DNA of 64,000 bases from Octopus vulgaris (Eukaryota). Location: positions 157,852,001-157,916,000 of the forward strand of contig OX597816.1 in NCBI GenBank assembly GCA_951406725.2, given 5' to 3'. This document shows, piece after piece, positions 1 to 64,000 of this stretch. The number at the start of each line of letters is the position of its first letter. Position 1 is the first letter of the stretch. The notes beneath the pieces were generated by a model, which had not been told where the DNA came from, ran no database searches, and saw nothing but the letters and a program-made list of their open reading frames with translations. Both the position numbers and the translations under genes were made by a program.

Positions 1-760
1 AGAACTTTTCGCTTTCCAAGTTCTGAGTTGCTCCTTTACTCTTGCAGTCATCTTCATGTATTTCATAGATTTCAGCCACACTACCTTTCAACATTTATGC
101 AAGGTCGTGTTATCATCACAATATTGCTGTCATCAACAAGGGTAACTTGAAAGAAGCCCTCAAGAGAGTTGAACAGCAGAAGGTCTTCAGAGAAGAAACC
201 CACCTCAGGAAAATGTTTTGACCCTTAACTTCTTACACTTTAAGAGGACTGGGCCACATCTAAGTCATGACTACTGAGTGCCCTTGTGCTGACACGTTTT
301 AGCCACTTGGGTATCAGAGACCTGTGCATTTAAACTGCCTGGAGATTTCACTTAGTTGTGACTACTCTTCATACTATGGCAATCCCTCAAGGTCAAGGAT
401 GATGGTCTTCGCGCAAATTTATTGGTGAGTCCGCAGGTGACTGATAAGACCAATTCTTGCTCGAAAAGATCAGTCACAGTGCGGACATCTAGTGCCGGAA
501 GGGCGAGTCGCACGTGGTTGTTGTTGTTGGCGCTCCTTCCATCGTCGTCTTTTCTCCTCCAGCTCTGCAGACCTTTTCGACTCAAAATTCGCCGTTCCCT
601 CATGGATGGTGGTTTTCCAGAGTGGTCTGTTTTTTTGCCGTTTCCTCCCATAGAATCAGCTTTCAAACTTATACTCAACGAAGAAATAACATTGGTTGTC
701 ATGGTAGCAGTGAAACATCAACACTATCACAATGAAGGGAAAAGGTAAACAGAGGCCAAA
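1..760 (-). mobile_element. Degraded 5' region of an RTE-like non-LTR retrotransposon (start of the endonuclease region)
   Basis: More GC-rich than the flanks. The minus-strand translation HVRLALPALDVRTVTDLFEQELV loosely resembles the AP-endonuclease start (...LNVRT...). Multiple stops follow. Confidence 0.4.
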
Positions 761-791
761 CAAACAAACAAAAAAATGTTAAATAACTTAC

Positions 792-894
792 GTCATCACG
801 GATGCTTCTTTAAGAAAAGTCTGCGCTGCTCTGTTTCTGTCTTTTAGTTGTTTCACAGCAACAAGCTGTTGGTTGTAGCAGCCTTTATATACAT
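792..894 (-). CDS. CSK: Csk exon: kinase subdomains I-III with the catalytic Lys (VAVK) and alphaC Glu (103 nt, phase 1 to 2)
   Basis: ttactaacag|AT GTA TAT AAA ... GTG ATG AC|gtaagt encodes (D)VYKGCYNQQLVAVKQLKDRNRAAQTFLKEASVM(T). It is in phase with the previous exon and matches Csk VAVK...AQAFLAEASVMT. Confidence 0.95.
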
Positions 895-2477
895 CTGTTA
901 GTAAAATTAACAAAAGTGAAATATGAATAAATTACTGCTTCATTATTTACATTTGACAGATATTTGTCCTCATCAAGAAAAGGACAAATATCCATCAAAT
1001 GTAAATAATGTACATAATTCTTCATCTCTTAAATATAGAACTGAAACTGTTGCTTGATAAGAAGAACCTCTATGATAATGACCCAAAAGAGTGTTGTAAC
1101 ATTTTAATTAAAGTTTCTATATCCTAATGGTTCTTTTAGCTTTACAATTCTACAAATTCACATCTAAAAAGATACATTACAAATTGGATTTAAAGCATCC
1201 TCATCATTCTCATCACCATTTAATGTCTGTTTCCCATGCTGGTATGGGTTGGATAGTTTGACAGGAGCTGGTAAGGTGAGGAGCAGCACCAAGCCCCACT
1301 GTCTGTTCTGGCATGGTTTTGATGCTTAGATGCCCTTCCTAACACCAATTATTTTAGAGTGTACTGAATGCTTTTCATGTGGCATCAGCACCAGTGCTTT
1401 TTGCATGGTACCAGATGTTGATTCAGTTAACTATACCTTTCCTTAAGAAAAATATTCACTACTATTTTTATTTAACAAAAATCTACAAAACACAGGTATG
1501 CAGCTTTAGGGTTTTTTTTTTTTGTATTTCAAACACAGACATCATCATCATCATCATCAGTGGTGTCCTTTTATGCCTGTTTTCCATGCTGGCATATGTT
1601 GAACAGATTGTTATAGCTGGAACCAGCACATATTATTTTTAAGCTCTTTCCTGAGACTCTTAACGCTGATATCCTAGGTTTCTGTGATGGATATGTTCTC
1701 CACAAGATGTAATGTAAAATGAAGTGCTTTGCTCAAGAACACAATGCATTGCCTAGCCCAGGAATCGAAACCACAATCTTATGACCATGAGTCCAACGCC
1801 CTAATCACTAAGCCTTGCATTTCCACTATCTGGGGATTACCTAGCCAGAGGTTCACATCTCATTTGTTATTCATTTTTCATCTGGTTCCTATGGCTGGAT
1901 GCCCTCCCCGACACCAACCAGTTTACAGAGCACACACATTTTTTTAATGGTAACAGCATCAGAAGGGTATCATGTTCTCAATAATATTAAAGGATCTTCA
2001 AAACCTTATAATTTACAGAATATAAGATTGAGAGACCACATTATAGAATGTCTCACTTTTAAAATTAAAGCACAAAGTGAAAAAAACAGAAAAAGATATC
2101 TATTCTGTATAAAGCATTTAAAATAGAGAAAATTTCATTTCCCAACTGTATTGTAACAAAAAAATAGACACAGATTAGGAAGTTCAGTTTGCAACCACAT
2201 GGCTGTAGGTTCAATCCCACTGTGCGGCACCTTAGGCAAGAGTCTTTTACTATAGCCTGGGTCTGACAAATGCCTTGTGAGTGAATTTGGTAAATGGAAA
2301 CTGTGTAGAAGTCTGTTGCAGATATCCATGTGTTTGTGTCTTTGCCTGTGTGTGTCCCCTCACCACTCAACAACAGATGTTGGTTTGTTTACACACCCAT
2401 AACTTAGTGGTTTGGCCAAAGACACCAATAAAATAAGTACCAGACTTGAAACAGGTCCTGGAGAATAATCTGTTTAA

Positions 2478-2696
2478 CCCTTTAGTATTTAAACAGGCCA
2501 TATCCGGCCCAAATATTCTACTTGTTTTATATTAAAACTAGCCAGATCTGGCCTCTCACACCATCCCTACAATATCCTTTTAGAAATAAACAGTTATCTC
2601 ATCAAAATCTCAAAGCTACAAGATAATGCAAGATTAAATCAAAACATGTGAATAAAGAAGCATTACGTTTGACTGAATAATGTGAATGCTAAAGGG
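2478..2696. mobile_element. piggyBac-like MITE (CCCTTT termini, TTAA target duplication) inserted in a SINE; related copies at ~8203-8423 and ~59755-59965
   Basis: ttaa|ccctttagtattt...aatgctaaaggg|ttaa. The internal sequence (ggccatatccggccc, gcctctcacac, gctacaagataatgca) is shared with the other copies. Confidence 0.75.
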
Positions 2697-2894
2697 TTAA
2701 CTAAAATCATTCAAGGCATTGCTCCAGCATAGCTGCAGTCCAGTGACTGAAACAAGTAAAATATAGTTTTTTTTTTTTTGTTTTTTTTTTTTGTATTTTT
2801 GAAGAGATACAGCTGTCCACTTAAAAAGAAAAAAAGTTATAGTTAGTGACTAACAGAGCATGGAAATAATACTAACTTTAAAACTAGTACTTAC

Positions 2895-3063
2895 CACCAA
2901 ATTCTCCTTTACCAATAGGTTCTTTAATTTCAAGGAATTCAGCATTAATTACCCAGCCGCCTCTTTCAAAATCCTTAAAATTAACTGTTGTAAAATTATT
3001 ACCGGTTTTCCAAAGTGGTTTAGAAAGTCTTGTACACAAGCCATCAGCATCTTTCTCATAGTG
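2895..3063 (-). CDS. CSK: Csk exon: end of SH2, SH2-kinase linker and Gly-rich loop (169 nt, phase 0 to 1)
   Basis: gttgcag|CAC TAT GAG ... TTT GGT G|gtaagt encodes HYEKDADGLCTRLSKPLWKTGNNFTTVNFKDFERGGWVINAEFLEIKEPIGKGEFG. HY..DADGLCTRL and IGKGEFG are typical Csk signatures. Confidence 0.96.
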
Positions 3064-3748
3064 CTGCAACATCAGAAATAGCAAGCATAAATAACACTTC
3101 TGCTACACTGTAACAAACTTTACATGGAATATATGTTCTATAAAGAATTTACATCATTTAGCTATTATTTATATGTATTAAATTATATTAAAGAATTTAA
3201 AAATGACATCTGCGGAATCATGCAAAATTCCCATATGAAGAATTTAAAACAGATATTAACATAATCTAAGGAAGTATATTTTTCAGATAATTTACAATGG
3301 AAAATAAAAATAAAAAAAAAATTCTAGGCATGGAATAAAATTGCTATTTTGAAACTATAGGAAAAACAGTTTTTTTTTAAAAAAATTTATAAGTTATATT
3401 CACAAACATTTTTTAAACTAAATCAAAATTTCTCAGAAGATAATTATTAGAGTTACAGTATTGTACAGAGTTACAGAGCTGTATTGACTAAGAAAAGTAT
3501 TGAACATCTTGATATAGCAAGTATCAAGGCCCATGATTATTATATTACATTATAATCTATCTGTTATGTATTTCATGAAGATAATCTTTTACTTGTTTCA
3601 GTCATTGGACTGCAGCCAAACTGGGGCACTGCTTTGAAGGGTTTTAGGCAAATGAATTGCCCTGGTATTTATTCTGTCAGCCTCTTTAGCTGAACTGCTA
3701 AGTTATGGGAATGTAAAGTAACCAACACCAGTTGTCAAGCAGTAGTGG

Positions 3749-3789
<41 letters not shown>

Positions 3790-3809
3790 CATACATACAT
3801 ACACACACA

Positions 3810-4191
3810 AGTAACAAAAATGTACACCTGTCAATTCATTACAGCCATTTCAAGCGACTCCTTTAATTTAATTGGTTAAAGGAAACATTACATCATTCAA
3901 AAGAAACTGTTCTTGTCAGATGACTGCATAGACTTCAAACATAAAGGATATAACCATTTCCTTAAAATATTCACATCGGTGGCAGATATGACAAAAGAAA
4001 CAATGTCAATATTTTGAGTTGTGTTAATGATGTGAAAATGTTAAAGAAATGGTTATATCCTTTATGTTTGAAATCTATGCGATCATCTGACAAGAATGGT
4101 TTCTTTCAAATGATGTAATGTTTTCATTAATTAATTAAAGTAATCACTTGAAACGGCTGTAATGAATTGACACCTATACATCTTTGTTACT
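3810..4191. mobile_element. Foldback/MITE with ~165-bp imperfect inverted arms
   Basis: 3810-3977 is the reverse complement of 4029-4191, e.g. ttcaaacataaaggatataaccatttc / gaaatggttatatcctttatgtttgaa. Confidence 0.75.
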
Positions 4192-4581
4192 CATTTATGT
4201 TTTATTCACCTAACTTGGAATCTGCACTTTAGAAATACTATAGAAAGTACCTTTATAAAAAATACATGTCTGAATTAAGAGTGGATATCTTCACTTAGCT
4301 GGGGTGCATTGTCTGCACATATGGCAGGAATATCAGGTAGAAACACCCCTGCACGGAGTCTTAATATTCAATTAATATTGTTTTGGTGTGTGGGTTATAC
4401 CGACCTAGCAAGATGCTTCAATATAAGTACCTAATTCAACAGAATCTTAATTACACACACACACACACACATGAAAGGCTTCATTCAGTTACAGTCTACC
4501 AAATCCACTCGCAAGGCTTTGGTTGGCCCATGGCTATAGTACAAAACATTGCCTAAGGTGCTATGCAGTGGGACTGAACTT

Positions 4582-4796
4582 GAAACCATGTAGCTGGAAG
4601 ACAAACTCAATACCACACAGCTATATATACTTGGGTCTATTGATATTAAACCCTATTTTAATCGATTTCAAATGTATAGATAAAAGGTTTTGAAATCATG
4701 TAGTTGGAAGGCAAACTCAATACCACACAGCCATACTTGAGTCTATTGATATTAAACCCTATTATAATCAATTCAATTGTATAGACAGAAGGTTTT
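4582..4796 (+). repeat. Local tandem duplication of a ~105-bp unit spanning a SINE end and its flank
   Basis: gaaa(c/t)catgtag(c/t)tggaag..caaactcaataccacacag...gtctattgatattaaaccctatt...aaggtttt occurs twice, head to tail. Confidence 0.8.
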
Positions 4797-5055
4797 AAGA
4801 TAAAGTTTACAACGTAAAAGGTTCAAACTGAGGAGAAACTAATAACAAATGAAGTGATATAGTTTTCTTACTCTTGAATATTCTCAGTGAGAAACTAATT
4901 GCTAAACAGAACTATTAAGCATATTCGTGTATTAAGTTCAGACTGATATTACACAGCTGTCCAAATGTAGAATTGTAAGAAACTTTCTGGAAACATTTCA
5001 AATTACATTATATAGGGGTCATTAAATTATAAGTTTAGATTTTGATGTACTAAGC

Positions 5056-5223
5056 CAGTAGTTCCCGACATGTGGTCTGCAGAATCCTGGTGGTCCACAA
5101 AGGTAGTACTGAAGGTCTATGAACATGTCAAGTTGACAGACCTTTCGATATCTTGGGAGGGTCTGTGGGAAAACTCATTTAAATAAAAGGGGTTCTTGGT
5201 AGTGAAAAGGTTGGGAACCACTG
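5056..5223. mobile_element. hAT (Charlie/MER5-like) MITE
   Basis: Terminal inverted repeats cagtagttccc / gggaaccactg; perfect 8-bp target duplication tactaagc at 5048-5055 and 5224-5231. Confidence 0.85.
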
Positions 5224-6959
5224 TACTAAGCAGTGTACTTCAGATACTGTAATTGTATTCGAGAGTATTTCTGCTGTACTAATAATGGTTTCAAGTTTTG
5301 GCACAAAGCCAGCAATTTCGAGAAGATGGAGGGGCTAAGTCGATTACATTGATCACCAAGGCTGAACTGGTACTTATTTTATCGATCCCAAAAGGATGAA
5401 CAGTAAAGTCAACCTCAACAGAATTCAAACTCAGAGCATAAAGATGAACAAAATGCTTCTAAGCCTGGCATGGTGATGATTCTGTTGGCTCATCACCTGC
5501 TTCTGCTGTCATAGCAACACAAGATTTTAACCAACATTGCATGTACAATTGGATGAAATGTCAACTAATGACATTACAAACTCTATGAGGTCAGAAAAAA
5601 TATGGGATTGATTCTTTGTTTTTCTTCATTTTTCTTTTTTGTCCAGATGGAAACATGGCTACATGGTTAAGAAGCTCACTTTACAACTACATGGTTTTGG
5701 GTTCAGTCTCATTGTGTAGCACCTGGGGCAAATATTTTCTACTATAGTCCTTGGTTGACCAATGCCTTGTGAGTGAGCCTGGTAGATGAAAACAGCGTGG
5801 AAGCCTGTTGTGTGTGCATATTCCACCACAGCTTGAAAACAACTGTTGGTTGGTTTATGTTCTCATAACTTAGCAGTTTGGCAAAAGAGACCAAGAGAGT
5901 AAATACTAAACCTAAAAACAATAAATACTAGAGTTGATTTGTTCAACTAAACCCTTCAAGGTGGTGCTCCAGCATGGTTGCAGTCCAATGACTGAAACAA
6001 AGATAAAAGACGAAGAAATGGTATAGATATTGGCTTATATATTTGTCCATTATATTCAATCACACAGTGTCAGTTACAAAGTTGTCCTGCTACAACAGAT
6101 ATGTTCTGGAGTACATTTACAATAAATTTTAGTTCTTCTCTAATGATTGTAAAAGATAAGTGAAAGAATTTTTGAAATTTTAAAAGAAATTTATACTTGA
6201 AATTTTCAATTTGCCACACATCCATCACCATTATGTGTACAAACCATGATGTGATTCGGAAGTTCTAGAAATATATTTTGCAACTAATTTTCGTGTACAG
6301 CTGGAATTGCATTAGTTATTAAGTAACCGCTTTCACTAATTGACTTTAAACACGATTCACTACAATAATTGAATTACAATTTTGATCAATTATTGGAGTT
6401 ACCTCCCTTGCTTGTTTACAGATTTTTATAAATGCCTAGAGGGAGCTGTTGACTAGTTGCTCAGATAATCTTAGAAGCTCAAATATTTTCAACACATATA
6501 TCACAATATGTCAGGCTTATTTAGTATGCCAAATGCTTCCCCGAGGTTTCTTTTTTAAATCTATAATGTGGTTTACATATACATTTATATATGTATATAT
6601 CTACATGTACATACTCACAGAGACACACACACATCATCATTTCACATCTAACTTGCCATGCTGGTATGAGTTGGATACTTTTGTCATAAGCTAATAAGTT
6701 AGTTTTTATCCAAAGTCAACACCTCTTCTTAAATGGTTCAAAAAACCAGATCTTGTTCATATGCTCCATTTTTGGTATGATTTCTATATTTGGATGCCCT
6801 TTTTAATATCATATGATGAGAGAGTGCAGAATGATAGGAATTGTGATTGGAAGGCATTGAATGTGAATATGGGTGGCATGGTACAGTGATAGAGAGAAAG
6901 AGAGGATATCAAATGGGTGGGAGAGCAAGAAGCAGATGATGTCTAAACAGGAACATAAT

Positions 6960-7960
6960 GGGTGTCCTACGTCTTCCCAAGTTGCCTCCTTCCACAGGTT
7001 CCACTCACTTTAGGCATCTGTTACTTCTTCATGCAGCTGTCAGTCTTTGTACATATCACCACAGCCATACAAGGGTAGCCTTCTCTTTTGCATATTACAT
7101 ATAATTCCCCTTATATCCAGTTTTTCTCTCTGCTCATTTGTATAACAATGTTCATGCACACAGACATGACACATTCATCAAAGCGTGTTCAACTAATTTC
7201 TTTCCAGCCTTTGCATATTCTCCACATTCAAAGTTGCTGTCTTGCTACCATGTAGTATCACACTTCATAAACAGGCATCATGAAATAACTCAACATTTGG
7301 AGAGAAGTAACTCTCTTATTAGACTTCTACTTTATTTCTTGCTCTGGCAGATACACTTTTGGAAAAACACCCACCTCCACTGCTAATTAGGTCAACTAGG
7401 TAACAAAAGTCATCAACTACTTAGCATTTGAAGGAATTTATCTTACATGTATACTGATTTCTCCTTACTTATGTCCATCTGCCAAATATGTAATTTTATC
7501 TTCCCTTTCAAGCACTCATACACCCATAGTTTACAACAGGTTGGGTTCACCATACAAAATTTCTGCCTGTTCCTTTTCTGCATAAGTCATGGCCATTTCC
7601 TTCCATGGCTGTAAGTTTAGTTTTGCTAAGTCCATTTTGAAGACTCTCTCCTCTAAATTTCAATTTGAAATTTTCTCTATAAAATCTTGGACTAATTCAG
7701 CTGAGAAAACGTGACCATTGACATACAGGAGTTTTCCCCCACAGATGTCAGGTTTTAAATACATCTGTCATAGCCTGGAGAATTATACTAAATTAAATAG
7801 AAGGAGCTGATTCCTGACATGTGCCAGACTAAGTTAAGGCAATGCCATTGCATTAGTTTGAATACCTGTTCACTTGCTTGTACACACACCAATTCAACTG
7901 ACTTCAATCTCTTGCAACAATCTTTAATCATCCTACATCATTTGTCCAACCCTTTAATTT
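6960..7960 (-). mobile_element. Degraded RTE-clade LINE reverse-transcriptase/3' fragment
   Basis: The minus strand carries a VVDDFCYL-like motif (ggtaacaaaagtcatcaactac on +) and resembles the plus-strand fragment at 9.1-9.7 kb. Many stops and frameshifts. Confidence 0.6.
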
Positions 7961-9099
7961 TTTTTTTATTGGTATTTCTGTGTCAGAAGTAATACAACTA
8001 CTTTTTGCTGACACAGAACATCTCTCCTTTACTCAGATTTTAGTGTTGAATTTATATATATAAGATGTAGTCCAAAAAGTTATAAAGGAATTACGCAGGA
8101 TATTAAACTTGAGATTTTACAAAGGTTTTATGCAGGGGAAAATTCAGCCATATGGTAAAGATATCTACTGTAGGAACAACATGACATCACCATCATCATT
8201 TAACCCTTTAGCATTCAAACCGGCCATATCCGTCCAAAATATTTAACCTGTTTTATATTGAAACTGACCAGATCTTGCCTCTCACCCCAGCCCTACCATG
8301 TCATTCTAAAACTAAAAAATCACATCACTGAAATCTCTAAACTACAAGATAATGCAGGATTAATTCAAACCATTTTAAATAAACAAACATCACATTTGAC
8401 AGAATAACCTGAACACTAATGGGTTAATGTTTAATTTCAGTGTTGGCATAGGTCAGATGGTTTGACAGCATTCAGATAGCTGTAGGGCTGTGTTGAACTC
8501 CAACATCACTTCTGGCATGGTTTCTATGGCTGGATGCCCTTCCTAACACCAACCACTTTACAGAATGTACTGGGTGCATTTTTTTTATGTCATAGGCAAT
8601 GGTGAGAACTCAAGCAGTTGCTCTGTTAAATGTATAGAAATTGTTTTATCATAGATTTGATATGATGCTTGATACAGGACATATAAATTTGTGGCTTGAT
8701 GATCAAACTGTTCCAATAAAGATGATGGTCATTCAACAGAAAGCTGAAATTCCATGTGATGATTTTCAGAGAGAAGATGCAATTTATGATGCAAAACATT
8801 TTCTTTCCAGCAAAAGGTTGCTTTTAAAGTTTTAAGAGTTGCCCTATTTTGCATGACATTAACATGACTGGTAAAGCAACTAATGCTGGTGCTAAGGATT
8901 CAATTAATTAGTCTGAGGAGATGAAGATATTTATTGCTCAAGACCATATGATTAACAGTGAGGATGTGTGTTCTGAAAGTATACAGCTAGAGTTAAGGGT
9001 TGGGAAGTGAGAAAGGAGTTCATACAGTAAAGTAATGGGGTTGGAATTCCATATAGTGTACATACTGTAAGCTATGAGGTACAGGGAGATCACAGGTAG

Positions 9100-9790
9100 G
9101 GTAACAGGGAATGCAGGTTAAATCTAGGGCCAGTAGCAGTAACAATATGTATCAGAGAAATGTCTTCAAATATTGGGAAAATCCTCTAAAATTGGTTGCT
9201 AGCCTTTGTTACCTAGGTGACTAATTAACAATGGATGTAGAAGTGTTAAAAAAAAATAGCAGGCAAAGTAAGAATGGAGTAGAAAATGGTAAGGGAGCTA
9301 GTTTTGATGGCAAGGATTTCTCTCTTGAGATTGAAATGCAGATTATATGATGCTTGTGTGCCGGGTACATTACTGTATGGTAATGAAACAGGGGCCTTGA
9401 GTATGGAAGATTTACAAAGGCTGAAAAGAAATAAATCAAGCATATTTAAATGTATGATAGGGCACAAATGAGTTGAGAGAAAAAATTGGATATAAGAAGA
9501 ACCAGACGCTGTGTGCAAGAGGGACAATAAAGTTGCTACAGGTATAGAATGCATATAGAGAGGATGTTAGTTGTATAAAGAAGTGGTGAGTACTACAAGA
9601 AGATAGAATGTGTGGAAGTAGGAGATCAAGGAGGAGATGGGATAAATTGGTGAAGACTGCTTTCAAGAATCTAAACCTTATCAAAAAAATTGCAACTTAT
9701 AAATAAGTATGACTTAGTGAAACACTGTTTTCAAGTGGACCCACTCAGCCTACCCCAGCATGGAAAACCAGATGTAAAAATGTAGACATT
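9100..9790 (+). mobile_element. Degraded RTE-clade LINE 3' fragment
   Basis: Encodes FCYLGD and LRLKCRLYDACV..TLLYGNET, typical of the RTE post-RT region. Ends in the ccagcatggaaaa..gatg tail shared with local SINEs. Confidence 0.7.
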
Positions 9791-10002
9791 TTATATACAA
9801 ACATACATATACTGATCTTTGCTTTTCTTATCTACCACCCATTCCCTATCCTATCACATTAACTGTGTAACAAGAAATGGTATCACATTGGATTTGCCTT
9901 CACTCAATCATCCTTTTATCCTGAATCTTCTCTATTGATAACCATAATCTTTTCTCATCAGATTCACTCCCTTAGCAGTACAATCTTTATTACTAACCAT
10001 TA

Positions 10003-10352
10003 AGCGAACCATCCGATCGTCGTGTCCGCTGCCAGCCTTGCCTGGCCCCCGTGCCGGTGGCACGTAAAAGCACCATCCGCTCGCGTCCGTTGCCAGCCTC
10101 GCCTGGCCCCCGTGCCGGTGGCACGTAAAAGCACCATCCGTTCGTGGCCGTTTGCCAGCTCCGTCTGGCACCTGTGTGGGTGGCACATAAAAAGCACCCA
10201 CTACACTCACGGAGTGGTTGGCATTAGGAAGGGCATCCAGCCGTAGAAACACTGCTAGATCTGACTGGGCCTGATGCGGCCTTCCGGCTTCACAGACCCC
10301 AATTGAACTGTCCAACCCATGCTAGCATGGAAAACGGACGCTAAATGATGAT
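10003..10352 (+). mobile_element. Young GC-rich SINE-like element with internal ~60-bp tandem units and an RTE-type tail. Other copies: ~14080-14240, 19700-19965, 21025-21250, 21445-21770, 41715-41910, 53490-53655, 56600-56750, 57205-57490
   Basis: Recurrent gagtggttggc(g/a)ttaggaagggcatccagc...gtccaacccatgctagcatggaaaacggacg..aaa.gatgatgat. Three internal units of the form accatccg..cg...gccggtggcacgtaaaagc; CpGs retained. Confidence 0.85.
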
Positions 10353-12154
10353 ATGATCACTCTCTCTTGGAGTACCTCTTTATCTACCACCCATTACTGA
10401 CATCCATTACTCTCACTTCCAGTACACACTCTTCTATACTCATGTTTCTCTCCAATTACCGTCCTTCCACACTTGTTGTCTTCTATCCAATGTACTTATC
10501 AACAACCACCTTGTAGATGTCTGCATTTCCTTGTTCTTAACATTCTATCTTTCTTCCATTACTCTACTATATTCCTGTCCTGGTTTGTTTTCACTACTAT
10601 ATTCTTCAGATGTCTGACTGGTCAGACTGTGGCTCTGCCATAAAGCATATCGCATCTTTGGCTTGGAATTTGGTAACTGAATAATTTTTGTCATTTGTTT
10701 TGATGTAGGTTTATCCAGGTCTTTATTCTGTATCCAATAGAATCTTTAAGCTCTAATTGGAAATATTAGCAACTATTCTATAGATATCACGTTTTTTTTA
10801 GGCATGGGATTGAAAAAATATTGTTCTTATTTCTCAGGTACTGGATGGCCATATGTTATAGCAAGAGACATATGAGGGCAATGGCATCAACTTCCCTCAT
10901 TCACCATATATAACACTCCACATAGAGAACAGATATTGGTTGAAATCTGTAAAGGAGTGTGTAAAATTATGTAGCATCTTTATTGTTGTTCATTAATCTC
11001 TTTCTCTCTCTCTCACTTTTACTAATACTACTTCAATTACCATCTCCTTCCTATTACTTTTTCTTCCACCATTAAACTGCTCATAATTTTCTTCCATTCA
11101 ATGTCATTACCAAAAACCAAACTATAGCAGCCTCTTGTCTCTCTTTCACTACTACTTCTTCTATTACTCCTTTATTTCCTCCACTATAGTTCTCAACAAT
11201 CAACCACTTATTCTGTTACTTCCTATTTCGTCACAGTCATGTGTTGCCTTAAATGGGAGACAGCACAGGCAGGGCAACCTCTTTTAATCTGGTGCCAATG
11301 AAAAATGCACTTAATACACATTGTTTAGTGGTTGGCAAATGAACAGAAGCAATGTAGACTTGAGGGAACACTTTATTGAGAAGATTCTTTGTGTTAACAA
11401 GATGATAATCTCATGTCACAATAAAATGCACCCAGTACACTCTGTAAAATGGTTATCATTATGAAGGGAATGCAACCATTGAAAGCATGCCAAAAACAGA
11501 ATGTACAAGAGACAGGTGGTCTCAGACCAGTCTAGAGGGACAGTAACACTATGGTTTCAGTCATTTGACCATAGTCATGCAAGGGCACCAGCTTTAAAGG
11601 TTTAGTCTATCAATTTTGACTTCGATATTAACTTTTGCAATCTCTAAACCACTCTAACAGACACAGTATATTCTCATACACATATACATGAATATACAAA
11701 AGGCTTCCACTGATTTTCTGCCCACTACATTCCAATAAAGTATTGGTTAACTCAAGGCTAGTGTAAAATAGGTGCTGTGAGTATAATCAAATGATGGCAT
11801 GTCATTATGAAGTGAACTTGGTAATCACAGAGCCATGCCAGCATTTGACATTTGGAAGGGCATCAAGTTGTAGAAACCATACTAAAGTAGACATTGGGAC
11901 TTGATGCAATTCTCTGACTTGTTAGATGTCATCAAACCATCTCGCCCTTGCCTGTATGGAAAATAGATGTTAAATGATGATTCGATTCAATTTGTCTTTC
12001 TGTCTGTCTAATATTTCCGGCTAATTGTTATGTGTCGATTAGTGTATTGAAGTGTTGAGTAGAGCACTGGCACAATTTGGGCTACCTGGTGCCATCTGCA
12101 GTCAGGGTATATTTCCGTTGGATTTACTTTAGGAACTCTGCAGTGCTAGTTAAG

Positions 12155-12347
12155 ATAATAATAATAGTAATTTCTGAAGTAACCAGAAGATGGATTTGGC
12201 ATTAATCTTTATTTTGTACAACGGTCATTTCGACCCATCCTGCTACTGTTCCTTGGTAGCAGGATGGGTCGAAATGACCGTTGTACAAAATAAAGATTAA
12301 TGCCAAATCCATCTTCTGGTTACTTAAGAAATTACTATTATTATTAT
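12155..12347. repeat. Near-perfect inverted repeat: 92-bp arms, 1 mismatch, 9-nt loop
   Basis: 12155-12246 is the reverse complement of 12256-12347; loop tgttccttg. Confidence 0.95.
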
Positions 12348-12992
12348 TATCATATAGTCAGCTAGAATTTATAATGGCACCTAAGGTTTCACTCTGACAT
12401 AAATATGCTAATGTAAAATTTATGCTCATATAAATATTTATGTTGCATATTTTAACTAAAAGCCAATATGATACACATTGACAGGACAGCACAAGTGTCA
12501 TATAAATGAAGTTTTTGAATTTTGTTTTGACATGATTTACTGTTAGTGAAAGGAGATCCCTCTAAAATACCCAAATACCAGAAGGAGAAGAGTAAATACT
12601 CATTCTTCAATTTGACTGTCTTTATGTCTGAGCAGCTGTGTCTCTCGATGCACATGTGAAGTAAGAAAAACCAATAATATTTACATAAATGCATCATGCA
12701 CGTACACAAACAAGTATGCATGTGCTGTTCCAAATATGCATATATAAATGGATATATGCAAATACACATTTACATGCCCAATCATACACACATACACCCA
12801 CAAACATTATTTTGCCATGGTAAAATCATGAACTTCAAATAGCATGCCATACCATGTAGTGTATGCATATACAATTTGACAAACATTCTTGAATCCTAAG
12901 AACTGAATCACAATGAGACAGCCACTATATGGTTGAGAGGTGCCACTATGTAATTGAAAAATAACTCTCAAGAAAGATATGCTACATATGTA

Positions 12993-13399
12993 GGCGTAGG
13001 AGTGGCTGTGTGATAAATAGCTTGCTTATAAACCACATGGTTCTGGGTTCAGTCCCACTGTGTGGCACTTTGGGCAAGTGCCTTCTACTATAGCCTCGAG
13101 CCGACCAAAGCCTTGTGAGTGGATTTGGTAGGCGGAAACTGAAAGAAGCCCTTCGTATATAAATATATTTATGTGTGTGTATATGTTTGTGTGTCTGTGT
13201 TTGTCGCCCCCCCCCCCCCCAACATCACTTGACAACCGATGCTGGTGTGTTTACATCCCCGTAACTTAGCGGTTTGGCAAAAGAGACCAATAGAATAAGT
13301 ACTAGGCTTACAAAGAATAAGTCCTGGGGTCGATTTGCTCGACTAAAGGCGGTGCTCCAGCATGGCCACAGTCAAATGACTGAAACAAGTAAAAGAGTA
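12993..13399 (+). mobile_element. Near full-length tRNA-derived SINE. Family also at ~2170-2760, 5650-6005, 13482-13900, 23445-23805, 49085-49500, 56990-57185, 57675-57833, 60015-60440
   Basis: tRNA-like head ggcgtaggagtggctgtgtg (A box) ... gggttcagtccc (B box); conserved body gcactttgggcaagtg...ggatttggtag.cggaaactgaaagaagccc; tail gtgctccagcatggcc.cagtcaaatgactgaaacaagtaaaagag. Confidence 0.9.
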
Positions 13400-16300
13400 T
13401 ATGGCCGAAGAATGTAACGATAGCAAATCATGAATATATTTAAATATTGACTGACTTCTGTATTGATTGTTAATCAATTAACAGGTGTGGCTGTGTGATA
13501 AGAAGTTTGCTTCCCAACCACATGGTTTTTGAGCTCAATCCCACTCAATGGTACCTTGAGCAAATGTTTTCAACCGTAGCCCTGGACTAGCCAATGCCTC
13601 ATCACTGGATTTGGCAGATGGAAATTGAAAGAAGCCTGTCATATATATGTGAATGTGTGTGTCTGTTACTATCCTTTTGCCTTGACATTGCATGATGGCT
13701 GTAAATGAGTGTCACTCTCATGCAAGTGGTGTCTTTCATGAAAACATGTCCAGCTAGGTGGGGGGAAATATTACCTCGCTTGGAAACGGGTATGGGTTGG
13801 CAACATGAAGAGCATCCAGCCATAGAAAATCCATCACAACAAATTCCATCTCACCCTTGTGGGTATGGAAAAGTGGATATTCAATCAATAACGATGATCA
13901 TCATCATGATAATGATTTCAATGTAGCTGATCTTCTTTCAAGCACCGGGCCTCACAGAGGCAATGACTGAGACCTTTGGCATAATGTCATGCTTGAGAAA
14001 AAAACCCATCAAGCCGAGCAAAATCACAATCAAAGCAGATACCGGTGTCACATAAATGGCGCCCATGATGGTGGCATGTAAAAGCACCCATTACACTCTT
14101 GGGGTGGTTGGCATTAGGAAGGGCATCCAGCTGTAGAAAATTATGCTAAATCAGACTGGATCCTAGTGCAGCCTTCCAGCTTGCCAGCTCTGGTCAAACT
14201 GTCCAACCCATGCCAGCATGGACAATGGATGTTGATGATGATGATGATGATGATGATGATGACAAACTGTGACTGTGAATATATGGGAACACATGAATAT
14301 GCATTTGTGTGCTTCTTCACTCATTACTTCATGTGGGTGAAAGTGTGTATACAGAAGTACATATGTGTATGTGTGCATATACATGCAGGTGGAAACACAT
14401 GCACACATGTGTGTGGGTGTGTGTATACATAACAATGTATATAAATATCTGCGTGTGTATGAAACATTTACATTTAAAAATCTAGTTTTATACACTTCAC
14501 GTAGTCTTCCTAAGTACATTCATACAAACTTGTCTATTCAGACATAAGGACAAAATCAAATCAAGGAAGTATTTAACACCCACCACCTCCATCCACCTTT
14601 CTGGTATTTAGGGATTTGAAACTGGCGTCCTTCACCAACATTAAATCAGGACTAACATGAGATTAAAAAATCTTGACTATATGAAACTTGTCTGTCCTAT
14701 CAACATCACTTTGTCAACCATTTTGGCTTTTAGCCAGAATCCACAAGTTGAATAGATCTATATATGCCATTCATTGCATTAACCCATATCTCTGTATTCC
14801 CTGCCTCTACCCATCTACTCCTTATCTCCCACTCTTGTGAACTTACCTGATCCTCTGCTTCTATCCCTGCAACTGTTCTGTCCCCATCCCCATCACATTC
14901 AGCCTCTTATTCCTGAGGGTACATCATGACACTTCATCCCTACAATCTTCACTCCCTTTCCAGCCGAGGTAGCCATGTCTCTCGTCTACACCCCTTCCAA
15001 TCATTCTATCATACTCTTGTCTCTCAGCACCTAGCATAAGCCACCTTCCTCAATGCTACATCCTGCTTCAATCAAGGGGTCTTGTTTTGTGAGCTACTTG
15101 CAACCTCACCAATGCTGGTGACACAAAAAAGCACTAGTACACTGTCTAAAGCGGTTGGAGTTAGGAAGAGCATCCCGCAGCAGAAACCCTACCAAAACAG
15201 ACATTAGAGCTTGGCAGAGTCATCTGAAATGTCAGATCCTGTCAAACTTTGACCCATACCAGCATAGAATACTGACCTTAAATGGTGATGGTTACACACA
15301 CATACACACTACATCATCATGGTATGCTTATACACATAACATCAATGTATACCTTATATGGATACTATACATCATGGTCTCGAGGTTGTCATAAATATGC
15401 CTCTTTAAAATTCACGATGTAGAATATTTCATGGAACATTTATTTTTTAAAAAACAAAGCTTTGAAATGAATGATATATTTTTTTTGGTGGGAAAGGGGA
15501 TGGGAAGCTGTGATATTCATACTTTCCCAATGGACCATAACAGCATATGTTGAAAATTTCCATCTAATAATTAATTGAAACCAGGTCAGAATATGTCTTA
15601 CTTTGAGTTTTGTTCTATCAATTTAAAGAATAATTATATTATCATTATTACTAATATTGTTATTGTTATAAATACATTCTATAGAACCCTGAAGATGAAA
15701 GTTTGTGGCATGTATTAAAATGAAAACAAATTTGATTTGGTAACCTTTCTTTTTAACATAGTTTACACACTAACACTTACGGAAAAAAAAAGCCAAAATA
15801 AAACTGATACTATACTAATATCTTTGTACAGTTTATGACACACCAATTACCTACAACACATACTGGAACAATAGTGAAAGAAAAAAAAAACAATTCTACC
15901 ATCACAATATTTAAAAATATATATTATACTAGAACAATACCTGAATATACATGTATTACACTATATGTTCTTGAAGCAATATATATATATATATACATAT
16001 ATACTGTATCATATGGCATTTAAAAACTTTTCCATTACTGCTCTTGTTGAAAATATATCATGCAAACAACATTAGTTGATCACCAGGCTATGCACATCAA
16101 CCATGCAATGCAGTTAGGGGACAGGGACAAGCGGAAGTTTTATATATATATGTATACACACACTTACAAAGCGGGATAAAATAAGGTTATCATTAAACAC
16201 CGTGTTTATAATGTCAAATAGCAAAAAAAAAAAAAAAATTGAAAAACATGTTTAAGGCATGAAACAAACCATATACAATGAAGATTTGATGAAATTGCTG

Positions 16301-16489
16301 AAATCGCAACTGTTCTGTGTGTATATGTGGTTGTTTGCATGTGTGTATATATGCGCACGCGTGCATGTATGCAATTAGATACACCTGGGGAAGTAAAAAC
16401 TGTAATAAAATTTGTTTGGAATACAATTATTATTCAATGTATGTCTGTGTGCATATGTGCACGTGCGTTTTTGCATGCATGCGTGCATT

Positions 16490-17565
16490 TGTGTATACTG
16501 TTTGAAAACATGATTATAACACTTTTTTTTAATAGACTATCATTATGCTTATACAAGTTCTAGACAGTTGGTCTCGTTCTTTATTACACTGTTAAAAATA
16601 TGAAATAATGTCCAATGTTTTGTCTTTTGTTTGTCTCTATCATGCAGTTATTTTGCATGTAACTTCACACATTTTCAAGACTAAGTACAAGAAAGCTCAA
16701 ATGTTGCGGGACCTGGTTTGAAACATCAGGATTTTTGTCTCCTCACAACATTTGAATTTATCTAAATTTGCACATGTTACTAAATTAATGTTGCTATCAT
16801 CAACCACTGCTAGTTTGCTTGGTCTCTGGTTTTTATCGGTAATTAAAAACCTAGTTTATAAACGACATCAGCAATTACCAACCAAAGCATGTTGAGTTTT
16901 CGCTTTCGCATTTGGTTTGGAAGATTTTTTCATGTGAACTTGTGTGCTGAAACGTTCTTTGTTATATATCGAGAGGGTCATTATGCTAATAATAAACACA
17001 CACACTGGTTGTACTTTACTTCATTATTTTTTTTTTTTAAGTTAATCAAATTAACCAATTAACAAATTGATTATTAACTAGGGGACAGACAGATCAAAAG
17101 CAGATCTGAAGTAGAAAGGATATGTCATTCATGAAATCACAAATGGAGACGAAAGGACTTTGACAAACTTAATCAATTAATTAATTGGTTAAATAACTAA
17201 CAAACTGAAAAATAAAAAATAAAAAAGTGACATAGGACCAGTGTGCATGTATGCTTATTGTTAGCACAATGACCTTTCTGAGACAACAAAATTATTTTTG
17301 TTTTCAGCATATATTGACCATGTGGCCATGTCTAGTTTTATGTGACTCACAGCTATTTAGTGGAGTACATATATAACACACAACATCAAATTTAAGAAGT
17401 CTACAAAATGTGTGAAAGCACACAAGCTATTTAATTTAGAAAAAGCATTGGACATTTTTTATATATTTGGAAGAGTGTAATACGAAGGGAGATCAATAAG
17501 TTTGGAAAATTGCAAGGTGAGCTATTAAAAACGTGTAATAGTCAAGGTTTCAATAGTATAAGCAT
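16490..17565. mobile_element. Old ~1.1-kb foldback element with degenerate nested inverted arms (edges approximate)
   Basis: tgtccaatg / cattggaca, ttcacacatttt / aaaatgtgtgaa, gggtcattatgctaataataa / ttattgttagcacaatgacc and ttaaccaattaa / ttaattggttaa pair symmetrically around ~17120. Confidence 0.6.
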
Positions 17566-17603
17566 TAGAGAGCTGCTCCCCATGTATGTGTATGTATTTA
17601 TGC

Positions 17604-17653
<50 letters not shown>

Positions 17654-20600
17654 CATGCATGTATGTGCAGGAGTGTTTAATTCTAAAGATGAAAGTCCCT
17701 AGTGAGAATTTAGTTTTATGCATTGTTTGGAATTTAGGGGTCAGCATGGAAGTATTTCATTAACTTATTGCCCCTACCCAATCACTACCACCATCAACAA
17801 CAACCATTTTGGTAATACTTTTGTTTTGACATGGATTTTGTTATGTAGTCCAGTGATAGTCATTAATACCGATAACTCATTATCATTTACATATGATTAA
17901 CACCTCTATAAGAAAAAAAAAAAAAAAAAATCTTGTCCCTATTGAAAATTATATTTCAATTTTAGGTTTGTGAATAAAGAGGCAGTAAGAAGAATTCCTC
18001 TCAGAAATTCCTGCATCACTTAAGAATGGTTATGCTTTTTTTGTATTGGAAAAGATCAATTGGTTTTTGTGTGTGGTTTACTGTTATCATTTGTTTGTTT
18101 TCATGTGAGTTATGCAAAAAAGATTGCAACTAATAAACATATTTCTTGAAATCTGTTAAGTTGAAGAGTTGACACGGAGAGAATCATATGTACCAGGACA
18201 TGTAAATGATGTGATATGGTGCTTTCCTAGTACAGATGTTCAATAAGGAAGTGGATTATGTGAAATAGTTTCAATCAATCATCAATCAATGTGTGTGTGT
18301 ATACATAGTACACACAAGTTTAATGCTTTTATATTTCTTATGTTGGCTGTAAGAATTCTAGCACAAACTCTGCTTTATCAAATTTAATATATGGAAGTCT
18401 AACAAAGAAACAAAGACTTAAATTTTAGGGATGGGCAGAGTCAATTAGCTCAACCCTCATACTCAACTGTGGAAAGAACAAGAAGTGAAATGTGGCAGGA
18501 ATTGAATTCAGAATATCAAATTTGCCAATCCACTGTGTTTATCACAATTAATATCCTGGCTCTTCAACAGTCATGATGACAAGTTGATTCAATTAACTGA
18601 CCAACCCCTTGCCAATGAAATTAATGAGCAAGTGGCTGAGTACTCCACAGACATGTGTACCCTTCACGTAGTTCTCAGGGAGATTCAGCATGACCCTTTG
18701 AATTATAGATACACCTTATTTTTGCCATTTGAGCAACAAAAAAAGTGTCTTGCTCAAGAACACAATGTACCAGGAATCGAATTGAAGACCACTCTAACCA
18801 CTAAGCCATGCACCTTATATGTAATGTATAAAATGGCATCATGGTTAATTAAGTCCAAGAGACAAAACTTTCCAACAATACTTTTAATAATTAAATATTT
18901 TAACTTGAAATATAATTCTTAAAATATGACTGAGAAAAAGGAATATTTGAACAAAATATTCAGTCTGATGTTTTCTCCAACTTAATTGAAGAAAATGTTG
19001 TGGCAAAAATACTTGAAAAAAGTGGAAAATAAGAAATAAATTGTAGATATAAACAATATTCTCTCCAGACCAACAATGATGTCTGAAGGAAGAGCATGGT
19101 CAATACAGCTACACACTAGTGCCATTGTAGGCATTGTCATTGGAATGCAAAGACCTGGAAGAGCCAGCACAAAGCACCCTGGCTGACACTAATATTTTCT
19201 GTAATCCACCAGCTTGGATTGGATCCCTTTGTTTTTACAAACCCTAAAAGGCAAAGTAAACATCAGTAGGAGTTGAACTAAGAATTTACAGTCAGAACAA
19301 ACACAGTGAAGCATTTTATCCAATGCTCTACTTTGCTGCCTTACATACACACATATATATATTCACATGGAAACTATTAAATGTTAGATATGTACACGTA
19401 TATTAGTATACACACACATATATATACATATACACACACATGCACATGCACAAACACATATATATATACATATGCAAACATATCTGCCGCATACATATAT
19501 GCAAACACATACACAAACTGCATGGCACTAGTGCTAGTGCCGCAATAGAAACTGCCCAGTAGCTGTCATAAGGTGGTGGGCATTAGGAAGGGCTTTCAAG
19601 TATAGAAACAATATCAAAGCAAATATTGCAGCACAGTACAAACCTCAGACCCACTGGATCTTGTAAAACCATCCAACCTATGCCATTATGGAACATCATC
19701 ATCATCATTGTTTAACATCTGCTTTCCATGCTAGCATGGGTTGGACGATTTGACTGAGGTCTGGCAAACCAGATGGCTGCACCAGAGTGCAATCTGATCT
19801 GGCAGAGTTTCTACAGTTAGATGCCCTTCCTAATACCAACCATTCCGAGAGTGTAGTGGGTGCTTTTACGTGCCACCTGCACGAGGGCCAGTCAAGCGGT
19901 ACTGGCAACGACCACACTCAAATGGTGCTTTTTATGTCCCTGCACAGGAGCCAGTCCAGCGGAACATGGGTATTAAATTATGATGATAATGATGACAAAC
20001 GCACACACATATTTACATATACCATATACATATACATATATAATTATATATGTTTATGTTTATAACCATATGCATTTATATATATATGAATGTATATGTG
20101 TCTTCCAAGCTGGTATGTGCTGGAGGATTGGAGCAAGCTCCAATGTCTGCTTTGGAATAGTTTCTATGGCTGGGTCCTGTTCATAATTACAACCATTTTA
20201 CAGAATGTACTGGATGCTTTTTTTTCCCATAACACTGTCACTAGTGAAGCCAGCAAATAACTTGCAAGACGTAAAATGTCGACTCAAATTGTATGTAAGA
20301 ATACATACATATGTACATACATGCATGCATATACATACATGCGTGTGTATGCATTTATTCATGTACACGTAATCATCATCGACAGTTGATATCCATTTTC
20401 CATGCTGGCATGAGTACACACACACACACAATCATAGGCAGCCAATTGGCAGAGTCATTAGAACATCAAACACATTGCTTTGTGGTAATTGTTTTGGCTA
20501 TATACATTCCGAGTTCAAATCCTGCCATGGTCATGTTTTCCATTCTTTCAGATTCAATACAATAAAATTCCACTTCTGCAAATAGGCTAGTTCTTCTCTT

Positions 20601-21359
20601 TCTCTAAATTTTCTTCCTGCTTGTCTCTTCTTCTTCTGGTGAAGGATGGGTTTTACTAGGTCTAAAATGCTTGCCATGCCATTAGTCACAATAATATCCC
20701 TCTGACTCCATCAAGAGGGCAAGGGCTTGTAGAATGGCATTTTATATATATCATCATCATTTGATGTCTGTTTTCCATGCAGGCATGGGTTGGATGGCTT
20801 GACAGGAACTGGCAAGGCCAGGGGCTGCCCCAGGTTCTGGGATCTCTTTTGGTTTGGTTTCTACAGTTGGATGGGATGCCCTTCCTAACACCAACCACTC
20901 TACAGAGTGTACTACTTTACATATATACATATAAACATACATACACATATATGAGTGTATATATATATATATAAATACATACATCGTACATATATATACA
21001 TACATATATACATACACATATATCATCATCATCGTTTAACGTCTGCTTTCCATGCTAGCATGGATTGGATGATTTTGACTGAGGTCTGGCGAACCAGATG
21101 GCTGCACCAGGCTCCAGTCTTGATTTGGCAGAGTTTCTACAGTTGGATGCCCTTCCTAATGCCAACCACTCCGAGAGTGTAGTGGGTGCTTTTTACGTGC
21201 CACTGGCATGGGGGCCAGTCAGGCGGTACTGGCAACGACCTCGCTTGAATCCTTTTATACATACATATATACACACATATATACATACATATAGAAACAC
21301 ATATATATATATATATATATACATATACACACACACACACACATACATATATACACAAT

Positions 21360-21393
<34 letters not shown>

Positions 21394-22389
21394 GTATATA
21401 TATATATACACACACACATATACATATATATATATATACACATATCATCATCATCATTTAACATCCACTTTCCATGCTGGCAAGGGTTGGATGGTTTGAC
21501 TGAGGACTGGTGAGCCAGAGGCTGCACCAGGCTCGATCTGATCTGGCAAAGTTTCTATAGCTGGATGCCCTTCAAACGCCAACCACTCTGAGAGTGTAGT
21601 GGGTGCTTCTACATGCCACCGGCACGAGGGCCAGTCAGGTGGTTCTGGCAACGACCATGCTCAAAAGGTGTTTTTACGTGCTGCCAGCACAGGAGCCAGT
21701 CTGGTGGCACTGGCAGTGACCATGCTTGAATGTTGTTTTTCATGTGCCACTGGCATTTGTGCCAGTAAGGCGACACATATACATATATACACATATATCA
21801 TCAACATCATTTTAATGTCCAGAACTTTGGATGGGATTTGTTGAGATAGATTTTCTGTGGTCAAAGACCCTTCCTATTGTCAGTCCTTACCCATTTCCAA
21901 ACAAAGTAATAATTCTCTGTGGTTGGACATGTTTTTGCAGAAGACTGGAAACAGAGAATGTTGCTTGTATGACAGTGACTCTCATTTACAACTATTGCAT
22001 GATGTCAAGACAAGGAGACAGACACAGACACATATAACTATATATATACACACACACATATATATACATATAGATGTACATATATACATACATATACAAG
22101 GCTGCCAATATAAAAGGACCTACAGCAGCAACTCTGGTCCCTTGGACAAGTATATTTGTTTCCACATGTGCTTCTCCTGGAGCTGGTGTAAACACCACCT
22201 TAGTCTTCAGGTATATTGTAAGTCTAGAAGTTGTAAAGCACTGGAGAAGTTGTTCATTATTTATTTTCTAATTATTGTAATTTGGCTGAGTCACAAGACC
22301 AGCATATCTTCAAATCACAACAAATCACGGACGGTAGTTATAAAATCCTTGAATTAGCTTTAAAACAATTCATATTAAACAGAATGTTC

Positions 22390-24050
22390 ATTGTATGCTG
22401 TCAGACAAAAATGCCCAGATACCAAATCTGAACTGCAAATTGTATGGGGAACAAAGCTGAACCAGAAAAATTTAGTGAGCACCAACTTTCCAAGATTCTC
22501 CACAGTGGATTTGTATTCACAGAGTCAAAGGCTTTTGTTAAATTAATGAAAACCTGGTAAAGGCAGAGTCTCTGCTGTATGCACTTCTCTTGCAACTGTT
22601 TGATGACAAAGACCATATCTGTGGTACCTCTATGTGATCTAAATCCACACTGATGCTCTTGGATAATGATAGAGCATATATATATATATATCTACAGCTG
22701 TTTCTATTAGAAATCTTGTGAATATCTTTCTGGCAGTTACAAGAAAACACCATGAAAGTTATCACAGTTTGACTTGGCACATCTTCCCTTATGCAAAGAA
22801 ATCTGTATAGTATTTCTCTAATGCAATGGAACTGGTGAGCCATTTCCTGCATTGACAATTAGTGTTGTCATAAAATCAGCCACTACACCCTTACCATGCT
22901 TAATAATAGCCTTAGTTTGTATTTATCCATGGTAGATGGATTGTGAAAAGAAAATCAGTGAAATGCTCCAGTCATCTTCTAAGAATACTATCAGTAAATC
23001 CATCTTTGGAACAACAGCTGATTGGCATGGACCATACATCTGTTTTAACAAGCTGTACATTATTTTGGAGTCTTTTTTTATTAAGGGCCAGTCAAATATT
23101 TTTGGATATACACAACCACCACACATTTTCGTCATTGCTGTCAGTTCTCTCTTCAAAGTTGATTTATAGTGCTTCAAAAAATCTTCTGCCTTCGAACGTT
23201 CCTTTATATGTAAATTAGGATTGAGCAATTTTTGGTATAATTTATGCTTCATGTTTACAAGATTGGATGTTTCAGAAGTATTTTCATTGAACCAATTTTA
23301 GAAGCTGTGGCATAAAACTTTTGTTTGAAGTCTGACCATGAATCATTAGATTATGAATTTACTAGAGCTCTACAAAATAACTCAGATATTGCAGGATGCT
23401 GAAGATACCAGCTTTCAACCATCTTAGAACCTTTGTGTTATTCTTATCTTTTACTTGTTCAAGTCATTGCCATGTGGCCATGTTGGGGCACTGCCTCGCA
23501 AAGGGTAGCCAAACAAATCAACCCCAGTACTTATTTTTTAAGTCTGGTACTTATTCTATCAGCCTCTTTTGCTGAAATGCTAAGTTATGGGGACATAAAC
23601 AAACCAAGTGGTGTAATGTCAAACACAAACACGTATATAAGTGACAGGCTTCCACACAGTTTCTGACTACAAAATTCACTTACAAGTCACTGGTTGACTC
23701 AGGGCTGTAGTAGAAAACACTTGCCCAAGGCACTGAACATTGGGACTGAACCTGAAAACACATGGTTGCAAAGTGAGCTTCTTAACCACAGAGCCATGGC
23801 TGCACCAGTTGTAAATTGTTTTCCAACAACCAGCTTCAACTTTGTTCATACAAGGTAGTCATCTGTCCAACACAGTCCCAAACAATACTTTAACATTACA
23901 AATATCAAGAACATCCAGCTTACATATTATCACAAAGTCTGCAAGATAACCTTGCTATGAATTAGCATTGGTGCAGGAAACCTAACAACTTGTGTTCCAG
24001 GTGGAACTGTATATTGCATGTTACAAGACCCAGTTCAGAATATAGCCACA
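22390..24050 (-). mobile_element. Degraded RTE-clade LINE (endonuclease to RT remnants), interrupted by a SINE at ~23445-23805
   Basis: ORF 22401-22616 gives MVFVIKQLQEKCIQQRLCLYQVFINLTKAFDSVNTNPLWRILE, the RTE RT motif (..RQLQEKC.EQ...LY..FIDLTKAFDSV...LW.IL). Frameshifted. Confidence 0.85.
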
Positions 24051-26731
24051 GCAGGTAAAAAACATTATTACTCATTTTACATATGCTGAAACATTCTAAA
24101 CTAGACCTTGGGACAAGAACTTCACTCTTATATGCTCTTTCTATTAATAACCTTCACCTGTTTTTCAAGTAAGGGTTATTTTGGGGTTTTTCTTTTCAAC
24201 TTCACGAGTCTTCAAAAGCATTGAAGTCATTGGTTAGAATATCAACATAGCAGGAATGTAAACATTACCATAGCTTTCACTCAAATGGTGACAAGTGAAA
24301 TATCAACATTCATGCAAACATATGCATGCATGAGCACATCTATGCACACACACACACATACATGCATGCACACCACAGTTTACTAAAGTATCTATTGACT
24401 GAATCCACTCATGAGGCACTTGTCAGCCCAGGGCTGAGATACTTGCCCAAGGTCCCACATAGTGGAAAGAAACTGAAGCTGCATCATTGTGGAGCAACCT
24501 TCTTTACCAGACAGCAGAGCCTGTATAAATATATATCCTTTATCTCTTATTTGTTGCAGTTATTGAACAGCAGCCATGCTGGGGCACCACCTTGAAGGGT
24601 CCTAGTCAAATGAATTAATTCCAGTAATTATCTATTTTAAACTTGCTACTTATTCTATCAGTTTCTTATGCCAAACTGCTGAGTTATAAGGAAGTAACCA
24701 AACCAACACTGGTTGTCAAGAAATGGTGGGGACAAACACACACACACACAATGGGCTTTGTTCAGTTTCCATTAACCAAATCCACTCATAGGTCATTGGG
24801 TGACCTGGGGCTATAGTAGAAAACACTTGCCCAAAGTGCCAGGCAGTTTTCAGTCGCTTTTAACTTCAAGTGGAACTTTATATTTAGCTACTAACATATC
24901 TTCAATTTCTTTTCACATGCAAAAACACACAATTTTAATATACACAGTTTTAATATTTAATTTGAAACATGATTAATTGTAATTTGTAACTGATACTGAA
25001 TTACAAAGCTCTAAGATAAAGCACATTACTTGCTTCTGTCTAATCGGCTGAAAATAGATATATCATTCCCACAATGAATGGTTGATATTAAAAAGGATAT
25101 TCAACTGCAACACACTACCTGCTCAATAAAATTAGTTAAACTGTCATTAAGTGAAATTTCAAATAAGAAATGGAATTACCATAATACTACTGTTGACTTT
25201 TACAAAAGGATTCCTAAAGCAAGGTTATCAATTGACTAATGCACAGTGTTTTTTTTGTTTTTTTTTTCATAGAATAGAGAAATACAAAATGAATGCTCCA
25301 TCATGAAGATAAGCAATTCTTAGACAGAAGTCTATAGGATTTGCTTAGTCCATTTAAGTCTTGGACTGAGTGGGGATGCCCATGAACTTTGCAAGTTCTT
25401 CTAAAATGGGGAGGCCAATGTGATTGGACAATTGATGAGTAAACTGTTTGGTGGTTTATAGTTCTGGGTTACTGGGTCTTGTTTTATTAACCCTTAAAGA
25501 GGTGATAATAAAATAAGGACCACTGGGATAACTAAAATGAATAGTTATGGAACTGAGCTATGTCTGTGCACTGAATTGAATGTTAACTCATCTGTTGTGA
25601 GCCAAAAGTCAGTTGGAGGGTAGTTGAGAGAGAGATGGAGAAAGAGAGAGATAGAGAAAGATTAAAAATACAAAAACAACAGTTTGAAAATAGAATTTGA
25701 AACAATTCTGTGTTTTCAAGGTGATATATTTAACTTGATCACATATGCATCTTGCATCTGACATAATTCACAATAGCTCTGAGCACTGATTAATGAACAA
25801 ATTACATTACAACATACAAGCATTACTTTAATAGGTAAAATGCTGAGAAAGAGAGAAGAGGTTCAACTGTAGTGGACACCAGAGATTTCATTTCCCCTCA
25901 CATATCCAGTCTTTCTTAGTGAAGTCAAAGTATAAATGCCACAAAAGCCCTGCAGAGTTACAAAGATCTGGTTCTCCAGTTTAATAGGCATTCTGAAATT
26001 CTATGTCAGAGTCTAAGTTTACTTTGATTGTTTGGGACAATTTACAAGGAAAAAGAAATGAAGTTATAGGACATCGATTGCAACAGGTACCAAGCCTAGT
26101 TTCAATGGTGTCACTGTGTTCCAACCAAAATACAGACATGGGAGAGGAATTCTCTTCCAGCTACATTCAAGCTGACAACCTCTTCCAAAATACAATAGTG
26201 CAAGAACAACACTTGAACATGGACAGAGCAGAAATTGGGAAGACTTTAAGGCGTAGACAACAGTATTATATCACTAAGTGCTATATAACTAAGTCAAACT
26301 TGAATCCACGCCATTACTATATAGAAAAGAAAAAGAAAATAAAGAAGAATCATGCATATCAAAGCAATTGATATTTATTGAGTGGAAGTTATAAACCCAC
26401 TTGTTTAGAAAAAATAGAATTTCCCTGAGCAGATTTGTCCTTTTTTTTCTTTGATAGCAAAAAAGACAATAGTATTACACAAAATATTGCAGCAGCAGAC
26501 AAACAGTTGTTCCTTATTGCACTTATACTGCATAGCAGTTTACAGAGTGACATGACAACCATTCATGCTGAGAATGACACAAATACTTAACAAAAGGAAT
26601 ATGAAAAGTAGGCGATAATTTATGAGAGAGAGAAAGAGACAGATAGATAGATAGATATAGATAGAGAATGAGAGAAAGAGAGAGAGAGGGAGAAACAGAA
26701 AGAGAGAGACAGAGAAAACTGTAATATGTAC

Positions 26732-26951
26732 CTCAACTAAATGTGGTAGACTGTCAAAGAAGACTTCCTTATCTATAGTTAATTTGTTGTTGCAGTAGAC
26801 TATATGGTAATGCTCAACTTTCCTCTGGTGACACACACACAATGTGTAGTCTCCGGGGTAATTCTGGCTTTCTCGCAGTAAAAACAACCCATCTTCCATC
26901 ATTTTAAGAAGATCTTCAGCTTCTTGACGTGTGATCTTTCCATGAAACCAT
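26732..26951 (-). CDS. CSK: Csk SH2 exon B, the canonical-like copy (220 nt, phase 2 to 0); candidate mutually exclusive exon
   Basis: tttgtag|A TGG TTT CAT GGA ... GTT GAG|gtacat encodes [73 protein letters not shown]. Colinear with human [18 protein letters not shown]...QLVE. Confidence 0.94.
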
Positions 26952-27299
26952 CTACAAAAACCGGGCAGATTACACATCACATAGGGTTTAACAGAGCCAG
27001 AATGAAAAATTGTGGAAATTCTCAAGCAAGAAAAGATAACCCAGGATTTCATTCTTCTCCTTGAAAGTAAGGGTTTTTATTAGTAAATTAGGCAATAGTG
27101 CAAACTGAAAAATGAACAGCTGTTTTCAAAAACAGTTAATAAATCCAATTGTCCATTGGTATTTATTAAACACAGTAACACAAACCATAAAAAAAAAAAC
27201 AAATTAATTTAAAAATAAAATTTTAAAAAATTTGTATAAATGTCAGAACTTTAAAACAAAAATATTAGTTACTGATATGCCTGATTTAATTGTTATTCA

Positions 27300-27451
27300 C
27301 TAGCTGTGTGTGTGTGTGTGTGTGTGCGTGTGTGTGTGTGTGAGCTGACAAATCAATATGAATGCATATATCTCCAGGAGAAAAATGTACACACATTAAC
27401 ATATACACACACACATGTATTATATACGTATGCATATACATTACACACAGG

Positions 27452-27487
<36 letters not shown>

Positions 27488-28352
27488 AGTATATATACAT
27501 ATATACACACACATAAATATATATATCCACACATTCATGAGGATACATGAACACACATGCACATATATACATAGATATAAATATAAATATATATATATAT
27601 CTGTATATATATATATACATATGCACACACACAAATATATACATGTATTTGTACATATATATTAAATACGTACTATGTATAAAAATATGCATACATATAC
27701 TATTATATATGCCATACATGTATATGCATCATACATTTGCATATAGACATATACTCAGACACAAACACACGCACGTTCCACATCATCAGATTTATATCTT
27801 GGTGAGCAGATCTTCCATACCATGGGATTTGTATTCTGGCTGTTGTTTGTGCGTTAATTATAGCAGGCTACAATTAACTAGCAAACTACACGTCACAAAC
27901 AAGATGAGCAGGTCAGTGATGTTGTCTAGCTCACGTGACCAAAATACATATCTGATGATCTGGTTCTCTAATGGCCATGATATAAATCTGATAATGCGAA
28001 ACACTTTATTGGTCATTTTGTGAATGTAAAATCTACATAAAGTTATATATATATATATATATCTCAAAAGGATGTGTTATAATACTATTCCACATATGTA
28101 TATAAATATCAATATTGTGTGTGTGTGGAGATATATGTATATGTCAATGCAGTTATATATGTATGTATGTATGTATATATATAAATGCATTTATGAGGGT
28201 GCGTGTATTATATACATATATATACACACACAAATTTACATATACATACATATATATGGCTCTGTATACATGTTTGTGCGTGTGTGTGTGTGTGTAAATG
28301 TATAGAAATATACACATAAATACATATTTTATATATATATATATACACATAC

Positions 28353-28394
<42 letters not shown>

Positions 28395-28460
28395 CATATA
28401 TATGTCTATAAATATAGATTCATACATAAGGTGTGCACACACACACACACACACGCATTA
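27300..28460. repeat. Long compound (TA/CA/TG)n microsatellite field upstream of SH2 exon B; similar fields at 20.9-21.5 kb and 52.9-54.0 kb
   Basis: Seen directly; accounts for the Y/I/H/T/C/V-rich ORFs. Confidence 0.95.
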
Positions 28461-29039
28461 ACATGATTGATTCCCATCATGCACTTGAATTCCTTTGGAG
28501 TTTCCTTAACTCTCAATGGTCTCTACATTGAGAATCTACAGGATTTTCTAAAAGCTAAAAACCCTAATACCCAGACATTGGTTTGTGAATACCCTCTTTA
28601 GCTACTGCACAAGGAAGTTAAGCAAGTTTCCATGAAATATAGACACTGTGAGTGACATGTAGAGTTTAGATTGGGCTATCCCTTGAAAGCATGATGTTGG
28701 GAACAGATCATTTCATGTCTTTCTTCTAAAATTCCATTCTACTGATTCAAACAATAACTATTGAAATCGTAGCAGTCCTATGCCATTACATAAATGAAGC
28801 ACATTCTTCATTTTACATATGTCATCTTCACAAGAGACCATAACTACATATGCCATTCATAATCAAATCATTGTTGTTGTTGTTGTTTGGCAGCATGTCA
28901 GCTCTGATCAAGTATTACTGTGATCAAAAGCATTCCAACCATGACCAATCTCCTTTACCATGTTTAGTTTATTCTGGACAACAGTATCTAACGCCCTCTA
29001 TTGAGAAGGTAGGGAGTGATTTTAATAATAATGATAATA

Positions 29040-29521
29040 ATAATAATCCTTTCTGCTATAGGTACAAGGCCAGAAATTATTGAGGAAACAGAATTTTTGA
29101 GGAAACGGAAGTCAATATTATCAACCCTGAAAGGATGAAAGGCAAATTTGACCTCAGTGGCATTTGAACTCAAAATGTAAAGATCCGGAAGGAATGCCAA
29201 TGAACATTTCGTCTGAAGCGCTGATTATTCTGCCAGCTTGTTGCCTTATAAATAAATAAAATAAATTAATTAAATAATAATAATAATCCTTTCTACTGGA
29301 AGTACAAAAGGCCCCAAATTTTGAGGAAGGGATTAAGTTGATTACATTGACCCCAGTGCGTAACTGGTACTTATTTAATTGACCCTGAAAGGATGAAAGG
29401 CAAAGTTGAGCCCGGTGGAATTTGAACTTAGAACGTAGCGATGGGCGAAATACTACTAAGCATTTTGTCCAGCGTGCTAACAATTCTGCTAGCTCACCGC
29501 TTTCAATAATAATAATAATAA

Positions 29522-29577
<56 letters not shown>

Positions 29578-30327
29578 TAATAATAATTATAATCCTTCCT
29601 ACTGTTGGTACAAGGACTGAAATTTTTGGGGAGGGGATAATAACTATTATAATAATAATAGTCATCATTTAATGTCTGTTGTCCATGCAATTACAGCAAT
29701 GGCATCAAATTTTTGCATTAGTCTAGCAATTTTAGGAGGAGGGGAAAGTTGATGACATCAACCAGAGTGTCCAAATGGGAGTCATTTTATCAACCCCGAT
29801 AGGATGAAAATCGATCTCGGCAGTATTTGAACTCAGAACACAGAGTGAGAAGAAAGGTTGCTAAACATTTTGTCCAGTATGTTAATGAGTCTGCCAGATT
29901 GCTGCCTCAATAATAATAATAATAATAATAATAATTATTATTATTACAGCTGCAGAAAACAGTGTTATCAGGGACGGCTAGGATACTTAAGAAGGTTCTT
30001 GGCATCCAAGGCTACTTGTTGTAACCCGATGTTAGGATTCTTTTCTTTTCCAACAGTCTAATCTGTTGAGTGTATATGAATAATAATAATAATAATAATA
30101 ATAATGATAGTTTTGTCTAATAACAAATGCAGGATATTTCCGTTCATATTTTGAATTGCTGTATTCCTGTGTTCTTTTCATTTTTCACTTTGAAACCAAG
30201 GAATACAGACATACTGTCGAAGTACTGTTCAATTCAATATACGGAGTCCAATATCTATTACAAATTGTATCATGCTCTTCTTATTGATTATTTATCTTTG
30301 TGAATGGTTACATCAATCTTCATAAAT

Positions 30328-30369
<42 letters not shown>

Positions 30370-30607
30370 TCATAATAAAAATGATAATAATCCTTCCTAC
30401 TATAGGCACAAGGCCCGAAATTTTTGGGGGAGGGGTTAAGTCGATTATATCAACTCCAATACGCCACTGGTATTTAATTTATTGACACTAAAAGGACAAA
30501 AGGCAAAGTCGACCTTGGCAGAATTTGAACTCAGAATGTAAAGACAGACAAAATGCCGCTAAGCATTTTGCCTGGTGTGGTAATGATTCTGCCAACTCAC
30601 TGCCTTG
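29040..30607 (-). mobile_element. Cluster of same-orientation SINE copies (gcctttcatcc core family) separated by (AAT)n
   Basis: Repeated gaaaggatgaaaggcaaag..gac....g..gaatttgaactcagaa at ~29130, 29390, 29800 and 30500, each bounded by aat repeats. Confidence 0.8.
29947..30105 (+). mobile_element. 3' terminal fragment of an R4/Dong-like non-LTR retrotransposon in an (AAT)n tract
   Basis: Encodes QLQKTVLSGTARILKKVLGI, resembling the R4/Dong C-terminal LQK..L.GTARILR.VL motif. A short UTR and an (AAT)n tail follow; AAT/ATT repeats flank both sides. Confidence 0.7.
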
Positions 30608-30999
30608 ATATATGATAATAATAAAGAGAAACCTACATCTATTTTTGAGATATGAACCCATGAAGTTTTAACACAATTATGTATTGTAAAATTTGCAGTT
30701 TAGTATTTTAAATAAAATAAAATAAAAACCACGAGAAAGTAAAGATTTATAAATAGATTTACTATTTACCGGCTATAATTTCAATCCCCTCATAATATTC
30801 TTATTTATGAAGTTTGGAAATTTACAATTTTTAACCTAAAATCTACTCTACACAAAACAATGCCTTGCATATTTATTGCTGATACATTCCAAGAGATTCA
30901 AATGGGAATAACATGCTAATTGCTGTTGTGTTTTGTCACAAGAGAACAACTTCTCTTTTACAAAGAATGTGTTTGTAACTTATCACATAAGGTACTGCC

Positions 31000-31330
31000 A
31001 ATCTTTAATCATATCAGGTATTGCCTACCTGTTAACATATGGTGCTGCCTGCCTATTATATAGGCTGCTGTCTAACTATTATCAACTATATCTAACTTAT
31101 ATTTTGTGCAACCTACTGGTTATAATATAGGGTGATGCCTATCATGTGGTAAGCTAACTGCTATCATATAAAGTGCTTCCTAGGTGCTACGCTATACTAA
31201 ACTGCCTAACTGTTATCACAGAGAATACTGACTATCATTACCATGTAGGATGTTGCTTATGCATCATGTAGGATAGCACTTAACTGTTGACATACAGGAT
31301 GCTGCGTAACACAATAGCAGCCTGTGTGCA
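31000..31330. repeat. Degenerate minisatellite with a ~20-25-bp unit (..tatag/gg.tg.tgcctaactgtta..)
   Basis: Recurrent ggtgctgcct / ggtgatgcct / aggatgttgctt / aggatgctgcgt, each followed by aact.ttatc-like text. Confidence 0.5.
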
Positions 31331-34157
31331 TATTACAAGAATCTAACTACATCCATGCAAATCTGAAAAATGGCAAGGGCGAAAATTAAGTAGGCATTTC
31401 AATTCAGCGATAAGTAAACATCTGCATGCCTGAAAAATAAATGAATCCCAAGAATATTAGATAAGTTAGGGTTTGAGGCAAAGGGTTGTTGCTTGTGGTG
31501 GCAGCGACAGCAGTGGTGGTAGTGGTGGTGGTGGCGGTAAAAATAAACAGTTAGAATCCAGGCTGCATCTGTGAGAGTCCAAAGCAGAAAAAAAAAAAGA
31601 AAAAAAAAAGAAAAATGAAAAACAAAACAAGAAAAAATTAAATGCAAAAAAAAAAATAATAATAATTGCGTACAAATGGTCATCTCTGTTGCTGTTATTA
31701 TTATAATAATCATTATTATTATTACTACTTATATTAATGTATCTAATAAGAGAAGTCATTCAGAAAAGTGATTGCTGTTATTTACTAAACTAATTATTTA
31801 TCTAGCAAATGTGATGATGATCAAAAGAACTCTATAGTTCTAATACTAATATTCACTAATTAGTAAAAACTAAATGAAAACCTTCAGTCACCATTCATGA
31901 CACTCTCTTTCTGATAGTAATCTAGTCACTGTACAAAACGATTTAACTGTAGATGCATATTGTTAGGAAACGGGCCCCTATCACAACTATATGAACAGGA
32001 GTGGCATCGGTGCCACTTAAATCAACACTAAAGAACAGAACAGAAAGGAAATCTTTCAAAGAGAATCTATTCCTAAGTATTCTTGAATAAGTTGGTTATC
32101 GAGTTAAACTCTCAGAAATTCCAAATGCTCAAAATCTAAGCACATTGAATGTGTGTTGCATGTACATGTATTTTCTCAAAGACAAGATCATATTTACATA
32201 TGCTTATTCGTGTGTGTGTATGTCTGTGTGTATATATATATGCATGTATGTATGTGCAAAAATCTGCCAATTTTTTTTTTTTTTTAATATACACTACACT
32301 TTGAAAGACAGCTGTCATAAACAAGACTGGATATAAAGATAAAACACAAGAGACAAACTAATGAACAAAATAAAATACAACAATAACAACAACAAAAAAA
32401 TAAAACAACAATTTGACTGACATTCCAGAGAGATGACAAGATAAACCAATTAATGACTGACGGATCCAGACTGACAATAACGGACAACCAATATATAGAG
32501 ATAAGGTAAAAAAGAAAGGAAACCAATGGATTTGGTTGTAATTTCTTCAATGAAAATATACAGTTTAATTTTTCAAAAATTAAATCATTTCACAAAGCCA
32601 GAAAAAGTATAAATCCAGCTATGAGTCAATTGCTCCAAAAATGAGTTCACATCAAATTAATAATTATTTAGATTTTTTTCTTTTTTTTTTTCCTTTTGCT
32701 TTTTTTTTTTTTTGGAGTAAATCCAATTATTCAAGTTGATTACAAACATTACGGTATTTCATTTTTATTTTTCTTTCAATGGCAATGAGGAGTATGGGAT
32801 AGAGAAAGGAGGGAGGCAAGATAACAATCTAGGGAACAAAGAAGGCTGGTTGTTCTGTTCTGAGGAATTATTAAAAGAATCTCTATGAACCTGTAAGATA
32901 TAGAACATCTATATATATACGTATGTATGTATATATGCACATCTATAAAATGGAGTCAACAAAAAAAAAAAAATTGTATGGAATACAATAGAACAGTGTG
33001 TGTGTGCACTTGTATGTGTGGCTGTGTATATGTATGTGTGTGTGTGCATGCGCATGTAACTACATATACCTACAGACTATAAAGTAAATACTTTACTATA
33101 TAATGCAATAACAGTGTTAACAGATACAGTATAAACTAAACATGACCTATCAGAACTTTAAAAAAAAAACCTGAAACAGCAAAAATAACTTATAAAACTA
33201 AATAGCATTGAGTTTTAAGAATTGCAGAAGTTGGTTCTTTTATTGCAAAGTAACAACTGGGATGCTTAATCTATGTTATTTATGGAATAGATGATACAGA
33301 AGTGTAAGAAGACCAAACCAAGAGAAGAGCAGTGGCTCTGTTAGATGAGAAAACATTTCCAAACTACTTGAAATTGCTTTAGAGCTAAAAATGAAGGATT
33401 ATTCTAATGAGCAGGAAATTCAGGAAGCTCTTCAACTATATAATTAAATTCTAAATCACACTTAAACAGAAGTACATAATAAGGGTTCATGCCTTCAGTA
33501 TAAAGCATCAATAATGAAAAAAAAAATAATGACATAAATAAATAAATAGGAATCGGACAAATGAAGAAGCTTGCTTAAGATATTCAATGCAAGAAAAAAA
33601 AAAATGAATTTTCGTTTAATAAGCTCGAGAATTAATTTCTAATTATTTAACACTCGATTATCCCAGAAATTTAATCACTGACAAAATTAGTTTCTAATTA
33701 AACTGCAAAGCTTCTAATTCAATAAACCCAATGCCGACAGAGTTATAACTGATGTATTTGAGAAAGTGATGAGTAAATATATGAGATTGGATGCTTAGAG
33801 AGAAAAAATAAAAACATTTTTTTTAAAAAAAACAGAACCCGCTGTAGTTTATACATTGTTGTGAATATTTGGATATGTATGTGTGGTTGGATGTTTTATG
33901 AGCTATCTCATGATTTAGTGACACATCTAGTCATAAAATATAAGTAGAGCAAAGATGCAAGTTATGCAATTATCTTCAGTTTGTTGTTTAATCACAAACT
34001 AGTAATAGCTGCAAAATATTTTCACTATCTGGCAGACATGCACAAATGTTTAATAAATCAAAAAAACAAAGAAAACTGTGTTGAGAACAGAGGCGGCTCT
34101 GATGGAAAGAATGGAGGTGCCTCCAATGAATGGAAGTATCTCCAAAGAAAAGTATAC

Positions 34158-34383
34158 CTCAACTAACTCCAGTAGAGTATCGAACTGAAGATCACCACCA
34201 TCGACTTCAACCTTATTGTTAGTCTGTAGCACACGATAGTGCTCCACTACATCCCCAGGGATGACTAGCGACAAGGTGTAATCCCCAGGGTAATGGCCAT
34301 TCTCTCGTACAAGGAACGACCCTATCATGTGTCCAGCCAGAAGAGATTCTGCTTCTTCTCGGCTAACTTTTCCATGATACCAT
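34158..34383 (-). CDS. CSK: Csk SH2 exon A, the divergent copy (226 nt, phase 2 to 0); candidate mutually exclusive exon
   Basis: ttgcag|A TGG TAT CAT GGA ... GTT GAG|gtatac encodes WYHGKVSREEAESLLAGHMIGSFLVRENGHYPGDYTLSLVIPGDVVEHYRVLQTNNKVEVDGGDLQFDTLLELVE. No stops; the SH2 motifs WxHG, FLVRE, YPGDYTL and VEHY are intact; splice sites are canonical. Confidence 0.88.
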
Positions 34384-37300
34384 CTGCAACAAATACCACA
34401 GGCTGCTAAAGGAAACAGTTGCATAAAAGAACATAGAAAACATCCACAAAAGAAAAAAAAAGAAAAGAAAAGATACACAGTTAAATTAAATCATATATTA
34501 ATATCAAAAGCTTTTAATTAGTTAAAAAGAACCACTCCAAAATCATAACTGTATAAAAGACCTTCAGTGTCCTGGAAAATTTCCAGGCAATTGACATACA
34601 TTTATACATAAACACATTTGTTTTTGTTGGTTTAGCATCAGATTTTTTTTTTACCAATCTGCAATATAGGTTCTTTGTGTTCTTGTTGGTGGATCAACTT
34701 AGCTGGGTTTTCTTTAGCATCTCTCTCTCTCTCTCACCTTTTCAATGACTGTAATGCCACTCAACTCCACTAATTAAACCACTCATTCACGTTGTATGTC
34801 CATAATAATGCAGCCATTTTTCTTTCAGGCATTAACCAAAGATTTCTCAAGTTCACCTTCACTAAACCTGTCCTTCAACTTGATCATAGAACATACTTTC
34901 ATGGCTATACACCCACCATATATCAGGTTCATGCTTCACAAAATGAGTGTTTCATATAGAACCAATTTAACTTCAACAGACATAACAGTTCAATAAATTT
35001 TTACTCACTTTGTACCTAAAACAAAACCACTTGATGTTCATTAAACTGTTCAAGTAAAAAACATTTATCTATAGCCTTCTGCAAGCTCTGCTCCAAGTAG
35101 TCCCTTACAGCATACACTTAGGACAACAGGGAGCCTCTACATGGTCACACGACCTGCTAGAAATAGCAGCTATATATATCAAAACAAACCCAACTGTCTT
35201 AGAAAAGAACACAATGTGGTCCTGGGTTTCTTTGCATGAAGGAAGCTGGGATAGTTGTGGCAGAAATCCCTTTGATCACAGGTCTGTTCAATGAAAGCTG
35301 ACCTGGAGATTAATAAACAACCGCAGTAATTGCAATAACTGATGAGATCTACTAATTGCACCTAATTACTCAGCTGACAACTTTAGAACTACTTATATGT
35401 CATAGATCTGGTCATACTGGACTGACTAGGAAGAGGGGGGAAATTTACAATTAGAATTTCACAGAACCTTTGTGGTTATGAGTGGGTTTTTTTTTTACAT
35501 TAATTATTGTCAAAACAAGACAGAGACAATCAACCAACAATTTGGTTGAATAATTTCAATCAATTTTGATTGGCTAATTAGCAGAGTCATCAGAGCATTA
35601 GATAGAATGCTTTGTGATATTAATTTTTTCTGATTCTCTGTGCTTTGAGTTCAAGTTCTCCAAGGTCAGTTTTGCTTTTCATTCATTCAGGAATAATAAA
35701 AAGAAAGTAGTACCCATCCAAGGGTACTGTAAAGACGTCTGGTTCTTGTGTTCTGAGTTGAAATGCTGTCATGGCTTACTTTGGATATTTCTTACAAGGG
35801 AGAAATGACCCTACAGAGCCCAACCCCTAACATGTTGATCCACCTGCTTCTTGAGTTTGATGGAAGACTATTAGAGGTACATTTAAGCCCTATTGAAAAT
35901 ATTTTACATTGGAAATTCTGCACATTTCTTCCACAACACATAAAATACAAACATACACAAACATCAAATAAATAGTATCATACAATTGACAACATTATTC
36001 AGAAATATTAGAAATTAAAAATAAGTGATTTATTACAGTTTACCTTTATTACTGGAATGGAACTCCAAAAGAAAATAAATAAATAAAATAAAAGGTAAAG
36101 AGAATTTTAAAAAACAACATTTCAATTCTTAAATGTTGAAAATGTGATGAGTAAGGAAGACACTTCACAGAAAAAAAAAAGCCAAAATAAACAAAGAAAC
36201 AAAACAAAAAACAAACAAACACATGAGCCAGAGCATTTGTGTTGCTATGATCTCAGTTTCTACTATGGCTATTGCATGGTAGATGCAGGTAATCCTTTGC
36301 TTAAACACCACCACCTGACCCATAACTACCTTTAGCAATGTATGAGGTCATTTTGTAAGAAATTTCAACCAGATGTCTACTCTGAGGATAACTTCCTTCC
36401 TCTCACTTATCCCAGAGATCCTAAGCAATAATATATACACTCAACCCCGTTTAAAAGCCTCTAAAGGATTTATACAACCTAGTGATTAGTAGTTTTGTGG
36501 TGCATGGAAAGGAGATAAATCTGTGATGGCCAGTATTTTCATAAGCTAACATTACCAGTTGCTCTGGTACTTCTTATACCCATGGCTGGTTCATATACGA
36601 TATTGTTCTGATCTGAAGCATCAGCAACAAAACGCCAGCAATAGATTTGAACTCCCAATTCATGAAAAAGTAGTCCACTATTTTATTAATTCAACCAACT
36701 TTACCTATTTTAAAATAATATAAAGAGAGCCCCTTGGGAGATCATTCAAGCAGTTAGAAACAGTAGACTAATCTCTAACCAATCACACAGTGTACTAGAA
36801 AAGAAAAGCAGGTCACAACTGGAACTTTTGGCTGAGCTGATCTGGTACTAACATTAACAAAACAGCTGTCAATCTCACCTCAGTATTCATAGGTTGTTAC
36901 TAAATAATATAATAGTATCCAGTAGTTAAACAACTGACTGTTCTTCCTGCTTCAATAAATCTTCTTAAAAGTTGAATAATATAATTTACTTGAAGCAAAG
37001 TGGAATACAACTAAATCTAATTAAGAAAACCACAACGATACACTGTTGGAAGTAAATGAATAACAACAGAAGTTTACACAGTTTTGCCAGTTTTGCCTAG
37101 TGCAAAATATTTCAATTTACAGTGGAAGGTAAATGTAACTTAAAAGCAATTTGCTTTTCTTTTGTGTTTTTTTTTTAACTAGTACCTTAACTGTACAGCA
37201 TTAATAGGGTTGTAGAATGCAGGAGCTTATCTTCATTTCGTCAGGCACTTCCTTTCTATGGAAAGCTGTAAGTCTAATGCAGATCTATCCCTTGCTAAGA

Positions 37301-37949
37301 ATGGTGATCAGCACAAACAGAAGACAAAAATGTTTGTCAGTTATGCAGTGCTTTCCGGCATATAACAGTGTGTTTCACCTTCTCATAGTACTTAATCTTA
37401 CAACTAATAGGTAAGCTACAAAAAGTTAACTGCTTTTTGTCAAAAGTAAAACACTGTAAAGAGTGAGATGATACAGGGCAGACTACCCAGCCATTAGGTT
37501 GGCATATCATGGACTCTGTGACAATCTGTGGGTCTTTAATGGAGAAAGGGTTACAGTACATATATCATCAGAATGAAAACAATTATTATTATCATTATTG
37601 TATTATCATTATTATTATTATTATTATTAAAGCAGTGAAGTGATAGAAATGGTAGAAGGCCAGACCAAATGTCTAGCATTATCTTAATTTTCTCTTTAAG
37701 TTTTAACTGAGGTCAAATCTACCTTCTATCATTCCAAAGTTGGTAACATACTAGTCGTGTTTTGGAGATGACTAAATCCTCTAAAATTCAATAATAATAA
37801 AGAATAATATGATAATGATAATATTTTGATTTTTGCAACAATAATGAGTACAACAACAACAACAATAATAATAATAATATAATTGTTAACAACCAACAAA
37901 AAGGCAGATAAAACATGGAATAACAAGATAAATAAAGTAGATTACTCAC

Positions 37950-38050
37950 GGCATAGTCTGTAAGGAGACTTCTTGTCTCTTTTGAACATAATTTGCTGGG
38001 ATCATTCCTTCTCTGCCATATGAATTTTTAGCTTGGTACCAATTAGGGTC
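37950..38050 (-). CDS. CSK: Csk exon: C-terminal half of the SH3 domain plus SH3-SH2 connector (101 nt, phase 0 to 2)
   Basis: Minus strand reads ttttgtttattttag|GAC CCT AAT TGG ... ACT ATG CC|gtgagt, translating [33 protein letters not shown](P). This matches Csk [26 protein letters not shown]...LMP. Not in the ORF track. Confidence 0.96.
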
Positions 38051-41000
38051 CTAAAATAAACAAAATTAAAACTAATTAAACACAGGAAACTAGAAGTATT
38101 AAAATGAAGAATTTTCCTTTTATCTTTTTGGTACCAACCCACCTCAGACTATGCAAAACTTCTTTTAAAATGTTCCTATCTAAATTAAAAATCTTCCAAC
38201 CTAATTTTATGTAAGAAATTTATTTTTTTAATTATGTTCCAAACATCATCAGCTTAATAATGAAAATGTAGGCTATTTTACTAAATTCCTTCAAATTCTT
38301 CATTATTTAGGAAAATACTGAAACGTAGTAACTTCCCATTAGAAATATGGTTTATAAAAGTGCTACAGAAGTAATAGTTGGAGAACAGCTGATTATATTT
38401 CCCTCAGAAATTGATTGATATTTCATTTTATCAACACCAGAAGGAGTTTCACACCTTGATACTGTCAGTGTGCGTGTGTAGTAAAGGTGCCCAGCTTAGT
38501 AAACTATATTGGAAACATGGGTTTGACTCCTGGACTGCGTGTTGTCTCTTTAACACATAATGCATGACAGGCCACGATTGTGGCTGTCAGGCACAGGTCG
38601 ACAGGCCATGATTGTAGCCCAGATAGACATTTAATTTATGGGCGTTTGTTGGGGTATAATGTCACTCAAACGCTCCGATAATCCCCAGAATGCAAGAGGA
38701 CTAATAGTTCAACTGATGACTTTTCAGATGATGTAAAACTTGACACCATTATATACTAAGAAGATATTTTAACTATTTTCGTGTTTTTTATGTATGCATG
38801 GTAGTCTCATTTTCATAAAATGTGCTCAGCAGTCCATGCTATGTAAGTGCAAATCCCAGCGTTTTATGGGTTAAGCTTGGCCCTAGTTTATTCAGCTGAA
38901 AAATGAGTATCAATTTAGTACTGGTGTAGACTTCTGTACCTCCAGCTCTCACATCCTTGATGCTCTGCTGAGCATGGATGAGTAGGCTAAGAGAGTGTCT
39001 ATGGCTGCTCACAACTGCATGAGCTTCTAAAACAATTGGCAAAAGCAAAGTACATGTTCCCAAGTCAATATACACTTGATAGTGATGGCTATGCTTTTGA
39101 CTTACGTGTGTGTTTCCTTTGTACATGGATACCAATGGTCAAGCCTACCAAGTTCTCAGTATCAGGTGTAATAATATAACTTACTGCTATTAGTTAGTGG
39201 AAGCAGGGTTGTCAAAAAACGTGAATTGTTGGATTGAAGTCATCATCAACATTTCCGTTGTTTTAATGTCAACTTTTCCATGCTTGAATGAGTCAGATTT
39301 TCTACAGTTGGGTGCCCTTCCTGTCACCAGTCCTCACCCTGTTTCCAAGTAAGGTAATATTTCTCCATGAAATATTACCTTTTATATATATATATAAAAC
39401 TGAAAGAGGCCTATCATATATACATGATAGGCCTCTTTCAGTTTCTATCAACCAAATCTACTTAAAAGTCTTTGGTTGGCCTAGCGCTATAGTAGAAGAC
39501 ACTTGCCCAAGGCGCCACCCAGTAGGACTCAATTTGAAATGCTGTGGCTAGGAAACAAATTTCTCACTACACAACTACAGCTGCATCTAGTGCTGAGTTC
39601 AGCTTTTGTTGCAACAAGTTACTGCGATAGACCCACATCTTACAAGAAGGTGATTTGTCTCATTTAATACTAGAGAACTTAGGTAGATATATTGGCCCCT
39701 ATGGTGTCTTGTATTTCAAGAAAAGACTAACTTAGCTCCAACTACAGTTTAAAGTTTTCTTTACAAGTGGTAGCTAACCCTATTTATTTATTCCTCAAAC
39801 TACATGGGGACATACATTCAGAGCTTTGGTTTAATTTCTTCAACAAAGTACTTGAGAGGTCCACTTTCTCTTGATAGGAAGCTAGTGCCCGGAAGTGCTG
39901 ACACTAGACTCCTACAATTATGTAGAATTAAGTGCCTTGCCTGAATTAGATCAGATTTCATCTTATAATTTGCAAAAGCATGAAGACCAATTAGTCAGAT
40001 CGCTATGTTGCTTCTATATATAATTGTATGCGAAAAACGAACCATCTCAATTCTGGCATCTGATAACAAACTAATAAGTTACATTGGTATGATAAGGAAC
40101 TCTATAGACAATATCTTAAAAAACAACAATAGATTTTGTTGTCTTGAAAAGGTCATTGTTGTTTGACCCCATGTCAGACCTATTCAAGATCTATTATTAA
40201 AAGGTATTTCAGCTGTAACAATTGTCTTACTCAATGTAATACTACACTGTTTAATGGGGTCCTGTTTTACCTTTTTTTTTTTTGGATAGCATGTTATGAT
40301 ATGAGGGAGGTTTGACAGCTCATTTTTAGCAAATTGAGTGAATGCATAAAGGGTTTCTTATTGGTAATTTGATTATGTTTTAAGTCTTAGTATTATTTCC
40401 CTGCTAACTTGTAACACAATGATATACTATATATATATATATAACTATACATACACCCACAACAGGTATATACACCCATTACTGGTGTCACAATGTATTT
40501 CTGTTTTTAGGACAGAGGATTATTCCTCTAATAACAGAACTTGATCAATTTTATTAAAAAATCATTACACCCATAACCATACAATTGCATATACCGTAAG
40601 AACTTTTTTTCCGCAAAAACAAGAATAAATTTTAGTGTGTGCATAAATTACATGAGTAGATTGCTTACAGAATTTTTTTTAGAAATTTTTTTTTGTTGAA
40701 AAATGTAAACATTCATACTGAAAGTTGACTCATTTAATGTCAGAAAAGGTTTTTACAGAAAAAATATAATGAAGTTGACTTTTATTTATGCTGTATAATG
40801 CTTACTTTTTCTGTGTAAATTTATAAAAAAACCATTAAATGGTTAACTACTTTTTGAAGTTTGATGTTCATACTGGTAATCACGGTCTGGGCCATATTTT
40901 ACATTGTTTGGGGTTTCTACCTATCGCAATAGAGCCCAGCAATTTCCTTAAATAGATCAGGAAGCTATCGCTCGCTTTCTCCACATTAGGACAATGAAAT

Positions 41001-43374
41001 TCATCACTGCCAATATCGCCACTACCAGCTCTTACTGCATCTGATGACATCATAATTCATCCTTGTGCGTGTAAACTCACTAAGTGAATATGACTTAGCA
41101 TTCCTCGAGAAACCTTCATTTACCTTATGCGATGTTTAATGTCATTTCACATTCATGTTGAATTATGCAGCAATCTTATGTTCTCTTCATAGAACACTTG
41201 TAATGTATGCCTTACCAGTTCTTTTGGTATAGTAGATTTTTGTTATTCTTGTTTATGTCTCCTCACAGACATGTATATTCTAACAAGTCGCTTGTTAAAT
41301 TTTGCACCTCTCTTGTTCAATAAACACTGAGTTAAACTTGCAAAGCTGTTTATTTTCTCCTTTAGATTTTTAATGTTTATTTTAGCGGGTTACCAAACTA
41401 TCAGTTTGTTCTCCCAACTAAAATGGTAATGACAAATTTTGCTTGACATTTTATAAGTATGAAAGGGATTAAAATTTCGATACTCCATATCAAAGGTTCA
41501 CACAAGAATAGGCAGAAAATCAGAGCTTGAGACAAGTAAACACTTTCGACCAATCAAAATTCTGCTTACATAATTAGTTTGATGGATCACTTTCCTCTGT
41601 CAGTTGAGTAAAGTGTCATCCAAACTGATGTTTATTGGTAATTAAACTTGTGCATATTTACCAGCTTTGTTTTTGTTGATAAGAATTATCAACAACTTTT
41701 CCTGTGATCGTGATATGAGAAAAGTACCATCCAAACGTAGTCAATGCCAGTTCTCCCTGACTGGCTCCCATGACGGTGGCTTATAAAAAGCACCCACTAT
41801 ACTCTTGGGGTGGTTGGTGTTAGGAAGGGCATCAAGCTGTAGAAACCTTGCCAGAAACTGTCCAACCCATGCCAGCAAGGAAAGCAGACATTAAATGATG
41901 ACGATGATGAAGTAGAAAGGTATTTCTTACTTAAAGAATATCATATGTCATTGATCAGATTGTAGATTCAATCAAAACCTCTGTGATGATATCAAATGTT
42001 ATATTATTAACATGATATTACAACAGATATGAATATAACAGCATGATTCCAATAGGACTCAAACTTATGTTGTCTGTGCTAAGTTGCTATTCAATATTGA
42101 ACTGCTGCACCCACGTAAAGCTAAATTTCAATATATGTCACAGTACCACGCAATGGCAAGTGAAACAAAAAGAATTTTCTGTTTACATAAGTGAAATTAC
42201 TAAATTTCTATAATGGTAGATTCTTTGTGTAAAGAAGAAATTAAATCTATACAATGTCAGAATGGAGAGAAGAGGAAAAATGATCAAAGCTGGTTGGATT
42301 CATTGGAATTATTGGAGAAACAGAATAATTCTTGGTGATAAAAACATCAATATATTTGTTTAGTAGACTGTATCTCAAACATGAATGTAGCTGTGCCACA
42401 TGAAGAGTACCAGAGCTGGTACCATGTAAAAAAACATCCAGTACACTATAAAGTGGTTGGTGTTAGAGAGGAGATCCAGCTATAGAAACTATGCCAAAAC
42501 AGATGATTGCAGCCTGATGCAGCTCTCTGGATTGCCAGCTCCTTTCAAACTGTCCAATTCATACCAACATGGAAAACAGGCATATGATGATGATGATGAT
42601 GACGACAATTATGAATATACTGGATAGTAAAAAAATTCTCTTGGATGGGAAAAGACAGATTTGAACCATGTATTTACTGTATTGCAGACTCAGTAATATG
42701 TTTATTCTGAAACAGAAGAGTCAGAAATCAAGCCAATCTAAGCCATGAGAATGATGATAATGATGTTCCTTATCATGGTGAGCTATATAGAATTTTTATC
42801 TTTTATCAGATTGAGCTTGTAGTCACTTGGTGTCGTTGACTAAATTTGATCAATTTTATTTGATAGGATGGACATATATGAGATAAGTGGGGGCTAGTCT
42901 GAACGCTCACCATCAACTTACAAGTTGTCTGACACAATCTTGGTTATGTTGACGTTTACAATATAAAGTTCAGTGGTCATACAGTTTTCATTGTGGTTCC
43001 TCTTGCCGGAAGATTGAAAAACAATAAACAGGTGGTTTTCATTTCAATGTTTTAACTGTTACATTGAATAGGAGAAGCAATTATGTAACAACCTCTTCAT
43101 TGGTTTGTGATTAAGTATTAAGTAAATTGAGTTGACATTTTTATCCCTTTATCACCTCTGCTTGCCAATTCATTATATTAATTGCTTTTTACATTAATCA
43201 TCCACAACATAGAAGCACTGGAATTTGAAAAACTGCTAAAAGTAAACCTTAGATCATATATCTGACTTCAATTCATGTCTTTGATTGTGAATCCCTAAAC
43301 CAGATCTTAGAAATGTCTTTAAAGTCCTCAAAAGGAACTTGAAAGCCAGTTCCTAGCTCTCCAGAAGGATAAAA

Positions 43375-43610
43375 GTTAAGGCGGTGAGCTGGAAGAATCG
43401 TTAGCACACCGGGTGAAATGCTTAGCGATATTTCGTCTGCCGCTACATTCTGAGTTCAAATTCTGCCGAGGTCGACTTTACCTTTCATCCTTTCGGGGTT
43501 GATTAAATAAGTATCAGTTATGCATTGGGGTAGATATAATCGACTTAATCCGTTTATCTGTCCTTGTTTGTCCCCTCTGTGTGTAGCCCCTTGTGGGCAG
43601 TAAAGAAATA
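43375..43610 (+). mobile_element. Young full-length tRNA-derived SINE with a Meta-SINE-like core and a 12-bp TSD. Other copies: 48071-48475, 50263-50495 (-), 51331-51548, 55163-55330
   Basis: ggcggtgagctgg.agaatcgttagcac...gagttcaaattc (B box)...cctttcatcctttcgggg...; TSD agaaggataaaa at 43363-43374 and 43611-43622. Confidence 0.9.
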
Positions 43611-46600
43611 AGAAGGATAAAAATTCTCCCTCAACAGAATGCCACTCTTCCACCAATAAAATGATTTGGTATTCCTGGTAATTATATTAACAAAGGCATG
43701 TAGAATAAAGTGCCTTGCCTAGAAACACAATGAAAATGTTAACAACGAGAAATTTAGAATTGCTCATGTAATGTTCTATCCACCTAGCCATTTAGCAACC
43801 ACTGTTCTCAAATATTCATACAAAAATCTTGCACGCCAATTATACGTCAATGCAAGATTGTTTTATTGTGTACATATCAAGCTATCTGATTAACTGTCAA
43901 GCAAGTTTTCAGTGTGTTTTATATCTTGTGTGAGTTAACAGTCAAAACACATCAAAGTCAGGGATTAATGGTCGAAATTTCTACACAGACAAGAGAGTGT
44001 ACATAATATCAACACTTGACAACCAATTTATTAACTTAATTAGTTTAAAGACATATTTGTGAGTTGAAACAACAACAACAAAATCTAGCTAAGAATGTTA
44101 ATAATAATACTAAACAACAATGGTACACAAGTGATTATAAGTGGTGTCTGATTAATCACCAACTTAAAAAGGTTGATTACTCCTAAACTTTGATATGTTC
44201 ATGACAATATAAGGATAATAATGATTTCTAAGACAGACAGAAGGCAACAGATGTTGGGAAAGGAACAGTCAATTTAATTTTAAATGCTCAACCAGTGCCA
44301 GTATGGAATGTGGATACGAAATGAAAATGATGATGGTTCAATATCTGATGGGTGATTATTTTGTCAGATCTCAAAAGGATGAAAAATGAAGCCAGTCTTG
44401 GCTGGATTTGAACCCAAAAGCAATGGGACACAAACTAAACATCACAAAGCTTTTTAATTTTTTTTCCATATTGAGTATTTTAAAGATAAACACAAGGACA
44501 CACATTTGGACAAGAGATCTGTTAATAAAATTGACCCCAAGTAAACCATAGCTGGCAAACAAACACAGCTAAACAGGAAACTACGGAAGTGGCAGTTTTT
44601 CCTCGTTGCAAACGTGTGTAACAGCGAAGTAGGGTGTCTTTTACTTTTTTTTAGTTTTGCTTTTTGACATTGAGTATTTCAAAAATAGACACCAGGACAC
44701 ACATTTTTAGAAGTGAGACTAGTCAATAAAACTGACCCCAGTCAATTCATCCAACTCACTAGATTTAGTATTTGAAGAAAGGTTAACAATAGTGATAGTT
44801 GGGTTTTGACATGTTTCATATAACATCAGAAGTACTTATTTTTCATTTAATATCAATGGTTTAGAATGCGCACTTTTAATTAAGCACTTTCATTCCATTT
44901 GAGTGCACTTCTGCAACTGAAACAGTTCTTAAGTATTCAAAGTTGCCTATTAGAACCATTTAAAAAAAAATTTAATTAATAACCTCTTATCTTTCATCTT
45001 AACAGTCATGACTACATCCAATTAGATTATACCAAAGATGTACTGAAAAGTTTTGAAAAATCTAAAGCAAAGCTTTTGGCTTGATGTTTCTTCAATGTTT
45101 TCCCTTCTGCTTTTATAACTGATAAGATATAAAAGGAAAAAAAATTACTTCTTTCACTTTTTCTCTTTTGAAGAAACTATCTTTTTTCCATGCTAGACTG
45201 AGTAGAAAAGAAAAATTGTTTTCTCAACTGCTAACTACTTAATCATGCCAAGTAAGCAAAGTGAGGTAAACAGAAATAAAGAAAAACTTTAAGGAAGCAA
45301 CTGATGGTTTACATTGATATCCATCAATTCTGAGATTTGAAATTCATCTGTCTTTGAAATTCATATTTCATAAATGAGGTAAATATCATCATCATTTAAT
45401 GTCCATCTTCCATACTGGCATCAGTTGAACGGTTTGACAGGAGTTAGCAAGCTGGAGGACTGCACCAAGCTCTAGCATCTGTTTTGGCATGGTTTTTACA
45501 GCTAACCACTTTACAGGGTTTTAATGCCAACCACTTTACAGAGTGGACTAGATGCTTTTTACAAGGAACTGGGTGATCTTTGCTTGGCACTAGGTACTTT
45601 TTACATAGTTATGTGTTTTGATTAAGGATATTATAACAGATGGCTCGGAGAACTTTTAATTATGTGGCCAGTGGTTCAGCAACTTAACCTTTCTGTTACC
45701 ATATTTCTATTGAAACACACTGTCATGGCATCATTTAAAAACAAATAATTTAGTAAAGTAACTGTGTTATTATTAAACTGGAGATTAGAACATAAATATG
45801 AAATTTTGATGAAAGGTTTTAATTTAGAACTATTGGAAAAAAGAATTTTTGTACCCTAGTATCAAAGACAGCCTCAGGTGAGTTGGTATGAAAGGGGTTA
45901 CCCTCACTGCTAGGACTGCAGTGATAGAGAATGAAATTTTGTTTAAGAATTTTAACTTTGCTACTAAAGTAAAATGTCTAAATAAATTTTTTTTATGCTA
46001 CCATAAGAATCCCTTCCAAGTTTAATTTAGACATTTGGTGGGTAATTACCAAAACAAAATAAAGAGTCAGGAAATAATTTTGACAAAAATAAACAAACTA
46101 GTATTTTATGAGTAAGAAGAAAATTCTAGGGAAAATCTCTTTTGGGAAGGAAGGTTATAGAATAGCGTAGGTTAGCAAGTTGAAGAAAAGAAGATGCAAT
46201 GAGACATTTTGGGTGCAGGCAGGATGGAAACGGGAAGTGCAAAGGTTGTTATATTAAACAAAGAACAAAAAATGGTTGCACACACACGTGCTTAGGAGCA
46301 AAGGGAAAAGTTCAGACTCAGTTCCAAAACCATCTCAGGAACTCGTGATTAAAAGGAGTGTACACCAAATAGATGAGAAAACTATTGTATGGAGGTGGGT
46401 TGTATCAACCAGCAAATAGTTTCATCTTTGTCATATATATCATTGTGATTAATAATAGTAAAAGAATCCAGTTGTAAAATCATCACTTGTTAAGAAAAGA
46501 AAAATGCCACGAGTAACATATTATTACACATCAGCTGCTGTAAAAGCTGTTTACTGGTACAATTTGTATTAATCATGAAAGTAGGAGAGGAAAATAGATA

Positions 46601-47034
46601 AGAACTGAAATTATGACGTGAAATGCATAGTAAGTTATTTGTTGGTGGAAAGTTAGTTCACAAGACCAGAAAGCTTTAAACAAGATAAGGTTCAGGGGAG
46701 TTGCACAAACCTCTTACACAAGTATCAACATTGAAAACGTTTGTTAAAACAGACTAGCTTCACAAAATATTAAATGTCAATGTTGAAGGCGTCATCATTG
46801 ATGTCATCATCCGCTGTTGCAATTTCACATTCTACCTCTTGTAAATCTCAATGAATTTATACCAGTTAGGAGAGGGAAAAAAAATTGCAATAGGTGCAGA
46901 CATCACAATGTGGTTAAGAAGTTTGCTTTGGAACTATATGTTTATGGTTCAATTCCAAGGCAGACTACAGCCACAAGCTAACCAATATTTTATTTCCTAA
47001 GTGAATTGTTTGATGGTAACTGCGAGAAGTCCCT

Positions 47035-47077
<43 letters not shown>

Positions 47078-47379
47078 ACATGGATGTGTTGAGTCTTTCC
47101 CAGCCTTGACATCTGTTTGCAGATTAGAAACAAGATCTCTATTCACAAAGTGTCATTGTTTACAGTCTCCATCCCCCACCCCTTCACAAAATAAATGAAA
47201 CAAGTCCAGCCATTGTGCTGTTCCTTGTTTGAAGGAACAAGTGAAGTAAGAGCCAGCTTGAAAACAGGTGAGGGGAATGAAGGTGTAAACAAGTGTATCC
47301 AACAGTAGGAAATCTACCTCAACAAGTTTTTGGTTCACTCAGGCAAGTCTAGAAAAGTCAATGATAAAACTATGTAGAA

Positions 47380-47625
47380 AATGATGATGAGAATGGTAGT
47401 GGTGGTGATGATGGTGGTGGTAATGATGATGGTGGTGGTGGTGATGATGGTGGTGGTGGTGATGGTAATGATGATGGTGGTGGTGGTGATGGTTATGATG
47501 GTGGTGGTAATGATGGTGGTGGTGGTGGTGATGGTTATGATGGTGGTGGTGGTGGTGATGGTTATGATGGTGGTGGTGGTGATGATGGTGGTGATAGTGG
47601 TGGTGGTGGTGATGATGATGGTGAC
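47380..47625. repeat. (GGT/GAT)n compound trinucleotide microsatellite; a similar tract lies at 51005-51105
   Basis: Seen directly; explains the poly-T/I and poly-V/M ORFs. Confidence 0.95.
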
Positions 47626-48655
47626 AAAGTATGTGATCTGGTGTCCATTTCTAGGCAATCTGAATCTTACAATCGATCAGGTTTCAATGCTTAATTGTTA
47701 TAACCCCCATTTACATCATTTATTCCTCACAAACAAAATGGGGCTATCAACAAGCTGAAGTAGTTTAGTCCCAGATCCACTCTGCCTTTCAGCTCACTGG
47801 AGTTGTTAAAAGAGTACCAACAAAGAATTAAGGTTAATTTAATCCTCAAAATGTTTGGTATTGTGCCTGTGATAGAAATTTTCATTATCCTCCTAATGTT
47901 GACTTTTACTGTTCATCCCTTCTAAGTGCTAGGACCAAATTGTGCTTTTGTACCAATATAAAAGATCAGTCATCATCAGTATCATCACTATAATATCAAA
48001 TAGAGAAATAATCATCATCATCATCGTCGTCGTCGTCGTCGCCACCACCATCATTATTATTATTATTATTAAGGCGGCAAGCTGGCAGAATCGTTAGCAC
48101 GTCGGGCGAAATGCGTAGCCGTATTTCGTCTGCCGTTACGTTCTGAGTTCAAATTCTGCCGAGGTCGATTTTGCCTTTCATCCTTTCGGGGTCAATAAAT
48201 TAAGTACCAGTTATGCACTGGGATCGATGTAATCGACTTAATCCGTTTGTCTGTCCTTGTTTGTCCGCACTATGTTTAGCCCCTTGTGGGTAATAAAGAA
48301 ACAGGTATTTCACCTGTCGCTACCTTCCGAGTTCATATTTCACTGAGGTTGACTTTGCCTTTCATCCTTTTGGCATCAATAAATAAGTACCAGTTGAGCA
48401 CTGGGGTCAATGTAATCGACTTGCACTCCCCCCACCCCCACACACACGATTGCTGCCCTTGTGCCAAAATTTGAAACCATTATTATTATCGTTATTATTT
48501 ACTGCAAATTCTGTTGGAGGTAGCTTTACATTTTTGGACTCTAAGTCAATAAAACAAGTACCAGTAATATACTAATTGTTGATTTAATTGCTTATACTCC
48601 TCTGACCAAATTTGTGGCTTTTTATCAATGTTATAGATTATTGTTCTTGTTGTTG

Positions 48656-48699
<44 letters not shown>

Positions 48700-49549
48700 A
48701 GAGCAGTGGTGCAAAGATAATTTCTTTTTCATTATAGAGAAATTAATTCATATCAGAACTACATGCCATAAAATTAATAATTAATTGCCAATCAACTTGG
48801 TAATTTTCCACTAAATTGCTCTGCTTTGAGGATCTGACAATCTACACAGGCTAAAAACTAAATAAGATCCTTGTCTAAGTACATCATAGTATAGCACCTG
48901 GAGTATGAATTCAAAACTTATGAGGTCAACAGATCAACACCTTACCTTTGAAGAAAGGTAATGAAAATAAGAATGTCAGAATATATTAATTAACAAGTGC
49001 AATCAGTTTGGGAGGAGAGGTAAATATACCAAAACTGAAATTTGTCAACAAGTTTTAATAATAAGATTTTGACAAAATAAGCATAGGCATGGCTGTGTGT
49101 GATAAGAAGTTTGCTTCCCAACCACATGGGTTCAGGTTCAGTCCCACAGTGTGACACTTGGGTGTTTTCTACTATAGCCATGGGCTGACCAAAGCCTTGA
49201 GAATGGATTTGGTAGGCTGAAATTGAAAGAAGCCCATTGTATGTGTGTGTGTGTGTGTGTGTGTTGTGTTGTGTTGCTCTCTGCTTAACTTGACTTCGTG
49301 TGACAGTTGTGAGTGTCACCGACATACAAGCAATGTCCTTTGTTTCCAATCTTCAGTGAAAATATGTCTGGCTACCTGGAAATATTACTTTACTTGGAAA
49401 TTGGTGAGGAGTGGCAACAGGAAGGACACCAACCTGTAAAAAATCTGCCTTAACAAATTCTGTCCGACCCATGTGAGCATCAAAAAGTGGGCATTAAAAT
49501 GATGACAATGAAAATGATGATGTCTGTGAGTTCCATTCTGACTTATATC

Positions 49550-49775
49550 CAGGGCTGTGGAGTCAAAGGAAAAAACTTTGACTCCGACTCCTCTACTATT
49601 GACACCTCCAACTCCTCTTTATGTAGTAAAGTGATTGTGGTCTACATATCTCAAAGCATATGCATACGCTTGTACTTTGAGTAGGCCTATATGTTATAAC
49701 TGGTTTATATTAAAGAATAAAGACATTGTGAGTCGGAGTCAGTATAGTTTTACCGACTCTGACTCCACAACCCAG
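49550..49775. mobile_element. hAT-like MITE with subterminal gactcc repeats
   Basis: Termini cagggctgtggagtc / gactccacaacccag; perfect 8-bp TSD cttatatc at 49542-49549 and 49776-49783. Confidence 0.85.
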
Positions 49776-52149
49776 CTTATATCAATATAACTTCTTTTTT
49801 TACATGCTAGGACCAATAAATCAACAATCAGACTGAATAAACAGAATGTAGAGGGAGCATGGTATGGAGTGTTAAGCTGACAGGATACATTTTATAGCTG
49901 CTTCCCAGCTCATCACTTTGATCCTGAAAAGGCTACACACCAATATGACCTTACTAGAAACAGTTAAAACAAACTAAAAAAACTACCAGAACAGCTAAGG
50001 CCAAAATATCCTACAAAGTTTTAAAAAATACATCATCAACAACAACAACAACGTTTTAAGGTCTACTTTTTAGACAGAGCTTGTTGAGGAAGATTTTGTA
50101 CAGCTGGATGCTCTTTCTGTGGCCAACCATTACCTGTTTTCAAGTAAGGTAATATTCACAGAAGGCAACACACATCTACAACAATCATGCAATATATCAA
50201 GGCAAGGTGACAGTAACACACATACACACAGAGACATGTAAGACAGGCTTCTTTCAGTTTCTTATTTCTTTATTGCCCTCAAGGGGCTAAACATAGAGGG
50301 GACAAACAAGGACAGATAAAGGGATTAAGTCGATTATATCAACCCCAGTGTGTTACCGGTACTTAATTTATCAACTCCGAAAGGATGAAAGGCAAAGTTG
50401 ATCTTGGCGGAATTTGAACTCAGAACGTAACAGCAGATGAAATACCAGTAAGCTTTTCACTCGGCATGCTAACATTTCTGCCAGCTCGCCGACACCTTTC
50501 AGTTTCTATCAACCAAAACTATACACAAGCCTTTGATCAATTCAGAGCTATAGCAGAAGACGCTTGCGCAAGTGTCACACAGTGGGATGGAACCCAGGAC
50601 CATGTGACTGTGAAGTAAACTTCTTACCACAGCCATACATGTAGATTAAAATAGAAAAAAAAATGAAATAAAAACCCTGACTATATTTATTGTTTATACT
50701 CATCCTCTTGGTAAGATAGCATGAATGACATGCACTCATGATTGGTAATTCATAGGAAAGATGACCTGCCCTACCTCACAAAACATTATGTAATGAAAAA
50801 AAAATCTAATAAAAAGTATTAATAAAAACAAAAAAATAATGTAACATGAATTAGCAAATATCTGGAGTAGAAATAACTCTGTAGTCTCAACTGCAATTTC
50901 ACTTAGCACATATTTTCTGGTATGTGTTAATGAGAATAAATGCTCTGAAAAGATCAGGCCTGATGTTGGCAATCATTATGAATCTTGTAAACACTATATA
51001 ACAGTGATGGTAATGATGATAATGATGATGATGGTGGTGGTGATGGTAGAGGTGGTGGTGGTGGTGATGGTGGTGGCAGTGATGATTGTCAATGATGGAG
51101 GTGATAGTTAGTGGTTTCTTTCTTAACCAACAGTCTTAGATTTTACAAATTAAAAAAATTGGAGTTTAAAAATATAATGAACACACACAGACATAGCTGT
51201 GTGGTAAGAAGCTGGCCTCCCAAACACTTCCTAGTTCAGTCCTACTGCATGGTATCTCAGGCAAGTGCCTTCTACTACAAACCTAGTCTAAAGCCTTGTG
51301 AGTGGATTTGGTAGACAGAAACTGAAGAAGTTACGGCGGTGAGCTGGCAGAAACGTTAGCACGCCAGGCGAAATGCTTAGCGGTATTTCGTCTATCTTTA
51401 CGTTCTGAGTTCAAATTCCGCCGAGGTCGACTTTGCCTTTCATCCTTTCAGGGTCGATAAATTAAGTACCAGTTGCATACTGGGGTCAATCTAATCAACT
51501 TAATTCCTTTGTCTGTGCTTGTTTGTCCCCTCTATGCTTAGCCCCTTGAGAATAAGTAACCGGCTTAAGAAAAACAAGTACTGGGATTGAGAACCCCTGA
51601 GTGCCCCAGCATAGCCGCAGGCCAATGACTGGAACACATATAAGAAAAGATAAAAGGTAACAGTATATGTGTATTTTGTTGGGCTATGATGACTCTACCA
51701 CAATACAGGGAAAAAAGGGTTCCTTGAAAATATCTCTACTGAAGACAAACAATAGCATTAGTTCAGATTATAGTGCAGTATCAGTTACTTCTACCTACTT
51801 TCTAAGTACCCCTATCAGTTACTCCAACTTCCTGTTTCCTCAAACACTTGAAACTGGGACAGGAAACAAAACCCTTTATTGATCATGTTTAATAAGGTCT
51901 AATAAGGAGTATGTTTGTTAGCTGGGTGCTTGGTTCAACAGGCAAAAGTGATATGCGTACAGCTTCACGGCACAATGTTCTATGATACATTAATATGATA
52001 GAGATACATTTATATATATATATATATCAGCATATGGGTGTGTGTGAAAGAGAGTGAGAGAGAGGAGAGGAGCTATTTGGACACACGAATAATAAACAGC
52101 TGAATAATGACAGCATCAGATTTTACAAAGTTCTTTAAAAAATCAAATA

Positions 52150-52188
<39 letters not shown>

Positions 52189-53254
52189 CTGTGTGTGTGC
52201 ACATCTGTGTTATAAAGAGAGAGGCGAGTCTTGGATATTTTCAGGCAGGAGTTCTCTTTACAGAAATGAAAAGTGAGTTGGAAAGTTAGACAATAAGTAG
52301 GTGGGAAGTCAAAGTATAAAGTGAAGAATTAAAATATATAAAAAAAAAAGCACCTAGGGCAGGTGTCTGCTATAATAACCTCAGACTGACCAAAGCCCCG
52401 TAGACGGAAACTGGTAGATGGAAACTGAAAGAAGCCTGTCGTGTGTGTGTGTGTGTGTGCATGTGTTTCACCCACTATTGCTTGACAAGTGATGTTGGTA
52501 TGTTTACATCCCTACAACTTAGCAGTTTGATTTGATTGACTAATAATCCAATGTGGTGCTCCAGCATGTCTTCAGTCAGATGACTGAAACACGTAAAAGA
52601 TGAAAGACAAGAATAGGATATAAAAGAATCATTACATACACAAACTAATACTATTAAAAGAAAGAACTTCTGTGGTCCCTCAACCCAATAAATCACCATC
52701 CAAAATCTCCCCCATAGTGTTCATAAGAGGATGGACACATTAGATTAGTGGTTTGCAAATAGGGTCCATATAAAATTTTCTTGTTAAAGTTTATGTGCAA
52801 GAGATTGGTTAAACTTCTACCAAACATAAAATATATTAAAAGAATGTATGCCCAAAAGTAGGTGGGCATAAGAAGTATAAATGTGTACAGAAAGATTAAA
52901 AAGATTATATCTAACACACCCACACTCACAAATACATGCACACACGCATGCACGTACGTGCGTACTTAATCATGCAAACACGTTTTCATTCTTGTTCCCC
53001 AAACAACCCTGCATATATACACCTAAATCGTATGCTCCTTCTTTCTCCCACCACACACACATACATGCACACACACATACATGCACACACACACAAAGGC
53101 AGTGTCCCATACACATATATATATATCACATGATCATGTGATTGAGCAGGCTGTTGAATGCTATTATACATCGCTAGTCACAATGCACTTTGCATCGTTT
53201 TAGCTTTCTAATGAGGCCACCCTACTGACTAAGTCAGCAGGCCAAAATACATAC

Positions 53255-53295
<41 letters not shown>

Positions 53296-53783
53296 CACAC
53301 ACATACATACATACATATACATACATACTGGATGAGCCAAAAGTCATGCACAAAATTCAATATGTTCTAGAATTGTCCATGACATGTTTCAGTTTTTCTA
53401 AAATTGAATAAAACAATATTGAACACATACGTACTTGTACACGTTGAACAAAATGAATAATAATAATAACAATAATAATAATAATAATAACTACACTCAT
53501 GGAGTGGTTGGCGTTAGGAAGGGCATCCAGCCGTAGAAACACTGCCAGATCAGACTGGAGCCTGGTGCAGCCTTCTGGCTTCCCAGACCCCGGTTGAACC
53601 GTCCAACCCATGCTAGCATGGAAAACGGACGTTAAACGATGATGATGATGATGATAGCAAAAGACATTTATTTATATAAATATATATATACACACATACA
53701 TACACACATATATATATATACAGACACACACACACACACATATATATACACAGACACACACACACATATATATATATACACAG

Positions 53784-53853
<70 letters not shown>

Positions 53854-53936
53854 AAAGACATTTGTATGAATCTCAAAAGATATTTACAGTAAAATATAGT
53901 TATAAAAGTATTTAAAAAAACTAACAAAACAAGGAG

Positions 53937-53993
<57 letters not shown>

Positions 53994-54146
53994 ATTTAAA
54001 TGCTAACAGGACTTCTGAATTGCCATTTGTGTGTGTCATTTGCTGATATATAACAGAGAAGGATGTAAAACATTGGTGAGTAAACCAAAGAATTGGTGCT
54101 TTTCAACAAAAAGCTTTGCAATATTTGTTCTGCACCAAGTTACATA

Positions 54147-54198
<52 letters not shown>

Positions 54199-54479
54199 TT
54201 ATCAGGAATGCTGGGATCCATTGGCAATGAATGAATAAATAAATAAATGAAATATCAGCTTGGTAGAACAGATCCCTCTCTAAGCAACTGTCAGGAGTCA
54301 AACAAAGCACCATGAAGTAACAAACACTTGGGACACTTCCTAGTGTTGTTGCTGGTTACAACAGTGAGCTGTTCTGACTTGTGAAAATTTATTTGAACCA
54401 AGTCCAAGAATGATTAGACTATTTGACAGATGATTTACATGAACCTGAACACTATGAGCTCAATATGAATTACTAAACT

Positions 54480-54952
54480 TTAATTCTTTTGACACCAACC
54501 TGCCTGAAATCACCTATGGCTCTGTTATACAAATGTCTTGTTTTCAAAATCTTCCACCAAACCTTAGTCACAAATTTATGTTCCTAACACTAGCTTAGTG
54601 ACAATTTAGTTATTTTACTAAATTCTTTGTTATATTTAAAATTAATTGAAAGAAACACAGAGAAGCTCACCAGAAATATGATAAAAAAAAGGGGGGTAAA
54701 ATATATAACAGAGAAACAATTCTTAACCCTTTTGATACCAAGCTGGCTGAAACTGCGTCTGGTTCTGTAGTACAAATGTCTTGTTTTCAAAAGTTCTGAA
54801 TTAAAATCTTCCACCAAACCTTAGTCACAATTTATGTTCATAACACTAACTTAATGACAATTTAGATATTTTACTAAATTCTTGGTTACATTCAAAATTA
54901 ATTGCAAGAAACACAGAACATCTCAACAGAAATATGGTAACAAAAGGGTTAA
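54480..54952. mobile_element. Two adjacent copies of a second TTAA/CCCT-ended (piggyBac-like) MITE; more copies at ~45686-45900, 58228-58451 and a partial one at 38120-38350
   Basis: ttaa|cccttttgatacc...ggtaacaaaaggg|ttaa (54723-54952). The internal aaaatcttccaccaaaccttagtcacaa...tattttactaaattc occurs in both copies. Confidence 0.75.
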
Positions 54953-55549
54953 AATAGCTATCCAGTACATTATAGACAACTGACTCAGCCAGCTGTGCTC
55001 CTGCATATCAATGTACTTCTGTGAATCATACACATCTCAGTTGCTATGTTTCACTAGCATTCAATGTCATTCTTTTGACACTGCCTAACGCACAATCTAC
55101 CTTATGTTTACATTATTTATATTCAGTTGTGTAAATAGATGTGGATGAATAGATTCCAGATAAGGCAAGCTGGTAGAATCATTAGCATGTGGGGCGAAAT
55201 GCTTAGTGGTATTTCGTCCGTTTTTACATTCTGAGTTCAAATTCCACTGAGGTCAACTTCGTCTTTTCATCTTGTTAGGGGTCGATAAAATAAGTACCAG
55301 TTGAGCACTGGAGTTGGTGCAATCAACTTAACTACTCCTGGGTATGAGTATAAAGACCAAATTTCTCTTCCAAGCCATGTTGAGTTAGTGTGGCAAAGTA
55401 GGCTCATCAAACAGTATGATTTCAAGTCATTCTCTAGTGGCGAGAACATACTGAGAAGGTCTTCATCCCGAAGTGAACAGAACAAGGGTAATCCAATAAT
55501 CTAACAGAGTTTTATTTCATTTATTGTGTGTGTAAACTTGATTATTAAC

Positions 55550-55609
<60 letters not shown>

Positions 55610-57582
55610 GAAAGAAAGGGACTGCAGTGGATGCCATGTGACCAGCAAAACAAAGTAACTAATCATTAATAGCATTGCTACATTATACATCACGGACAAA
55701 GTGCAATCTTTTTATACACACACACACACACATTCATTCCCTTCAAACAAGAGTTTAGAATAAGAATACTTTTAATTAGCCAGTTTACATTTTAAACAAT
55801 GCTTACAGAATTGTTAATATTTAAACACACACACAAAAGAAAAAAGAAAATGGGAATAAATATTTCAGTAAATATATATCTCAGTGTTAGATATGTCTTA
55901 AATCTGCAGGCAAAGTTATAATTAATTTTTCAAAAGACTTTCAAATTTGCTTCGGCTGAACCAGCAGAAATGAGTTATAAATTATATTATTGCTTGTTGT
56001 TTAGTAGTAGATTTAGGTCAATGATTTACTAAAATGTCACTAAAACAACTATGTGGAGTGGAGAATACTGTCTTATGTTGGCTCTTTCTGCAGAGTTTAG
56101 CAGTACTGTTGCTGAGTGGAATGTTAAAAACACAAATGATTGTATGTGTAACAGGAGTGGGAAGGCAGTAATTTATGCATAATTAGTGAAGGACTTCTTA
56201 GTTGGTTTTGACTAATGATGTTGATGGTCTCTTGAGGCCAATACATTAGAAGTCCATCTCTAGTAGGCTTGGTAAACTTACATTGTGACGATTATTTTGA
56301 GAAACTCATCAAACTAGATTCTGGTTAGACAAGAGGCTGATTTATTTATGAAAAGCAGATGTAATTTATATTCGAGGTAACCATAAAGTTTTTGCTTATC
56401 AACCATGTGGTTTTGGGTTCAGTCGCATTGCATGGCGCTTGGTCAGGTGTCTTCTACTATAGCTCCAGGTCAACCAAAGTCTTGTGAAAAGAGTTGGTAG
56501 ATGGAAACTAAAAGAAGCTTGTTGTATAAGTATTTTGTGTGTGTGTGTGTGTGTGTGTTGTATGCGGTATGTATGTACGTGTATCTTTGTTCTGATATAC
56601 ATCATCCTCGTCGTTTAACGTCCGCTTTCCATGCTGGCATGGGTTTGATGGTTTGACTGAGGACTGGCAAGCCAGAAGGTTGTACCCGACTCCAATCTGA
56701 TCTGGCAAGGTTTCTACACCTGGATGCCCTTCCTAACACCAACCACTCTGAGAATAGATAAAAGTGAGTTTTATTGTCATACAGGTGGTTTCTTCTATGA
56801 AAATATATCTGGCCACGAATATGCATGGAAACAGGTGAAGGTTGGTAAAAGGCAGGGCATCTGGCCATAGAAAATTGGCCTCAATGAATCTCATCTGACC
56901 CATGCCAACATGGAAAAGTGGACGTTAAAATGATGAAGATAGCTCAGCTAATACATGTTACCAAATTAATGCCTTTCATTTCATTTATTCATTTACCTGC
57001 TTCAGTCATCTGACTGCGGCCATGCTAGAGCACCACCTTTAATTGAACAAATCGACCTCAGGACTTATTCTTTGTAAGCCTAGTACTTATTCTATCAGTC
57101 TCTTTTGCTGAACTGCTAAGTTACAGGGACGTAAACACACCAACATCGGTTGTCAAGCAATTGTGGGGGGGACAAGACACACACACAAATATATACATAC
57201 ATATCATCATCATTGTTTAACGTCAGTTTTTCATGCTGGGCATGGGTTGGACGGTTTGACTGAGGTCTGGAAAGCCAGTGGCTGCACCAGGCTCTTTATC
57301 TGATCTGGCAATGTTTCTACAGCTGGATGCCCTTCCTAATGCCAACCACTCTGAAAGTGTTGTGGGTGCTTTTTACATGCCACCAGCACAGGAGCCAGTC
57401 AGGCAGGCCTGGCATTGATCACATTCAGATAATGCTTTTTACATTCCACCAGCACGTGAGCCAGTCGGGGGCACTGGTATTGGCCAGAATCAAGTAAAAC
57501 TCCTGAAGGAAGTGCCCAATCACAACCAGAGTTAAAATAATTCAAACTAATAAAAGAATATATAAAGTAAAAAGAAACTCAC

Positions 57583-57672
57583 TTTAGCAGTACCATCTTC
57601 ATGAACTAGAACATTTTGTGAAGTAAGATCCTGATAAACTAAATTCTTGGCTTCCAAATATGCTATTCCTGC
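57583..57672 (-). pseudogene. Degenerate copy of a Csk kinase catalytic-loop exon, with its splice donor, lying upstream of the SH3 exon
   Basis: Minus strand encodes AGIAYLEAKNLVYQDLTSQNVLVHEDGTAK|gtgagt versus human Csk [37 protein letters not shown] has decayed to YQDLTSQN. The 5' part is replaced by a SINE. Confidence 0.85.
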
Positions 57673-60600
57673 ATGGGCTTCTTTCAGTTTCCATTTACCA
57701 AATCCACTCATAAGGCTTTGGTTAGCCTGAGGCTATAATAGAAGGCACTTGCCCAAGGTGCCACGCAGTGGAACTGAACCCAGAACCATGTGGTTGGGAA
57801 GCAAGCTTCTTACCACACAGCCACGCTGCGCCTGGTGATATTTGAATTCTGGATATCATTTCTGCCAACTCCTAAATTTCTACAGTCAAGTTTTGTGTTT
57901 ATAAAATCTCAGACAACAAACTCAATACAGTCTGCAAACAATTTGTTTAGATTTTTGCGTAGTTGAGTTTTGCTAAGTGTCAAAAATACGTTCTAGATCT
58001 TGCAACAATGTTACTCACAATAGACTAGATATCTTAATTTTCCATGTAAACATGTTACTTAGCCCCTGGTCAGATCTGGTTAAGGAAACCTGTGATCAAC
58101 AATCACACCAATTGTCTTTTTTTGTTATTCAAATCCAGTGCTTTTAAGATCACATTATCTGATGGTGCTTTTCTTTTTTTCTTTTTAAGATGGATGTTAA
58201 ACGATGATAAAGATGGTAGAATGTGATTTAACCCTTTTGGACTCAACCCACCAGAACCTGCCCCTTCTTCTATGATACAAAATAACTGCTTTAAAGTGAT
58301 CTAAAAGCCATCCATCAAAATTCAGTGTTAATTTATAGTTGAAACACTAGCTTAATAACAACTAAGTTATTTTAATAAATTCATTATTTCCAAAATTAAT
58401 TGAAAGCAAAGCAATGTATTTCAACAAAAATATGGCAGCAAATGGATTAAAAAAGATTTTGTTATTTCTAACATGCTGAATGACAATGACAGAGAGACTG
58501 TCTCTCACGCTGGTTTGCAGTAAACATGTAGAAAGTCTCGGCTTGCCCATTAAGCCAGTGAATTTATTGGTATTTCAGCACCACTAATTTGTTTTGCTGC
58601 AGTTTATGACTGAGTCCCATCAAAGGACAAGGTAGCTTTTGATTTTATTGAACACACTGCATTACTATAAATCACTGCACTTCCTAAATACACATTTAGC
58701 TTTGTCTTGAAGTGAAAACAGAATTTATCTATTATCACTACAGGCTAGGAAGTCCTTCAACTTTTTCAAAACTTTAACCACTATTGTTATTATAAGTTCA
58801 ATGTCAACATTTAGATAGCAAATTGTCAGAGATACTCGATTATCAGATAGTAAGTGATAAAGACCAGTTGAAGTAGTAATACATAATTTGTGCATTAAAC
58901 TTTTTGGCTTGACACGCACAGACCATGCTTTTTTAGCAAACAAAACCCAGGATGTTGTTAATTTATTAACTAATTATCAGATATTCAGTACAAGATATTG
59001 AGTACACACACACACAAGCTTTCATTCTTTTACTAGTTTCAGTCTTTGGACTGTTGCCCTGCCAGAACACTGCCTCCAAAAGTTTAGTTTGTGCTAACAG
59101 GCATTGTATTTAATGTTTCTGCCAGCTCGCTTTCTATAGCTGGATGCCCTTCTTAACACCAACCACTGTATTTCAAAGAGCCAGCCTTGTCACATTCTGT
59201 GTCACACTGAATCTCCCTCAGGACAACATTAAGGAAACATGCATCTGTGGAGTGCTCAGCCACTTGTACATTAATTTCATGATCAGGCTTCTCTTTTGAA
59301 AGGATCAACTGGAACCTTAATCAACATAGCCAACAGAGTGCCAGTTAATACCAACTACAGTGTGTACTAGGTGTTTTTTTATATGGCACCAGCACCAGTG
59401 CTTTTTAACGTGACGCCAGCACTATTAAACAAATCCTATGTGCAACAAGAAATTGCAGAACCATCTTTCTCTGACTATGAGGGCCTACCATCATTTAATT
59501 GAATAGTTCAGTCTCCATGGTTACTTCATTTATTTCAGAGATAATTCATCTGCCTCTTGGCATCTTAAGAGCAAGCAAAGGTTCAAAATTATGATGATGA
59601 TTTACAATGAGAAAATAATCCCAAGATTCCTACAATTGTCATAGTTTATTTCCACATGTACCCGACTTAATTATTTGTCACCAATACATGTAGTATTAGT
59701 CTAGCCAATGGACATTGGTTAACCATTGGAAAGTCAACCTCAAATTAGTTCCTTAATCCTTAGCATTTAAACCACCAGCCATATGAAGCCCATATATTCT
59801 ACCTTTTATAAGCTCAAACCAGCTGGATCCAGCCTCTCACACTTACCCTACAATGTCATTATAAAAAAAATGGATTTCATCAAAATCTTGAAGCTATGAG
59901 ATAATTCATGATTGATTCAAAACAAAATGAATAAGTAAGCATTACATTTGACAGAGTAATCTGAATAAATGGTGGTGGTGGTGGGTTTAGAATTTTAGCA
60001 GTTATGTATTAACAAGTGTGACTGTGTAGTTAAGGAACTTGTTTACCAATCAAATGGCTTTAGGTTCAGTCCTACTGCATGATGCCTTGGGCAGGTGTCC
60101 TCTATAGCATTGGGCCAACCAAAGCCTTGTAAGTGGATTTGATAGACAGAACTGAAAGAGACCTATTGAGAGAGATAGAGAGAGGTGTGTGTGTGTGTGT
60201 GAGCGTCTCCTTGTCTTCACATTGTGTGATAGTTGTAAACAAGCATCACTGCCCTATAAGTGGCATCTTTTATTTCCAATCTTCCATGGAAATATGAGGA
60301 GATATTACCTTAGTTGGAAACAGGTGACGGTTGGCAACTGAAAGAGGATCCGGCCATTGAAAATTTGTTTTGATAAATTCTATCGAACACATGAAAGCAT
60401 GGAAAAGTGGATGCTAAACCAATGTTGTTGATGATGATGATGAAAACAATGTTATTTTCTGCATAATTTTCACAACAGTCTGCATCTATTCACTTTCGAC
60501 TGTTCAATATATAATTCAGTGCACAACTGGCTGCAATAATAATGCAGCAACCAGTCAGTGAAAAAGATGAGCAAGCTGTCTAAAATAACCAGGGCCGACT

Positions 60601-61599
60601 AAGCAAAAGAAAAACATGATATTCAAGTAGACAGATCTGAGAAATTTTGAAATACATACCTGTATAGTCTATACAGACATTAAAAAAATGGACTTGAAAT
60701 TAATTATGTTGTTGACTTTACATTTCTAAATATTAATTAATATTACTATGTACCTACTTACTAACTGTATTGCTGTCTGCACCTGCAGTTAATGATACTG
60801 TACTGAGTAATTAGATCAAGTTGTCTTTACTCTAAAGACCTTCTCCCTTTCTTCTCATTAACTCATTACTAGTAAAATGTACACTAAAAGACCCTCTGGA
60901 AATAAGGACAAAAATAACTTCTTTCATATTTTTTGTACTTATTTCGGTGACTAGAATACAACCATGCTAGAGCAGTGCCTTGAAGGATTTTGGTAAAAAA
61001 AGAAAAATCAACTCCAGTACTTATTTTTCATTTAAGTCTAGTACATATTCTGTCTCTTTGGCCAAAATGCTATGTTATGGGGATATAAACAAACCAACAC
61101 CAGTTGCCAAGAAGTGATGGAAACAAATGCATGCACACACAAATGGGCTTTTATAGGTTCATGCATAAAGCATTAGTTGCTCAAGGTGCCACACAAGGGG
61201 ATTGAACCTAGAACCACTTGATTGCAAAGCAAGCTTGTTAACCACACAACCATGCCAGTGTTTGTGCCTAAGAGAGAGAAAGAGAGAAAAAAAAAGAATG
61301 GACATAGGTGGGCTATCAGAAGCCCATGACCATTTTCAGGGCTTTTGAGACTGGTGGGAGGAACAGAGGAAGTTATTGCCAGACTAGACACATGGCCTGA
61401 ATGCTAGCAGCAGAGCAGACTCTGCTGAAGGAACTCCAGGACCAGGTGGTGGCACTGGTGGTGTTAAAGCAGTTGACAAGAGATTTGTTAAGTGTAGATG
61501 ATGCAGTAAAACAAAAGGACATGGCACAACAATTACAAGGTGATGGAAAATGAAAGCTTGTCTATCAAACATAACTAGCACTCTGTTGGTTATGTTGAT

Positions 61600-61885
61600 G
61601 AGGGTTCCAGTTGATCCTATCAACAGAACAGCCTGATCATGAATTTAATGTGCGAGTGGCTAAGCACTCCACAGACACATGTATCCTTAATGTAGTTCTG
61701 AGGGAGATTCAGTGTGACACAGAATGTGACAAGGCTGGCTCTTTGAAATACAGGTGCTACTCATTTTCGCCAGCTGAGTGGACTGCAGCAATGTGAAATA
61801 AAGTGTCTTGCTCAAGAACACAACACACCACAGGAAATTAAACTTGATGACCTAACAACCATGAGCCAAATAGCCTAACCACCTA
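61600..61885 (+). mobile_element. Further SINE-like dispersed repeat; copies at ~18570-18815 (+) and 59165-59345 (-)
   Basis: Shared agtggct.ag.actccacagaca..tgta.cctt.a.gtagttct..gggagattcag and aagtgtcttgctcaagaacacaa. Confidence 0.75.
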
Positions 61886-64000
61886 TCAAGCATAATGAAT
61901 GTTTGTCCATTAGATATAGTAAAGACTTCTTCAACAGACACAGTACAGTGAGGACATGTTCATCAGACACAGTTAAGACTTGTCTGTCACACATAGCAAA
62001 ATCTTATCAATCAGACAGCTTTATTTGGAAACAGTCAAGAATCTGTGTAAAAATATTATTGTGTGTTCTTGTATAAGAGAATGTACAGGATTGTAGCACT
62101 TTAATTCAACTGTGTTAAAATAAATATAAGTCTTTATCTGATATATTGGTAGCTACTAGGGTTACACATAATGATGTCATTACAAAAACAGAATGTAAAA
62201 CAAGAACATCTGTAATATTTATTGATTTATCCTGAGCAATAATAATTATCCATCTCCACATCATATACATAGCTCAAATTAGTTTCACTAATTAAGGTGT
62301 GAACACTGGAAATTGTGTGAATTCAAAAAGAAGTGAGAATACTATGAAAGCTATCAATAATCATGAAAAAGAGGGAAAAAAATCCATTATTTGCTAATCA
62401 AGAGTTAGGATGCCAGACATAAAGGGTTAAGAGTTCATATTCTGTCACCAGCATGACATTATACATGTGGCCAAGAAATTTGTTATTTAATACCCCTATC
62501 TTCTTAGCTGTAAATAGATACCACCCCAGACAGCAATGATGGTTTTTGTTGCTTCAATAAACAGTAGCAGAGCAAATGAGTTGATGAGAGAAAGCTTCTT
62601 TGTGGTTGCTTAATCTGCTAAAAATAGCAACCAAATTTCCCTCATCATACCCTCCAATGCCAAAGAGTACTAGAAGATGTAGTCAAGAAAAGAAAAAGAC
62701 TGGCTAGTCATGATTATGAAGCCTATTATTCAAGGTCTGTTGGATCAGAGTAGACTTTGTGATGAACAACAACACTAAAATTCCGAAATGTTGTGGTGAT
62801 GAGTTCAAATCTTCCTGTGGGTGTGTTTAGAAAAAAGACAGATCCTACTTGATCTCATTCAAATGCTGACACGGCTGATAACCCATTGATAACTACTACA
62901 GATTATGAAAAGTCAAGAATCATTAACCCAATCACCTGACAACAAACAAACAGAATGATTAACAAAAGAATCACTGAGAGCATGAATCTATACGGCACTT
63001 ATTATAGAGGAATAATAAACTAATCAATTAACTACACCACAGCTGGCGTGACTATAACAAGTGTAAGCAGCACAGCAGGTGTGTCTATAACATTAACTAT
63101 CACAAAGTGAAACTATACCAAAAAGTGTAAACACTACAAATTGTGTGACTATAGCAAGAGGTGTGACAACGGCATGTGTAAATGTTATCAGCAACCAGGA
63201 AAACAAAACCTGATAAGATAAAATCGTTGTCCCTACATAGTTACTTGACATGCAAGAATAAGCAGATATAGCTCCTTCAAAATTTTCTGTGCCATTTGTT
63301 GAGTATATAAACCGATAATCTGCTTGTTTCTCTGCAATTCATCAACTTGATGAGAAATCAATAAGATTTGAAAATCAATTAAGGCTGGTCATCATTTTTT
63401 ACAATCTACTGAGAAACAGCCAAATTAGCCCTGTTTATAAAGGTACAATATAGGTCACACAGAGACATACTAGATACAGCTCCTTGTTGCCTTACAACCA
63501 ATTATACGATATACGACTGATTGACTATGATGATTGGCGTGCCAGCACCCGGCAGCAATAATAGTCCAGTTGAAATCTAATGGGTTTAATTTCTTAGAAA
63601 TTAACCCATCTATGGATGATGTCATCTAACAAATACTTCCCCTAGATTTGGTTATTGGTCACCACTGTGTTGGATGACTATCCTGTCACGGAGACATCGA
63701 GGCAACTGTGTATTTTTTTGTAAGACGACTGCTTGTGACTCCAAAATTTTTGACTAACACCACTATAATAGTATAATACAGAATGCTGTGTGTGACTTTT
63801 ACCTGAGAATGTACCTTAAGAATGTAAAAATATAAAACAAAGGTACATAGGCCTACAGGCCGACTTACAACCAGTCGGTCAGAACCAATTGTGATCCTAA
63901 GTCAATAACGACCTGTAAATTAGTTCTGAATATAATTGGTTAGGAAAGAAGTTGGTCATGGCTGGGTTGTCAGTCAAATGATGAAAATATGACACACAAT

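Follow-up and report, generated by a model that had tools for sequence, protein, structure and literature searches.

The tyrosine kinase Csk, a brake on Src, carries no lipid anchor. In PMC10016382, both its recruitment and its activation are ascribed to the SH2 domain: the kinase domain requires SH2 contacts for activity, and residues 133, 147, 148, 150 and 154 take part in this coupling. Vertebrates possess two genes with the same kinase role, Csk and Chk (MATK), whose SH2 domains differ in specificity, and residue 127 (Glu127) is reported in that paper to separate the two. Where vertebrates have two genes, the octopus has two exons.

Exon pairs of this kind resemble the tandem duplicated exon substitutions described in PMC8373072 and PMC9741552, which are likewise adjacent homologous exons, used one per mRNA, old and conserved, in a protein that is otherwise identical. 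The Csk exon differs from the cases catalogued there in that it encodes nearly one whole interaction domain. CSK and MATK gave 0 matches in the searched passages and supplementary tables of the two papers. Another relative is the exon 7A/7B swap of Fyn (FynB/FynT), also in an SH3-SH2-kinase protein and with tissue-specific forms, which the first-pass annotation of this locus had drawn as a parallel. The parallel is valid for a mutually exclusive swap but not for its content, since according to PMC9741552 and PMC8373072 the 55-residue Fyn exons run from the SH2-kinase linker into the beginning of the kinase domain, leaving the SH2 core untouched. They begin about where the Csk SH2 exons end, and the Fyn swap is dated to chordates in a table of PMC8373072.

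The window, i.e. the whole analysed stretch of 64,000 nt of the Octopus vulgaris genome (contig OX597816.1), contains the Csk gene on its minus strand, with two alternative SH2 exons, A and B, whose coordinates and splice boundaries are as first annotated:

37950..38050, minus strand: second SH3 exon and SH3-SH2 linker; its 3' end (ATG CC/gtgag) is a phase-2 donor common to both isoforms; 100% match to annotated Octopus Csk
34158..34383, minus strand: alternative SH2 exon A, 226 nt, 75 aa, diverged, of Gly-Gly EF-loop type
34037..34042, minus strand: TGCATG, 116 nt past the exon A donor, a lead only
26732..26951, minus strand: alternative SH2 exon B, 220 nt, 73 aa, canonical Csk SH2
2895..3063, minus strand: constitutive exon with the SH2 end, SH2-kinase linker and kinase start; phase-0 acceptor (ag/CAC) at 3063
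791..895, minus strand: next kinase exon, with approximate bounds from tblastn

The remaining kinase exons are located past the window start (L006-L007); the first SH3 exon, together with two alternative first exons, lies past the window end (L017, L020, L024). Exons A and B have the same start (ag/A TGG) and the same end (GTT GAG/gta), and the intron separating them is 7,206 nt long, as expected from the earlier estimate of about 7.2 kb. A hand alignment had put their identity at 36/75; they are indeed nearly half identical, the exact count being 37/75. Both cover positions 1-75 of 77 of the Pfam SH2 profile (E 1.6e-19 for A and 3e-25 for B), and exon B has the Csk SH2 as its best match (E 3e-27). 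The protein shows the SH3-SH2-tyrosine kinase order of the Csk family (Pfam), with Csk as the closest solved relative. Being adjacent and homologous, with the same splice phases and in one gene, A and B form a tandem duplicated exon pair. Exon A has one full match genome-wide, and the three introns flanking A and B yielded neither a third SH2 exon nor a hidden linker exon (E<=2). An SH2 match 48 kb past the window start was ruled out as a third exon; it lies beyond the Csk stop, in a separate tandem Csk-like gene.

Every SH2 copy is 1 mod 3 in length and is flanked by a phase-2 donor on one side and a phase-0 acceptor on the other; 0, 2 or 3 copies therefore shift the frame. Inclusion of A alone or of B alone results in an open SH3-SH2-kinase frame. 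With both included, B is read as [15 protein letters not shown] and a premature stop follows, while skipping of both leads to a stop inside the next exon, as the first-pass annotation had predicted. A and B are mutually exclusive because of this frame arithmetic, and a full-length protein is obtained only from one-at-a-time inclusion, both in octopus and in a non-cephalopod locus with three such exons (L028), in which the pairs and the triple are out of frame. Joint use of A and B, either as a tandem-SH2 protein or as an unproductive product that sets the Csk level, is the least probable of the readings considered. The early stop could serve decay-coupled control, but no frame-restoring linker exon lies between A and B, the L028 combinations are out of frame as well, and decay alone would not keep the A peptide conserved.

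Public annotations hold A and B isoforms for O. vulgaris, O. sinensis and O. bimaculoides, and the A isoform for Argonauta hians; of the 12 members of one cluster (P0002), 9 have exon A and 3 have exon B, the rest of Csk being near-identical. The isoforms are already in databases as numbered predictions. A literature search, with subscription journals mostly outside its coverage and bioRxiv supplements excluded, returned no paper describing a Csk SH2 exon switch, in line with the initial impression of novelty. A Logan contig of 1,658 nt (P0032) has an intron-less 448-aa ORF in which exon B is joined to both of its neighbours. For A, the Logan records (P0001, P0148, P0198) run into introns, with no A-to-flank junction among them, so the A isoforms rest on gene annotations; a short-protein search for junction-bearing A fragments gave 7 matches, 0 of which joined A to its flanks. 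No RNA run was listed among the sequencing runs for exon A, a result given no weight as evidence. A might thus be a leftover pseudo-exon or an annotation artefact that is not functionally spliced. Such exon copies do arise, since a decaying one is present in the same Csk gene at 57565-57672. This possibility is nevertheless very slight: the decaying copy, still 88% identical over 475 nt including intron, has lost its HRD motif, whereas A is intact, its peptide being identical (75/75) in four octopod species and 85% identical in a more distant orthologue (P0345).

Exon A shows 0/75 residue differences in 3/3 comparisons, against 1, 7 and 5 of 296 in the kinase part. Exon B shows 0/73 differences among octopods, and a cephalopod-like B differs from octopus B at 13/73, a divergence similar to that of P0345 from octopus A. 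Such conservation points to purifying selection on both exons. The 7 CpGs of exon A, previously put forward in favour of selection, are real (the window rate predicts about 1.9). As an argument they count for little, since 0 occur in the constitutive SH3 exon, 2 in the next exon and 3 in B.

The best explanation of the whole is, with high probability, a tandem-duplicated-exon substitution in Csk, with one SH2 copy per mRNA. An ancestral exon for nearly the whole SH2 would have been duplicated within an intron, probably before the split of cephalopods from the L028 animal. Each mRNA would include one copy, other counts leading to a premature stop and presumably to decay, and B would have retained the ancestral Csk SH2.

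Exon A is an SH2 by its profile, fold and FLVR arginine. The predicted model of the A isoform (3 A-type rows of 32 in the modelling alignment) best matches 1k9a (E 4.8e-51), with an rmsd of about 13 A, so its domain arrangement is left uninterpreted. In a residue table of 10 A-like and 25 other rows, both phosphotyrosine arginines are present in 35/35. The phosphotyrosine pocket of A is kept (Arg89, Arg107, His128 and Tyr129 in vertebrate numbering), with Asn replacing Ser109 in cephalopod A. Among the A-specific changes, the best conserved concerns the EF loop, which is of a longer, Gly-Gly type, with the motif VDGG[DE] and one extra residue in all 10 A-like rows; the EF loop borders the ligand groove of SH2 domains. 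Tyr133 occurs in 0/10 A-like rows versus 19/25 of the others. The Csk/Chk determinant Glu127 is common to octopus A and B, and is Asp in 8/8 non-cephalopod A-like rows.

It is possible, though the less probable case, that the exons are truly mutually exclusive while the swap acts chiefly on kinase activity or stability via the SH2-kinase interface, scaffold choice being largely kept. The differences between A and B include positions 133, 148 and 150, which belong to the coupling residues reported in PMC10016382, with Glu127 the same in both exons, but the leading conserved change falls in the loop at the ligand groove. Under the duplicated-exon reading, A is probably a regulated, tissue-biased isoform with altered preferences C-terminal to the phosphotyrosine and a different coupling of binding to kinase activation. 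The swap may thus retarget the Src brake to other scaffolds or tissues, as was originally suggested. With the SH2 replaced and the SH3 and kinase unchanged, it represents an evolution-tested domain-swap experiment, in which SH2 surfaces for scaffold choice and those for kinase activation become directly testable.

Judging from genomic sequence, the exon arrangement is not confined to octopus, which is new relative to existing annotations. A search for A-like exons gave 9 loci, 3 of them A-like; L029-L031 carry a partial SH2 with another intron position, and the 39-residue matches of L032-L034 were taken as chance. L026 and L027 have the same exon but for a single synonymous base, so that the independent non-cephalopod loci number two. 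L028 has three tandem Csk SH2 exons (223, 220 and 220 nt), each bounded by ag and gt, with phases as in octopus and the A-like one first, and no further Csk exon intervenes; in L027, an A-like exon precedes the start of a second SH2 exon. Both loci are short, and neither includes the flanking constitutive exons. Their A-like exons, compared with each other, gave dN 0.13 and dS 1.59 (dN/dS about 0.08). Arrays of up to three SH2 exons outside cephalopods had been missed by the first-pass annotation. Odd-length Csk proteins of krill (P0030), spider (P0071) and tick (P0014) were rejected as gene-model fusions or repeats, P0213 was dropped as a repeat protein containing a VDGG motif, as were 2 weak prokaryotic matches from a further search, and the ESM Atlas gave generic SH2 clusters only.

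The A-like rows fell on one side of a branch in trees of 60 rows (94/88) and 35 rows (99/98), a grouping favoured by the fact that these rows were chosen by similarity to A. The L028 animal appears weakly bivalve-like by tree. When the EF-loop columns were dropped, octopus A left the A-like group, its nearest rows being L028 exon 3 and P0223 (98/92); the case for octopus A as an orthologue of the A-like exons hinges on these columns. Independent duplications of one exon in octopus and in L027/L028, with EF-loop convergence or gene conversion, would fit this shift, as well as the AU test, which did not reject a cephalopod-only clade of A and B (p = 0.063), the long cephalopod A branch (1.05-1.86), the resemblance of its first half to L028 exon 3, and the repeated origin known for ACOX1 (PMC8373072). 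Independent origin is however unlikely: the VDGG[DE] motif, the one-residue insertion and the first array position are all shared, and octopus A stood apart from octopus B in 3/3 trees.

In Dscam1 and ATE1, exon choice is described as guided by RNA structure, and conserved complementary intronic elements near alternative exons likewise occur in L027 and L028, where an intronic duplex of 14-16 bp covers or abuts the donor of the A-like exon. None of 30 shuffles was as strong at either locus, and its length was reached by 0/58 and 1/115 other intron anchors. Unlike the Dscam-type arrangement, with one docking site competing for a selector at each exon, there is one duplex, at the first exon donor, with no docking/selector set supported. 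The octopus A donor has no long-range duplex (10/15 shuffles as strong). A local fold there (z -2.35, 4/200 shuffles, best of 5 windows) is not supported as a specific element, three other exons' donors being also predicted to be paired. A candidate octopus docking pair (32540-32558 / 23279-23297) was discarded as AT-rich and, at only -15.1 kcal/mol, as coming no higher than 4th in one scan and 8th in another; L028 had no matching selectors for it.

In L027 and L028, the long-range duplex over or next to the donor of the A-like exon probably represses that exon. The presence of such arrays in these other animals, which are probably molluscs, suggests a splice switch of old origin, by which the Src brake could be retargeted. 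Chances are about even that molluscan Csk carries an ancient cassette of 2-3 whole-SH2 exons, the first of conserved Gly-Gly EF-loop type and with RNA pairing at the donor as its gate, so that splicing sets the scaffolds recruiting the Src brake, as vertebrates do via the Csk/Chk gene pair. This would indicate that Src control in molluscs has a layer specific to their lineage. In octopus, the TGCATG past the exon A donor is presumably an Rbfox-type element.

The Csk SH2 exon switch is real and conserved. The Octopus vulgaris Csk proteins match the exons of the window at 100%, and the gene was traced over its full length, from L017 to L007, both stretches of the same contig. The exon coordinates and splice sites of the first-pass annotation, which had proposed two alternative SH2 exons (A and B), all proved correct on rechecking the sequence.

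Exons of octopus Csk
L020, near 5188, and L024, near 2534 (stretches around the window), minus strand: two alternative first coding exons, from mapping of the gene
Window 37950-38050, minus strand: SH3 exon, phase 2, upstream of A
Window 34158-34383, minus strand: SH2 exon A, 226 nt, splice sites confirmed
Window 26732-26951, minus strand: SH2 exon B, 220 nt, splice sites confirmed
Window, starting at 3063, minus strand: constitutive phase-0 exon, 23.7 kb beyond B

A and B are identical at 37/75 positions, and each spans positions 1-75 of 77 of the Pfam SH2 domain. B is the canonical Csk SH2, with Csk as its best solved-structure match (E 3e-27) and 63-82% identity to Csk of other animals among 120 listed of 233 matches; A is diverged, with nearly equal scores against the SH2 domains of Csk and of SHP2. 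Computation of the frame bore out the claim that either exon alone keeps SH3-SH2-kinase open and that inclusion or skipping of both leads to an early stop. This frame enforces one exon per full-length protein, and skipping or double inclusion would feed nonsense-mediated decay. In the three introns around A and B, a sensitive search turned up neither a third SH2 exon nor a frame-restoring linker exon. The seven CpGs reported for A were counted again (about 1.9 expected), but they make a weak argument for selection, since the constitutive SH3 exon contains no CpG.

The A/B pair is a tandem duplicated exon substitution. It differs from the Fyn exon pair, whose 55 residues span the linker and the beginning of the kinase domain, and from the SH2 exon of FES, which is reported to be skipped rather than swapped (PMC9132324). 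CSK had no match in the available parts of the main text and supplementary tables of two human tandem-exon catalogues (PMC8373072, PMC9741552). In the literature covered, to which subscription journals mostly do not belong, nothing was found on alternative Csk SH2 exons; the switch, though present in automated annotations, is apparently undescribed.

Public gene annotation includes both forms for O. vulgaris, O. sinensis and O. bimaculoides, and the A form for Argonauta hians; the P0002 cluster of database proteins (n=12) carries A in nine cases and B in three. One annotated O. sinensis form (P0031, P0149) also skips the first SH3 exon. B spliced to its flanks is found in a 448-aa ORF (P0032) on a 1,658-nt Logan contig, and A was seen only in gene annotations and intron read-through ORFs; isoform models in RefSeq usually have RNA-seq behind them. 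Peptide A shows 0/75 differences in each of three comparisons between octopod species, with 1, 7 and 5 differences in 296 residues of the kinase part. A more distant A orthologue (P0345) is 85% identical to octopus A, a distance about equal to that of the cephalopod-like B form P0035 from octopus B (13/73 differences). A stray kinase-exon copy inside Csk (window 57565-57672), which has lost the HRD motif and is still 88% like its source over 475 nt, intron included, serves as an internal control, and no such decay is seen in A. The whole duplicate (57200-57673, minus strand) comprises a downstream kinase exon with its intron flank and lies between the two SH3 exons. The intron flanks of A (34384-34425 and 34085-34157) are nearly the same in the octopus-type ORFs P0001/P0148 (13/14 codons upstream, 23/24 downstream), which may hint at conserved splicing elements.

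Outside octopus, a HMMER search of unindexed sequences gave 1,123 matches, of which the best 150 were taken. A scan of 345 collected proteins for the VDGG[DE] loop returned cephalopod records, one unrelated repeat protein and 11 single-exon A-like ORFs, the latter 50-61% identical to A and ending at the same donor as A. A profile scan of metagenome contigs yielded nine loci, three with A-like exons. L028 (8,444 nt) carries three tandem Csk SH2 exons of 223, 220 and 220 nt, the A-like one first, all bounded by ag and gt and with a frame that fits single inclusion only; no further Csk exons were found on it. L027 has an A-like exon and, 1.2 kb on, the start of another SH2 exon, and L026 is nearly the same sequence; the contigs of L026-L028 do not carry the flanking constitutive exons. 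Comparison of the L027 A-like exon with that of L028 gives dN 0.13 and dS 1.59. Exon 2 of L028 grouped with the bivalve Solemya (93/86; 35-row tree), a weak indication that the source animal may be bivalve-like. Further SH2 exon types occur in L028 (6105-6323), L027 (from 2056) and the proteins P0223, P0230 and P0257, and in some animals the number of variants may be three or higher. In L029-L031, a Csk-like SH2 has an intron after about 55 codons, an exon structure unlike that of A and B and belonging to a further animal.

The A-like rows, octopus A included, formed one side of a branch in a 60-row tree (94/88) and in a 35-row tree (99/98) that left out 25 rows (near-duplicates, a long-branch paralogue and further outgroups), and octopus B fell in with the ordinary Csk of gastropods, brachiopods and annelids. 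Counting against this placement of octopus A, removal of the EF-loop columns shifted it beside L028 exon 3 and P0223 (98/92), and a cephalopod-only clade of A and B was not rejected by the AU test (p = 0.063). Octopus A joined octopus B in 0/3 trees. A single old origin of A-type exons is probable, and the assignment of A's orthologue is less sure.

The 35 aligned SH2 rows were also compared by residue in vertebrate numbering. Every row has Arg89, Arg107, His128, Tyr129 and Asp141, so phosphotyrosine binding is expected to persist in A; Ser109 is Asn in cephalopod A. All 10 A-like rows share a Gly-Gly EF loop with one extra residue, and none has Tyr133, present in 19/25 other rows. Glu127 is kept in octopus A and is Asp in 8/8 non-cephalopod A-like rows. 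According to a review (PMC10016382), ligand-stimulated activation of Csk involves Tyr133 and Glu147, basal activation involves Asn148 and Met150, and Glu127 is the residue of Csk-versus-Chk specificity. Structure prediction for the A isoform (pLDDT 81; 3/32 alignment rows A-type) gave a model that contains the SH2 elements and best matches Csk 1k9a, the domain arrangement of which it does not reproduce. The best reading of these substitutions is that A and B would differ in ligand preference and in coupling to the kinase.

Exon choice in L027 and L028 might involve an intronic RNA duplex at or near the A-like donor. In L027, the A-like exon is directly followed by 16 intron bases, the donor among them, that are complementary to 1916-1931 with one G-U pair; in L028, 1270-1283 pairs with 2312-2325 (14/14). 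This strength was reached by 0/30 shuffles in each locus, and helices as long by 0/58 and 1/115 other intron anchors. Both arms are kept although the introns otherwise barely align. They might instead be a near-palindromic, E-box-like DNA motif in two orientations, but the pairing runs 4-6 bases beyond the 10-base motif core and does so in a different way in each animal, a point in favour of RNA. At the octopus A donor, a shuffle-tested scan found no long-range duplex, and the local RNA fold was not distinctive. TGCATG, one of five motifs tried, lies within 400 nt past the A-like exon in 3/3 loci scanned and also past octopus B; a neural or muscle bias of the A-type exon is only a lead from this motif.

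A nearby third SH2 match was rejected as a Csk exon, lying beyond the Csk stop in a separate, strongly diverged tandem Csk-like gene (G000:C3, about 157763000-157804252, L002 and L010-L014, minus strand, ~33 kb past the stop). This gene has one SH2 exon with boundaries as in Csk (49% to B) and kinase exons arranged as in Csk, with HCD replacing HRD; tblastn in L007-L015 found no SH3 exon for it. Short interspersed repeats in many copies, 70-88% alike, fill the Csk introns (window 56600-57820, L006).
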